The notes under the pieces: model-generated | What the model was told of the DNA's origin: nothing | The model's input: the letters and a program-made list of their open reading frames with translations, nothing else | Database searches by the model: none | Shown here: one piece after another, positions 1 to 64,000 of the stretch | Numbering within the stretch: position 1 is the stretch's first letter | How the letters are laid out: each line of letters opens with the position of its first letter | DNA from: a virus | Direction: 5' to 3' (one strand) | Virus record (IMG/VR): IMGVR_UViG_3300045988_056900 | DNA length: 64,000 bases | Translations under genes and position numbers: made by a program

Positions 1-1
1 T

Positions 2-3000
2 CTTAAAGCTGTAGTTATAGTTGGCAATAAGACTAATAATGATTCTGATAGAGCTATAGTCAAGAACTTGGTGGACCCTGACAATCCCTTTGTGATTAGC
101 AACGCAGCTTATGATAAAATGTCCAGTTATGGAGGTTATGAGTTTGCTAAGTTTGATAATACTTTAGATTGGTATAATACAGAAGGCAATGATAGTGTTG
201 AAGTTGTGTCGAGAAATGGGCATAGTATTACTCTAAAAAGATTAACTGGTCCTAATTTTTGGTATTTCCAAAACAGCACATTTAGAGGGCTTATATCGAA
301 TGTTATTCCATTTAAAGTTAATAGTAATAAGAATATAACTGTCATTTGGGACGTACACGGTCTTAGCATTTCAGAAGGAAAAGATAAAAGTGTTAGAATA
401 CAAGAACTTGTATTAAATCCTAATGAAGACAATTATACTAACTTAAAAACACTAAACGAAGAAGAACTAGCTCAAATAGATATTAGTACAAACTCTTTGT
501 ATTACTTATTATGGTTTGATTTGTCTACTCTTGCAGTAGATGAAGAAGTAACTATAGAAATGCTTCCCCTGTTCGAAGGCGCCTTCGTCACCGACGGAAT
601 CGACGACCTGATTACTTCCACCAAGACCGTGCAGGAGATGCTGGGAGGAAGTAATGAGATTACGGTGGTGAGTATGATTCATCAGGTTAAAGATTCATCT
701 AATAATGTATCTTTTACCAATTATATAAGAGGTAGTGCCAATGGCTATTTCCGTAATATCGTGAATAACTACGACAAGACTGGAATATATGGATATACTT
801 CTTCTGACTTAAAGGCTTTGTCAGTTGTAAATAATATATTAGGTGATAAGAATGATTATACGTCTAATGGCGACAATAGAGACTCCATAATCAATGGTAA
901 TTTTAGCGTTCAAGGATATTCGTATAATGACGGTAATAATACTGGTGATTTTAGCTCTGTCGCTTGGTACTGGACAATCATTGCCAACAAGGTACTTACT
1001 ACCGACCAAATCAACCAAGTAATCGCTTACTTCAACTTGGATAGAACGCTCAAATCTGACATCTATTGCAATATTGCTAAGCAGGGCATCACCAACGAGA
1101 ACCACGCAGAGTTTGGCGACAAGCTGATAGACTTTTCAGGCAACGGTAGGGATATTCAGTTGAACAATATTGCTTGGGACGGAGATAGTGGTATAGGTAA
1201 ATATAATTATCCTAATTGGAAAGTCACGGCAACTATTGCCAATACGTATTCAACTATTGTAAATTATCCAACTGTTAATGGTACTTACTCCATTAATGTT
1301 AATGGTGTATCAGAATTGATGCAATCAATAGGGCTGCATTTGGAGATAAAGTACACTACTTCTACGGGAATTATATATAAGGATATAAAACAAGATGGTG
1401 TATATTCATATATTTTACCTGATGGAGCTACGGATTTAACATTAAGATTTGGAGGTATTCCGGGAATTGTAAATGAACCATGCAATATAACCATCACACA
1501 AATCCCTTCCCACGCAGGTGCTCTCTGTCTTGACGGAGTAAATGACTTCGGACAGTTTGTAGGAGACTTGGAATTGAAAGATTATACTTTTATTGCTGAT
1601 AGAGCTTATAGTAGAATAGCTCCATCACAAGTACCATTTATAGCTTCCACACAGACAAATGGGCAAGCTCCATTTCTTATGGAATATTTGAATGAAGATA
1701 CTTATGTTTATCCTCATAGTTTTGGTACTACTACTAAAACTATAAATTTGAATATACAAAGACAAATATCATATCAATCAACTTATGTATATAATGGAAA
1801 TAGTATATCAAAAGGAATATCTGTTGATACAGGTGACGGATTGACTATTGGAAACTCTGGTAGTACAGGAGCACAATATTCTCCATTATGTCTTTGGTCT
1901 TTAATGCTCTTCCCTTATAGTATGTCCGAGTTCTTGATAGAGCGTCAGTTGAAGAAACACAAACTAGGTACGCTGTATCCGGATATGGTGGAGTTTAGAC
2001 CTGTTATCAATAGTAACGTTTTGTTAGATTCTAAACCAACATTCGTTATTCGTGGTACTAGTACTCATCTAAATGCAGGAGATTATGTTCCTGAAAATAG
2101 TCAAATATGGGTAAGTATTAAAATGAATAACATTGCCGATAGAATAACTAAGTTTACTGTTAATGGCAAGACTATTGATATTCCTGAAAATGCTTATAGT
2201 GAAGTCACATTGCAATATGGTTTCCCTTTTGTAATAGATAAATCTCCACAGAAGATTGGTATAACTATTGAACAGGATGAAAACTATGTTTTGTTCAATC
2301 CTGTTATTACAAGTAATGTAGAATATCATAGGTTAGACTTTTATTTAAATAATTATCAAAAGATAATTAATATAGGAGATTATATACCAAAAGATGCTTA
2401 TCTTAGAGCTAATATATATTTAAATAATAATGTTGATGAACTTACAGCGTTTATATTTAACGGAGTAAATATTGGTTATAGAAGAAGTTCCGTTGATGAT
2501 ACGGCTTTTAATATTAGTCATATATATAATTATGATTCTCCACAAGAAGTAAATATTACTATTGATGAGTACATCAGATATGAGGACATTGTGCAGCCGT
2601 ATCCAGTTCTATTGAGATTCAACGATGAAAACGGTAATGAAGTATCTTGGGGAGGTAAGTTTAGAGTAGGCTCTACTATTACTAGAATAGGTTCTGCCGC
2701 TGATTCTAATCTACTTCCTAATATATATAATATATTTGGATTATTATTGAATGACAATCAAGTAACTAGTTCTAAAGTTATTGTTGAAAAAACAATGGTA
2801 TTTAAGGCTAAAAGTGCTTATATATTTGATAATAATGAACCTAACTGTATTCTTTCTCCTAGACTATTGAGAATACCTAACTCTAGCTATAAGATTCTAG
2901 GTTACATTCCCGATATATCCGGTCATGGTAATCATGGAGTTATTCATAACTCGGCTTATGCAGAAGGAAGTGGAGTTAATGAAGATGGTTCATACCAATT

Positions 3001-3469
3001 TGATGGCGTAGACGACTTTGTTACTATTCCTACTACGGTCGGTGGTAAGCAGGTGTTGATGAAAGTTAATTGGGATAGTTCTAATTCTGCTTTACTATAT
3101 GACCAAAGAGGTTATAATAATGAGTTTGCTATCTATAACGGTTCGGCAGATAGTGATGGCAATCCTATTCCGGCTTATCAAGGGAGAAACAATGGACAAA
3201 CATACATTGATGGAATCTTGAATAGTAATATTAAGGCTTCGGAATTGAGAGCTATTACCCATAATATTACTATTACAAATGAGTTAAGTGCAGGGGTAAA
3301 TAAATTTTCTCCTGTTATTGGTTCAAACAGAGCACACAATGCTTACTTTACTAATATGGCATTGTACGACTTCATGCTCTTCGACAACATCTCAACAGAC
3401 GATAAGATTAAAGAGCTGAATGAGTATGTAGGAATAGAAGGCAATACAGAATGGAGAAAGACGAAATAA
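2..3469 (+). CDS. Tail fibre / receptor-binding protein with LamG (concanavalin-A-like lectin) type modules; 5' end lies outside the window
   Basis: The frame stays open from base 2 upstream of the listed ORF 68..3469 and ends in TAA. LamG-style motifs are present: ALCLDGVNDFGQFVGD, YQFDGVDDFVTIPT and GNGRDIQLNNIAWDGDSG. There is no in-frame TAG. Confidence 0.8.
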   Translation, partial: LKAVVIVGNKTNNDSDRAIVKNLVDPDNPFVISNAAYDKMSSYGGYEFAKFDNTLDWYNTEGNDSVEVVSRNGHSITLKRLTGPNFWYFQNSTFRGLISNVIPFKVNSNKNITVIWDVHGLSISEGKDKSVRIQELVLNPNEDNYTNLKTLNEEELAQIDISTNSLYYLLWFDLSTLAVDEEVTIEMLPLFEGAFVTDGIDDLITSTKTVQEMLGGSNEITVVSMIHQVKDSSNNVSFTNYIRGSANGYFRNIVNNYDKTGIYGYTSSDLKALSVVNNILGDKNDYTSNGDNRDSIINGNFSVQGYSYNDGNNTGDFSSVAWYWTIIANKVLTTDQINQVIAYFNLDRTLKSDIYCNIAKQGITNENHAEFGDKLIDFSGNGRDIQLNNIAWDGDSGIGKYNYPNWKVTATIANTYSTIVNYPTVNGTYSINVNGVSELMQSIGLHLEIKYTTSTGIIYKDIKQDGVYSYILPDGATDLTLRFGGIPGIVNEPCNITITQIPSHAGALCLDGVNDFGQFVGDLELKDYTFIADRAYSRIAPSQVPFIASTQTNGQAPFLMEYLNEDTYVYPHSFGTTTKTINLNIQRQISYQSTYVYNGNSISKGISVDTGDGLTIGNSGSTGAQYSPLCLWSLMLFPYSMSEFLIERQLKKHKLGTLYPDMVEFRPVINSNVLLDSKPTFVIRGTSTHLNAGDYVPENSQIWVSIKMNNIADRITKFTVNGKTIDIPENAYSEVTLQYGFPFVIDKSPQKIGITIEQDENYVLFNPVITSNVEYHRLDFYLNNYQKIINIGDYIPKDAYLRANIYLNNNVDELTAFIFNGVNIGYRRSSVDDTAFNISHIYNYDSPQEVNITIDEYIRYEDIVQPYPVLLRFNDENGNEVSWGGKFRVGSTITRIGSAADSNLLPNIYNIFGLLLNDNQVTSSKVIVEKTMVFKAKSAYIFDNNEPNCILSPRLLRIPNSSYKILGYIPDISGHGNHGVIHNSAYAEGSGVNEDGSYQFDGVDDFVTIPTTVGGKQVLMKVNWDSSNSALLYDQRGYNNEFAIYNGSADSDGNPIPAYQGRNNGQTYIDGILNSNIKASELRAITHNITITNELSAGVNKFSPVIGSNRAHNAYFTNMALYDFMLFDNISTDDKIKELNEYVGIEGNTEWRKTK

Positions 3470-3500
3470 TTGATTTAACTAACCCAATATTTATACAAGA

Positions 3501-3776
3501 ATGAAATATATTGTTGTACCAGCCGAGATGCTGATTGATATAACACAAAATACACTAGACGAAATGCATTTAGTATTTCGTTATAGTGTAGATGGAACTG
3601 AAGTAATCATGAAAGTTGCTAACTATGAATTACTATTCCCATCAGCAATGACATTACCTTTAACAGAAGAAGATGAAACTCCGGAAGTAGTATATCCGTA
3701 TCCTACCTATGAAGGAGAAGAATTACAGAAATTGTTAAGCAGTGATAAATGGACTAATAAAGAAGAACAACTATGA
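3501..3776 (+). CDS. Small hypothetical protein, possibly a fibre assembly factor
   Basis: Intact 91-aa ORF. Its TGA stop overlaps the next ATG (ATGA at 3773), which suggests translational coupling. Confidence 0.6.
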   Translation: MKYIVVPAEMLIDITQNTLDEMHLVFRYSVDGTEVIMKVANYELLFPSAMTLPLTEEDETPEVVYPYPTYEGEELQKLLSSDKWTNKEEQL

Positions 3777-4303
3777 GAGAAACTATAAATTTCGTACCTA
3801 GTAAGTCAACCCCCAATCACAAAGAAGTACAGTATTGGATAGACTTACAAACTGATCCATATGGTAGATGTATTAAAGCATGGACTGGATCTGAATGGAG
3901 TACTATTACTGATAATGATCTAATTGAATCTATTAACAAAGAACTAGCTAATAAAGCAAATAAAGCTACTACTTTGTCTGGTTATGGTATTCAGGATGCA
4001 TATACTAAGGAACAAGTAGATGCTAAAGTAGCATCTGTATATAGAGTGAAAGGTTCTGTAGCTAATTTCGAAGCACTACCTGCTACAGCTGTAGTTGGAG
4101 ACGTATATAATCTAACAGATACTGGTGCTAACTATGTATGTATTGTAGCTAGTCCTGCTGAATGGGATAAGTTATCTGAAACAGTAGACTTGAGTCACTG
4201 TGTAACATCTGATGAAGTATCTACTGTAGTATCTATGACTTAGACAGAATATGACACTTTGTCTGTTAAAGATTCTAAAACACTATATTTAATTCACGAA
4301 TAA
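3773..4303 (+). CDS. Tail-fibre-like protein, read through one in-frame TAG (4241-4243)
   Basis: After the TAG the same frame continues as TEYDTLSVKDSKTLYLIHE and ends at TAA 4301. This matches the common phage fibre C-terminal motif (xEYDxLxxKDxNTLYxI). Confidence 0.7.
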
Positions 4304-4304
4304 T

Positions 4305-5546
4305 ATGAAATTAGGAGATAAAAATATTGTAGCTGCATATCTTGGCGATGTTAATGTATTTACTAACTATTATGGAGTTAGCTTTCCTATAGAACCGTAG
4401 AGTACATTATTGACTAGAACCGGGTATATGCCTTGGCATAAAGAACTTCCTATACATTCTAAGATGAAGTCTTGCACGATTACTTCTGATGGAACAGTTA
4501 AATATCTTAATGCTACAGATAGAACCAAGTATGAAGATGGTACTGATAGAGACATGACATTAAATACTATGGTAGAAATACCAGAGTTCTGGTATAAATG
4601 TATGAGAGATGATACTACTGTATATTTGAACTTATATCCAGCAGATCCTCATATTCCAGAAGCTGAACATGTGGAGAAGTTCTATATTTCTGCATATGAA
4701 GCATCTAATGTAGATAATGTGTTAAAATCTATTAACAATGGATCTATTACTCCAGTAGTAAACATTAATAGAACTACTATGCAATCTAGAGCTAGGGCTA
4801 ATAACTCCAGTACTACGAATTGGAACATGTATACTTACAGAGCTCATAGAATACTTACTGTGCTTTACTTAGTTGAATATGCATGTACCAACAGTTAGAA
4901 AGCTTTCAATGCCGAATTAACTGCAGAAGGATATCATCAAGGAGGCTTAGGAGATGGAGTTACTACAGGTAATATTAAAGTAAATGGAGTAGATACTTGG
5001 AGTTGTGTACCTTGCGGAAGTACAGACGAACATGGTAACTTTACTGGAATAACTCCCGTTACAGTTACTAGTACTGATGCAGAAGGTACTGCTACTCAAA
5101 AGACTTATAGTGTTCCTACTTATAGAGGTATTGAGAATCCATTTGGTCATGTATGGAAAAATTGTATAGACACACTTGTACATTTTAATGCGCAAACTAA
5201 TAAAAATGACGTTTATATAAATACCGACTTAAGTACATTTGGATCTACTGATATATCTGATTATGACTATCAATGTAGTACCACTATTACTGAAGGTTAT
5301 AAGAAGAAGTTAGTATACAATGCAGCATTTGATATATTGCCTCCAATAGATGAAGCATTTGGTGGTAGTACTACAACTTATTGGTGTGACTACAATTGGA
5401 CTAATAATAGTACAACTGATAGGCTAACATTAATAGGCGGTGATGCTGGTAATAGCGCGTATGCTGGGTTGCTCCTTGTTCTTTCTGGCGATGGGCTTGG
5501 CCATGCTAGTGCTACTATCGGTACTCGGTTAATCTATATACCGTAA
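4305..5546 (+). CDS. DGR target protein with a C-terminal C-type-lectin / FGE-like variable domain; two in-frame TAGs (4398, 4896)
   Basis: ATG 4305 and ORF fragments 4410.. and 5337.. share one frame. YRGIENPFGHVWKNCID and YWCDYNW are typical of FGE/CLec-fold DGR targets. The VR occupies the last ~35 codons before TAA 5544. Confidence 0.85.
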
Positions 5547-5548
5547 TT
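5436..5548 (+). repeat. DGR variable repeat (VR)
   Basis: 5436-5525 aligns without gaps to 5585-5674. The shared CCGTAATT end is at 5541-5548 and 5681-5688, with a 9-nt indel between the two copies. Confidence 0.9.
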
Positions 5549-5580
5549 TAATTAAAAATATAGATAGGTTGTTCCTCATC

Positions 5581-5688
5581 ATTAAGCAGTAATGCTAGTA
5601 ATAGCACGAATGCTAGGTTACTCAATGTTAATTCTAACAATGAGCTTAGCAATGCTAATGCTAATATCAGTACACTGAATCCGTAATT
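5581..5688 (+). repeat. DGR template repeat (TR), part of the DGR RNA
   Basis: Non-coding copy of the VR, rich in AAT/AAC/AGY codon-equivalents. It lies 35 nt after the target stop and 118 nt before the RT ATG. Confidence 0.9.
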
Positions 5689-5805
5689 AAACAAATAAAG
5701 AAATTAAGAGACTGTAGAGGGAGACCTTACCCCTTGGTAAAAGATAACATACTAATTAACTGTGTTAGTAACTTTTTTTCGTGAAAACTCGGTAATGGAT
5801 TACAG

Positions 5806-6831
5806 ATGAAAAGATATAATAATTTATTTGACAAAATAGTAACTTTAGACAATTTATATCTAGCGGATAAAAGAGCTAGAAGACAAAAACAACATAGACC
5901 TGAAATAATTAATTTTGATAAGAATAGAGAAAAATTACTTTTAGATCTATAGAAGAAATTAATAGATGGTGAATATAAGACTTCTGAATATTATATATTC
6001 AAGATATATGAACCTAAAGAAAGAGAAATATTCAAGCTTCCATACTATCCAGATAGAATAGTACATCATGCTATTATGAACATTATGGAACCTATTTGGG
6101 TATCATCTTTCATTAAAGGAACTTATAGTTGTATAAAAAATCGTGGTATACATAAAGCTCTGAAAGATGTTAAGTTCGCACTGAAAGATGAAGCCAATAC
6201 AAAATACTGTCTTAAGTTAGATGTCAGAAAATTTTATCCTTCAATAGATCATGATATATTAAAATAGTTAATAAGAAGAAAAGTAAAAGATAAGAAACTA
6301 TTAGTTATATTAGATGAAATAATAGATTCTGCATAGGGAGTACCTATTGGCAATTACTTATCACAATTCTTCGCTAATTTATATTTAACATATCTAGATC
6401 ACTGGATCAAAGAAGAAAAACATATAAAATACTATTTCAGATACGCAGATGATATTGTAATACTTCATAGTGATAAAGACTATTTAAGATAGTTGTTTAA
6501 GGATATGAAGTAGTACTTAGAAGAGAGGCTTAACATTAACTTTAAAGATAATTGGCAAATATTTAAAGTTGACGATAGAGGAATAGATTTCGTAGGGTAT
6601 AAGATATTTCATACTCACACTCTGTTAAGAAAGCATATTAAGAAGAACTTCTGTAAAAGAGTAAGTAAATTGAACAAGAAAGATAACTTAGACAAGAGTG
6701 CTTATCAATAGAAAATATGTAGTTATATAGGTTGGATTAAGTACTGTAATGGTCGTAATTTATTTAGTAAAATGACTAAATATAAAGAGCTATTGCGATA
6801 CATATCAAAAAGTAAGAAGAAGAAAACCTAA
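5806..6831 (+). CDS. DGR reverse transcriptase, read through six in-frame TAGs (5950, 6265, 6334, 6490, 6511, 6709)
   Basis: GVPIGNYLSQFFANLYL is the DGR-RT signature (IGxxxSQ) and FRYADDIVIL is the YxDD box. All fragments share one frame and the gene ends at TAA 6829. Confidence 0.9.
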
Positions 6832-6874
6832 CACAATAACATACGTTTTTAAGGTATATCTCAGATAAAATATC

Positions 6875-6908
6875 ATCCCTGTCAGAGCAATCTCTCAGGG
6901 TTTTTTAC
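6875..6908 (+). terminator. Rho-independent terminator after the RT gene
   Basis: Imperfect hairpin CCCTG(TC)AGAG-CAAT-CTCTCAGGG followed by TTTTTT. Confidence 0.7.
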
Positions 6909-6953
6909 TTTCTCAAAATACTTGCTATGATTCACAATATAGGAGATTCAATA

Positions 6954-7457
6954 ATGACTTTGTTCAAAAGTATATTCAGTAGCGCAGGAAGATTCGCTAG
7001 CAGTTGCTTTGCTGGAATAACATCTTTCTTAGCACCAGTTTAGGTAGCTATAATTGCGGCAACTAGTTTTATACTGATAGATGTCATATTAGGTTACAAA
7101 GTATCAAGAAAATACGGGCATGAACATATCGAGTCTTATAAGCTATGGAAAACTATTAATAAAGTATTTGAAGCTACATTATTAATAGTAGGAGCATATG
7201 TTATAGATACTCATATAGTTACTTCATTGAACTTACATGCCGTAGAGTTTGTATCTGGTATGATATGTGGAACTGAATTCATATCCTGGCTAGAATCAAT
7301 GAAGGATTTACATCCGGATTGCAAAATATGTAAAGTATTAGAAAAAGTACTAGGCAAAGTTATCAAAGCTAAAGGTGAAAAGTATCTAGGAGTAGATTTA
7401 GATATAAAAGATTTTAAACCAAATAACAATGATAACAGCAATAATATCAGTAGTTAA
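6954..7457 (+). CDS. Holin-like membrane protein (one in-frame TAG)
   Basis: Several hydrophobic helices (FLAPV-TAG-VAIIAATSFILIDVILGY; ATLLIVGAYVI; FVSGMICGTEFISWLES), resembling Bacteroides-phage holin family proteins. The functional assignment is tentative. Confidence 0.55.
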
Positions 7458-8067
7458 CTGGCTTGCAACACATTTCAGAGCACTTACCATAGGTTTCATA
7501 TGTATACTGTCGGTAAGTGCTTTTTTTATGTACAAGCAGCTACAAAAGAAGGACAAGGAAATAGCTAGACTATCCAATAATAGTGAATATTATGAATCGT
7601 TATTAGATTCAAGTAGAAAAGAAAATCGAACGTTACAACTAACTATATCTGATCTTAATACTAGCAGAGATAGTATAGTACAGTAGTTGAACGATACTAA
7701 AAAGAAATTAAAAATCAAAGACAAGAATCTGGTATAGGCACAGGTAATCAATACCGAAGTTAAAGACTCCGTTAAAACAGTAATTAAAACCAAAGAGGTT
7801 GACTTTACTTAGGAATTAAAATTAAATGATTTAACAACTATCATAGTAAGTAGAAAAGACTCAATCTTAACAGCCACATTAGATTTAAAAAACTAGCAAA
7901 CGCTGTTTGTAGAAGAAAAGAAAGAATATCGTAATAAGTATAAGACGTGGCTAGCCAGATTCTTCCACTTTGATTTTAAAAAAGATATTCACAGAAAATA
8001 TACGATTAACAACTCTAACAAACTTATCAAAGTAACAGATACTAGAATAATAGAGATTAGTAAATAA
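7429..8067 (+). CDS. N-terminal TM plus coiled-coil protein (spanin/Rz-like?); four in-frame TAGs
   Basis: TM segment LTIGFICILSVSAFFMY followed by charged heptad-like sequence. Single frame, only TAG interruptions, TAA at 8065. Overlaps the holin-like gene. Confidence 0.5.
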
Positions 8068-8097
8068 AATCAATCTATAATATTAATCAATAATAAT

Positions 8098-8703
8098 ATG
8101 CATAGAATAATCCGTACAAAAGCTTATGAAGCTAAACATGGTCCTCACTTTGATGAAGAACATGCACGTAAAGCTGTAAGTAAGATGGAAAACGAAGACG
8201 GATCTAGAGGCCAACATTGGTCTGTAGAAGAAACCTCTGCTCTTGCAAATCAATACGGAATTCGCTTTGATAGCAAGTTCAATAAGTATGATTGGTATGT
8301 TGCATTGAATATGGTTTACTCAGATTACTACAAAGTAATTGTTAACATGACAGGTTCTAATAACTCTAAGTATTTCGTAGAGTTAGCTAAAGCCTGGATA
8401 TGTGACAAAGACATTGATGAAGGTAAAATGTGGTACTATTATATTTATGTAATGTGCGATAAGCTGAGAGATGCAGAAGAAGAATACTTCGATAGAAACT
8501 ACAGCAAATATGAAGATGAAGATGATGACGATGACGAACCCTATGGAACTTACCGTAGAGGTGGAAGAATGGGAAGATCTTCATATGGTAGACGTAGAGA
8601 ATATGACAGAGAATACGATGAGAGGGATTATGAGAAGGAAAGAATGTTTCCTTACGAAGATGAACTTAAACGTGGTCGTTCTGTACGTTATATTAGATAT
8701 TAA
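8098..8703 (+). CDS. Hypothetical protein with an acidic/Arg-rich C-terminal tail
   Basis: Intact 201-aa ORF with a DEDDDDDEPYGTYRRGGRMGRSSYGRRREYDREYDERDYE tail. No TAG. Confidence 0.7.
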   Translation: MHRIIRTKAYEAKHGPHFDEEHARKAVSKMENEDGSRGQHWSVEETSALANQYGIRFDSKFNKYDWYVALNMVYSDYYKVIVNMTGSNNSKYFVELAKAWICDKDIDEGKMWYYYIYVMCDKLRDAEEEYFDRNYSKYEDEDDDDDEPYGTYRRGGRMGRSSYGRRREYDREYDERDYEKERMFPYEDELKRGRSVRYIRY

Positions 8704-8735
8704 TCAAATTAAATCAATCCTAAATAAAATCAATT

Positions 8736-9719
8736 ATGTTAGAAGATAAAATTATCCTTCAAGACCGCGGTTTTGACGCTGGTCTGGCTGCTTTAATGCA
8801 GAATGCAAATAAAGGTATGGACCCTGCTGCTTTGATGGCTATGATGAATAACAATGGCGGATTCGGCGGTAACGGCGGATGGTGGTGGATCTGGATTATC
8901 CTGATCTTCTTCTGCTGGGGTGGCTGGGGAGGCAACGGCTTCGGTAATAGAGGTGGCGAAGCTTCTCAACTTGCTTCTCAATTGAATACTGATGCTAATA
9001 CTAGTCTGTTGATGCAGGCTATCAATGGTAATAAAGAAGCTATCAGCAACTTGTCTAATACTTTGAATTGTGACTTTAACTCAGTATAGAGTGCATTGAA
9101 TACTATTAATGCTAGTGTAAATCAGATTGCTTGTGATACTAAGTTGTCCAGTCAGCAAGTAATAAATGCTATTACTTCAGGTAATGCATCTCTTGCTTCT
9201 GAATTGGCAAACTGCTGCTGCACCACTTAGAGATCTATAGATGGTGTAAATCTTAACCTGACTAAGATGGGTTACGAAAACCAGTTGGCTGTATGTAATC
9301 AGACTAACAACTTGGTTAACACAATGAACAGCAATACTTTGTCTCTGCGTGATAATGGTACTGCAAATACTAATGCTATTATAGCAAAACTTGATGCTAT
9401 GCAAAATCAGGCACTACTTGACAAGATTGACTCTCTGCGTGAGAAAAATTCTACACTGGTATCTCAGTTAAGTCAAGAACATCAGACTGCTACATTTGGT
9501 ACAATGATAAGTCAGGCTACTACGCCTATTGTTACTAAGTTAAATGCATTGCAATCTGACGTTGATGGTATCAAGTGCAAACTTCCTAACACTGTAAGTG
9601 TACCATATCCTCAGCTGTCTGTTTATAATCCAGAAGTTTTCAAAGCTGCTGCGTATGGAGCTTTTGCTGGTGATACTTATGCAAACTGCGGAATAGGTTA
9701 TAACAACTGTGGTTGCTAA
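8736..9719 (+). CDS. Membrane-anchored Gly/Trp-rich plus coiled-coil protein; two in-frame TAGs
   Basis: Fragments 8736.. and 9267.. share a frame. GGWWWIWIILIFFCWGGWGG is a TM segment. The C terminus is Cys-rich and the gene ends TAA TAA. Confidence 0.7.
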
Positions 9720-9736
9720 TAAGAAAGGAGGTAATT

Positions 9737-10177
9737 ATGTTTCCTTTCTATAATACACAACAAACATTATTCCCGTTTGGTCCTTTTAATCCGTTCTTCT
9801 TCGGTAGACGTCGCAGAAGATTGAATACTATTTCTGGTATACCGGTACTTAGAACTACAGGTGTATCTGCTACTACTACAGAAGTAAGATATGATGTAAA
9901 TCATCAGGAATTCCTTAGTTTACCCAAAGAAGGACTGTTTTTCTTGGATGTAAGACAAGCATCTGCTACAGCTGACGCTTCTCTTCCAGTTGGTTTATCA
10001 GATGATAATGCAGAGAACAATACTACTCAAAGCATGCTTCGTAATGCATTACAAGAAGAAGTACAAGCCGGTGACTTACAACTCAATTTCAGATATTTGA
10101 TTTACTATAATAAATGTAATAACACTTATCAATTAGTAAATGCATATCCTACAAACATAGCTGCACAGGCAGCTTAA
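9737..10177 (+). CDS. Hypothetical protein
   Basis: ATG 9737 is preceded by AAAGGAGG. The ORF is intact to TAA. Confidence 0.65.
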   Translation: MFPFYNTQQTLFPFGPFNPFFFGRRRRRLNTISGIPVLRTTGVSATTTEVRYDVNHQEFLSLPKEGLFFLDVRQASATADASLPVGLSDDNAENNTTQSMLRNALQEEVQAGDLQLNFRYLIYYNKCNNTYQLVNAYPTNIAAQAA

Positions 10178-10184
10178 TATTAAC

Positions 10185-10204
10185 AAGGGCTCTTCGGAGC
10201 CCTT
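10185..10204 (+). terminator. Stem-loop AAGGGCTC-TTCG-GAGCCCTT after gene 9737..10177
   Basis: Perfect 8-bp stem with a TTCG tetraloop. No clear U-tract follows. Confidence 0.5.
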
Positions 10205-10219
10205 AAACAAATACTTATT

Positions 10220-10786
10220 ATGATAACATTTTCGCAATTGAGTATAGGTGATCCTATATACGTATTAGAAATCATAGGTACATTTAAGAAGAGTACTAAT
10301 TACTTTGCCGGTAATATAGTAAGTGTATCTAAAGTGTACGACGAACCACTGCCACCATAGTAGTTTCCAATGCCTAACTAGAATAGAAAGAAGTTGGTAG
10401 ACATAGTTATAAGTTGCGGTGGTGAACAAAAGAAGTTAACAGTAGAGGAAGGCAAATCATTAATTAATGATACTCAACTAGGTCTTACTGTAGCTACAGA
10501 CAAACAACATATAGTTAATATGGTTAAATCTAGCTACAATGAATATAAAGCGAAAAAAGAAGCTGTTGCTAGGTATGACGAAGAAATGACTAAATGTGAA
10601 GCTATACTTAAGTAGTTAGATTATACAGAGAAAGAACCTGAAAAGGAAGATCCTAGAATATAGGAATTACAAGATTAGGTTAGAGAACTTAAAGATTTAA
10701 TAAAACAGGCAAGTAATATGGTTCCACCTTAGATGAAATAGATGTTACCATAGAATATGTAGAAAGCAATGAATGAGGCTAGTTAA
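10220..10786 (+). CDS. Hypothetical protein with ten in-frame TAGs, including a TAG-TAG tandem
   Basis: Single frame from ATG 10220 through fragment 10394..10615 to TAA 10784. Every interruption is TAG. Confidence 0.65.
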
Positions 10787-10803
10787 TAACTAGCCTTTTT
10801 TTA
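10777..10803 (+). terminator. Rho-independent terminator
   Basis: GGCTAGTT-AATAA-AACTAGCC hairpin followed by TTTTTTT. Confidence 0.8.
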
Positions 10804-10920
10804 TTTTAAGACTTCTAGACAAACGCTATTATATTACTTGACCAATTGTACTACTACACCTATAAAATGGCTTAGAACGCATCTAAATACGTTATAAAGA
10901 TATTTAATAAATAATGCATT

Positions 10921-11583
10921 ATGAAATTAAACACACTGAATACTATTATTGATGATATTCTACTTGAATTGCGCAATAGTTCTGTTGCTGAATCAGAACA
11001 TATAAGTAGAATATAGATTGAACAATGGATTCACAACTATAGAGCTGTACTCATCAAGTAGGACATAGATAAGGGTAGAGATATAAATCCTATGTATGTC
11101 CAAACTATTCCATGTGTACACATTGATAGAATAGATAGTACAGCAGGTCATATAGAATATAGAAGTGACATAGAATTACCAAAGTTAATAGATTTTCATT
11201 TTAGAACAGGTCTAGTATATGTAAAGGACATGTCTGGCAATCTAATTCAGCTAGGTAATGAAACAAAGATGAAATATCAAAAGTATAGAAAGTATACTTG
11301 CGGAGACTATATAGCATACATCAAAAACAATAGATTGTATGTGGAAGATCCGGGTAATGATCACCAGCTCGAATGGGTAGAGATAGGAGTAATAGCTGAG
11401 AATCCTGCTGATATCAATGAATGTTTCGATCCTGATAGTTCATATCCTGCACCTGCGCATATGATACCTGTAATCAAAGATATGATATTTACTAAAGAAT
11501 TGAATATCATGCATCAGATGCCGTCAGACGAAACTAATAACTCTAGAGATGATATGTAGAACATTAATGTTAAATAGCAATGA
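10921..11583 (+). CDS. Virion-module hypothetical protein (in-frame TAGs)
   Basis: ATG 10921 and fragment 11092..11559 share a frame. The gene ends at a TGA overlapping the next ATG (11580). Confidence 0.65.
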
Positions 11584-12023
11584 AGAAATCTTATACAATA
11601 AGCGACTTCTATGAGTTCTACTTATCTTATATCGAAAGGGAAACTGTATATGATGTTGATTACAAAACATACAGACAAATTGTTGAAGATTACTTTAAGT
11701 ATATCGTAGAAGAGATAATGGAAAATAGTAGAGAATTCAAACTACCATGTAGACTTGGAAATCTAAGTATAGTAAAACGATAGCCTAAAAACTTTGATAA
11801 TAAGAGTCTTAGGATAGACTATCACGAAAGTAAGGTACAAGGTAAAGCTGTGTACTTTATTAATGAACATAGTAATTACTATAAGTTTAGATTCTTATGG
11901 AGTAAAAAGGATTGTTTACTAACAAATAAGACAAAATATTAGTTTGTAGCTTCTCGCGCTAATAAAAGAAAATTGGCTCAAATAATAAAAAATAGAGAAC
12001 ATGATTACGTTGAAATTAGATGA
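11580..12023 (+). CDS. Hypothetical protein, possibly an HU/IHF-like DNA-binding fold (weak)
   Basis: EFKLPCRLGNLSIVKR-TAG-PKNF loosely resembles the HU/IHF beta-arm region. Single frame with two in-frame TAGs, ending at TGA 12021. Confidence 0.45.
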
Positions 12024-12669
12024 TTTATTTGAATTTAAGAAGGATGGGCAATATCAGTTTGAAGATACACCTGGAGTATATGCAATTGTTAATCTTTTGA
12101 ACAATAAAAAATATATAGGATCAAGTAGTTCTATTAGAAGAAGATATCGTCAACATTTTAATGAATTATCAAATGACAAACACGCTAATCCTATATTACA
12201 AAAAGCATTCAATAAATATGGGTAGAAACATTTCGGATTTTTGATACTAGAAACTTGTGAAAATGTGAAAGATACTCTATTATTCATAGAATAGAAATAC
12301 ATAGATGAATTAGGAGATTATAACATATGTAAAATAGCTGGTAAGACTACCGGTGTACATAATAGTGGTCACATTATAACTCAAAAACATAGAGAAATAA
12401 TTGCAGAGTCTAATAGAAATAGAAAATGGAATGAATCAAGTCTAAAGAAAAAATCAGAACAAATGAGAAATAGTCCACTAGTGGCTAAACAAAGAAAAAA
12501 AGTAGACATGTTTTCTATAGACGGGATATATATACAAACATTTGATTCAATTGCTAATGCTGCAACAAGTATGGGTAACACGAATAAAAGAGTAAGTATA
12601 AAAAGATGTTGCCAAGGCAAATACAAATCGGCTTACGGCTTTATATGGAAATATCACAATAACGATTAA
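12001..12669 (+). CDS. GIY-YIG homing endonuclease (free-standing), two in-frame TAGs
   Basis: GVYAIVNLLNNKKYIGSSSSIRRRYRQH is the GIY-YIG core. The C-terminal region looks DNA-binding (VDMFSIDGIYIQTFDSIANAA...YGFIWKY). Fragments 12001.. and 12463.. share a frame. Confidence 0.8.
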
Positions 12670-12670
12670 T

Positions 12671-13579
12671 ATGATAGACAATAATATGGTATCGTCCAAA
12701 GCAGTTATAGCCAAGATAATTGCTGATTTAGATCTAAAAGAGGACGAGATTAGAATATCTGATGTAAGAGAATACATAGGCGAAGCTATGGAGAAGATAG
12801 GTGCTGTACAATAGTTAGAGCACAAAGTAGTAAATTTAAAAGTAGAGAATTACCAAGCCAAATTACCTTGTGATTTATATAGATTAAATCAAGTAGCGTT
12901 TTCTTTTGAAAACGGATGTGGTTGGTTGCCAATGAGAAAGGTCACCAACTCTTTTGGTGTATATAAGAAATGTGGTGAATGTAATCCTAAAATGTTAATA
13001 AAGGATAATGCTCTTATACCTTTAGTAAAGAATATATTCAATGTTAATACAGATAAGGAAGCTATTGATATTCTTAATGAAGATGTTAATGTTAAGTAGA
13101 CATTAAGTGCTTTAGTAAATCAATATACTATACCTAGTAATAATGGCAGACTTATTATAGGTAATCCGGCAACATTTAATACAAGTTTACAATACTCTAC
13201 TAAACCTGGATATATTACTGTTAATGTACCATGTGGATGGTTAAAAATATCATATCATGCTATTATTACTGATGAAGACAGTATGCCTATGATACCTGAT
13301 ATACCATCATACTTTGAAGCTATATTCTGGTATGTAGCAATGAAGATGTCTTATCCCAAATATTTAAAAGGACAGCTGAATTAGAATATATACTACGATA
13401 TGAGAAACTCATGGAACTTCTACCGTAGATAGGCATATGCAGAAGCTATGATGCCTACTGTAGATGAGTTGGAAACTATTAAGAATGTATGGCACAAACC
13501 TTATACTGAGATGAGGGATCATGATACATTCTTTGAGAGTACAGGAGATGAACAAATACTTTATAATTGGAATAGATAA
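12671..13579 (+). CDS. Virion-module hypothetical protein (four in-frame TAGs)
   Basis: ATG 12671 in one frame to TAA 13577, which overlaps the next ATG (TAATG). Confidence 0.65.
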
Positions 13580-16500
13580 TGACTAATACATTATAGACAA
13601 ATACTTTCGTTGGTGGTATGAATCTAGATACAGATGTAACTATGATACCAGACAATCAGTATAGATATGCGGAGAATGTACGTGTAATTACTGATACTGA
13701 TGGTACCACAGGTGTGTTGCAGAATGTATAGGATACTAGAATGGTAGAGGGAGGAGACTTCTTGAACCCCAATGAAACAGTACTAGCTGCTACTACAGTT
13801 GATAAGTATGGTGTCATACTTACTGTAGATGGTACTAAAATATGCAGAATATATAGAGTAGAAGGTTATGATGATCTACCATTAAAAGCTACAGTAATAG
13901 TCAAAGGTGAACTGGGTTATAATGTAAGTTCTAAAGTAAAAATAGTAGCTAACTATGAATCTGCTACTATTATTAAAATCTATATAGCCTCTCCAGATCA
14001 GACTATTAAGACTCTTAATATAATGGACGGTAGATATATGCAAACTCCTAACGGTAATCCTTTACTAGACTCTAATGGTAATCTAAAGAATACTAGTCTG
14101 TTGGATATACAAATATCTACTTTACTCGGAGCACCAGAAGTAATATCATTGGGAGGAGGTTCGCTGACTACCGGTATAGTACAGTACTCTTATCAGTTAT
14201 TTAATGCTCGTGGTTCTGCTACTAACTTCTCTCCAGTTAGTAATGCTATACATCTTACTAATAGTGAAGTATCAGGAGGATAGAAGAACTATATGGGCAA
14301 TAATAAGGATGTAAACTCTGGTAAAAGCGTTAACTTTAAAGTTAAATTAAATGATGTACCTGAAGGATTATTTGATAATATCAGATTAATTCGTATAAAG
14401 TATAATGACTTTACTGAAAATCCTTAGATTGAAATATTTCAAGAAAATGAGATATCATCTTCTACTAATGAATACATATTTAATGATACTGGTGGTAATG
14501 TAATAAATACTATTACTATAGAAGAGTTTAATAAGATACAAGAGAGTACATTTACTGCGGCTACTATAGAATCCAAGGATAATATATTGTTCGCAGCTAA
14601 TATCAAAGAATCTACATGGAAACCACAATACGATGCTAGATCATATAGATTTACTGCCAGTAACAAGTTAATACTTAATGGTTCTAGTAAAGATCAGAAT
14701 ATAGAAGTAATAGTAACAAATTCTAATCTTAATAGTACTTTGAGTTCTATACCAGAATCTCATGACTGTATTAATCCGTATAATGGTCAAGATCCTGATT
14801 TTAGTAATAGAGATGTATGTAAGTATTAGTTTGGTAGTACTACGTTAGGAGGTACTGGTCTAAATATAGACTATGAATTCGTTACTACAGATGTAATGCT
14901 AGACGATAACTTCACAAATACTCTTACTATAAATACTCCTGTTACTACTAGTGATAAGATTACCATAAACAATCTTAATGGTTCTACTGTATCCTAGATA
15001 TCTCTAGGAGCATCCGGCATAAGCAGATTCAGAAATTATGCTGATCCTTACTTTGCTAGTAAGTATAAAGGATATCAGAGAGATGAAGTATATAGATTTG
15101 GTATTGTATTCTTTAATGAAAGAAACGTTGCTACTCCAGTATATTGGATTGGAGATATTAAATTCCCTCATTGTTGGGAAGCATGTCCATGGTATGTACA
15201 AGATCTTACTCTTTATGGAAAAGCAATTGGTATAAACTTTAAAATAAAGAATTATCCTGATGGAGCTAAAGCATATCAGATAGTAAGATGTAATAGAACA
15301 AAGGAAGATAGAACTATATTAACTCAAGCCCTATTATCTGGAACTGTATCATATCCATATCATTCTGTTAGAGATGCAGAATATGATATAGCGTCTGAGA
15401 ATACTAGAAGACCATATACGTTTTTAGGTAATAGTTGGCAGAAAGTAGGTTAGATAACTGATTCTATTATTGGAAATACTAGTTACTAGTGGATGGTATC
15501 TGAAAGAGTTGACAACTATATATCAACACTTATTAGTCCAGAAATTGATGCTAATTAGGATGACATGGCGAAGAGTGTCAAAGGTTGTAGAGCAGATATG
15601 TGTTTGAAATTAGATCCTAGAACTAATCATAAAGAACATATAAGTTCTGTTGGTGGACAAGCTACAGCATATGGCTATTACGTTAAATCTAATAGAACAT
15701 AGTAGGTAAAAAGTGGAGTAGCAGTTACTAATGAATACGCTAGCCAAAGTTCTAGAGTAGGTTCAATAGCAAGTTCTAGTTCAGAGGCTCTTAATGATAT
15801 ATTCATGGTAGGAAATGCAGCAGAGTGGACTGGTATAACTAATTTGATAGGAAAGAGATATATAGCTCACTATACTGGATTTGGAACTACTAGGGGTAAA
15901 TTTGATATAAATGAATCTGTTAGTCCTATTATAATGGAAGGATTCTCTTGGCCTGATGCAGCATCTAAACATTCTTCTATATCTGGTAAAACTTATCTTA
16001 ATGCTACTGTAAGTATGAATGGTAGATAGGATAATCAAGAAATATATAATAAGACTGGTTACTATGGAAATTGTGTTGTTGTCACTAGAGATAACAATAA
16101 TATAGGTGTACAACAGAATATAAACATAGATAGAGCTGGTACAGAACCTATGAGTCCTAGAGTTTCTGGTACTATTGCTGATCTTATTAGAGAGTTTAAT
16201 TATACTCAATTTACTACACCAGTAGTTAATATAAAAACTAACAATATACCATACAGTGGAAACACTTATAGTGCTCGTAGCAACTCTACTTATATAAGCA
16301 CATATACATATCATGACTTATCTGATCGTAACGCTATAGTATTTGGTGGTGATACTTATTTAGGAGTGTTAGATCATAAAACTGTAATGTATATTCCTCA
16401 ATTCTGGGGAGGTGTACAAAGTCCTGATGTGAACTGTGGAGTTACAGTTTCAGACTATATTCCTTTTGAGACTACTATTAATCTTGCTTTATTGTATGGT

Positions 16501-17694
16501 AGTTCTGCATCTAGAGTTGGATCTAGTGATCTAGATTATGTAGACCCGTACTTATCATTATCTATCTCTGGTGCATCATATGGTGGTCATACATAGAGTA
16601 AACCATATTTTGCATATAATGATGCTTACTCTAGATAGCCAGATGCTTAGATGTATGTAACAGATTCTAATTATTCCATTAGCAATTTGCAGTCTGGTAA
16701 TAGAATTAGATACTCTGGTACTAAAACAGCCAATGAGATATCAGATAGTTGGACATCATTTAAACCAGCAGATTATCTTGATGTAGATTCATCTCATGGA
16801 GATATTACAAACTTAAAGCAGTTTAATAATCAGTTATTATTCTGGTAGAAAGATGCCGTAGGAATAGCATCTGTAAACGATAGATCACTTATAACAGATA
16901 ACAATCAAGCTCCTCTAGTATTAGGTACTGGCGGTGTACTGGATAGATATGACTATTTAACTACATCCAATGGATCTGATACACCAAATGATAAAAGTAT
17001 TGTAACTAGTCCTAATGGTTTATATTGGTATGATGATAGTAAGAATGAAATATGTTCATATGGTAATGGAGTATAGAAATTATCCAAAGCTAAGAGTGTT
17101 CAATCATGGTTAAATACAGATAAACAAAAAGCAAAAGTAAGTATATATGATCCTAAGTTTAATGAAGTACAGATGGGATTTGAAGATAAAGTGCTTACTT
17201 ATGATGAACAAATTCAATAGTTCTCTTCGTTTAGAACATTTAATCCAGATAATTACTTATCATTCCCAGACAAACTCTTGTATATTAAGGACTAGATAAT
17301 AAAAGAAAGCGCAGATTTTCCGTTAAATGAATTAAAGTCTAGATTATAGATAGTAATCAATAAAGATCCATTGTTAACTAAGACGTTTGATAATGTGTTC
17401 TTTAGTGGAGAATTTGATGATGTTAGAAAGATGATACAAGTTATTAAATTCACTACAAAGACTCAAGAAGGAACTATATTTAAAGATAATACAGAAGTAA
17501 ATAATCCAATAGAACAGCGAGAAGATACATTTAGGTTTGCTGTTGGTAGGGAGAAAACTAGTGTAGATGATATGTCTCTTCCTGGTAGAATGAAAGGTAA
17601 GTATATGATATGTGATTATATTATTAATTGCAATGATCAACACAACTTCAGACTCCCTAATATAAACACAACATATAGATATTCAATGGTATGA
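13579..17694 (+). CDS. Large (~1370 codon) tail/structural protein, many in-frame TAGs
   Basis: Fragments 13741, 14587, 15805, 16150, 16651 and 17371 all begin at positions congruent to 1 mod 3. The gaps I translated contain only TAG stops. Coding-looking motifs cross the gaps (FVGGMNLDTDVTMIPDNQYRYAENVR; DEVYRFGIVFFNERNVATPVYWIGDIKFP). Confidence 0.75.
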
Positions 17695-19310
17695 AAAAGA
17701 TAAATAAAAGAAAAAAATATGTAGGTGGAGGTATGACACCATATATGCGAACCGATTTCAATTCTCAGCTACCTACACAATTAACAGCTCCACAGTCAGT
17801 ATAGGCATATGCTCCTGGTAATGCTAAACCTACTAGTTCTGCTAATTTCTTGCAATCTAGTAATTTTGCGAATATGTTTGGAGGATCTGGTGGATCTGGA
17901 GGTGGTGGTATGGCAGGAATAGGTCAAGCTGGCGATGCAATTAATTCAATGATCAGTAATATTACAGGTCCTGCTACAGCTTCTACTGTAAGTGAATCTA
18001 GAATGCAAACAGCAATGGGTACTATATCTGGTACTGCTAAAGGAGCAGCTGCAGGTTTTGCAGTTGGTGGTCCTGTTGGTGCTATAGTAGGTGGTGTAGC
18101 TGGATTAGCTTCTGGTATTACTGGTAAGAAAGGCTCTGTATCTGTATCTAAGAATCCATATGATGATACCGTTGATATTAAATATGGTACAGGTATTAGA
18201 GGAGGAGCTAGAAATAGAAGAAAATTACGTCGTCAAGCTGAACAAGCACAAGCTAATGCTAGAAGTAATTAGGCTAGTTTGTAGATGGGAAGTATTAATG
18301 AACAGGAGTTTTACGACGATTACGATAATGATATACAAACAATGGCGCAAGGAGGAATGACCAGTAGTTTAGCATATGTAGATGACGGTGAATTACTTAA
18401 TACTCCACAAGGAGTCATTGCAGAAGTGCCAGAAGAAGGTAAACCTACAGATAGTAATTTGGTTGATCTGCCAGAAGGTACTAGAATACTTAGTGATAAA
18501 AGAAAAGTACCAGGAAGTAAAGAAACATTTGCGCAGATGGGTAAGAGATTAATGTCAAAAAAGAAAACAAATAGAACAGATAAGTATGCAGAGAATGCTG
18601 CAATGCTTAATGAGATGAATGATTAGGCTATTTACAATAAGCTATTCACTATTCAAGAATCTTCTAAGAAAGGAAATACTAAAGTAAACAGATTTGCTAG
18701 TGGAGGTGAATTATATAAAGGTATAGGAGAATTTGTTACAGATTTGACGGCATTGGCTCCTACCATATCTAATATGTATGCAAGACCAGAAACATTTAAT
18801 GCTACATATAATCCATATGAGTCTTAGATTAGATAGACTATGGCTAATCGTAAATTTGATATTAGTCCAGCTAAAAGATCTATTAGAGAAAATAGATCTA
18901 TAAGTAATTACAATGCTGCTAATTATAATCCGAGTACCGGAGCTAACTTAGCTTATAGGTTGTAGAGTCAAATAGCTGCTGATAAAGCTATCGCTGATTT
19001 ATATTCTACGGCTAGTAATGTTAACAATCAATATGCTGGTGAATATGCTAATACTTTAAACAGTCTCGGACAACAAAGAGTTAATGCTACTAATATGGCT
19101 GTTGACGTGAATGCTAGAAGCAGAGCAGCTGCTAGAAATATTCAGAGAACTGCTTTAACTCAATTAAGTCAGTATGCACAAAATAAACAGTTGATGAAAA
19201 ACCAGAAGAGTAGAGATATGGCTATGTTGGATATGTATGGACCGTTTCTTGAAGCTGGTTATAGTTCTAAAGATTTTGCATCATTTATGAAAAAATTTAA
19301 GAAAGGATAA
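17691..19310 (+). CDS. Gly-rich internal virion/ejection-type protein (in-frame TAGs)
   Basis: ATGA overlap with the upstream gene. Fragments 17850, 18285 and 19095 share a frame. GGSGGSGGGGMAGIGQAG and AAGFAVGGPVGAIVGGVAGLASGI segments are present. Confidence 0.65.
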
Positions 19311-19312
19311 TT

Positions 19313-21187
19313 ATGGCAGCAAATATGTATGATCAAGCCGCATAGGCTCAATTTATAAATACTTATGTACCTATCAATTTTGGAGAATTATATAGAATAG
19401 GTGCAGCATAGAAAGCTGCTGTAGACGAAGCGGCTCAATAGTTTGGAACTCAACTGTAGAAATTCGGTGAGTTCCAATCACCGTCTTAGATAGATACACA
19501 GAGATATTATGATCTTACTATAGGTAGATAGGATTTCCAGAATGCTATTAATCAAATGGTAGCTAATCCAGATTACTTAAAAGATGCAGCTAATAGATCT
19601 TAGCTATAGTCTATGATAAATAGTATTGATTACTCTACTCTTAGTTAGCTAAAACAAAGTTCTGAAAATCTCAATGCTAGACAAAAAATGATTGCTCAAA
19701 TGAAGGCTCAAGGAAAGTATAATCCAAATTGGGACGATATAAATATCAATCTATGGGATACTTCTAATAAAGGCATCATGACAGAATTATCTCCATTAGA
19801 GTGGATGAATGCTAATTAGCTAAGTAATGTATATTTTGATAATCTTAAACCTAGTACCTTACAAAGTGTATATAAAGACGGAGTTAAATATCAAAGATAG
19901 GGAATTACCTATGATACCTTAAAAGGTATTGCTGAAGCTAGATTCAATGACTTAATAGCTACTCCATAGGGTCAAATGTATTATAGAGATGCGTTACGTG
20001 CTTCTGGAGGAGATGAAGCAGCTGCAAAAGAAGCTTTTACTACAATGATAGCAGATTCACAACGTGATAGAATAGTAGAATAGGAAACTATTGATCCATA
20101 CTGGTTAGCTATGGCTAAACAGAGAATGTCTGCTGGTTCTAATCAACCATATTCTGTTATGCCTACTAGACAACAAATGCTAGAAACAGATTGGTCTAGT
20201 AAAGTAGTACCTAAGTTTAGTAATATTCCAGAGTCTTCTAGAAAAGAAATAGAAAATCTTGCTTCAATAGCTAAAGCAGAATACGACAAGTATTAGAAGA
20301 GTGGTAGTGATGAAGATTATATTAATTATCTAAAAGCTGCTAATAGAGCACAATAGTATCAGTCTGACGCGTATCAAAAGAATATGCAAAAACTTATGAA
20401 GGAAGATTTTTAGAAAGCTGCAAACTTTAAATTATCTGATGATCCTAATAAATCTAAAGAATATAGTAGAAAAGGATATTTAAGAGGAATATCTTATGCT
20501 TTAGATGAAGCTAGTTCTACTGCTTCTTTAATAAAAGAGGATCCTATCTTAACATCGTTAGGTGCCACATATCAAGATTATACTTAGGCTAATGGCTAGA
20601 AAGTAGGCGTGTATTAGTTTAATAACTCTAATGGGTTTATGTTACCTGAGACTGTATTCTAGTTTGCTACAAATACTGGACAATCTAAAGTAAAGAGAGA
20701 CGCGGGATTATTTAGAAGTGGTGATTTCCCATTTAAAGAATTAGTTGAAAATGGTAGATTAGGAGATGTACAATTTGTTCCAGAAAATAGATAGAATTTA
20801 ATACAACTTGGAAATAACAAACTCATAAAAGGTAAGTTAAGAATACCAGTTGAAGAAATAGAGAATACATTAGGAACTGGAATATTATATAGTCTAAAAG
20901 GAGATGCTCCATCAGATTATTTGTCTCCAACCAGTTTATTTGCCAGATAGTCTACTAAACGAGCTCTAGAGGACAATTTTGGTAGTAGAGAAATAAAATA
21001 TGGAGAAGATGGAGAACCATTCTATGAAGTAGAAGTATATAGACAATTACCTGATGATAATAATGGAGATTACTGGTATCAAGTAAACCAGCTTAGAGAG
21101 AATTCACCATCATAGAGAGGAGTAGGTGGAGCTACCCAAGCTCAAGCAATGCAAGAACAATCTGTACGTAGTATATACAACCAATAA
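19313..21187 (+). CDS. Virion-module hypothetical protein (many in-frame TAGs)
   Basis: ATG 19313 and fragment 20111.. share a frame. TAA at 21185. Confidence 0.65.
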
Positions 21188-21193
21188 TGACAT

Positions 21194-24100
21194 ATGAGTA
21201 AGAAAAAGATACCTGACTATACGTTAGTAGATAGTTTTGAGACAAATAATAATAGGGCTAAAGCAATGTTTAGCCCTAAAGTGGATACTGATGCATATTT
21301 GAATGTAGTACATAATCCACCATATGAGGGAACTCCTAATAATTTTAATTGGTTCTCTAATGCTTTCTATGACTGGAATTTAACTAGAAATTAGGCTAGT
21401 AAAGAAGCGGCTCTGGGCGAATATGTATATCTACAAGAGGACTACGAAACATTGGAAGGAGCTAAATAGTATTTGTAGGCTATTAATGACATACTGAATC
21501 TGCAAGAAGATAAGGATAATACAGACGAATAGAAAGAATAGCATATAAATCAACTTAAAGGAGTTATAGAACAAACTAAACCTAGTTATGATAAATTACT
21601 AAATAAAGAATTTAACAATAACTCTATTAAAGACTTCATATTTCCTGAAAGATTAACTACGTTAAGCCCGCAACAGCAGATAGATATTATAGACAAATTC
21701 CTCACAGGAACACTACAGGAAGGAGGAGTAATAGCTAGAAGAGATGAAGCTTTAGAGAAAGCTAAAAAGTATCAAAATTTTACTGAGTATTGGGAAAGCA
21801 AAATGAATTCTGATTACTATAATAGGAAAAAGAGTTCTCCAGGTATGGATCTTGCTGATATAGATACTTATTTGTACAAAATGCCAGGTCTTATGGGTTC
21901 ATCTGCTTCTAGTTTAGGTTCTTAGTTAGTAGGAACCATAGGTGCAGCTATTTCTACTAAAGGTGGATTAGCTACATTAGGAGGTGTTATTGCAGCTATA
22001 GGTGGAAACGTTAATGCTAGAGATTAGGAATCTAAAGCAGAGGTATATTCTAATTATAAACAAAGCTTAATTAATGCAGCAGAAAAAAATAAAATAAATC
22101 AAGATGTATTAAAAGAAGCTAAATAGAATATGATAGATTCTGGACAGTATACTCCAGAACAGATAGAAAATGACGATTATGTATATGATTAGATAATTGC
22201 TGACAAAGTAAATATTAGTAATGTTAAGTTTAATAAGTTACGTACAGAAAATTTAGAAGGGTTAAAATCTTTATATATGGACAATATGGCTTTATCTGGA
22301 AGCGATATTGTTCAAACTTTTTTAGAAGTAACACCATTACATCAGATAGCTAAAGATGTACGCGGATTTAAATTACTTAAAAGTTTAGCAAATACTAAAG
22401 CCGGAAAAACTGTAGAAACAGTAGCTAACAAGTATGGTACTATTAAAGAACAACTTGCTGATAGAATTGATGATGTAGTATCTTTCGGTATAGATAATGT
22501 TGACAAATTACCAAGATTAACGAGAAGAAAACAAATATTAGATATAGGAGGAAGAGTAGTAATAAGCAGTGCCTTAGAAGGAGCTGAAGAAGGAACTCAA
22601 TATATCAAAGGACAGAGATATATAAATAGAGATTTTGATTCTGATCCTAATTTACTAAAAAGTTGGGCTAAAAATATAGGTACAGGAGCTAGATCTATTT
22701 TTGCAGCTATAACTCCTTGGGATCCTGTGTATTCTGATGACGAAGAGTTTTTAGAGAACTTTAAAGGAGGAGCACTACTTGGAGGGATAATGACTGGAGC
22801 TATTGGTACTGCTACTTCTATTCAACCTGTTAATAGATAGATATCAGGACAAAGATTCCTTGCAGGTTTATATGCTGATGGAATAGCTAGCAAGGATCAA
22901 GTACGTAAAAATATTCAGTATAGTAAAAGCATACGAGAAGGAAAATGGGATACAGTTTATCAAGCTTTTGATGATCTGGAATAGGCTAATATAGATGGAA
23001 TAGACTCTTCTGTAATACAGGGAGAAAAGAAAAGGGCTAATTAGTTTTATAATACATTTACTTCTAAATAGACATTATAGTAGGCTAATAACATAGGCAT
23101 TGACCCTAGAACTGAAGATTACGACATATTTGTATCTTTAAAGTAGTATCATGATGAACGATATAGTGATGCTAGAAGATTATATAGTGATTACGCATCT
23201 CAAGCGGATAATATATTATATAGCCCTGAAGTACAAGAACATATTCTTAACATAAATAAGGACTTGAATATTGATCAACAGGCTAGCGTTAGATCCCTAA
23301 TAAAAATATAGGCAGAATTAGAAGCATCTAAAAAATTAATCAACGATGTATTTAATAGTTCTGATAAATTAGATGAGATTCAGAGATACACTGGAATTAA
23401 AGTAAATAAATCTGACGTTAATTACTTTTCTAGAATATTAAGATAGAATATAAAAGATCTAGAAGAGCAATATAATAATCTTAAAACATATTTACCAGAT
23501 ACTAATATAAAAGATGAATAGTTAGAAGTTCCTAAAGTACACCAGGATCTTAATGATGCATACGAAAAAACTATTCTAGCCAAATTAGATCTAGATAGAG
23601 CTTAGGATGACTATTCTATAATGAATTCTACAGATGAATAGTTGATTAAATCTAGAATAGATAGATGGAAAGGAGTAGAAAGTAAAGATGAAGAGTTTGT
23701 TTAGAGATTAAATGACTCTTATTCTGGAAAATAGGAGGAAAAGGTAATAGAAGAAAGCGAAGATATTAAGGCAGAACCTATAGATAATACCACTGCTCCA
23801 GTAGAAGTAGAACCTATTAAACCAGAACAACAGAAAGAAGCAGAGCCTTAGTCTATTACTGATACTAGAAATGCTGCAGAGTGGATTCAAAGAAAATACT
23901 TTAAGCAAGAAAGAGATGAAAGAGGTAATAATAAGCAAGTATTAAATGCTGACAATATATATGGACAAGCATATAATGAGGCTACAGAAGCTTTAAGAGA
24001 GGCATACCATAAAATAAATCCAAACGCTAAGAAGTTTAACACTTTTTCTGCATCTATTATACTACAAGACCCTAAATTCTCTAAAGACGAAAGAGCTGAT

Positions 24101-27100
24101 TTATGGGAGGATCTAATTAATACAAGAAATTAGTTAGAAGAAGAAGTATATACTAATGGGAACTCATCTAGAGCAAAAGAATTAGTAAATTTAGTAAAAG
24201 AAAAGATAGAAGCATTACAGCTAGAGGAAGATATTATAACATCTTACAATGAATTTGTATCATCTAGTGAATAGTATATACATGAAAAAATGCTTCAAAT
24301 CAAAGATAAAGAACATAAGATAACAGAGCAACAAGATGCGTTGACTCCAGTTAATGTTCCAGAATCTCCAAAAGCAGAGCCTACTCAGAAATCTCAAGAA
24401 GAAGAACCAGCTAAGATGGAAGACCTACCATCTCTTGGCTCTTTATTGGGAGGATTAATTGGTCAGGACGCTGCATAGGCCTTAGATACAGCTTATTCTG
24501 AACCATAGACTCCAGAAGATACTTCTGCTCCTATTAGTGAGCCAGAACCAAAGACAAATGACGGTATTACTAAAGATTTAACTTACGATCAATAGTTAGA
24601 TCCATATTCTCATGAACTCAATTATAGACTAAGTAATACTACCTAGGATGCAAATGGTAAGTGGACAGTAGTTACTTATAAAAAGTTCTAGGGTATGGAA
24701 GACTATCTGAACAATGAAGACTTTTCTAAAGTAAGTGCTAATGATGACTTTCTGAAAGAGGTAGAAAATAATGGGGTATACTTTGAAGTTAAACCTTATA
24801 CTAATCCTCAAGGATAGATAGAAGATGCTATATATGCTATCTTTAATTACAAAGGAAAGAAATATATTGCAGCGGTTAGAACTAGTAAAGGATTATATGC
24901 TAATAGATCCGGTAAATTTAATAAGTTACCATACAACCAACAACAATATATAGTCAATAACTTAAATGATCTTAGAAATAAAATAACAGAATTATACAAG
25001 CAAGTATAGACTAATCCTAATTTGCAAGTAGTTCCTACGCAATTACGTAGAACTCCAGGTTCTATTGTTAATGAAAAGAATAGTGACGGTAGTCCAAAAA
25101 ATAGACCATTAACTGAATCTAAATGGTTAACAGTAAAAGATCCATATGAGATAACTCCTGAAAATACTGAAGTAGGTATTACTACAGGTCCAGCAGGAAA
25201 AGGAATAATAAGACTAAGGAATAGAGTATTATCATATAATGGTAGAGCTATGGGTAAGCCAGCATGGATTATTAAAACTACAAATTATGATGGTACAGTA
25301 TATGATAAACCAGTCATACTTAATTATAAGAAATTCTCTGATTCACCTAAAATAGCTGATCTTATACTAGACTTAGTATTAAGTAATCAAAATCAATACG
25401 TAGATGCAAATGGAGTATAGACACCTATTAATCCTAAAGAATTATTAAAGTTCTTAGTTAATTTTGGTACACATACTGTAGCTAATCCTAATAGTTAGGT
25501 GTACTCTCCAGAACAGATACAACAAAGATTAACTAAACAATTCTTTGAAGATGAAAACGGAAACATCGTAATAGGAACTACTACTTATACAGTAAATGAC
25601 TTACTTACCGATGAAACTATAAGAAATAAAGCTAGGCAATATATAATGGATAATTTTCATTATAATATTGATGAAGATGGTCTTAACAAGAACTATTTAG
25701 GTGGTGATCTGCAGTCATAGGATAGAGATCCTCATTTTGAACAATTGTATTCTTACTTTAAAAATAGTGATGTAGAAAAGATAACTATTATACCTGGAGA
25801 ATTAGAATTTACTAGAAAAGATTTTGGACTAGAGGGTAATCCTAAAGGAATAAGTGTATTGGGCTGGTATATTAAACAAGGTATACTTCTAACTGATATA
25901 GCCGATCAATTGCAAGATGCTAATATATATGTAGACGATGTTAGACTTGTAGACAAGACTGTAAAACAAGTTCAATAGGAAGCTAATCAGAAACTATAGG
26001 AATCTGTTAAAGATGATATAAGAGAAAAAGTTATAGAATATACAGATATCTCTGGAAATAAAGCTTCAATGAACTTAGCAGATATTTATGCTATATTAGA
26101 TGGTAGGAAAAGAAGAGGTCCTAATATGACAGTAAATGTTGATACTAACTGGAATATTGAGTATAACCGAGAAGATAAAATGGATGTCCAACAAGCAAAA
26201 GAATGGATAGAAAACACTCTTGGTATTACTCCTGATATAACAAATGCTGTGATAGATGTTACGGATTCTGGCACTAGTGTAGTTGGTAGAGTAACAGAAG
26301 ATTCTATTTTATTGTATAGCGATGCTCCTAGAGGTACCGAATATCACGAAGCTTGGCATAGAGTATCTCAACTACTTATATCAGAAAAGGATAGGAGAAA
26401 GATATATGACAGATATAATCGTAAGAATAAATCTGCTTTAAAAGATTCCTAGTTAGATGAAATATTTGCAGAACAGTTCAGAGAATTTATGCTCGATGAA
26501 TCAAACAAATATGATTTTGATACTAAAAACTGGTTTAGAAGGATATTGAACTTTATAAAGTTGTGGGCTAGAACAGGGTAGTATGCTCTTGCTAAAATAT
26601 ATTCTAACATTAACAGAGGAAAATATGCAGGTATAACTCCTAATCAAAGTAATATAGATAGATTTAGAAGTATCTATGGAGGAGAAGGACCTAATTTTGA
26701 AATAGGTGGACATGAATTTAAAACCATAACTAAGTATAAACAATTCGACGATATTGTTAAGAGCCTTACTTATGCTTTCTTTAATGTAGCTTTTGCTGAA
26801 GGTAAATATATAAATTATAGTGATCTTAATGAAAGTAAACCTACGTTTGAAAGATTAAAATTAATAGTACAAGCTTAGGCAAATAAATTTCCATCTCCTA
26901 CTATGACAGAAGTAGTAGATACATTTGATAATATATTTGTACCAGTTATATCTACTAGATTGAAATAGTTAGGAATTAGAACCATAGATAGAAATTCTGA
27001 AGATCTAAGTGCAATAGAAGAGGTATAGGAAGGCATAGATGTAGCACAACATACTGTAGAAGGTATGAATATATCTATAAAAGATAATGCTCCAGCTGAA

Positions 27101-30100
27101 GTTAAATTCTTCTTTCAAACCATACCAATGATGGAAAGAGGAAAAGATGGGAATTATCAAACTAAGATAGACGATGTTACACATTTTGCCAGTTTCGTAG
27201 ATTCTAATTAGGCTTGGAACAATGTATTAAAAGATTTGTCTGGATGTCGTACTATAACTAATATCTTCGATAAAGTAAACATATTAGCATAGAATGACTC
27301 ATTCTATATGTCATTATTGTTAAAACTAGGTAATGAAATATAGAAATCTAATTCAGATGATATAAGAATAGCAACTGATGCAGAAGCCTTACTTACTAAA
27401 CTTGAAACTGTAATAACTTCAGATATAAATAACTTTGTTACTGCTAAGATAAGTAAAGATAGAAATACAGGGTTTACCAAAGCATCTTTAGTAGACAATA
27501 CTGTAGATATTAAAGCTATAAAATACCCTAAGGTATGGTCATAGTCATTATTCACTAATTCTGGATTGTTCAAATACGATAAAGATGGTAAAATAGTAGC
27601 TGATCCAGATGCTAAAAAGTAGTTAAAATTAGTAATAGATAATCTAACTGCTATTAGAACTGCTTTTATGAATCGTAAAGGGATACTAAAGGTAGGAGAT
27701 AGAGATGTTGATTTACATATACCTATGAATCAAGAATGGTTAAAAGATAGAATAGTTTCTTATCTTTAGGCAATAGGTATAGGTATAGATAAACCTACAA
27801 TCAATAAAATGCTATTATCAGGAGATTATGGTAATCCTAGAGCAGATTCTTATACTCTACTAAATTCATTTGTAGTAAATATTAATAACTTTGGAGGTTT
27901 AGATAAGATTACAGAAGTATTAAACACTATAAACAGTGCTATTAAGTTTGATAATACATTGTCAGATATAATAATTAGTGGTAAAACTGTATCTCCTAAG
28001 TCTATCTGGAGTAATGTAGGTTATGTAAAGACTTTGGCTAATTACTACGCCTATGTACATTCTACAGATAAAGGTTTAAGTAGTTATGGTCCTGATGGTA
28101 ATACATATTACATGGTATCGCAGAACAATTTCGTAAAAGATAGGGTTCAAGAAATGATTACAGATCCTTAGGTATTGTAGGATTTGCGTTCTGTTAACTA
28201 TAATCAACACTCTATTATACTTAATGCTATATCGTAGGGTAATAAAAATATTCAAGTAGAAACTCTTATCAACTTCAAAGATGAAACTTCATATGATGCT
28301 GGTAGAGATTATTTCGGAATTACAGATAGAGAAGATTATATAGCTAAAATGACAGCTGTAATGAATGATCGAATAATATTCCCTACAGTAGCCGATAAGA
28401 AAACCTATCATTTCTTACGTGGAGTTAAATTACCGCATGAACGAATAAATTTCACAGTAACCCAATAGGGTACTTATGCGTAGTATGGTGAATAGTCTTT
28501 AGATATATTAATAGGTTATTGTCAAGATGAATTAAGTTAGATAGAATTATGTCTTAGACAAATTGATGATGATCCGGCTCATTATGACAAAGAAAATAAT
28601 ATACATTATAATGAGGATGGAAGTATCAACAATGATTGGCTTGAACCAAATAGAAGAATCAAGAACTTCCATACTCCTAATACTTATAAGTATACAGACA
28701 AATATGGAAAGAAACATACAGTTAAATTAGAAGGTAATGGAGCAAGATTCTTATTCTTAACAGGAGTATATGCAAATGGTAAATTTATTAACTTTAACGA
28801 CCCTAAAAAGTCTGCTAAAGAATGTTTACAACTAGCAAAAGACTATTTCTTCAATGCTCCTAAAGATGCTCAAAAAATGTTCTTAAGTGATTTAATAAAT
28901 CGTAGAGTAAAAGAAGAAATAGAAACATCTAAGAAATTAGGACTTATTACTGGCAATGATAATAATAATATATGGAGCTTACGTAACTCATTATTAGATG
29001 ATAATGAACTAATAGAACGTACAAAGGCATATACTAATATAGATCCTAATAATGCTGAAGGATATGCTATATTCGACATGATTGCTGACTATACTATTAA
29101 TAGTATAATATCTGTAACCGAGATAGAGAAATTATTTAATGGAGCACCAGCATATTACAAAGTAAAATATGATAGAAATGGCATAGTTGACTTATCAGTT
29201 GATAAGATCAAACGTCTAGGTGCATTGACATCTACAGGATTGAATAATAGACTTGATTTTAACAATGATCCTATTAGATAGGAATATGTAGTGGCAGAAT
29301 TAAAAGATCACGAAATATAGGACAAACAGTACTACGAGTTTGAACGCCTATTTACTAGAGGAAATATAAAAGAAACCATACAAGAATTAGAAGGTGAAGC
29401 AGCGTGGGATAAAGTAAAACATTTAAGTGTACAAGAAATAGAGAAAGTATATCCTGATGCTGTTAAAGTTGCGAAACAAGCAGCAAAAGTAGAAGTAGCT
29501 GGTTATAAGGAAGGAATAAACGTAGCAGATGCTGCTGTATATATCAGCCCTACTATGACTAGAGATCTTCTTAGAATGAGAGGAGAATGGTCTACGGAAG
29601 TAAAAGAGGCTTTCGATGTTCTTACTAATGATAATACTGCTGATACTTGGGAATCTGATCCAGAATTGTACGCTAAAGCAAATAAGGTTATATTAAATGC
29701 CATGAAGTATATGGCGTTTGGTACTAGATTTAATGAAATAGACGGATTAGGAATACCTTACTTTAATAAGATGGCTCTATTTCCATTGTTTAAATCTATT
29801 GCTACAGGTGATACCAAAGCTATATATGATCGTATGATGGATCCAGAAAATCCTATAGATATGATTATGTTTGACTCTGCAGTAAAAGCAGGTTCTAGGT
29901 CTCCTATGAAAGCTTACAGAGAAGCTAAAGACAACGAAATAGAACTTAAAGATGGTCAAACAGTATTGTCTGCTAGTATAACAGATCAACTTATTAGTGG
30001 AGAAGGAAACACATTAAATGATTTTAATAATTTAGTAACTTATAAATAGAAATTTAAGTACTTGCGTCAGCAATTAGCTACTAATCCTCATACGCACGAA

Positions 30101-33100
30101 GAACAAATGGCAGGTACACAATTTATGAAAGTGAACTTGTCTAATATTCGTATGAATGATATGTATGGTAAGGAAGGAGATTAGGTAACTGGTAGAGATA
30201 TTAAGAATACAGTAATGGAATCTCTTAATAAGTTATCTGATATAGGTAAGCAATAGTTAGCATCAGAACTATTTACTGAAGATGGTAAAGTAAATATAAC
30301 CAAATTAGGTACTATGCTCTATCAAGATGCTAGAGAATCTGACGCTAATGATAATGTATTAACAGGTCTGAAAACTAAAGATGATGCCTTTGTAATACCT
30401 TTATCTGCTCTGTCTGATAATAAATGGATAGAGAGTAGATTTATTGCTATGATCAATAAAAAAATTATTGATGTATAGATGCCAGGAGGAGCATTTATTC
30501 AAAGATCTGCTTTTGGTATAGAAGCTACCTCTACTAAAGTTATTACAGCTAATATGATTAATGATGGTAGAGCCTTAAAAATGAATAATGAAGAAGGTTC
30601 TATGGATTCTGTAGTAAGTATAAATCTATTTAAACATTTTATACCTAACTACAAAAAAATGACATTTAGACAGGCACGACAATGGTTAATTGATAAGAAG
30701 ATAATCGGATCAGAAGCTACAGCAAATGCAATAGGTTATCGTATTCCTACTCAATCTATTGCATCTATATCTGCTCTTAGATTTGTAGATGTATTTCCAG
30801 AAATAATGGGCGATACTATTATGTTACCAGAAGGATTTACTAAGCTTACTGGTTCCGACTTTGATATTGATAAACTATATGTAGCTAGATTTGCTTATAA
30901 TAAAGAAGGAAACAAGATAACAAAGAATGATGTAAATGAAGAATCTAATGCTATCAAAAACGATATACTTGATGCTTACATGAAAGTACTTCTTACTTAG
31001 GATAATTTTAACTCTTTAAAATTGTCTATTGATAATGCTACAGAGAATACCAAAGAAGTGCTTAGAGATATAGAGAGTAATAGAGGCGTTCATTATGCTC
31101 AACCATTTGAAGTATATACACCTACTTATCAAGAAGCTAGAAAGGCAGAATATACTGGTGGTAAAGCTGGTATTGGTCCATTTGCATTGAATAATGCGCA
31201 TCATATACTTACACAACTTACTAATTTAAAAATGGTTGATAATGACTTTACTAGAGCATTAGACATAATAGATCTAGGAAGAATATATGATTATCCTACA
31301 GCAGGAACTCCTAAAGGAGGACGTATTCTTGACTGGTTATCTGCTATGATTAATGGTTTTGTTGATATTGCTAAAGACCCCTACATTGTAAGATTAAATG
31401 TTAATTCTTGGACTTATAATATGGTAAACTTCTTATTACGTACTGGTAAAGGAAAATGGACATTTTACTTTGTAGGTCAACCCATATTCAAAGAAATAGC
31501 AGAAGAAGTTGCTAAGACAAAAGGTAAGTATGGTGTAGATAGAACTAAAACTCCTTCTCAATTAGAGAAAGAAGCTATTAAAAAAGTGCTAGATAAATAC
31601 GATCCTACTGGAGGACATAGATCTAGATATTAGTATATAAATACTAAGACAGATTTAATGGCAGAAGAATATAAAGATCTATTTAAAACAGAAATAGTAG
31701 AAGGTAAAGAAACATCTTATACTAGAGAACTATTATTACATCCTAATGACTTTGAATTCAATAGAGAACAAATAAAAATGTACTATGCTTGGTTAGCTCT
31801 AAAACCGTATGCTGATGGTTTAGCTGATCTTGTAAAATATTCTAAAGTAGATACTAAGAAAACTGGTAAATCTTTTGCTGAATAGTAGGTATATTATAAT
31901 GGCATGAAAGATTTAACAGATAGTATGGTTTTTGAAGAAGGAGAAGTACAAAGATTCTATGATGAAACATTTATAGGAAGAAAAACTGAAAATAGCATAC
32001 CATTTGGAGCTAGTATCTTTTCTAATCTGTTATTCAGAAATACTGATACTTTCATAAAACAATATAATGCTGTATTATCATTACTTGGAAGAAAGAATAA
32101 CGCTAATGCTAAGTTATTAAATCCTATCATATCTGGTATGGAATCTCAAATAAAGACAGAATTCTTTAATCAATTTGTAAAAGACAATAATATTGATGTA
32201 GAAGGAATGTTCAGAGGAAATAACACATTAGCTAAACGTCTTAATAAGTTCAAGACAATGATATTGAAAGGGGATGAACGTTATAAATACTTATTGAATC
32301 CCAATGGTAGTATAAACAATGACTTCTTAGAATATTTAATACCAAATATAGATAATGAAGGTATTGATTTTATAGACACATCCGAATTACTTAGTGCAGA
32401 TCAAGCACAAGGTAACAATCTTATAAATTATTGGAGAGAATTGTTAGATGATCCTCTTCCAGAAGTTAAGAGATTGGCTAGGGATTTAGCAGTTTATGCG
32501 TTCTACACATCTGGAGATAATTTTGCTATGAATTCGTTCTTTCAGTATCTACCAAATAGTTATAGACAAGAAATAGGTTATACTGATTTCGTACAAAGTA
32601 AATTGGAATAGCTTATTAATGAATCTCAACTAGGTTACAAAGACAAGGCTGATTTATTCTTGAATAACTGGACTAATGATCTATTAGTTAAGCCTGTAGA
32701 AATGGAAGGAGGAAAAAATAGAATGCCGTTTATACAAGCTAAATTAAACGAATAGGCAACTCCTAATATAATTGTCGGAAAAAGAGTAGGATCAGAGTAT
32801 TCCGATATAAAACCAATAAATTGGGTTAAAGTATCTGTAGTAGATGCATTAGGTAATCCTGTAGTAAGATCGTATCCTATGTTCCCACCATATATCAAAA
32901 TGAGAGATGGTAAAGGTTTTGACACTAAGAATTGGCATGTATATACTCTAATAGGTTTTACTGATCAAGCAGAAGTAGATAAAAGTACTGGGAAATTTAC
33001 AGGAAAAATGCAATACACTCCTATATATGGTCTTGTTAGTAAAAAAGGATACAAGCACAGAGGACATACTGTTGTTGAATATGGTAGAGAAACTCAATTC

Positions 33101-34555
33101 GATTTCAATAAAGAAAATGAATGGGATTATAGAGAAGCTCTGAATAATCCTTTAGCATTAGCAGATATGGCTTCTGAGTTTGATAAATAGGATTGGAATA
33201 AGATAAGTAGATCTATACATTTAATAACATCTCTTCCTAGTTATTCTGATATGAATTATGCTATATCTGAACAAGATAGAGCTTATATGGATGATTCTTC
33301 TACTTTAGAGGAAGATGAAGTAACTGGAGAAGTTCTTGAGGAAAAAGAAGAACCAACTATTGATTCTACAGATGTAAGCTCTTAGTCAATGTATGTTAAT
33401 CATTCAGGTGGTGCAGTTGGTAGTGATACTATATGGGGAGAAATAGGAGAACAGTTTGGAGTAACGTCTAAACATTACTACGCTGAAGGATATAATACTC
33501 CAAAAGGAAATACTCCGTTAACAAAACAGTAGCTTAGTGAATCCGATTACCATTTGTTAGAAGCTAATAAAAAATTGAACAGAAGGTTTCCTACTAATAA
33601 TGAATATGTTAATAATTTATTAAGACGTAATTGGTTCCAAGTTAGAAATTCTGATGCAGTATACGCTATTGGAGAAATAGAACCTAAAAATGGTACTGTT
33701 AAAGGCGGTACTGGTTGGGCTGTTCAAATGGCAATAGATAATAATAAAGATGTATATGTATTTGATCAAAGTAGGTTAAAATGGTATAGAAATAGAGATC
33801 ATAAATGGTCAGAGGTAACTACACCAAAACTAACTCCTAATTTTGCAGGCATTGGTACTAGAGAAATAACTCAAGAAGGAATTCAAGCAATTAGAAATGT
33901 TTATGCTCTTACTTTTAAAGGGTAGGTAGCAAATGCTATAGATAACACTACTATAGCTTAGAAGTGGTCTAATAAAGAAGGTTGGTCTATTGATTACTTT
34001 TATAAAAAAGTATTACCAAGAATAAACGAAGCATGGCAAATAGAGTATAAATTAGCTCCAAATCAGTCTGTTCAACCTAAACTAAGAGGGTCTATGAACT
34101 TCTATTATGGAGATGACGCATCTAAAAATATCAAATCTAAATCTACATTAGAAGCTATAAAAAATGGAGAACGAACCGCTACTACAAGATATGAAAGAGA
34201 TGGAAATATAGATTACTGGAAGTAGGCTAATATTGGAGATATAATAGAATTCCACAATAAGGAAGGAGAATCAGTAAAAGTAATAGTTACTAAACCTCTT
34301 TCTAAGTTGGTTAACAATTCTCCTTAGCAACTAGATCTATTCCCATCTAATTTACCACTAACTGGTGTCGAATTAATGGCATTATACGAACAAGGAAATT
34401 CAAGAATAAGCGAAGTACTTGATCAGATGGAAGACCTCACCCCAGAAGAAAGGTAGACTTATTTAAATGAATTTGCATAGTTTATGACAGATAATGAAGT
34501 TAATACGCAAGATAAACTTGAGGAAGCATTAAGAAAATTCATATGTAATTTATAA
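21194..34555 (+). CDS. Giant multidomain virion protein (~4450 codons) with an HExxH metallopeptidase motif and a crAss-type virion RNA polymerase DFDID motif
   Basis: The 16 listed fragments from 21194 to 33554 all start at positions congruent to 2 mod 3. The gaps I checked contain only TAG. HEAWH is at 26345-26359 and GSDFDIDKLY has its DFDID at 30857-30871. The first non-TAG stop is TAA 34553. Confidence 0.75.
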
Positions 34556-34567
34556 TAACCAGATAAT

Positions 34568-37500
34568 ATGTATAAATGTCCAAATAAAAATCTTCCTGAA
34601 TGGAAGGAGTTAGAAAAAGTTGTACCAGAAGTCGCATATACTATCTGGGATATGAATAATGGTCATGGTATAGATAAGGCTCCGAATGGGGAGCCTTCTC
34701 TTCTATTTAATAAATTATTAGAACATTTTAATAATGATAGAGAACAAGCCATACTATAGAAAGCAAAAATATTCTCTAATAAGTTTCAAAATAATATAAA
34801 TAATTATACACTTGATGAAAATAGCGAACCTTACATGCAAGATGTATTAACTACATCAAGTGTTAGTTATGATAATACTGATTTCAAAACTTTCACTGAA
34901 GACGAAATTAGAGTATTAGAGGAGATATCTAACCTATATACAAAAATATAGAAAGGATTAAAAGACAGACTTAATGCTATTAAGAGATATTCTAGTAAAA
35001 ATCCAAAAGTATGGAGAGACCTACAAAACTTAATATAGAAATTATCTACGTCAGAAACTGAACAAGGTATAATTCAATTTCTAGAACACGTTAGAGACTC
35101 TATAAACGATAGTAAGAATTTCTTAAGTAAGCCTATAGAAGAAATTAATGCTAAGTAGATACGACAACTATCTAATGATTATGTAGGGTTCTATAAACCT
35201 CTAATAGATAATATTCAATATATTGTTGATACTACAGATATATTTAAAGGAATAGATAACTATGATGATGTAATTAATCTAGTAGCAGAAATGTCCTAGT
35301 CTATAACTACTGTGAACAATAAATTTATAAATGTTCTCAAAAGTAAGGGATATCAATATTTACGTCAATACCTTTCACAACAAGGCATGCCTGATAGTTT
35401 CATTTAGGGTACTATTAATTGGCTAGATGATCCTAAACACGATTCAAGTATATTTATGAATTGGTTTGGAATGGCTACTAATAGTGATAATGCTGTTCAG
35501 CAAGCTATTGCTAAGATGTTGAATGATGTGAAGAACGCTACGGATAGACAAACTTTAGAAGTAGGCATTAGATTAGTAAAAGCACTGAATAAAGCAAAGG
35601 AAAAATATGGGAATGACGTATAGAAATTGCTTTATGAGAGAGACGATGATGGTAGTTATACTGGATATAGAGTAACTAGAATAAATTAGGGTAAGTATAA
35701 TCGTACAAAGAAGCAATTCTTAGATAAACTTGCAAAACAATTAGGAATAACTAAAGATTCTAATGGTTAGTACGAATTACCACTAAATTAGGATATATAG
35801 AAAAAGTGGTTTGATAGTATAAATAAGTGGTACAATGATCACGCTGATAGAAAATATGTATCAGAATACTATACACTTAGAAATAAGATGTTGTCATAGA
35901 AAACTAGAGATGCTCAATAGGAGATATAGAATTATATAGATAACATTACCAATCCTATTACTATAGATGGCATAGAATATGATAATCTATTAAGTGCATC
36001 CGAATATAATCAACTATAGGAATTGCGTAAACAAAAAAAGATGTTAGCAAATCCATATAATTTGGATGGAAGTGAAAAGACAGGTGATGACGCTCTAATA
36101 GCCAAAGAACTTATAGCTTTTAATGAAGAAGTATCAAAACATATCAAATATGATACAGATATATAGAAATATCAGGCAGATAGATCTAAAGTAGCTAAAA
36201 GATATGGCGATAATTCAGAATAGTTAAAATTGTGGGAAGAGCGTAATACTGTTGAAAGATATAATTAGGCTTTCTACGATAGAATAGATAGTTTAGACAA
36301 AACTCCATAGTCAGATACCTATGAACGTCTAAGAACTAGAAGAAGAAATTTATTATCTTTGTATAAAGATCCTAATACAGGTAAAATAAACACAGATGCT
36401 ATATCTGATGCTGAAAAGAGAGATCTGTTACAGCTAGATCAAGATATAGCTTTTTCATATTCTCCGAGTTAGGATACAGAAAGAAAAGGTCCTCGATTGT
36501 CAGATTTTGCAGAAATAGCTACTACAGAACAATATCGTATAGATATGGAAAAAGCTAGAAATAATGGCACATTAGCATATAATGATTGGTTCAACAGAAG
36601 TCACTATGAAGATATTAGAGGATTTATGAGACCAGCATCGTTTTATACTGAACTTAGACCATTACCACAATTTATGGATCAATATAAAGAAAGAGTTCCC
36701 TCTATAAAATATTCATCAATATCGCCTAGTTCAGATTGGTATAATTCTAACTGGGATCCAAATGGTCCGTCTATTTAGCCTAATAAAAAGTTGTATGACA
36801 ATAGTAAAGCTTATAATGCTGTACTAAATAAGCCAGAAGTGAAACAACTATATGATGAGATAGAAGCTATTATGGATGAGGCTAACAAGTATGTATCTTT
36901 TATGTAGTTTGCCAATGATCATAGAATGCCTCAAATACCTGCTAGATTTATGCAATCTTTGAGCCGTAAAGATGGCATATTAGGTAAATTAGGATACGTT
37001 TTTGAAGATTTTGCTACTACTAAAGATGATGACTTAGATTTCGTAAATGAATTTTCTACTATGCCTAATGGAGATCCAATTAAAGTAATACCTACTAGAT
37101 TTATAAAGATGTTAGATGATCCTAATATAATATCTACTGATGCTGTTGCAGCTGTAGTTTAGTATTATAATATGGCTACTAATTATCGTAATATGTCAGA
37201 AAAATAGGATGACGTAGAAATGATGTTAAATCTACTGAAATAGGTATCTATTCGCACTAAAAAAGAACTTAAAGGCCCAGGATCTACAAATGTATATAAG
37301 TAGTCTTAGTTATTAGTAGATAGATTAATGTATGGAAGGAATAAATCTCCTATATTAATGAATGCATTTGGTAAAGAATTAAATGTAGGTAAAATGTTAG
37401 ACATAGTTAGAGGATTTGTTACAAAAGTAAATCTATCTGGTAATCTATGGTCTATTGGAACCGGATTTTTTACTGATGCAACATATACCACTTTAGAGGC

Positions 37501-38713
37501 TAAAATGGGAAGATTTTTTGACTTAGAAGATCTTAGGTATGCTTAGACAGAATTTTTTAGAGAATTACCAAACATGTTATCTAACATAGGTAATCCAGAT
37601 CCTAAAGGTAAATTACCATATTTATTAGCTCTTAATCAAGTAGTAAAAGATAATTAGGAACTATTTGATAGATTAGATGAAAGCTAGGTATTAAGGTCTA
37701 TAAATTAGAATTTTTGGTTTGCTGGATATACCCAAGCCGACTATACTGTAAAAAGTCATACTCTTATAAGTATCTATCATAATTATCGTTTCGTTAAAGG
37801 AGATGGTTTCTTATCTAAATCACAGTATATAGATAAGTACTATCCTAATGATAGAAAAAAAGGAGAAGTAAACTTCAAATAGTTAGGTGTCACTTTATAT
37901 GATGCATATAAATAGTAGGATAATGGAGATATTATAGTAGATGATAAATATGCATCTTATATTACTGAAAAACTATTAAATGATGTAAAAAATAGAATCT
38001 AGATAATAAGTAAAAGAATAGATGGTACTATACGTGAAGTAGATAAAGCTCAAGTACATGCTAATTCTATAGCATCTTATACTGTTATGCATCGTAATTT
38101 TATGGTATCTGCTTTACATGATAGATTTAAAAGAAAACAATTTAATCTTGATTTAGGAGTAATAGAAGAAGGATATTATAGATCTACAGGAAGATTCTTG
38201 TAGAATGTAATAGGAAATAGACACTTTGCTCTAGCTCAATTACTAGCCGATTACAACAATATGTAGGAGTACGAACAATATGCTGTTCGTAGAACTTTAA
38301 ACGAATTAATGTTAATAGCAGGATCTACTACAGTAGCTGTAGTATTAGCTAGTATAGTAGATGGAGATGATGATTATGATACATGGTTAACTCAATCTAT
38401 GACATATCTTGCAATGAGATCTGCATTTGAATTTCGAACCATGTATAATCCATTTGAGTTAATGTCTTTAATTAAGTCTCCTACAGCAGCTTTCAATTGG
38501 TTTGATAATGCATCTAGTTTTATTAACTTAGTTAATCCATTTGCATATACAGGTAATAAAACACCATTTACTATAATTGATAGAGGAGTATATAAAGGTA
38601 TGCCTGTAATGTTAAGAAATATTATTAAAGTAACTCCATTTAAGAGCGTGTTTGAAGCGCAAGATCCAAAATCGAAACGCAATTATCTATAGAATCAATT
38701 AATGAACTTCTAA
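34568..38713 (+). CDS. Large (~1380 codon) virion protein, many in-frame TAGs
   Basis: Fragments 34568, 36497, 36926, 37328 and 38309 share one frame. After TAG 38690 the frame continues as NQLMNF to TAA 38711. Confidence 0.7.
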
Positions 38714-38758
38714 GTTTCTATTAAAATTATCAATTCGTTGAATTACTGCAAAAAAGAA

Positions 38759-38782
38759 AAGCCTACTAGAAATAGTAGGCTT
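38759..38782. terminator. Bidirectional terminator hairpin between the convergent modules
   Basis: AAGCCTACTA-GAAA-TAGTAGGCTT flanked by an A-run (38751-38760) and TTATTT. Confidence 0.75.
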
Positions 38783-39305
38783 ATTTGTTATCTCTATCTA
38801 TTAGATCTAGATAACTGTAGTAGTCTTCTTCTGGTAATTCAGCCTCTATAGTTTCACCATTCCTATAATGAGGATAAAATAAACGTTTAGATAGTTCTGG
38901 AACTGGCACGTTAGTCCAGAATCTATTTATGTCAAGCTTGGCTTCTAAACTAAACGCTTTACCATAATTTTTAAGACTATTAATATCTTTTTTGTACTTA
39001 GGATTACTAAAACAATAAACTGTATAGTGTTTATTATTTATAGTAATATATTTCATATTATAGACAGTATCAAGATTTTTAAGTTTGCAGTACCTGTCTA
39101 GAGATTCTCTAGTATTTACTGAACTATCATATACAAGAAAGACCTTATCTTCTAAATAAGGTCTATTTTTGTCACTTGTATATGCATTTATAAATCCGCT
39201 TTCCACAGTTAAATCCCTCCAAGTTAGATTATCATCTAATAAAGGAACTATATATATACTTACATCATTTAAGGCTTTCAGTTCCATTATTCTCGTAATA
39301 TTCAC
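38781..39305 (-). CDS. Hypothetical protein
   Basis: Intact 174-aa ORF with a TAA stop. Confidence 0.75.
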   Translation of the reverse strand: MNITRIMELKALNDVSIYIVPLLDDNLTWRDLTVESGFINAYTSDKNRPYLEDKVFLVYDSSVNTRESLDRYCKLKNLDTVYNMKYITINNKHYTVYCFSNPKYKKDINSLKNYGKAFSLEAKLDINRFWTNVPVPELSKRLFYPHYRNGETIEAELPEEDYYSYLDLIDRDNK

Positions 39306-40239
39306 GAGTATGGTCCCAATTTCCTGTCTGATAATGATATGAAATTTCTGTTAAAGTATTTGCTATTAGGTCTTTACGGTCCAATAACTCTTTTTCATTT
39401 AACATATTAAATACACGTACTTCATTGTTACCATTACTTTGGATAGCAATAATATACGCTTCAAGATCATAGTCTTCTATATCGTAACCTTCCTCTTTCA
39501 TATACCAAGTAAGAGCAAGAATATAGAAGGCTATTTGTCTATAGTAATCGTATTCTTCTACAGAATGCTTAAAATTATAGACATCGGCGGTTGTTTTTAA
39601 GTCAATAAGAGTAATCTTTCTATTAGCATGATCAATCTTAACCCTATCTAATAGCGACTTACAAGATACTCTTTGTTTCTCTGCCTCCCAGTTTATATGA
39701 AACTCGTTATGACATTCCATACCTGGTTGGTCTGTAAGCAGTTCATCTGCTTTTATATGCTTTTCAATATTATCTTTAATATTCTTAAGCATATTTAAAT
39801 CTGCAAACGATATAATCGTATATAGATCTGTTTTCTCTAGAGCTTCTATATATTCAGCAAACTTGAGTTGTAACTCCTTTGCTTTTTTTAACATAGCATC
39901 TCTAGACATATTGTTACCAGAATATGCAAACTTATATGCATCTAGAAGCTTATCTTCTTCTACTATTTCCGCAGATGAATGATAACGTTCACAGAATGCT
40001 GTTTGTTGTGCCGTTTTAGGCTTTTCATAATCAATAACAATATAATTATGCCAGAACTCATCTGGCTGAAGAAGATACATATGTATCATAGTACCTTTAT
40101 CAAGATACTTAGCACTTATACCTTCTTCTTTACCGTCAAGCATATCCTTGAGGTAACGTGGTCCTTTCTTCAAGAACCACCCGATTGCTGAATTTGATAT
40201 TCGCGTGTTATCTTCATAATACGGAATCTCTATTTTCAT
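39265..40239 (-). CDS. PD-(D/E)XK (RecB/Cas4-like) nuclease
   Basis: LDRVKIDHANRKITLIDLKTT is a D...D/ExK core. YRQIAFYILAL matches the QxxxY motif of this family. Confidence 0.75.
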   Translation of the reverse strand: MKIEIPYYEDNTRISNSAIGWFLKKGPRYLKDMLDGKEEGISAKYLDKGTMIHMYLLQPDEFWHNYIVIDYEKPKTAQQTAFCERYHSSAEIVEEDKLLDAYKFAYSGNNMSRDAMLKKAKELQLKFAEYIEALEKTDLYTIISFADLNMLKNIKDNIEKHIKADELLTDQPGMECHNEFHINWEAEKQRVSCKSLLDRVKIDHANRKITLIDLKTTADVYNFKHSVEEYDYYRQIAFYILALTWYMKEEGYDIEDYDLEAYIIAIQSNGNNEVRVFNMLNEKELLDRKDLIANTLTEISYHYQTGNWDHTREYYENNGTESLK

Positions 40240-40325
40240 GCTGCTAAATATAAATCGGTTTCAACTTCCATGTTTGTATTCCATGGGATCTCGTCTTCTA
40301 TATCCTGACGGATATGTTTAGACAT
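40236..40325 (-). CDS. Possible 29-aa micro-ORF ending in -YLAA
   Basis: ATG at 40325. Translation is MSKHIRQDIEDEIPWNTNMEVETDLYLAA. Its TGA overlaps the ATG of the nuclease gene (ATGA). Confidence 0.4.
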   Translation of the reverse strand: MSKHIRQDIEDEIPWNTNMEVETDLYLAA

Positions 40326-40360
40326 CTTGTATATGACTATCGTTAGAAATAAAATCATAG

Positions 40361-41245
40361 TTAAAATGGATTCAAAATCTTATTCTCCATTATTTCGATA
40401 CATACTTCATCCATATCAGATGACTGTGTATCATCCTGAGTAGATACTTTGTCCTCTTCTTTTATTTTTTCAGTAGAAATATTCATATCTTTAGCTATTT
40501 GAGTTAAAGGTATATCTTCAAAGAGAACAACTTCATCTAAGAATGCAGAAATATTATCAAATGATTTTACTTTCATATATTTGTTAATGAAGTTCACAAC
40601 TTCATCTATATTCTTAACTCCTTTATCTTCTGCCATATAGCGTACAAATACAGAGTTAGAATTAGCTTCATACTGTTTGAAATAACGAACACGTGAGCAT
40701 CTATCAAAGAAGTTCTCATCTATCTTTTCTGCTCTATTACAAGTCATTAATACAAGTTTCTTTGCTGTTGACTCTACTCCATCCAAGAATCCTAATAGAT
40801 CCTTAGTTTCCCACCAATAATCGTTCTTCTCAATCTCATCAAACATGATTACTACAGGAGTAGTAAAGTTTTTGAAGAACGCACTTAGTTTATCAGCAGG
40901 ATAGTCAGTTGCAACAACAATAATAGGTAGATTACTTTCTAAGGCAATACGTTTAGAGAGCATTGTTTTGCCTGTACCTTTAGTACCAGCAAGTAATACA
41001 CCTGTTGTTTGGTTAGAACTTTCAGAATTGAAATAAGTAAGCACGCGATTAATAAAGTTATTATCCTCATCTAGCTTATACAGTTTCTTTGGCATATTCA
41101 AATCACCATTTTCTACTAGATAAGATTTTCCTTCCATACGATTGTACTTTAGATCGTATACTTTACCTTTAATAAGTTCATATGCTAATCCTTCTAACTT
41201 TGGTTTAACTGTGATCTCATTACCTACTTTAATAAATTCTGCCAT
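40361..41245 (-). CDS. AAA+ ATPase
   Basis: Walker A GVLLAGTKGTGKTML and Walker B VVIMFDEIEK. Confidence 0.85.
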   Translation of the reverse strand: MAEFIKVGNEITVKPKLEGLAYELIKGKVYDLKYNRMEGKSYLVENGDLNMPKKLYKLDEDNNFINRVLTYFNSESSNQTTGVLLAGTKGTGKTMLSKRIALESNLPIIVVATDYPADKLSAFFKNFTTPVVIMFDEIEKNDYWWETKDLLGFLDGVESTAKKLVLMTCNRAEKIDENFFDRCSRVRYFKQYEANSNSVFVRYMAEDKGVKNIDEVVNFINKYMKVKSFDNISAFLDEVVLFEDIPLTQIAKDMNISTEKIKEEDKVSTQDDTQSSDMDEVCIEIMENKILNPF

Positions 41246-41295
41246 AACTTCTGTTTTTATGTTTTTAGTTTGTCGATTAACTCATCGACTTGTTT

Positions 41296-41637
41296 CTACG
41301 TATGTACAACATAGAACGCTGTTTTAGGTTCATGTGTGTACAAATAATAGTTAAATAACTTTTCACGTAAAGGCCATGCCTCATTTGGAAAGCCTTTACA
41401 TTCAATCACAAAACCTTTACCAACAAAGTCTGGTAAATAGGTCATTGCTCTATATTTTTTGTTGTTAAAAGTAAAAGCTGGAAGTAGCTCATATCTATGC
41501 ATTTCATAATCTGCTAGAATATTTGCTTCTTTCAGCTTTTTATATGTATATGTTTCAAGTTTACTTCGAAATTTAATTCCGTCATATTCGTTAGGAGTTG
41601 CATTTCGAACTCTACCTTGTTTTTTCTATTTCTTCAT
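41296..41637 (-). CDS. DUF1064-like small endonuclease; the proposed start requires reading TAG at codon 4
   Basis: EYDGIKFRSKLE...YLPDF...IECKG is a DUF1064-type pattern. The conserved N-terminal part lies upstream of the track's Met (41502). The only in-frame ATG is at 41637, followed by AAG AAA TAG. Confidence 0.55.
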
Positions 41638-42589
41638 ATAACCATTTTTTTACTTTCTCAAATCCATTTGCTTTAATAGCGTCAGATATATCTTTTGCCT
41701 TAAATTTCTTATGGACTAACATACCTTCTAAACCTGTTTTAAGGCTTATTTTACGGAGATATTTTACTCCAGCTTCATCTCTATCAAATAGTATAATAAT
41801 ACGTTTAAATCGCTTCTTTAACTGTTCTAGAATCTTATTAGGTATAAATGTAGATTCAGATGAAGGTGAAATGGCTGGAATACCCATTTCATATAAACAC
41901 ATAACATCTTTCATACTTTTAGTAATAATTAAGATGTCACCTGTTTTTGGAAGCTGCTTAAATCCCTGAATATCTAATTCAGTAAGATTATTACGCCACT
42001 TTGTATATTTGTCTGCTAAAGGTTTATATATCTTAAAATGATTGTATACCTTATAAGCATACATAGGATTATCTTCTTTATAAATGCTTTTTACTATGCC
42101 ATTACATAGGTAGTACTTTATACTACTTACTCCAAATTTTCTTAGAGTTTCTACCGTAATATTAAACTGCTTCCAGTAATTGATGTCAGTTTCAGTAAAT
42201 TCCTGACGTACAACACCAATTACTGTTTCAGTTGACGGTATATATTGCTTAGAGCTAACGAGTTGCGTATCGTTAGTAATTTTAAGTCTTTCAACAATAT
42301 CTTTAAGTATATCCGAGTAATTAGTTATACCTGTATAAAGTTCTATAAACTTTATTACATTTCCACACTGACCTGTTCCATGATCTTTAAACAACAACTG
42401 TTTTGTTTTTCTACTATAAAAGCATCCAAACGAAGGAGTTTTGTCTTTTCTCAATGGAGAATTATAGATCATTCCTACTTTAAAATTACCTATATACGCT
42501 GCATATATATCATACTCACTTACTCTAGAAAGAATCCAATCTAGAGTGATATTAAATGTATCTTTTACTTTTGTTGTATCGTAAATCAT
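41612..42589 (-). CDS. dnaG: DnaG-like DNA primase (Toprim)
   Basis: DKTPSFGCF...GQCGNVIKF is a zinc-binding-like region. RIIILFDRDEAGVKY is a Toprim motif. The stop codon is TAG. Confidence 0.8.
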   Translation of the reverse strand: MIYDTTKVKDTFNITLDWILSRVSEYDIYAAYIGNFKVGMIYNSPLRKDKTPSFGCFYSRKTKQLLFKDHGTGQCGNVIKFIELYTGITNYSDILKDIVERLKITNDTQLVSSKQYIPSTETVIGVVRQEFTETDINYWKQFNITVETLRKFGVSSIKYYLCNGIVKSIYKEDNPMYAYKVYNHFKIYKPLADKYTKWRNNLTELDIQGFKQLPKTGDILIITKSMKDVMCLYEMGIPAISPSSESTFIPNKILEQLKKRFKRIIILFDRDEAGVKYLRKISLKTGLEGMLVHKKFKAKDISDAIKANGFEKVKKWLYEEIEKTR

Positions 42590-42608
42590 ATGATATATTA
42601 TTTATTGT

Positions 42609-42679
42609 CAAAGCAACGGGACTCGAACCACGTCGTATAAGCAATCAACCTTATACGTAACCCAATTTGTTATACTTCG
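42609..42679 (-). ncRNA. Non-canonical tRNA-like element (~71 nt)
   Basis: Acceptor CGAAGTA/TGCTTTG (two G:U pairs), D-like arm TAAC-AAATTGG-GTTA, 7-bp stem with an 8-nt loop (GTATAAG-GTTGATTG-CTTATAC), and T arm ACG(T)GG-TTCGAGT-CCCGT. It sits 19 nt upstream of the primase ATG. Confidence 0.4.
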
Positions 42680-42686
42680 GTATAAA

Positions 42687-42712
42687 ACGTAGGTTAGAAT
42701 CCTAACCTACGT
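42687..42712 (-). terminator. Terminator hairpin after the SSB gene
   Basis: 11-bp perfect stem ACGTAGGTTAG / CTAACCTACGT with a 4-nt loop, followed on the minus strand by TTTAT. Confidence 0.7.
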
Positions 42713-42755
42713 ATTCCTAGCTTATGCTCTAGGTAGCTACTATTTTTAAGTTATC

Positions 42756-43379
42756 TTAGAACGGCAGATCGTCTGCTGGAGAACTGTTCATAGTAGATAG
42801 ATCATCTACTTTAGTCTCTTTATCAGCAATGACAGGTTTTGTAAATCTGTCAATAGACAACTCTCTAATCAAACTCTTATTTTCTGGATTTGTTTCTTTG
42901 TCGTAGAACCCTTCTGGTAATACCATAGGTTCAATTACTGCAAATTTAACATAAGTAGGCAAAGTAGTATAACCATTATCATTATAAACTACTTTAACCT
43001 TCAATAAGACATCTTTATTAGCTGCATTTAGCATTGTTACTACCCATTCAGTAAATTCTTTATAAGAACTACCATTAAAGTTCAGTACTCCTTTAGGATA
43101 GAAACAATTCATAATTCGCATTATACGAGTAACTACATTAGTTACTTTAGCCTGATTCTGTTCAGCAGAATCTCCTTCTCTTTCATTTGGTTCCCACTCT
43201 GTATGTAGTAACTCTTTTCCGTCTTTTTCAAAACGAAACTCCATAAAGTTTTTTCCAGTAGGAGATGTTGCTGCTCTTACACCAGTAAACTTAACATTAT
43301 CATGAATACCTGCTTCAAGATATTTACTGTCATTACTTGTTATTGCTACTTTGCTTGCTAATTCTGTACTATAAACCAT
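42756..43379 (-). CDS. ssb: Single-stranded DNA-binding protein
   Basis: The C-terminal acidic tip ...SSPADDLPF matches the bacterial SSB DDD(I/L)PF tail. The gene lies between primase and recombinase genes. Confidence 0.75.
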   Translation of the reverse strand: MVYSTELASKVAITSNDSKYLEAGIHDNVKFTGVRAATSPTGKNFMEFRFEKDGKELLHTEWEPNEREGDSAEQNQAKVTNVVTRIMRIMNCFYPKGVLNFNGSSYKEFTEWVVTMLNAANKDVLLKVKVVYNDNGYTTLPTYVKFAVIEPMVLPEGFYDKETNPENKSLIRELSIDRFTKPVIADKETKVDDLSTMNSSPADDLPF

Positions 43380-43399
43380 AATTTCTTTGTTTTGTGTTA

Positions 43400-44140
43400 T
43401 TATTCAGGTAAGAAAATTCTGTCCATGTGAAACGTAATTTCACCGTCTTCGTCGCTTTCTGCTACTACAATATTCTTACCTCGTAAATGTGGTGCTCTTG
43501 CTTCTCTTACTATATTACTTCCTCCTTCAAAGGAAATAATTGTTTCGTTTTTCTTTCGATAAACATAACCAATAGCATCAGCTTCACCACAGATAATATC
43601 TCCTAATCTACCAGTAAGATCTAGAGTCATTTCTGACATCTCTTGACCTTCAATATTTATCTGCTTATCACGAGTATGAGCAATTAATATAAGATGATCA
43701 CTTAGATCTCTGAACAAGTCGATTACCTTTTTAACAGCCATTCTTAGCCACATATAACCACTTCCATTTGGAAGAGTACGAATGTCTGTACCTTGATAAT
43801 TTTTTCCTTGATTAGTGCCTTTGTAGAGCTGTATGGCATAGCCCATGCATATTTCCTCAAGTCGAGTTGCATTATCTATAGTAATATACTTATACGGTCT
43901 TTTGCCTGTATTCTTAATTTCTTCTCTAATTGCAGCCACAATATCTCCAAAATCTTTTACAGATCTTGCTTGTACAACTAGTGCAGATAAAGCCTGATAA
44001 CCATTCTCTAAATCTATAATTAGATTATTGTCTAGAGAAGCCATAAGACTGGATTTACCAGCCTTAGGTTTCCCATAAAACACAGAGAACTTTGGATTAC
44101 ATATCTTTACTTCTGTTTTTTCTTTTGGTAATACAATCAT
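43400..44140 (-). CDS. RecA-like / Sak4-type (AAA_24-like) ATPase
   Basis: Walker A FYGKPKAGKSSL and a Walker-B-like HLILIAHTRD. Confidence 0.7.
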   Translation of the reverse strand: MIVLPKEKTEVKICNPKFSVFYGKPKAGKSSLMASLDNNLIIDLENGYQALSALVVQARSVKDFGDIVAAIREEIKNTGKRPYKYITIDNATRLEEICMGYAIQLYKGTNQGKNYQGTDIRTLPNGSGYMWLRMAVKKVIDLFRDLSDHLILIAHTRDKQINIEGQEMSEMTLDLTGRLGDIICGEADAIGYVYRKKNETIISFEGGSNIVREARAPHLRGKNIVVAESDEDGEITFHMDRIFLPE

Positions 44141-44170
44141 AAAGCTTGTTTATTTTTGTATTCCGTGTAT

Positions 44171-44198
44171 TCTGATAAACTCTGACAATTTCTGATAA
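44171..44198 (-). promoter_or_regulatory. Three 10-bp-phased TTATCAGA-type repeats upstream of gene 43400..44140
   Basis: On the plus strand: TCTGATAA 44171, TCTGACAA 44181 and TCTGATAA 44191. Confidence 0.45.
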
Positions 44199-44218
44199 GT
44201 ACGGAATTAATATCTTAT

Positions 44219-44656
44219 TTAGAACCAACCATTATTTTTAATCTTAATTGTGATATCAATAATAGTCTTCTTTGTTTTCGGTTTTAGATGGTTCAATGAG
44301 CCCGGCATAATAGGAATAATGTCGTAGCCAATCTGAACGAAATTATCGAAGATACGAATCGGAGTACCGAATTCATCTTCAAAGTCATAATCTTTTGCAA
44401 GAGAACTAAGTCCTGCAATAGCTTTGAAGAACTCGTCTTCCAAATTATACTTATTATTCAAGAAGTCATTTGCTGTATAACCCAAATTTGTCGGGATAGT
44501 ATCTAATAGATACAAATCAACAGTAGTCTTTTTCTCTTTCTTGCCACCCAACCAAGGATATGCATTCAAGAATTTTTCAGCTAGACTTTCTTTAAAGTTA
44601 TTAGCACTAGTATTATTATTTTTCTTCGGTAATGTAAATGTATATGTTGTAATCAT
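44219..44656 (-). CDS. Hypothetical protein
   Basis: Intact 145-aa ORF. Confidence 0.75.
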   Translation of the reverse strand: MITTYTFTLPKKNNNTSANNFKESLAEKFLNAYPWLGGKKEKKTTVDLYLLDTIPTNLGYTANDFLNNKYNLEDEFFKAIAGLSSLAKDYDFEDEFGTPIRIFDNFVQIGYDIIPIMPGSLNHLKPKTKKTIIDITIKIKNNGWF

Positions 44657-44669
44657 AATTTTTCAGCCT

Positions 44670-45650
44670 TTAATTGTTATTACTAAACGAAATCTTCTTC
44701 GTAGGTTCTTCTTCCCTTATAGTCTCAATTAAATTATTGTATTTTAGATCGTTATCAAACTCAAGTATAGCGCACTCTCCAGCATCCCTATTCTTTAGGA
44801 TATGAAGATAGACTTTATTCTTAACTAGTAAACGATTCGGTCCATACTGTTGTATATTGAGTAGTTCCGGTCTATGAATACATATAACATAATCAGATGC
44901 ATGGAATATAGTATCCGCAGAAGAAATGTCACTACGCATTGGGTAATGCATAGATGGATTGTTAATCCTATCAGGAGCTTCAATGTTTCGATTCATCTGT
45001 GATAACTGAATTATAGTAGTATTAGGGTACTTTTTAACCTTAATAAACAGTTTCTGTAAATCGGAAATCACTTTCAGTGCAGATTCTTGACCTTCTACAA
45101 GTAAAGTATGATCAAGGATAATAATAAATTTCTTACCCTTTGCATAGTTCTCGTAAAAATAATCAATAGTAGAAGCTATTTCTCCAACCGTCCCAGGTGT
45201 ATCAACATAATATATCTGGTATGATTTTATTTGTTGAGACGCTGTCTCAACTTGCGCCAATGTGTCATCGTTTAATTCCTCGTTAGCGCTATATAGCTGT
45301 GCAGTAGTTTGCCTTAACTTACTACTTAATTTTCTACCTACCTGCCTTGAACTTAACATCTCAAATGAGAAGTTAAGGATAACTACATCCTGTTCAGGAT
45401 TTAGATCTATTAAATCATTTTCAAGTGTATTAACAAATGATGATTTACCACTACCAGATATACCTACTATAGTATATATCGTATTAGGTTCAATTCCACC
45501 CATACAGTGTTTATTGAACTTATTCCACCTTGTTCTTAAAGATTGAATCTCATGATTCTTTCTTTGTTTTATATATTCTACTGCTTCTTTAGCTGCAATA
45601 GATATATGGCGGAAGGTAAGCGTATTAGTAGAGTTCTGTTCCATAATCAT
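44670..45650 (-). CDS. dnaB: DnaB-like replicative helicase (RecA-fold domain)
   Basis: Walker A GISGSGKSSF, Walker B FIIILDHTLL, and LSQMNRN, which matches the DnaB SQLNR motif. Confidence 0.8.
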   Translation of the reverse strand: MIMEQNSTNTLTFRHISIAAKEAVEYIKQRKNHEIQSLRTRWNKFNKHCMGGIEPNTIYTIVGISGSGKSSFVNTLENDLIDLNPEQDVVILNFSFEMLSSRQVGRKLSSKLRQTTAQLYSANEELNDDTLAQVETASQQIKSYQIYYVDTPGTVGEIASTIDYFYENYAKGKKFIIILDHTLLVEGQESALKVISDLQKLFIKVKKYPNTTIIQLSQMNRNIEAPDRINNPSMHYPMRSDISSADTIFHASDYVICIHRPELLNIQQYGPNRLLVKNKVYLHILKNRDAGECAILEFDNDLKYNNLIETIREEEPTKKISFSNNN

Positions 45651-46191
45651 TACTAATTATTGGTTCTTCTACTTTCATTTGTTCCTCGTATGTCTCCCAC
45701 TCATGTTGAGTGAGCCATTTCCACATAGTTTTCATATAACCGATTTTACCAGTAATCATTTTATTATCTATCTCATAAGATAAACATTTCATGATGTGCT
45801 GATGCATTGCTTTGCTTTTGCCAATTATTCGATTATATTCCTTCCTACATTTGTTCACATTTGCCCTTAAAAAACCTTTGGTTCCGTCAGGTCTTATAAC
45901 ATAAACTGGAAATAGGTCATAGAATTCATCAAACATAGATTTATCTTCTTTAAGAAGTTCTTCTAGTTTTTCTGTTTTCTTTATGACTGTGGTATTGTCT
46001 ACAGTGCTGGTAGCAATTAGACCACGAGACTCTAACTCTTGTATCTCTTCTTCATTAACTAGGCTGAGAAGTTTCTGAATGTCTTGATTGATGTTTTTGA
46101 TATCACTCAATACAAGCGTTAGGAATACTAACTGATTAATAGATAAGTTTTCAATCCTATCAAGGATTGAGGTGTCTATTTCTAAAATCAT
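45625..46191 (-). CDS. Hypothetical replication-module protein
   Basis: Intact 188-aa ORF that overlaps the helicase start. Confidence 0.7.
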   Translation of the reverse strand: MILEIDTSILDRIENLSINQLVFLTLVLSDIKNINQDIQKLLSLVNEEEIQELESRGLIATSTVDNTTVIKKTEKLEELLKEDKSMFDEFYDLFPVYVIRPDGTKGFLRANVNKCRKEYNRIIGKSKAMHQHIMKCLSYEIDNKMITGKIGYMKTMWKWLTQHEWETYEEQMKVEEPIISNDYGTELY

Positions 46192-46246
46192 ATTCTCATA
46201 TATTATACGAGCATACGGTATTTGAAATATATCTGATAAGCCTTTG

Positions 46247-48226
46247 TTAATCCCATAGGCTCATTTGTAACGGTTTTAATTCACGGATTATCTTATAGGC
46301 TTCCATAATGTAATACCTATAATTAATCTTTCTCTCTTCAATTGGTTTATCGTCTAAGTAATTTAATAAAGTAACACCAGATGCAGTAAGCATATTCTGA
46401 TACTGTTTTTCTTTTGCAACAAATATCTTTTTACCTACATATGGTTCATCATATTCTATAATTTCACCTTCTTTGTGTCCTGTTGGTTTCCATTTCCATA
46501 AATAGGCACCATTAGTACTTGCATAGAAACGATTAGTCCTTTGTTGTTCTTTATTATTATACTCAACATGCCATTGTTTACCAGTCTTTTCAGCCATTAG
46601 AAAGTCTCTAATGTCTTGGCAACCTTTTATAGTTTCTTCTACTGGTACTCCGTTCTTAAAAAAGTTTATTACTGCTTTCGGTATGATCTTCGGAGTTAGA
46701 CCTTTCCCTAATTTCACAGTAGTAATAAACATACCCTTTTCTTTTACTTTATCATCTTCAGTAATAGCAAAGTAGTCATTTATAGCATATTGATACATAG
46801 CCTTAAAACGTTCTTCTTCTAAAGTAAGTTTAGTAAGTTGTTCCCATTCTCTGCATACTTTGTTTACACTATCATATACAGATTTTTTAAGTAATACAAA
46901 CAGACCATCTGTATTAGCTTGGACGATTCGACATCCTAATTGGGTTAGTTTTTCAGCTAGCATTAGTAATAGTAACTGCCCATTTATACGTATTTGCATT
47001 ACTGCAAATGGACTATAACAGAAATTATGTGGATTCTGTAAGTTACCTGATAATCCATTGAGAGCAAGCTTTAAGGTTTCGTTTTTAACCTTATTGCCAT
47101 TGTGTTTAGCTTCGATGCGCTCATCTTTAATTTGTCTATATACTTCTAGAAATTCAGGTCCTAAATGTTTAGGATAGAACCCATATTCTATTAGCATACT
47201 TGGATATAGTGATGCAACATCTATATCAATGAGCATTTCATCTTCTTTTGGTATAACTATTTCAGGATCATTCACTGAATGAATTCCTCCAACTCCTACA
47301 GAATATCTTAATCCTTCAAATATGAATTTATTTTCATATCCTTTTCTTCCTGGAGATACTATTTGACTTTTCATATCATCTAGTACTTTTTGAAGTATAG
47401 GACTATCATACTTAATAAATGGTAGGATTACCTTATTTAAAGGTATTACATCCATTGGAGATCTTAAATCTTTAATATCATACCAGGTTTGACCTGTCTT
47501 TTCAAGATATTTCTGAGTTAAAATCTTCATTCCAATGTTTACTCCGTCTTTACTAAGTACTCTTACTCCGTATTCATCTTCAATAGCTAACCTTAAATCT
47601 ACATCTTTTTTACATCTATTGAGTAACTCTTCAGTAGAATTAACATCATTAATATTATACTCAATCATTGAATCTATTTGATTTTCAGGTAAATCTGCCT
47701 GCCAATCTGCAACAAATTCCTGTACATTTCTGTACTGCATTGTTACTTGAATTTCTTTCAAACCTACTCTTAACTTATTGCTATAAAGCATAGTAAGAAT
47801 ATCAAACGAATCAAAACAAATCATATACTTCCACTTACTCCAAGCTCTAATATCGTCTTCACTTGAAGTAGTAATTACTTTACTTAAATTAAATATAGAT
47901 CTACATATATCTCTATATCCTTTGTATTTCATTACAACATAATAATCTATTATATAATTTATAATAGGATTATCATAATGAAGATTATTATAACCACAAA
48001 ATAATTTATTAGTATTTAACTGAATTTTTGTAGTATATAAGTCTCCGAAAGTATAGTCTGTATTAACTGTATGAAAGAAATTGACTAATTCATCTAATTG
48101 ATTTCTTCTGCAAGATATTTCAAATTTATGCAATTCACCTGTTTCTGTATTTTTTACAGTACAATGGAAAACATTGGGGAATACCTCAATATCATATACA
48201 TAAACAATCTTATCTCGTATAATCAT
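46247..48226 (-). CDS. Family B DNA polymerase
   Basis: Exo I VYDIEVF, Exo II YNNLHYDNPII, Exo III YNINDVNSTEEL, motif A DVASLYPSML, motif B KLALNGLSG, motif C ANTDGLFV. Confidence 0.9.
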   Translation of the reverse strand: MIIRDKIVYVYDIEVFPNVFHCTVKNTETGELHKFEISCRRNQLDELVNFFHTVNTDYTFGDLYTTKIQLNTNKLFCGYNNLHYDNPIINYIIDYYVVMKYKGYRDICRSIFNLSKVITTSSEDDIRAWSKWKYMICFDSFDILTMLYSNKLRVGLKEIQVTMQYRNVQEFVADWQADLPENQIDSMIEYNINDVNSTEELLNRCKKDVDLRLAIEDEYGVRVLSKDGVNIGMKILTQKYLEKTGQTWYDIKDLRSPMDVIPLNKVILPFIKYDSPILQKVLDDMKSQIVSPGRKGYENKFIFEGLRYSVGVGGIHSVNDPEIVIPKEDEMLIDIDVASLYPSMLIEYGFYPKHLGPEFLEVYRQIKDERIEAKHNGNKVKNETLKLALNGLSGNLQNPHNFCYSPFAVMQIRINGQLLLLMLAEKLTQLGCRIVQANTDGLFVLLKKSVYDSVNKVCREWEQLTKLTLEEERFKAMYQYAINDYFAITEDDKVKEKGMFITTVKLGKGLTPKIIPKAVINFFKNGVPVEETIKGCQDIRDFLMAEKTGKQWHVEYNNKEQQRTNRFYASTNGAYLWKWKPTGHKEGEIIEYDEPYVGKKIFVAKEKQYQNMLTASGVTLLNYLDDKPIEERKINYRYYIMEAYKIIRELKPLQMSLWD

Positions 48227-48246
48227 AATTAATAATGTTAGTTTGA

Positions 48247-48303
48247 GTCTGTGGAGGGAATCGAACCCTCATTTAACAGTTTTTCCATTTAAACTACACA
48301 GAC
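48247..48303 (-). ncRNA. tRNA-like element lacking an anticodon arm (57 nt)
   Basis: GTCTGTG-TA-GTTT-AAATGGAA-AAAC-TGTTAAAT-GAGGG-TTCGATT-CCCTC-CACAGAC. It has a perfect 7-bp acceptor stem, a D arm with GG and a canonical T arm, but only 8 nt where the anticodon arm should be. Confidence 0.55.
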
Positions 48304-48356
48304 AACCAGCATACTGCCGCATTAAAATTTCTAAATTATGGATTTGCTAGCATATT

Positions 48357-48806
48357 TTAGGCGGCTAGCGAAGCCTTTGTTGTACTTGTTTTTCGTACAT
48401 ACGTTTTCTTAAACGCTACAAGGGAAGCTTTGTACTTAGCCTTGTCTTCTTTGCTTTGTTTAATAGATTTTGCTTTAGATTGTTTCATATGAATAATCAT
48501 ATGATCAAACTTAACTTGAGCATCGAGCTGTTTTCTGTCGTATTTATTAAACCTAGGATAATTGATAGATTGAAATACGAAAGTACTTTTTCTCTTTTCA
48601 ACAAGAGCTTTTGCTCTTTCTCGTTTAACTTTTCTACGAGCTTTAAGTTCTTCACTATAGAAGTTTTTTGGTTTAACCTCTTCTTCAGAAGTAATTTGTT
48701 TTACTCGAAATACTCTTCTTTCTGCTTTTCGAGCATTTCTTGCTGCAACTCTCTCTTCACTACGTGCTATTTTATATTCTTCTTTTCTGTTTTTATCTAT
48801 TTTCAT
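48357..48806 (-). CDS. Lys/Arg-rich hypothetical protein ending in -SLAA
   Basis: Intact 149-aa ORF with a TAA stop. Confidence 0.8.
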   Translation of the reverse strand: MKIDKNRKEEYKIARSEERVAARNARKAERRVFRVKQITSEEEVKPKNFYSEELKARRKVKRERAKALVEKRKSTFVFQSINYPRFNKYDRKQLDAQVKFDHMIIHMKQSKAKSIKQSKEDKAKYKASLVAFKKTYVRKTSTTKASLAA

Positions 48807-48831
48807 ATCTTGATAATATTAATAGTTAAAC

Positions 48832-49596
48832 TTATGCTGCTAAAAGTTTTGATTTAGTGTAATAGGTCCAATTGTTATTACTTAAATCTTCAACGGTTAT
48901 TCCGGTGAACTTATCATTGTTTTCGTACTTCTTAGCTAATACTTTTACTTTAGAGAATGCTTCTTCTTTATCATTAGCATCTAAATAATCCGTGTAGAAG
49001 TCTGTACTTTTCATAGGATTATCTTCGCTTTGATTCTGTACTACATAACGGAACTTACGAGTGTTCTTTTTGTTATTTAGCACTTCTCTTCCTTTCTTTA
49101 GGAATTCTAAAACAGAAGCCTTCACCTCATTTATATGAGGTCTACTGGCTAACAGTTCAGCTTTATACTCTTTTTCACGTTGAAATCTAACCTTGATTTC
49201 TTCATCAGTTAGATTAACTGGTTTCGGCTGAACAAACAGTCGTTTTCTAATTAATCGAGTGAACTTCTTCTTCTCTTTCCTAGTATAATGAACTGTAGGT
49301 TCAAATCCAGCGCTTGCTAGAATTTGCTTAATAAGCTCCTTCTTAGCTTGTTTAGCTGTTTTATTTTCCTGACGAGAGTTCTTTCCTACTTCTGTAGTAT
49401 AGCTTTTTTGCTTAACTTTACCAACTATGTTGGTTATTATTACTTTCCCATTCTCACCCTTTGTAATATAGGGAGATGGACCCGGTCTTCTAAATACTTC
49501 TTCTACTTTCTTAGATCTACGTAATTTAGAACGGTTAGTTCTCGATAATTTTTTTCCTTTATGATCTTTATGTTTACCTGATAAATTCTTTTTCAT
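48832..49596 (-). CDS. Lys/Arg-rich hypothetical protein ending in -LLAA
   Basis: Intact 254-aa ORF with a TAA stop. Confidence 0.8.
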   Translation of the reverse strand: MKKNLSGKHKDHKGKKLSRTNRSKLRRSKKVEEVFRRPGPSPYITKGENGKVIITNIVGKVKQKSYTTEVGKNSRQENKTAKQAKKELIKQILASAGFEPTVHYTRKEKKKFTRLIRKRLFVQPKPVNLTDEEIKVRFQREKEYKAELLASRPHINEVKASVLEFLKKGREVLNNKKNTRKFRYVVQNQSEDNPMKSTDFYTDYLDANDKEEAFSKVKVLAKKYENNDKFTGITVEDLSNNNWTYYTKSKLLAA

Positions 49597-49626
49597 AATC
49601 TTGATAATTTTAGAAGTTAATAACTA

Positions 49627-49644
49627 GCGAGCCCAAAGGCTCGC
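49627..49644 (-). terminator. GC hairpin GCGAGCC-NNNN-GGCTCGC between genes
   Basis: Perfect 7-bp stem with a 4-nt loop. No strong U-tract follows. Confidence 0.45.
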
Positions 49645-49649
49645 ATTAA

Positions 49650-50159
49650 TTAAGCGGCTAGACAAATAGGAGCTGATTCAATATCAAGTTCAGCTTTGTC
49701 ATTAAAATCTTCTAAGTCTTTATTCAACTTATTAATTTCTATCTGCAGCTTATTCTTTATATTGCTGATGTAAGCTGAAGTGAGTTCCTCACTAATATTC
49801 AGATTCTTTTTGCCTTTAGCTCGCTTTATCTTTGGGTCGATTGTTTTAATCTTCCCTAAATGAAACAGTTGTTCCTGTTTCTCGGATAGTGAAAATATTG
49901 TATAATAGTTATTTTCTGCTGGTAAATCAGAGAACTTCTTATAACCCATATTAATACATTGTAAATACAGTTTCATAAGAATTCGTTCTTCTGCCATTTC
50001 TTGAATCTTCGTTAACAGTACCTTAAGGTCATAATTACGAATAGTTCCTTTAGAAATGATATTTTCGTTTTTAATAATCGTCCAATATTTAGTAATATCT
50101 TTACTAAGTTCATCGCGACGATTTTTTGCATATTTAGATGTAATTGATTTCATATTCAA
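49650..50159 (-). CDS. Coiled-coil hypothetical protein ending in -CLAA
   Basis: Intact 169-aa ORF with a TAA stop. Confidence 0.8.
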   Translation of the reverse strand: MNMKSITSKYAKNRRDELSKDITKYWTIIKNENIISKGTIRNYDLKVLLTKIQEMAEERILMKLYLQCINMGYKKFSDLPAENNYYTIFSLSEKQEQLFHLGKIKTIDPKIKRAKGKKNLNISEELTSAYISNIKNKLQIEINKLNKDLEDFNDKAELDIESAPICLAA

Positions 50160-50209
50160 GTGATTTGTTTTTTAAGTTAATACTTGACCGAAATCGTTTA
50201 CTAGTTAGT

Positions 50210-50274
50210 CATGCATGACAGATTCAAACTGCCGTCCCTCTGATGAGTGCTCTAATCAACTAAGCTAATGCATG
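50210..50274 (-). ncRNA. tRNA-like element lacking an anticodon arm (65 nt)
   Basis: CATGCAT-TA-GCTT-AGTTGATTA-GAGC-(15 nt)-GGCAG-TTTGAAT-CTGTC-ATGCATG. It has a perfect acceptor stem and classical D and T arms. I found no 5-bp stem with a 7-nt loop in the 15-nt linker. Confidence 0.55.
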
Positions 50275-50290
50275 TTATATAATAGAGAAC

Positions 50291-50374
50291 TACCCCATTC
50301 AGTAGTCTCTATTAAAGTAGTACCCCATTCAGTACTATTAATAGATATTGATATGATGAATACCCAGTTCAGTA
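50291..50374. repeat. Three direct copies of the 14-mer TACCC(C/A)(A/G)TTCAGTA
   Basis: Copies at 50291-50304, 50321-50334 and 50361-50374, with 30 and 40 bp spacing. Confidence 0.8.
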
Positions 50375-50950
50375 TTATAAATCATCACGTTCAACAATTT
50401 TTATTTCTTTTGCAAAATAGACCGGTAGAATCCGTCCGTCTGTTGTTTTAGCACCAACATATAGTTTATTTCCTGTTTCAGAAACTCCTACACTTCGGTT
50501 ATGTTCTTTTTCATTCGAATACTTTTGTAAATACTTTTCATTGATATACTTAGAATGTAGTTCTCCGTTCGTACTACTTCTTACTACATCAAATAAAATA
50601 TCTACCATTTTATCCAAATCATTATTATCGGTAGCTTCTTTTAATATGGCATTCATAATACCATAAAAAGCTTCCTCATTTCTTGCTTCTCCAGTTCCAG
50701 ACATTGTGTCTGCTAATTTGATTGCTATATCAGTAATACTCACCAGTCCATGAGCATTAAAGAACCGTTGCCACCATCTAGGACCACTTCCATAGTACAA
50801 GATAATCTGTCCATCCTCTTGTATATCTACTTTTTTAGGTCTTTCGTTAATTCTCCCATTCAAGATCTTAACTTTTGCTAAAACAGCTGGTTCATAAATA
50901 ATTAGCATACGCAAGATATCAACCCGGGAAGGTGATAATCTTCCGTTCAT
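50375..50950 (-). CDS. Hypothetical protein
   Basis: Intact 191-aa ORF. Confidence 0.8.
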   Translation of the reverse strand: MNGRLSPSRVDILRMLIIYEPAVLAKVKILNGRINERPKKVDIQEDGQIILYYGSGPRWWQRFFNAHGLVSITDIAIKLADTMSGTGEARNEEAFYGIMNAILKEATDNNDLDKMVDILFDVVRSSTNGELHSKYINEKYLQKYSNEKEHNRSVGVSETGNKLYVGAKTTDGRILPVYFAKEIKIVERDDL

Positions 50951-50955
50951 ATCTG

Positions 50956-51588
50956 TTATTCTGTTGTAGTAGTTTCAACATGCACGTTTACTTCTACATC
51001 ACTTCCAATACCACACTGCCGCATATAATCAGTATAAATGCGTTTGTTAGCATCGGAATAACCTCGAACTGTCTTAGACAGATTCAAGCAGTGACGAGCA
51101 AAGTTCTCGTAGTGAGTAATAGCACCCATGTTAGCTTCCTCAACTAATTTGTCGAGATTCGGCAAATCTTCAGCTGAGAAAAACATCGGACTAGCTCCGC
51201 TCTTACCAAGGCGGTCAATTGCTTCCGTAACGTTAGCCCGGGTAGCTTTGCTGAAATCCGGTTCAGCTATTTCGAACATCAAAGGTTCAACACCAGGAAT
51301 GTCCTTGTTGATAGCAATCTTCGGCCGTTGATCAAGATCCTTAGCGACAATACTTACACTCATGATATCAATAGCTTTAATAATATAAGCTTTGATCTCA
51401 TTGCGGAAAGTATTGATGCCATTCATGACGTCTTCCTTGTACTTAGGATCTGGATTTACTGCGATAATAGTAAATAACTGCTTACCGAAGTAAGGACCAT
51501 ATTTCTGTGCCACTTGCCGGTTACGTGCTAAGATTTGTGCAGCTGCGTTAGGAATCTGCGGTGCACTGTTGTTATTCAAATTTTCCAT
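50956..51588 (-). CDS. Hypothetical protein (visibly more GC-rich than its neighbours)
   Basis: Intact 210-aa ORF. Shadow ORFs appear on the opposite strand. Confidence 0.8.
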   Translation of the reverse strand: MENLNNNSAPQIPNAAAQILARNRQVAQKYGPYFGKQLFTIIAVNPDPKYKEDVMNGINTFRNEIKAYIIKAIDIMSVSIVAKDLDQRPKIAINKDIPGVEPLMFEIAEPDFSKATRANVTEAIDRLGKSGASPMFFSAEDLPNLDKLVEEANMGAITHYENFARHCLNLSKTVRGYSDANKRIYTDYMRQCGIGSDVEVNVHVETTTTE

Positions 51589-51780
51589 AAAAAATGTTCC
51601 CTTCTTGAGTCCGCATTTGATATACCAATACAGATCATTTTTTAGTTTTTAAGTTAATAATAAGTTAATGCTCTCCACTGTTCGATTATTTTATAGCATT
51701 ACAATAATGGTAATGGTGAATTCAATCACATAATCTACTAGGTATTAAAATAATAAATGTTAATTTATTTGAAAATATCT

Positions 51781-51819
51781 TCTGATAAATTCTCTGATAA
51801 TTTCTGTTAATTCTGATAT
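51781..51819 (-). promoter_or_regulatory. Array of four TTATCAGA-type repeats
   Basis: On the plus strand: TCTGATAA 51781, TCTGATAA 51793, TCTGTTAA 51803 and TCTGATAT 51812. Confidence 0.45.
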
Positions 51820-53736
51820 GTTTATCGTCCCGTTTCGACGGTTAAGATTCAACTTTTTCGATGCTTAACGCACCTCTCACCGTTATTTTATATCGCGATT
51901 AGATGCAATATAAAAGACATAGATCATTGACTAATGGTAAGTCTACCTAGTATTTCCGGATTATCGAAATTCATAGAATTACGGTCGTTTATCTAACGTT
52001 ACCAACTCACAAGCCCATTACTTATAGTATGGCCCACTTGTACCATGCATAGGATTTGTTGTTTATTCTGCTCGAACACGAGGATTTCCACCTCTCATCG
52101 TCTCCTTGTTGCTCAATTGTTATTACTATTGAGTCGAAATGTACTACGCCCTTTAATCTACCGAGACAGGGTGATAGGCGACAGGTTATTAACGAATCAG
52201 CGTTCTCTTTACATATATACTTGCAATATATACTTTAGGAGTTTCTAATGTCAGCGATGACGGTTGGCAGTCTGGGGTGGATCATACTCCTTATCTGACT
52301 ACTTTACAACAGTAGTTTGCTATCTCTGTACTCGCCATTGAACTTCCCAATTTGGTAAAGATTAATAATGTTAACAATTCACTTAGAACAGATTTAACTA
52401 GGCCGGTTCTATTCGGCATTAACTTTCAGATGCAGTAAAGTAACATCATCTGTTACAGTCTTACCTCTCTGGTTCCAGGGTTCTAAGCTGGAGCAGCTTG
52501 GCTCTTACTCATTAATTTATTGTTTTTGACCACTACTAATATCTCCTACTCTGGAATGAGTGTGATAATCTAGCAATGCACCTTTACATATCTTAAAAGG
52601 TATAAGCTCTGCTGTTTTTTACGAGGAGTTTTCTAAGCTTCTCCTTAGTATTATTTATCATTATAATCACACTTGCTAAAGGTGTGTAACGATTAGAATC
52701 AGGGTTATTGCGCCCTCAAACCGCTTAGACACTCTTGGTCTATTCATTCCTCATTCAATTATACTCACACGAACGAATAAGCACGTGAGTCACTTTAGAC
52801 TTGAAAGACGGTATCAATCTCATATACCTCATCCCTTATACGTAAATTCTTTTGCGGCACGCTAGTTACGGTAGCGCACAGGATTGGCTCCTGCTCCCTG
52901 GTAATCAGTCTATTTTCACTATAATTTTAACATAGTTACTTAGGATCATTGCATGTCCAGCCTTCATATCTTTACTTTGTATAAGTATGTACCATAACAC
53001 GGTTATCCTTACATTAGTATCAGTAATTACTCCCTTTATATTATGAACCAATTATCATAAAAACACTAGAGTTAGCCTATTTTTCCAATCAGGACGCATA
53101 GTTGCGTTTTTGTATGAAGCGAGGTTGGAACCCGCTTGTTGCGTTAGTCAGCCATAATGTATTTTTCGATAATCCTTTTCCAAGGGATTATCCAAGAACC
53201 CTTTGTCCTTGTTTCAGCATCGTGTTCATATTCCTTCTTGAGTCACATCTTGATTGACGCATACGAATATAGAGATTTCGTTCTCTTTTTGAGGATTAAG
53301 GATTTCATCTTTTGTAGTTTTTATTTGCTTATTGCTACGAATTCATCTCCTCGGTTTTGAATTAATTTGTAACTAGGGTATCTTCTTGTAGCTCCTATAT
53401 TACGGGTTCTTCACTCTTAATATCACCAGACGGTTCTCATATTAACAGCGCAGGCTATTCACCCTCTCCTGCTTTCTTATACCTTTTTCACCAGTATAAG
53501 TTATTATCCTACCTTTTGAGTATCTCACAGTGTTAGCTGCTACGAAGCATCTCATAACTACTTCTTACATATTCTCGGATTCTGTCTTTTTTCGGGCTAT
53601 GTGTAAATGGACACAAACTCCCTGACGCAGTAGTACTTAAAAACTTCCTTCTGTGACTGCCGGAGTGATTTACGCTATAGTTTTACTCCTCTCGAACTAT
53701 GATATAATTATAGTATTTATATAGCGGCTATTATCA
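51820..53736. other. ~1.9 kb ORF-free, hairpin-rich, high-complexity region; candidate large non-coding RNA(s), strand unknown
   Basis: There is no minus-strand ORF of 60 aa or more. Only two plus-strand loci are listed (52045/52056 and 53157), and both translate as low-complexity. In the stretches I translated, TAA, TGA and TAG all occur in every frame. Confidence 0.5.
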
Positions 53737-54162
53737 TTAACTATTTTCCGCTGAGGATTTATCTTCTCCTGTAATTTCTGACTCTGGTTTTACAAGAAAT
53801 ATGTCTCCAGAAGATAAGTTGATGTTTGCAACCACCTTCTTACCCCGGCATATATCAACTATGCCATTTTTTATATCATTACTACTGATATAATCAATTG
53901 GATCCATACGTCCTGGATCAAAACCATCCAAGTGCACGCATATACTACTTACAGACGAGCGTAAGTACTGTTCTACGAATAAGATGTTACTTATACTAGC
54001 TTTCGCTTGTACCTGTATCATATTAGAACTTTCTCCGGCTACTATAAAGTAACCGGTTTGATCTACTACCAAATCTAAATTACGCCTAGCATCTTTGCTA
54101 TTTCGTATAATACGTGATAGTCGCATCATACTATTAAGCATAATAAGATTCTTCTTACTCAT
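53737..54162 (-). CDS. Hypothetical protein
   Basis: Intact 141-aa ORF that overlaps the upstream gene by 8 nt. Confidence 0.75.
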   Translation of the reverse strand: MSKKNLIMLNSMMRLSRIIRNSKDARRNLDLVVDQTGYFIVAGESSNMIQVQAKASISNILFVEQYLRSSVSSICVHLDGFDPGRMDPIDYISSNDIKNGIVDICRGKKVVANINLSSGDIFLVKPESEITGEDKSSAENS

Positions 54163-54556
54163 TTTGAGATTCTTTAGTAAAAGGAGAAAGTGGCTTTACA
54201 TCCTCCGGTAAATTAGCTATACTGCGTACCTTTGGAAATCCTGTATTTACTTCTTTTACTTTAGTTCTCCACTTAACTACTGGTTTTAATTCGCCAATAG
54301 TTGTCACATTCACAATTGCGTCTGCTGTTCCTTTTACGGATACTTCTTGAGTATTAACATCATAAGATACTTCTATAGTATCTACATTACTCACAGACTT
54401 TGCTTCCTTATTAGAGTGCATCATAGACATCAACTCTAAATATGAAGGTATTACAGGTTGTTGTGCCTGCACGGGTTCAACTGTACTAAGTATATTATAG
54501 CCAACAAATATGCTAGCAATAAATAAACCTACAGCTGACAAAATTCTACTATTCAT
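54155..54556 (-). CDS. Secreted or membrane-anchored hypothetical protein
   Basis: N-terminal hydrophobic signal/TM segment ILSAVGLFIASIFVGYNILS. Confidence 0.75.
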   Translation of the reverse strand: MNSRILSAVGLFIASIFVGYNILSTVEPVQAQQPVIPSYLELMSMMHSNKEAKSVSNVDTIEVSYDVNTQEVSVKGTADAIVNVTTIGELKPVVKWRTKVKEVNTGFPKVRSIANLPEDVKPLSPFTKESQNE

Positions 54557-54623
54557 ATTGATTACGAATTAGTGAACAGTCTCTTAAACTTATATACAAT
54601 ACTCCACCAATTATGGAACCGGC

Positions 54624-56162
54624 TTAGCTTTTTTTTTCTTCAGCTGCAGCCTCTTCTTTCTTGGTTTCCGGATATTCACCTACAAGTACAGGAAGTGGAC
54701 CTTCAAATTCGGCAATCTTGTCCATAGGTGAACGATAGTAGTTGATGATCTTACCAACAGCAAAACGCAGTTGCTCATTAGTAGGAGGAATCTTTCCAGG
54801 GTAATAGTTAGCACGAACAAGAGAGATAACCTTTCTAGCACTATCGCGCGCCATTTTGATTTCTGCCAATTGTTCATCAGTTGCTCCTTCAGGAACAGAA
54901 CATGTGTAGTCATGCATCAATTTGTCAACATAATCCACGCCAATTACTCCCATTGTTGCTTGAATAGCTTTGTCATCTGCCGGATTTTCAATCTTCTCGG
55001 TTTTGATAACATTACCATTAGCATCAATTTTGTCTTCCAAGTTATATCGGAAGTTTTCCTGGATGAATGTACGAACGATAAGTACAACTTCATCATCTGT
55101 AACAGTAGGTACAGCGCCATGAACAATGCAATGTGCACTTACCGGCGAGTTTTCCTTCTTGGTATACAGATATACGGCACGTCCGATTCCTTTCATCAAA
55201 CCAGCTACAGGTACAAGATGGAAAATCTCATTGATCCATTCGTCTATTCGACGATTGTCAATCTTGAGCTTTTCATCAGTAGTACTAGCATTGTTGATAC
55301 AAAGTTTACGATACCATTCAATGGTGTCAATTAAACTAATTACAATGTTACGATCTTTACGTAACAGATATTCCAAAGCACTACAGATCTTTTCATGATC
55401 TGAACCTACTTTTTCAATATCGGTTTCTGGAACTTCAAGTTTAGCCAGTTTAGGATCCTTCAGTTCTTCAGGAATAATAGTTTCCTGTGGTCCAAAAGGA
55501 ATTGCTAACTGACCGTCTGTAGCTCCAGGAAGAGCACGCGGTGATGCAAGTTTCACACCGAACATAGTAGCCATTTCTTGCAACGGCATAATCTGTTCAG
55601 GAGACACTATCAACTGAAGTTTACCTTCAGCCTGCATACCGATCATTTCTTGCTGAACACCGAGCATTCCAAGGAACCATACAGCATTAATCGCTTGATT
55701 AATAGCATTGTATTGTTCAGGGAAGTTCTTCTTCAACTCTTCATTGTTAGTGAATCGTTGATGTCCAACAAATGAAAGCATAGCTTTAGCATCTGTAGAA
55801 CTTGTAGAAGAACCAGTCGGAGCACCGATAGACTTAGCAAGTGTTTTCACTGCTTCAGCCGGATCTACTTCTTCAGCAATAACTGTAGGAGTCTTATCCT
55901 TCTTTGGCTTTGGCTGTTGTGCAGCACCTTTCTGGGCGGGCTGTTTGTCAGTCTTAGCCTGAGTCTGCGCTTTTTCCTCTTTCTTAGGTTGAGCAGCAGC
56001 CGGCTTTTCAGTTGCTGCTGGTGCAGCTACTTGCTGAGTTGTTTCAGCACTTCCTTTCTCGGTTTTAGTTACTTTTGCAGTGTTACCTGCTTTAGCTGTT
56101 TCTGCAGGTTTTGCTGCAGTACTTGCAGCTGCTTGAGCTGCTTTGTTTTTCTTAGACGACAT
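54624..56162 (-). CDS. Hypothetical 512-aa protein with an Ala/Lys/Pro/Gln-rich disordered N-terminus
   Basis: Intact ORF. The first ~90 residues are low complexity (AAKPAETAKAGNTAKV...QPKPKKDKTP). The region is more GC-rich and several shadow ORFs overlap it. Confidence 0.85.
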   Translation of the reverse strand: MSSKKNKAAQAAASTAAKPAETAKAGNTAKVTKTEKGSAETTQQVAAPAATEKPAAAQPKKEEKAQTQAKTDKQPAQKGAAQQPKPKKDKTPTVIAEEVDPAEAVKTLAKSIGAPTGSSTSSTDAKAMLSFVGHQRFTNNEELKKNFPEQYNAINQAINAVWFLGMLGVQQEMIGMQAEGKLQLIVSPEQIMPLQEMATMFGVKLASPRALPGATDGQLAIPFGPQETIIPEELKDPKLAKLEVPETDIEKVGSDHEKICSALEYLLRKDRNIVISLIDTIEWYRKLCINNASTTDEKLKIDNRRIDEWINEIFHLVPVAGLMKGIGRAVYLYTKKENSPVSAHCIVHGAVPTVTDDEVVLIVRTFIQENFRYNLEDKIDANGNVIKTEKIENPADDKAIQATMGVIGVDYVDKLMHDYTCSVPEGATDEQLAEIKMARDSARKVISLVRANYYPGKIPPTNEQLRFAVGKIINYYRSPMDKIAEFEGPLPVLVGEYPETKKEEAAAEEKKS

Positions 56163-56222
56163 TTTGATAATGTTTTAAATTGTTAATAAATAAATGAATT
56201 CTGATAGATTATTTAATGAGGT

Positions 56223-56591
56223 TCAACTATCATCCTCATAAGCTGGCGAGTCTCTGCCCTTAGTAGTATGACCACTAACTAATGCGTCTGATAATACTTC
56301 GGATGGATATGAAATGTAACTCATTACTCCTGACTGGCATGTAGTCTCTGTCACTAAAACTACTGGTAATGTGCAATCCATATCCGTATTATCTACGGTA
56401 TTAATTAGCTGGATAATAGAAGCTGTAGTATCATTTTTAGTAAAATGATTTACAGCCTCTTTACCCAACATACCTACTAATAGACCAGCTAATATAGTGA
56501 ATAGAAATACCCACCACATTTTTGTGGAACGCATAGCGCGTGCTAATACTGCTCCAAATAGAAGCAATACTAAAATCCATGTTGCTGACAT
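56223..56591 (-). CDS. Two-TM membrane protein immediately downstream of the sigma factor (possible anti-sigma)
   Basis: WILVLLLFGAVLA and WWVFLFTILAGLLVGML helices. Lies 11 nt after the sigma gene. Confidence 0.7.
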   Translation of the reverse strand: MSATWILVLLLFGAVLARAMRSTKMWWVFLFTILAGLLVGMLGKEAVNHFTKNDTTASIIQLINTVDNTDMDCTLPVVLVTETTCQSGVMSYISYPSEVLSDALVSGHTTKGRDSPAYEDDS

Positions 56592-56602
56592 AATTAGTAA
56601 AT

Positions 56603-57178
56603 TTAATCTGTTAATAATTCTTTTAGTTTCTCTCTTGCCTTATTAAGGCGTGATTTAACTTGAGACTCTGTGAGTCCAAGATGCTCTGAAATCTGTTTGT
56701 AAGACAGATTTTGTATAGAGCGTAGTTCAATTATATTCCTATACTTCCAACGAAGTCGCGACAAGGCATTATCTAGAGCATCACTTTTCTCTGAGAAGAT
56801 ATAATCTTCTTCAGGTGAATAACTGGCCTGGCTACTCAACTGCAGAGAGTTGGCATCGTCGTCAATCCAATAGTTCGCTTTTTCCTTTTTAGTATGTCGA
56901 ATATAATCAATACTAGTATTTATTGCAATAGTTTTTAACCACATCTCAAATGAGATATTGTTTATATAACTATCTAGCTTACTAAAAGCTTTAGTAAAAG
57001 TAACTGATAATAAATCATCAGCTACATCTTTATTATTTACAATATAATAAATTGTATTATAAATAATCTTACTAAAACGATTATAAAGCCTTGTGAAGGC
57101 AGATTGTTTACCTTCTTTTGCCTGTTTGATCAGTTCGAAAATCTGTTGCTTTTCTAAATCTGTCATAATTACGGGCAT
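56603..57178 (-). CDS. ECF-type sigma-70 family RNA polymerase sigma factor
   Basis: Region-2-like DVADDLLSVTFTKAFSKLDSY...WLKTIAINTSIDYIR and region-4 HTH LSYKQISEHLGLTESQVKSRLNKAREKL. Confidence 0.8.
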   Translation of the reverse strand: MPVIMTDLEKQQIFELIKQAKEGKQSAFTRLYNRFSKIIYNTIYYIVNNKDVADDLLSVTFTKAFSKLDSYINNISFEMWLKTIAINTSIDYIRHTKKEKANYWIDDDANSLQLSSQASYSPEEDYIFSEKSDALDNALSRLRWKYRNIIELRSIQNLSYKQISEHLGLTESQVKSRLNKAREKLKELLTD

Positions 57179-57302
57179 TTTGTGAGAGGTAATCGCTAGA
57201 GTATGTGCATATATATTACTGTTTTATTGAAGTAACTCTAAAGTTAATCTGGCACGTGGACTACTGTTATTCATCCTTTTTGCTTGACCTCTCTCGTTAG
57301 TA

Positions 57303-57330
57303 GTTATAGGGCCGATCAAAGCCCTATAAC
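57303..57330 (-). terminator. Hairpin GTTATAGGGC-(8 nt)-GCCCTATAAC directly after gene 57332..57688
   Basis: Perfect 10-bp stem. No U-tract follows. Confidence 0.45.
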
Positions 57331-57331
57331 C

Positions 57332-57688
57332 TTAAAATGGTAATCCTAGTTCATATCTACAGTGATACTCCATATAATCTTTTGAGAACTTTTGATAAGC
57401 ATCCCAAATACATTCCATAAATTCTCTTTTCATAGCTATAGATATTCTATTTGAAGAGAGTTTATTAACCATTCCGCATACTATTCTAATACGGACATCC
57501 AGAGTAAACTTAGTATCCTTACCAATTCTTTGAAGTATATTAGTATCAAACCAATATATTATGTGTCTAACAGATTCATGAGTTTTCTCTAAATTTGTAT
57601 AGACCCACCATGATGCTCTCCAATGAAATGATTGATATTGTTTACCCCACGGAGTATATACTCTGTTAGTAAGACTGTATAATACCAT
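57332..57688 (-). CDS. Hypothetical protein
   Basis: Intact 118-aa ORF. Confidence 0.7.
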   Translation of the reverse strand: MVLYSLTNRVYTPWGKQYQSFHWRASWWVYTNLEKTHESVRHIIYWFDTNILQRIGKDTKFTLDVRIRIVCGMVNKLSSNRISIAMKREFMECIWDAYQKFSKDYMEYHCRYELGLPF

Positions 57689-58136
57689 TTTCCTTTTTGA
57701 TTTCTCTAGCTATCTTGCATATTACAAGTTGTGCTTGTGCAGCTGACCAACCTGTCATACTCATGATATATACTTTAGTACTCATAGCACCTCTACCTGG
57801 AATAGAAGTATCTACTTTATACCTTTCTTTAAAAGTGTGATACATAGCATCATCAATGCTTGGCATCTTCGCACCACGCATAGAACGTAATTCTATGGGT
57901 AGTTGACATACATCTGATGATTCATAAGGATAAAACACATACATCTCTGGATGTGCATATATACTTTGAATCTCAAGAGATTCTTCCTTTACTTCTTTGA
58001 ATTTTGCTTTTTGAAAAGCATCATTCATAATAATCGCAGAAACTATCCTTAAATGAGGAGTTTCACCAACAACAATTGCTAGAAGTTCGATATCACTTCC
58101 AACCACTTGATATACGCCTGGTTCATTTAGTCTCAT
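57666..58136 (-). CDS. Hypothetical protein
   Basis: Intact 156-aa ORF in a chain of overlapping genes. Confidence 0.75.
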   Translation of the reverse strand: MRLNEPGVYQVVGSDIELLAIVVGETPHLRIVSAIIMNDAFQKAKFKEVKEESLEIQSIYAHPEMYVFYPYESSDVCQLPIELRSMRGAKMPSIDDAMYHTFKERYKVDTSIPGRGAMSTKVYIMSMTGWSAAQAQLVICKIAREIKKENGIIQSY

Positions 58137-58321
58137 GGTTTATTGATTTCTTTTTTAAAGTTATCTACTATACCAGATACTTGATCCATAGTTAGTTGTG
58201 GATATTTATCCATTACTTTACCTATTGCTTCAATATCTGATTTGCTTTCGTTCAACATTTTCTTGAACTCTCTCTCTTCTTGTCTGGAGTCAAACCAAAC
58301 CCACCAAGGTACTACGCGCAT
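58133..58321 (-). CDS. Small hypothetical protein
   Basis: 62-aa ORF with a 4-nt overlap to its downstream neighbour and a 10-nt overlap to its upstream neighbour. Confidence 0.6.
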   Translation of the reverse strand: MRVVPWWVWFDSRQEEREFKKMLNESKSDIEAIGKVMDKYPQLTMDQVSGIVDNFKKEINKP

Positions 58322-58590
58322 TGATATTCGTATTCTTTAATTTTGTTATTCAATAGCTCCCATTTTTCCTTGTCGATATCAGTTGCTTCTACTAAGTAGA
58401 TGATATCACAAGATGCTCTAAATACACCACGAATGTAGTTCATTCCCTCTTTATAATGATATTTGTTCTTATAAATTCTGGGAACATTTGCATGTAGACG
58501 AGTTATTAACTCTGTCTTCATTTTCAGTTCTGTTGCAGCTTTCTCCCATGATTCTGGTAAGTTCTGCCTAATAAAGTTCATTAATCCCAT
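58312..58590 (-). CDS. Small hypothetical protein
   Basis: Intact 92-aa ORF. Confidence 0.7.
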   Translation of the reverse strand: MGLMNFIRQNLPESWEKAATELKMKTELITRLHANVPRIYKNKYHYKEGMNYIRGVFRASCDIIYLVEATDIDKEKWELLNNKIKEYEYQCA

Positions 58591-58627
58591 TTCAAATTAA
58601 TTTATTGATTAAACTTAATTTAATTGT

Positions 58628-58686
58628 GGCATTAGAGGGAATCGAACCCTCTAACAGCTCTTACGTCTGATCTAGCCTGATATGCC
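58628..58686 (-). ncRNA. Divergent tRNA-like minihelix element (59 nt)
   Basis: GGCA...TGCC (4 bp) stacked on an 8-bp T-arm-like hairpin TTAGAGGG-TTCGATT-CCCTCTAA, giving a 12-bp minihelix equivalent, plus one internal arm with a 14-nt loop. Lies 37 nt upstream of ATG 58590. Confidence 0.4.
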
Positions 58687-59101
58687 TTACCACTTAGTTT
58701 TATATTTATTAAAATACTACGAGGCGACTGTCACTATTTCTAGCGCTAAAATCTATTTCACAACCCCATCATTAGTAACAGTTTCTCTTTAAATAAAGAG
58801 TTGTTAACCAGGATACTGTATGCTCCCCTGGGGATATCTCACGCTGCTAAGCGTGTATAATCCATTACATAACTTGTATTGCCAGTTATCTGCTTATTGA
58901 CCTATTCTACTTCACATTGTCGCAGTCAAATGCCTAGATGCCCCATTTAAAGTAGTACTCTTACAAAATTTAACTTATAGTTTGAGTACTACTCCCGATC
59001 TTCCTATCGCTGTTAATGAAAAAACTCTTAGAGAGAAATCGAAAATTAGCGTAAGATTTCTATACGGGCCTCTTATTATTCTTGCTTATTCCATTTTTTG
59101 T

Positions 59102-59157
59102 GGAGCATGAGGGAGTCGAACCCTCGTCCTAACGACTGATTCATAGACCTAACAGTC
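59102..59157 (-). ncRNA. tRNA 3'-half-like element
   Basis: GACTG-(14-nt loop TTAGGTCTATGAAT)-CAGTC-GTTAGGAC-GAGGG-TTCGACT-CCCTC-ATGCTCC. No adjacent 5' acceptor strand or D arm. Confidence 0.4.
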
Positions 59158-59788
59158 AATGAGTTTATAAGATTAATTGAAGTATAACTCGCGTACAGAA
59201 TTAAGCCATTCTTCCTGCTTTATTATTTAACACAGTTCACAGCACTCTCTACAGGTGAGCCTTCGTTATGTTATACAATATCCCTGCTATTTTTACAATT
59301 AATCTTATATTGTGACTAGGTAGGCGACCAAACCTACCTAGCCTATGGTCTTTTACGATATTTAAAGTATTCTCATACTATTAATGCCTTGATAACCTGT
59401 CTTGGAAGTATAGAATACTTTTCAGCTTCTATACGGCATGATGTCTAGCATCGCACTATTCCAAAAATGCCGACTTGATATCATAAGAATGCTATTGCAT
59501 AATATACTCAAAGAGTATAGAATCTGTATTTATATATTGCGCAATTTATATATACATCCTCATGATCTTAGGCACATGATCAGTGGCACGTTGTCATAAT
59601 GTCCTACTCTGGCATCGGTTGTATTACTACACCTTACACTTGTTGTATGCATGTCAATTCATGCATGAGCTGCATCTTCTGGTACTTAGCACATAAAATG
59701 TCATCACCACCTATTAGCTACTTTCTCTAGTTAGGTTATATAGTCAGTATTTCTACTGCTAAAACACTATACCTGGACTATGCGCGGA

Positions 59789-60253
59789 TTAAAGGGACAA
59801 CAGTTGTCCATCCCATCTCCAATCATAACGGGCTTTCGGGTACTGGTTAAGCAATTTGTTTTGCTGTTCCTGATACCATTTGTCAACTTCACGAAGAAGA
59901 TTGTTAGCCTCTTTGTAGAGCTCTTTACAATCCTTCAGGTAGTCTTCAATAGTGATGCCGCCGTTACGCAGTTTATCATCTTTTTCAGAGAACTTCTTCA
60001 AGTAATTGAGTTTGACCTCTTTTTCCTTGTCGGTCTTTTTCATACTCAAATAAGTTGCAAGACGAGTATACTCACTCTTCAAAGTTACGTCAATATGACG
60101 TTCCGTGAGCTCCTCTTTACGCTGTTTTGCAATCTTTTCAGCAGCAGCTTTTGCAACATCTTCTGTTACAGTTGAGCCATTGTTGATTACTTCTTCAATG
60201 TTCTCTGCTGATACTTTTGTAATATCAGCTACTTTTGCTTCTTCTTTTGTCAT
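59789..60253 (-). CDS. Hypothetical charged/coiled protein (more GC-rich)
   Basis: Intact 154-aa ORF with a shadow ORF opposite. Confidence 0.8.
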   Translation of the reverse strand: MTKEEAKVADITKVSAENIEEVINNGSTVTEDVAKAAAEKIAKQRKEELTERHIDVTLKSEYTRLATYLSMKKTDKEKEVKLNYLKKFSEKDDKLRNGGITIEDYLKDCKELYKEANNLLREVDKWYQEQQNKLLNQYPKARYDWRWDGQLLSL

Positions 60254-60300
60254 TTTTTGATAATGTTTAAAGATTGATACTATTGTTAATTAATCTCGAG

Positions 60301-60567
60301 TTATTTACTCTTCTTTTTTGCAAGATATTCTTTACGAAGACGTCTCTTGCGTTGGTTACATGATTCACGTTTACCTGCTTTGACAAGTTTACGATTCTCA
60401 TATGCCTGTTCTCTTTTCCAGCTATTTTCACGAATGAGCTGTAAATAGATAATCTCACGAGCTATATTAGCTTCTGCTTTAGCTTTATGAGCATTGATGC
60501 GTCCTTGAATTATCTCTTTTGACACACCTCTTTTTCTCATTTCTGAGATAATTCTTCTTTGTCCCAT
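60301..60567 (-). CDS. Small highly basic protein
   Basis: 88-aa ORF rich in K and R. Confidence 0.65.
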   Translation of the reverse strand: MGQRRIISEMRKRGVSKEIIQGRINAHKAKAEANIAREIIYLQLIRENSWKREQAYENRKLVKAGKRESCNQRKRRLRKEYLAKKKSK

Positions 60568-60776
60568 ATTTTTGATAATTTGGTTTTAGAATTAAAAAAA
60601 GAACTGTTCTGTATATTCCTATCTCTTATTCTACAGATAACCCCTATCCTTCTCTCCCTTTATCTGTAGATTTACAGATTGCCGTTGAATAGCCATTACA
60701 TAGTAATATGTATTAGGGTTTTGGTATATTTACAGTTCTTTCGGGTTGATTGGAATCCACCATACTAACAATTTAA

Positions 60777-61046
60777 TTAGTAATATAAATCAGGTAAATA
60801 AGGCTCTGGCGGAATCTTATTTACCATTTTTAAGTATTCATCGTAATGAAATATCTTTTTCCATTTTTCTAGTTCTTCATTACGCTTACGTAGAAGTCTT
60901 TCCTGATACGTAAGTTTTGTTGCCATTCTGAGTTTACACTCAAGATCACATTCACTACAGTCGATAATATTATCTTGTGTAGGACATTCGTTAGAAATTG
61001 AATTTGAAGTTTTCATGATCATCTCGACCAAATAAGTGTTTGACAA
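60777..61046 (-). CDS. Small Cys-rich hypothetical protein; start uncertain (alternative Met at 61022 or 61016)
   Basis: 89-aa ORF containing CPTQDNIIDCSECDLEC. Overlaps the upstream gene. Confidence 0.55.
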   Translation of the reverse strand: MSNTYLVEMIMKTSNSISNECPTQDNIIDCSECDLECKLRMATKLTYQERLLRKRNEELEKWKKIFHYDEYLKMVNKIPPEPYLPDLYY

Positions 61047-61404
61047 TCATAGGTTTACATATTCTTGCAAATTCTTTTGCTGTATCCCTGTCTTTGAATT
61101 CCAAGGAATTACCGACAGCAGCATAAGCACCAGCATGGCCGAGCTCATAGTGCGAACCAACAACGAGCAAGCCCGAAGATTTTCTATTATCTGTATAGTT
61201 CCAACCCCATATATAATACCTTATCTCTTTTGGATCTATTGTTGTAGGTTTCCAGCCTTCATTTAAAGCTTTTGCAACAGTTTCTAACTTGATGAAGTTC
61301 CTAGTTTCATCTGTTAATTTGTAACTTTTATAATTAGCTACAGGACGAAGACCTAGTATTTTACATGCGTCTTCATAAGGTTTCTCTTTACTTAACTTAA
61401 TCAT
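60991..61404 (-). CDS. Hypothetical protein
   Basis: Intact 137-aa ORF. Confidence 0.7.
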   Translation of the reverse strand: MIKLSKEKPYEDACKILGLRPVANYKSYKLTDETRNFIKLETVAKALNEGWKPTTIDPKEIRYYIWGWNYTDNRKSSGLLVVGSHYELGHAGAYAAVGNSLEFKDRDTAKEFARICKPMIVKHLFGRDDHENFKFNF

Positions 61405-61499
61405 GCCTTTTTGCGATTATAAGGTTCCATTTTCTTATGCTTAGGACGTTTTTTGTATTCCGTCTTAGTTTTTACTTCTTTCTCCTTATTCTTTCCCAT
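61401..61499 (-). CDS. Possible 32-aa basic micro-ORF
   Basis: MGKNKEKEVKTKTEYKKRPKHKKMEPYNRKKA. Its TGA overlaps the ATG at 61404 (ATGA). Confidence 0.4.
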   Translation of the reverse strand: MGKNKEKEVKTKTEYKKRPKHKKMEPYNRKKA

Positions 61500-61501
61500 A
61501 A

Positions 61502-61972
61502 TTAAAAGAGTTTTAATATACCATTGATCTCTTTCAAATAATATGGAATATTTGAAAGATGTTTAGCCTCAAGAACTTTCTTACAAGTAGGTTGTAATCT
61601 TCCAGCACTTATCAGATATTTAATTATATCTGTATTTTGCTGACGAATATCTGCATCATTGAGGAATCTTTTTACAAATTCTACTTTGAATAAACTTTCA
61701 TTGCTGAAGTTCACAGGATTACCTACTTTTGTGATAATATTATCACAGAATATAGATGTAAGTTCTTCAAGATTTGGTTCCTTAGCAGTCATTGTTTCTG
61801 CTTTTGATACTAATATTTTAGCTACATCAACATCTTCGAAATCAACAATCTTTAAATTGTCTGATTCTATTTTTATATGTTGAGTCATAGCATTAGCAAT
61901 GTCCCGAATGGTTATATCTTTACGGGCATTACTAACATAATCGCCTTCAAATAAAATTACTATTGCTTTCAT
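61502..61972 (-). CDS. Hypothetical protein
   Basis: Intact 156-aa ORF. Confidence 0.75.
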   Translation of the reverse strand: MKAIVILFEGDYVSNARKDITIRDIANAMTQHIKIESDNLKIVDFEDVDVAKILVSKAETMTAKEPNLEELTSIFCDNIITKVGNPVNFSNESLFKVEFVKRFLNDADIRQQNTDIIKYLISAGRLQPTCKKVLEAKHLSNIPYYLKEINGILKLF

Positions 61973-61974
61973 AA

Positions 61975-62223
61975 TTATTGATTAATTACTTTTATTTCTA
62001 TTTCATACTCATCTAATTCTGCCTTAATATCATCAGTAGATGATTCAGACTGAATTTCAAAATATGGACATAATTGAACTTCTTCACTTGGTTTGCTTCT
62101 AGCTATAGCTTTTGCTACAGATATAGGCATACCTAAGATTTTATTTAATGCTAACATATTAGCATAAAGATGACCAGTATGTAGAATCATACTAGTAATG
62201 TACCTTTTGGATTCCTTTTTCAT
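61975..62223 (-). CDS. Small hypothetical protein
   Basis: 82-aa ORF, 2 nt from its neighbour. Confidence 0.65.
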   Translation of the reverse strand: MKKESKRYITSMILHTGHLYANMLALNKILGMPISVAKAIARSKPSEEVQLCPYFEIQSESSTDDIKAELDEYEIEIKVINQ

Positions 62224-62701
62224 TTTTACATAGGCTTTAAAATTGTTAGTTAATAAATATGATGACGTCTGTATACAGCACTATATACAGAATAATTTAC
62301 CGCAGTGCTACGGAGATTTGAGACTAATACTATAAAGCAATAGCGCTCTATTGCACATCTGTTATTAAAGAAATCATTTCCACATATTACTATGTTTAAT
62401 TTAAACCCTCACATGTTTTAGGATTACTCCAGAGTACAAGCAGAAAAGGCTGTCAAACCTAATCTTATCACTCACCTGATTTTAACGTCCGCACGATCGT
62501 AGTATTTGCAATTATCAGTACTAATTAGAGTAATTGCCACCCTTCTTCTCCCGCTTAAAAATACTACTTACGCCCCACAGGCTTGTCATCTTCTGAAGAC
62601 TAGTCTATTCTCACGAACAAACTAGTTGTGTCGAAATTTTTAAACCATTTCTATGCAAAATGCTTCAAAAAACTGTAATAACTTGTTTTAATTATTACTC
62701 T

Positions 62702-63160
62702 CTAACGCCTTAGAGAATCACGAGGATTCTTCACAGAATCCATTGGGGTAATTATATCACGCTGAATAACTGCGCCTTTGAGTACATCTTTAAAATGCTC
62801 TTTGTTTGATTCATATATATAAACAATGTCACTATTCGACAATGATGTACCATGAGTCATAAGTATATCAATTAGAATAGCTTCAGGCATTGCTAAAAAT
62901 ATACTATCAATGCGCATTCCCTCTTTCACGTCTTCTCTAAATTTGAGAATTTCTTGTACCGTTGGTACATGTTCAACTGCTTTTGCAGTATCAATGCAAA
63001 CTGATTCGTCTTCCGACGTAACAATCTTAGCAATAGGTTCATGACACAGAAACACTATTACTCCAGTAGCGATTGCTAATGCAATGACTACTAATATCGT
63101 CCAAAAGCATCCATTAGACGATTTTCTTACTACAGGATATTGATTATCTTCCATACTCAA
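62702..63160 (-). CDS. Single-pass membrane protein
   Basis: TM segment CFWTILVVIALAIATGVIVFLC. Confidence 0.75.
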   Translation of the reverse strand: MSMEDNQYPVVRKSSNGCFWTILVVIALAIATGVIVFLCHEPIAKIVTSEDESVCIDTAKAVEHVPTVQEILKFREDVKEGMRIDSIFLAMPEAILIDILMTHGTSLSNSDIVYIYESNKEHFKDVLKGAVIQRDIITPMDSVKNPRDSLRR

Positions 63161-63342
63161 TCCTCCAGTTCATCTAGTAGTTCAGATACTACGGACGGAG
63201 TCTCGATGATATCGAACTTCTCACCGCATATTGATACTAAACTTCCGTTACTATTTCCACAGCAGTAATCTAATGATACTGATGTGAATGTTAACTCTTC
63301 TCCGTCCACTGTATGGACTGTAGCAGATCTTTTTTTTCCCAT
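63157..63342 (-). CDS. Small hypothetical protein
   Basis: 61-aa ORF with a 4-nt overlap downstream. The conserved ATTATCAAA leader lies upstream. Confidence 0.6.
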   Translation of the reverse strand: MGKKRSATVHTVDGEELTFTSVSLDYCCGNSNGSLVSICGEKFDIIETPSVVSELLDELED

Positions 63343-63368
63343 TTTGATAATGTTTTTAAAATTAATAA

Positions 63369-63698
63369 TTATTTAATAGTATCACCTACAAAGTATACAT
63401 TCATATATAAATAATCTGCAATATACGCTTTGTATTCATTTCCAGTAACAGGATTTACTAAACGTATTACATATGTATCTTCATCTTCTTGATATTTATC
63501 AGATACTACATAATGTTTAAACCTCATTTGCAAATCCACAAAACCATATGGATCTTTAGGCTCCCAGTTCTTTAGTATATAAATAATAACTACTATAGTT
63601 ACCATTACTACTAATAACTTGCTTGTTGAGTTAAGAATATTACTACTCCTTCTTATCATACTATTTGTTGATTTCCTTCCATAATTCAATTCCTTCAT
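63369..63698 (-). CDS. Single-pass membrane protein
   Basis: TM segment LLVVMVTIVVIIYIL. Confidence 0.7.
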   Translation of the reverse strand: MKELNYGRKSTNSMIRRSSNILNSTSKLLVVMVTIVVIIYILKNWEPKDPYGFVDLQMRFKHYVVSDKYQEDEDTYVIRLVNPVTGNEYKAYIADYLYMNVYFVGDTIK

Positions 63699-64000
63699 GT
63701 ATTACTAGGAAAACAACAGCAATTGCTCCTATAAATAGAAGTAAATTGAAAAATGTTGTCATTATTATTTAATTTGTTAATACTGTTAAATAATTTTAAA
63801 TACATTAGCTTCACATGCAAACTAGGAAGATTTGTTTTTAACATGTTACTAGACTCTATCACCACGATGAGGTTGTATTTATTGATAGAGAAGACTACTA
63901 CAACACCTTATTAGACTCGGATTTTACATGTAGTAGTCGGGGAATACGTGACAGGTATTAATATATATCAAATGTGTAACCATTTTCAATAAATAAGCCT

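Follow-up and report, generated by a model that had tools for sequence, protein, structure and literature searches.

The 1.2-kb block at 58591-59788 of the window (the complete stretch of 64,000 nucleotides that was analysed) is a row of RNA genes, in which a RAGATH-20 RNA is followed by a permuted tmRNA and then by an anticodon-less, tRNA-shaped minihelix. On the basis of sequence and covariation, the core of the block was shown to be a circularly permuted ssrA gene. The block as a whole is very probably a cluster of non-coding RNAs, which is built around the permuted ssrA gene with its 14-codon tag and in which the minihelix would act as processing punctuation. The window is the genome of a Buchavirus (Suoliviridae, crAss-like phages), and it has 94.6% identity to cr60_1.

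Organization of the block

The initial annotation had described the block as free of ORFs, and this was verified: the longest ORFs have 27–41 aa on the minus strand and 53 aa on the plus strand. Every RNA feature of the block is encoded on the minus strand, and the block is probably co-transcribed in leftward direction, out of the 154-aa gene and into the 92-aa gene. No terminator-like sites were found in the region 58200-60400. No promoter was identified, and matches to sigma-70-type promoters are uninformative because this is a phage of Bacteroidales. A comparison of the flanking proteins with Pfam yielded nothing informative except for an ECF-type sigma factor at 56603-57178.

Six copies of the T-arm motif GGTTCRANTCC are present in the window, while 0.09 are expected, and two of them are located in the block (58638-58648 and 59112-59122, minus strand). 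Based on this excess, the two tRNA-like pieces that had been noticed before are real; they extend over 58686-58627 and 59160-59101. The motifs at 45487 and 49298 (plus strand) were taken as chance matches, because their stems do not pair. Two more tRNA-like modules were observed elsewhere in the window, each about 15–20 nt ahead of an ORF start. The block was resolved by the combination of ARAGORN in permuted mode, Rfam and a comparison with related phages, as the initial annotation had proposed.

The permuted tmRNA gene

ARAGORN predicted a tmRNA* with the tag GNTSYVMDYTRLAA at the window locus, and permuted tmRNAs were also called in 21 related loci from three Suoliviridae subfamilies, with tags of the type GN..Y..DYT.L/I.A. 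The Rfam model RF04321 (tmRNA_permuted) matched the window with 40.3 bits (E 3.6e-6), which is below the gathering score of 47. The gathering score was surpassed in the relatives L020, L027 and L030 (65.4, 50.9 and 49.6 bits), which have intervening segments of 16–159 nt. The lineage-specific Rfam models stayed under their cut-offs (alpha 45 versus 50, beta 28.5 versus 84). In RefSeq a “transfer-messenger RNA, SsrA” is annotated at the same place in cr60_1, cr52_1, cr114_1, cr115_1, cr125_1 and cr10_1. With these annotations in sister genomes, the gene is of a known kind, and some of its details are undescribed. No paper on crAss-like tmRNA was found in the literature, and the compact, apparently host-derived, tRNA-capped layout seems to be undescribed. 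A search with the 16-mer TAGAATAGGTCAATAA gave matches in eight full-length loci that had no tag context and are probably due to chance; two further matches were cut by the locus end.

The acceptor piece (59101-59160, minus strand) was defined by the ARAGORN call, the alignment to the Rfam model and covariation, and in all relatives sequence conservation begins exactly at 59160. It contains the 3′ strands of P2, the T arm (59125-59109), the acceptor strand AUGCUCC (59108-59102) and the discriminator A59101, which is followed by ACAA instead of an encoded CCA. The next 156 nt (58945-59100, minus strand) form the intervening segment, which is predicted to be removed from the precursor. It is hypervariable and has a length of 15–1098 nt among the relatives without any sequence conservation, a range that leaves out one automated, uninspected call of 0 nt. 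In some relatives it bears an endonuclease ORF or a tRNA-His gene. The coding piece (58687-58944, minus strand) was defined by ARAGORN, Rfam, covariation and the variation of the tag frame. It starts with GGGGCAU (58944-58938), followed by the D-loop analogue GGCAUUUGAC, the 5′ strands of P2, the tag ORF (58883-58839), helix 5 and a long 3′ domain (58834-58687, minus strand) with compensatory changes in two stems. Helix 5 (58855-58840, minus strand) is the CACGCT/AGCGTG hairpin that had already been placed exactly at 58840-58855, and the stop codon UGA of the tag is located at its 3′ end.

The order of the two pieces, 59160-59101 and then 58944-58687 on one strand, is that of a permuted gene. 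In the acceptor stem GGGGCAU pairs with AUGCUCC, which is followed by the discriminator A73, and the stem has the alanine-type G3:U70 pair. The T arm GAGGG-UUCGACU-CCCUC, the D-loop analogue (GGNUUYGAC type) and three P2 segments are those of a tmRNA. According to the pairing pattern in the aligned sequences, the two pieces are joined via the acceptor stem and three P2 helices into a tRNA-Ala-like domain. The earlier guess that 59102-59157 belongs to a permuted or split tRNA gene was right about the circular permutation, with the 3′ acceptor strand upstream of the 5′ strand, but the RNA is a tmRNA and not a tRNA. Its true partner strand is also not an exact complement: it is GGGGCAU, 156 nt downstream, and pairs through a G:U. 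Since the real stem includes a G:U pair, a search for acceptor stems by exactly complementary 7-mers is easily misled.

Between P2 and the resume codon GGC there are only 12 nt (AAGCAGAUAACU), which leaves no room for PK1, a pseudoknot that is normally important for the function of tmRNAs. When the loops of the acceptor piece and the post-tag region were examined for a PK1 partner of this 12-nt segment, none was consistent or covarying. Downstream of the tag, stems or a short pseudoknot-like element are present, and not the four pseudoknots of a full set with PK2–PK4. Since reduced pseudoknot sets occur in other tmRNAs, the missing pseudoknots speak for a reduced form and not against the identity as a tmRNA. 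In the relative L025 a 759-nt group I intron (Rfam 73 bits) with an HNH endonuclease ORF is inserted after position 7 of the T loop.

Covariation and the tag reading frame

Every helix of the tmRNA was backed by covariation in an alignment of 19 relatives. Over 33 pairs, 94.1% of the cells were paired, compared to 36–52% in slid controls, and the values for the individual helices were 94–100%, all with compensatory changes. Nineteen pairs were altered on both sides, and the observed value was reached by none of 500 shuffles. Six acceptor strand pairs covary among the relatives, and the two strands change jointly (GGGGCAU/AUGCUCC, GGGGCUA/UAGCUCC, GGGGUAU/AUACUCC, GGGGAUG/CAUCUCC, GGGGGUG/CACCUCC). 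The third acceptor pair is G:U in 17 of the 19 aligned relatives, and the remaining two rows look misaligned.

The tag ORF (58883-58839) runs from GGC to UGA and encodes GNTSYVMDYTRLAA* in 14 codons, with a hydrophobic C-terminus of the xAA type. All 33 distinct 14-codon versions of this frame are open. The variable sites are distributed over the codon positions 1, 2 and 3 as 6, 5 and 10, i.e. with an excess at the third position, and synonymous codons were seen for D, Y, T, R, L, I, A and V. An alternative frame, GCA AUA CAA GUU AUG UAA (AIQVM*), was rejected: it shifts in length and content in L027, L028 and L030, unlike the ARAGORN frame, which retains ..DYT.L/I.A in these three relatives. 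SmpB was not found in the window, and no crAss-like record was present among the 60 that were listed out of 68 phage records with SmpB.

The tRNA-like minihelix downstream of the coding piece

The element at 58627-58686 (minus strand) was recognized as a tRNA-like minihelix without anticodon arm by its pairing and its compensatory changes. It had been regarded as a split or permuted tRNA (58628-58686), but the minihelix is complete within 60 nt, and the local partner of its 3′ strand is a 5′ strand of its own, GGCAU (58686-58682). It comprises the acceptor GGCAU/AUGCC, a 6-bp T stem with the loop UUCGAUU, a central hairpin and a discriminator A. The fold of an acceptor stem, a T arm and a single hairpin with a loop of about 14 nt is not a tRNA cloverleaf; ARAGORN made no call at 58686-58627, and no match to Rfam RF00005 was obtained at E up to 10. 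The minihelix is thus tRNA-like, and not a tRNA. Its cells are paired to 99.1%, compared to 37–57% in slid controls, with compensatory changes in the acceptor and T stems, and the central hairpin CAGGCUAGAUCAGACGUAAGAGCUG is nearly invariant.

With 5 bp, an A-A mismatch and 6 bp, acceptor and T stem form a helix of 12 layers at the boundary between the tmRNA coding piece and the next ORF, which is the shape of a processing signal. A tRNA-shaped module occupies the slot after the coding piece in all 133 complete related loci, and nine of these modules are called as tRNAs by ARAGORN. At least five unrelated sequence types fill the slot, from 43-nt minihelices of acceptor and T stem up to full tRNAs, and one type is a tRNA-His derivative that lacks the anticodon loop. 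An A/U-rich leader of 36 nt (58591-58626, minus strand) connects the minihelix with the ATG (58590) of the 92-aa gene, and it is identical or near-identical across all Buchavirus relatives. By analogy with known tRNA-like elements, the module in this slot is a putative processing signal for RNase P and RNase Z.

RAGATH-20 and the region upstream of the tmRNA

A RAGATH-20 RNA (Rfam RF03048) was identified at 59564-59665 (minus strand) with 122 bits, compared to a gathering score of 101.4. The match is full-length (model positions 1–102), the RNA is present in every scanned relative, and P1 and P2 covary. P1 is the ATGCATG/CATGCAT hairpin that the initial annotation had seen at about 59648-59668; the hairpin is present, but its strands are at 59647-59653 and 59660-59666. 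A structured 3′ extension outside the Rfam model (59344-59563, minus strand) is near-invariant, and it is almost identical even where the adjacent 154-aa protein shares just 64–76% identity. RNAalifold predicted helices with compensatory changes in it, and the fold z-score for 59670-59305 is -3.07. Conservation and structure of RAGATH-20 here thus run about 250–350 nt past the 102-nt model. Nothing on the function of RAGATH-20 was found in the literature.

The conserved RAGATH-20 block is closed by a covarying 11-bp hairpin, GGCUAGGUAGG-UUUGGUCG-CCUACCUAGUC (59314-59343, minus strand), which has compensatory double changes in five pairs and a conserved loop. No U-tract follows it, and in most relatives it lies 3 nt ahead of the tmRNA acceptor piece. 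Nine of its base pairs (CTAGGTAGG/CCTACCTAG) had been noted before; their strands are at 59316-59324 and 59333-59341, not within 59311-59336. It is proposed that RAGATH-20, the conserved extension and the 11-bp hairpin form one RNA in front of the tmRNA. In the window an optional insert of 148 nt (59161-59308, minus strand) with a 13-bp terminal inverted repeat (59296-59308 and 59167-59179) is located here. It was also found in L006, L007, L009, L010, L012, L013 and L022, it is missing from most other relatives, and it folds into one long closed stem (z -2.06). An interpretation as a MITE was rejected, since the window and cr4_1 have one copy each.

Discussion

Two-piece tmRNAs reportedly occur in Alphaproteobacteria, some Betaproteobacteria and Cyanobacteria (Rfam RF04321, RF01849-51). 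The phage gene shares with them the order of acceptor piece, intervening segment and coding piece, the tRNA-like domain built from two RNAs, the P2 helices and a tag ORF with its stop codon in helix 5. In contrast to the bacterial genes, its tag starts with Gly (GGC), PK1 cannot fit, the intervening segment is hypervariable, and the coding piece is trailed by a tRNA-like module. Phage-encoded tmRNAs are known from mycobacteriophages, Bacillus phage G and the marine phage Melnitz, which has a two-piece ssrA, and the present case is likewise a lytic phage with ssrA and without smpB. The Melnitz ssrA clusters with the alphaproteobacterial (SAR11) ssrA, whereas the gene of the human-gut crAss-like phage resembles Bacteroidales tmRNA. 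Two-piece forms called by ARAGORN make up 53 of 133 unique phage tmRNAs, and 50 of the 53 are from marine or aquatic samples (PMC9004378); a tmRNA database of 2025 contains 79 phage sequences (PMC11915505).

The resemblance to the tmRNA of Bacteroidales (Segatella copri, Bacteroides, Parabacteroides, Prevotella) comprises the resume codon GGC (Gly) in the context UGGC, the D-loop analogue UGGAUUUGAC, which is shared with L027 and L030, and a near-identical T arm and 3′ end (29 of 30 positions between L030 and S. copri). The host tmRNA is a one-piece RNA of 395–399 nt in standard order with the tag GE[NT]NYALAA; PK1 was read in the sequence, and PK2–PK4 are presumably present, given the standard length. 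In contrast, the phage gene is permuted, has about 210 nt in its short versions and a tag of 13–14 residues, lacks PK1, and downstream of the tag contains no more than a few stems or pseudoknot-like elements. Group I introns are said to occur in the T loop of tmRNAs, and the intron of L025 is at the same type of site, but in a permuted gene, while the window is free of introns. A 2025 survey covers such T-loop introns and keeps “intron” and “permuted” as separate tmRNA forms (PMC11915505). The present locus family shows that a permuted gene can also hold a T-loop intron.

Established tmRNA biology suggests how the phage RNA would be matured and used. Host RNase P would cut at G1 (58944), and the acceptor piece would be finished after A59101 by host 3′ processing and the CCA-adding enzyme. 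The RNA would be charged by the host AlaRS, and host SmpB and EF-Tu would bring it to stalled ribosomes, where nascent peptides would gain a phage-specific degradation tag that differs from that of the host. The 3′ end of the coding piece would be produced by an RNase P cut at the 5′ end of the minihelix, and 3′ processing at the minihelix would free the downstream mRNA, the ATG of which is 36 nt away. tRNA-like processing signals are known as mitochondrial tRNA punctuation, plant mitochondrial t-elements and the MALAT1 mascRNA. As in these cases, a non-decoding, tRNA-shaped element marks the border of two functional RNAs and may recruit RNase P and RNase Z; the minihelix differs in that it follows a tmRNA coding piece. 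Theta ribozymes adjoin tRNAs in gut phages (PMC10879173), but these are ribozymes and not tRNA mimics.

Alternatively, a working tRNA may formerly have occupied the slot after ssrA, with the minihelix as its eroding, functionless remainder in this lineage. This would fit with the full-size tRNAs in the slot, e.g. tRNA-Leu(UAA) in cr60_1 and tRNA-Ile-like or Asn/Lys-like elements elsewhere, and with the element of L030, which resembles a tRNA-His that has lost 4 nt from its anticodon loop. However, the minihelix type of the window shares more than 90% identity across subfamilies (Buchavirus and Birpovirus L028), and all 12 minihelix variants are still paired, double compensatory changes included. 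The acceptor and T stems were kept in every type while anticodon arms were lost, which together with the pairing argues for selection for shape and against neutral decay, so that decay appears unlikely. Even less probable is that the minihelix stays attached or has an action of its own, as a CCA-receiving protective 3′ cap or as a decoy for SmpB, an aminoacyl-tRNA synthetase or the CCA-adding enzyme. In the acceptor piece there is no partner for the 3′ end of the coding piece, while it has one in the two-piece tmRNAs of Alphaproteobacteria, and the near-invariance of CAGGCUAGAUCAGACGUAAGAGCUG suggests a specific ligand. Any minihelix of acceptor and T stem is expected to be a substrate of RNase P, however, which makes permanent attachment less likely. 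A TLD-only RNA of mycobacteriophage DS6A, for which a decoy role was proposed, is a phage precedent (PMC4131195), but the minihelix has neither G3:U70 nor the D-loop analogue of tmRNAs, and quite different sequences fill the slot in other phages.

For the tmRNA itself, a non-functional remnant, e.g. an attP-like fragment or a captured host gene, is very improbable. PK1 is missing, and phages often carry fragments of tRNAs or tmRNAs at attachment sites (PMC9004378), but the tRNA-like domain has both of its halves, which covary, all 33 variants keep the tag frame open with synonymous changes, synteny is retained across three subfamilies, and the gene of the hosts differs in its one-piece form, length and tag. 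The model with the least credit is that of the initial annotation, two tRNA genes split by long insertions, with the 5′ strands GGCATTA (about 700 nt upstream) and GGAGCAT (downstream). Both 7-mers exist, ATGCTCC exactly at 58820-58826 and TAATGCC one base off, at 59382-59388, yet each has a chance expectation of about 7% in 1.2 kb. No covariation links GGCATTA to the minihelix: the 7-mer is GGCATTT in L015, where the minihelix is identical, and L007 kept GGCATTA despite the 3′ strand UAAUACC. The adjacent AGTA-TGAGAA-TACT hairpin is within a 15-nt indel that is absent from most relatives. GGAGCAT is located in a variable hairpin loop and is GGAGUAU in L015 and GGAGCAC in L019 and L020. Conservation in relatives had been set as the test beforehand; both long-range pairings failed it, and the model was refuted by the comparative data, while covarying local partners account for both elements.

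The preferred reading of an ncRNA cluster around a permuted ssrA gene can be tentatively extended. Suoliviridae crAss-like phages might possess a two-piece tmRNA lineage of their own, which goes back to a one-piece tmRNA of the Bacteroidota type that was permuted independently and stripped to about 210–320 nt without PK1. Its maturation, together with that of neighbouring mRNAs, might proceed via anticodon-less, tRNA-like punctuation cut by host RNase P and RNase Z, alongside ribozyme-like RNAs carried by the same long transcript (hatchet, RAGATH-9, RAGATH-20), and group I introns, homing endonucleases and tRNA genes might use the locus as a landing pad.

As to genome annotation, “ORF-free” blocks of these phages are packed clusters of RNA genes. 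The locus represents a natural minimal two-piece tmRNA without PK1, and may add a further instance in which gene permutation arose independently. In the human gut, crAss-like phages rank among the most abundant viruses. Because their tmRNA is conserved and has its own tag, and no SmpB was found in the window or in the listed records, an intervention of the phage in ribosome rescue and protein quality control of the host is implied. One may speculate that the tmRNA keeps ribosomes free during the degradation of host mRNA, that it counters defence systems that cut mRNA or tRNA, or that it redirects the choice of the proteins that are degraded.

Identification of a permuted tmRNA gene

The block at 58591-59788 had been described as free of ORFs, and it indeed contains no ORF of at least 60 aa on either strand. 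With its flanks it matched the genus Buchavirus (Crassvirales, Suoliviridae, Loutivirinae) of the crAss-like phages. The phage cr60_1 was 94.6% identical to the window, and weaker matches included cr113_1, cr52_1 and others. A "transfer-messenger RNA, SsrA" feature is already annotated at the homologous place in the RefSeq records of both cr60_1 and cr52_1, and in cr60_1 a "tRNA-Leu" overlaps its end. A permuted tmRNA stands at the centre of the block, which is a cluster of RNA genes; every gene and RNA feature around the block is encoded on the minus strand. Downstream of the tmRNA cluster, at a distance of about 1.4 kb and on the same strand, a gene for an ECF-type sigma factor (56603-57178, Sigma70_r2 and r4 domains) was observed, an arrangement that is syntenic in three subfamilies.

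Both tRNA-like pieces noticed in the initial annotation are real. Against an expectation of 0.09, the window contains six copies of the T-arm motif GGTTCRANTCC, two of them at 58638-58648 and 59112-59122. The searches suggested there recovered the gene: ARAGORN called a permuted tmRNA (tmRNA*) at 58748-59194 with the tag GNTSYVMDYTRLAA, and the Rfam model tmRNA_permuted aligned to 59160-58839 with 40.3 bits (E 3.6e-6). This is below the gathering score of 47, apparently because of a 156-nt intervening segment; relatives with intervening segments of 16-159 nt scored 65.4, 50.9 and 49.6 bits.

The acceptor piece (59160-59101, minus strand) comprises three P2 3′ strands, GAC, the T arm GAGGG-UUCGACU-CCCUC, the acceptor strand AUGCUCC and the discriminator A. 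The intervening segment, between 59101 and 58944, separates it from the coding piece on the same strand, which begins with GGGGCAU (58944-58938), followed by the D-loop analogue GGCAUUUGAC and three P2 5′ strands. The resume codon GGC (58883) follows 12 nt after these strands, and the stop codon of the tag frame, UGA (58841-58839), lies at the 3′ end of helix 5, the hairpin CACGCU-UAGC-AGCGUG. This is one of three hairpins reported earlier, all of which are present, one of them about 5 nt from its reported position. The pairing of GGGGCAU with AUGCUCC includes G3:U70, the alanine identity pair, and because of this wobble the earlier search for exact complements had missed the 5′ strand. Judged from sequence, the element at 59102-59157 is half of a permuted tmRNA; for this element the early proposal of gene permutation was correct, though wrong in its details. 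GGAGCAT, which had been proposed as its acceptor partner, lies in a loop of a long post-tag domain and is variable (GGAGUAU, GGAGCAC).

Conservation of the tmRNA in related phages

The relatives compared were 23 IMG/VR loci retrieved via the 154-aa upstream neighbour, 7 RefSeq genomes and 120 further loci retrieved via a conserved 16-mer. Among the first 30 loci, ARAGORN called the permuted tmRNA in 21, which span three subfamilies and carry the tags GNTSYV[MT]DYTRL[AV]A, GNFYVTDYTRIAA, GNTSYIMNYSRIAA and GNNFVTDYTQLAVA. When the two pieces were joined in an alignment of 19 sequences, 94.1% of the 33 proposed pairs were paired, versus 36-52% in controls with partners slid by 1-3 columns. Nineteen pairs had changed on both sides, and none of 500 shuffles reached the observed values. 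The acceptor strands switched together (GGGGCUA/UAGCUCC, GGGGUAU/AUACUCC, GGGGAUG/CAUCUCC, GGGGGUG/CACCUCC), and the GGGG...CUCCA frame with its G:U pair was retained throughout. The tag frame of 14 codons occurred in 33 distinct versions, every one of them open, with many synonymous codons and 6, 5 and 10 variable sites at codon positions 1, 2 and 3, a pattern that should be expected of a translated tag. One coding piece (L013, about 4885-4964) lacks 7 nt of a P2 5′ strand and was not called by ARAGORN, which might reflect either a pseudogene or faulty assembly.

Mosaic inserts in the tmRNA locus

In all relatives conservation starts exactly at 59160, ends at the discriminator and returns near the 5′ acceptor strand. 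The intervening segment varies from 15 to 1098 nt, aside from a single automated call of 0 nt. In three loci (L003, L007, L021) it is 601 nt long and filled by an endonuclease ORF on the opposite strand; the tmRNA genes of these loci have the unusual T loop UAUCGUAU. Two others (L020, L026) have a segment of 16 nt and the T loop GGCAGUG. In cr114_1 the segment contains a full tRNA-His(GTG) gene (locus L027, 2677-2749, 63 bits); a tRNA gene at this place was a unique case in a 2025 tmRNA survey (PMC11915505). In locus L025 a group I intron of 759 nt (5144-5902, Rfam 73 bits), which carries an antisense HNH endonuclease ORF, splits the T loop of the permuted tmRNA after position 7; the same survey keeps "permuted" and "intron" as separate gene forms (PMC11915505). 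Two versions of the post-tag region occur, a short one of about 35-40 nt (AACGGCUAAGCUAAUGUCGUAAAAAGCUGG) and a long one of about 150 nt. The long version is that of the window, where two of its stems show compensatory changes.

Structured RNAs upstream of the tmRNA

RAGATH-20 was found at 59665-59564 (minus strand, Rfam 122 bits), and its P1 is the ATGCATG hairpin of the initial annotation. Conservation continues beyond it nearly unchanged to 59309, exceeding that of the adjacent protein gene, and RNAalifold revealed helices with compensatory changes in the extended block. The extension (59344-59563, minus strand) is nearly invariant among phages with diverged proteins. A hairpin of 11 bp at 59343-59314 (minus strand), previously reported with 9 bp, shows compensatory changes and the conserved loop UUUGGUCG. 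The Rfam model of RAGATH-20 (102 nt) appears to cover only the 5′ portion of a longer RNA, conserved and structured over about 350 nt, which ends in this hairpin. In most relatives 3 nt separate the hairpin from the acceptor piece; in the window an extra insert of 148 nt, closed by a 13-bp inverted repeat, lies between the two. In Uncouvirinae (L027-L029) RAGATH-9 lies directly 5′ of the acceptor piece, at about 20 nt, where Buchavirus has the RAGATH-20 block.

A hatchet ribozyme (62474-62600, 99.8 bits) and RAGATH-9 (60597-60753, 129.5 bits) were also found on the minus strand, so that hatchet, RAGATH-9, RAGATH-20, the tmRNA and a tRNA-like minihelix lie on one strand within 4 kb. RT-17 (5723-5812, plus strand) scored 40.8 bits, just at threshold. 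For gut-phage ribozymes that adjoin tRNAs, a role in processing tRNA trailers has been proposed (PMC10879173).

tRNA-shaped modules downstream of the tmRNA

The minihelix at 58686-58627 is a self-contained RNA of 60 nt, with the acceptor stem GGCAU/AUGCC plus an A-A mismatch, a T stem of 6 bp with the loop UUCGAUU, a central hairpin whose loop measures about 14 nt, and the discriminator A, after which comes CAA. It was called as a tRNA neither by ARAGORN nor by the Rfam tRNA model. Seven variants of this type were 99.1% paired, versus 37-57% in slid controls, and double changes were found both in the T stem and in the acceptor stem, where G1-C became A1-U and C3-G became U3-A. The two distant 7-mers that had been put forward as partners of the tRNA-like pieces exist, and both are chance matches, neither tracking its proposed partner in relatives. 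GGCATTA (59388-59382) does not follow the changes of the minihelix: L007 retains it despite the 3′ strand UAAUACC, and L015 has GGCATTT yet the minihelix of the window.

In every relative some tRNA-shaped module occupies this slot, between the tmRNA and the leader of the next gene, and the sequences are unrelated. They comprise minihelices of 43-46 nt with acceptor and T arm, the 59-60-nt type of the window, and tRNA-like genes of full size whose anticodon loops are unusual. The module could be a decaying tRNA gene; the slot holds a tRNA-Leu(UAA) in cr60_1 and a tRNA-His derivative with an anticodon loop shortened by 4 nt in cr10_1. It could also be a retained 3′ cap. A T arm plus acceptor element was present in all 133 complete loci, 9 of them called as tRNA by ARAGORN, and no terminator-like site was found throughout window positions 58200-60400. 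Furthermore, short spacers elsewhere in the window hold two more tRNA-like modules, each about 15-20 nt ahead of the start of the following ORF. The one at 48246-48303 (minus strand, 58 nt, Rfam tRNA 44.9 bits) has acceptor stem, D arm and T arm, with 4 nt in place of the anticodon arm; it was not called by ARAGORN and lies between the ORFs 48357..48806 and 46247..48226, with the next ATG following after 20 nt. The other, at about 42604-42680 (minus strand), looks like a degenerate module, with an 8-bp hairpin before the T-arm motif GGTTCGAGTCC (42619-42629) and UGCUUUG-ACAA after it, in the spacer of the ORFs 42756..43379 and 41612..42589, where the ATG follows after about 15 nt. From the census, the lack of a terminator-like site and these two modules we infer that it is the shape of the slot module that is maintained. 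RNase P and tRNA 3′ processing would act on the module, which would mark where the tmRNA coding piece ends on its 3′ side and where the next mRNA begins.

Novelty, possible origin and predicted host dependence

Two-piece tmRNAs are established in Alphaproteobacteria, some Betaproteobacteria, Cyanobacteria and mitochondria, and their precursors are cut by tRNA-processing enzymes (PMC11915505). Phage tmRNAs are also known, among them two-piece forms, which are overwhelmingly marine or aquatic (PMC9004378; PMC4131195). The core tmRNA described here is of a known kind and already annotated in sister genomes; RefSeq annotates the crAss-like tmRNA, and our literature search found no paper describing it. 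What appears to be undescribed is the compactness of the form, which lacks PK1, together with the universal tRNA-like cap, the mobile inserts and the extended RAGATH-20 RNA.

In Bacteroidales hosts (S. copri, Bacteroides, Parabacteroides, Prevotella) the tmRNA genes are in one piece, measure 395-399 nt and encode the tag GE[NT]NYALAA. The phage tmRNA resembles these genes in the GGC resume codon, in UGGAUUUGAC and in a nearly identical T arm and 3′ end. It scores under the cut-offs of the Rfam models for the alpha and beta lineages. These features suggest that a Bacteroidota-type gene was permuted independently; confidence in this is moderate, because the segments in common are short and adaptation to host factors could also account for them. 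SmpB is not encoded in the window, and the phage SmpB matches listed included no crAss-like record and a homologue in the Lak megaphages of Prevotella. The phage tmRNA would thus depend on the SmpB of its host.
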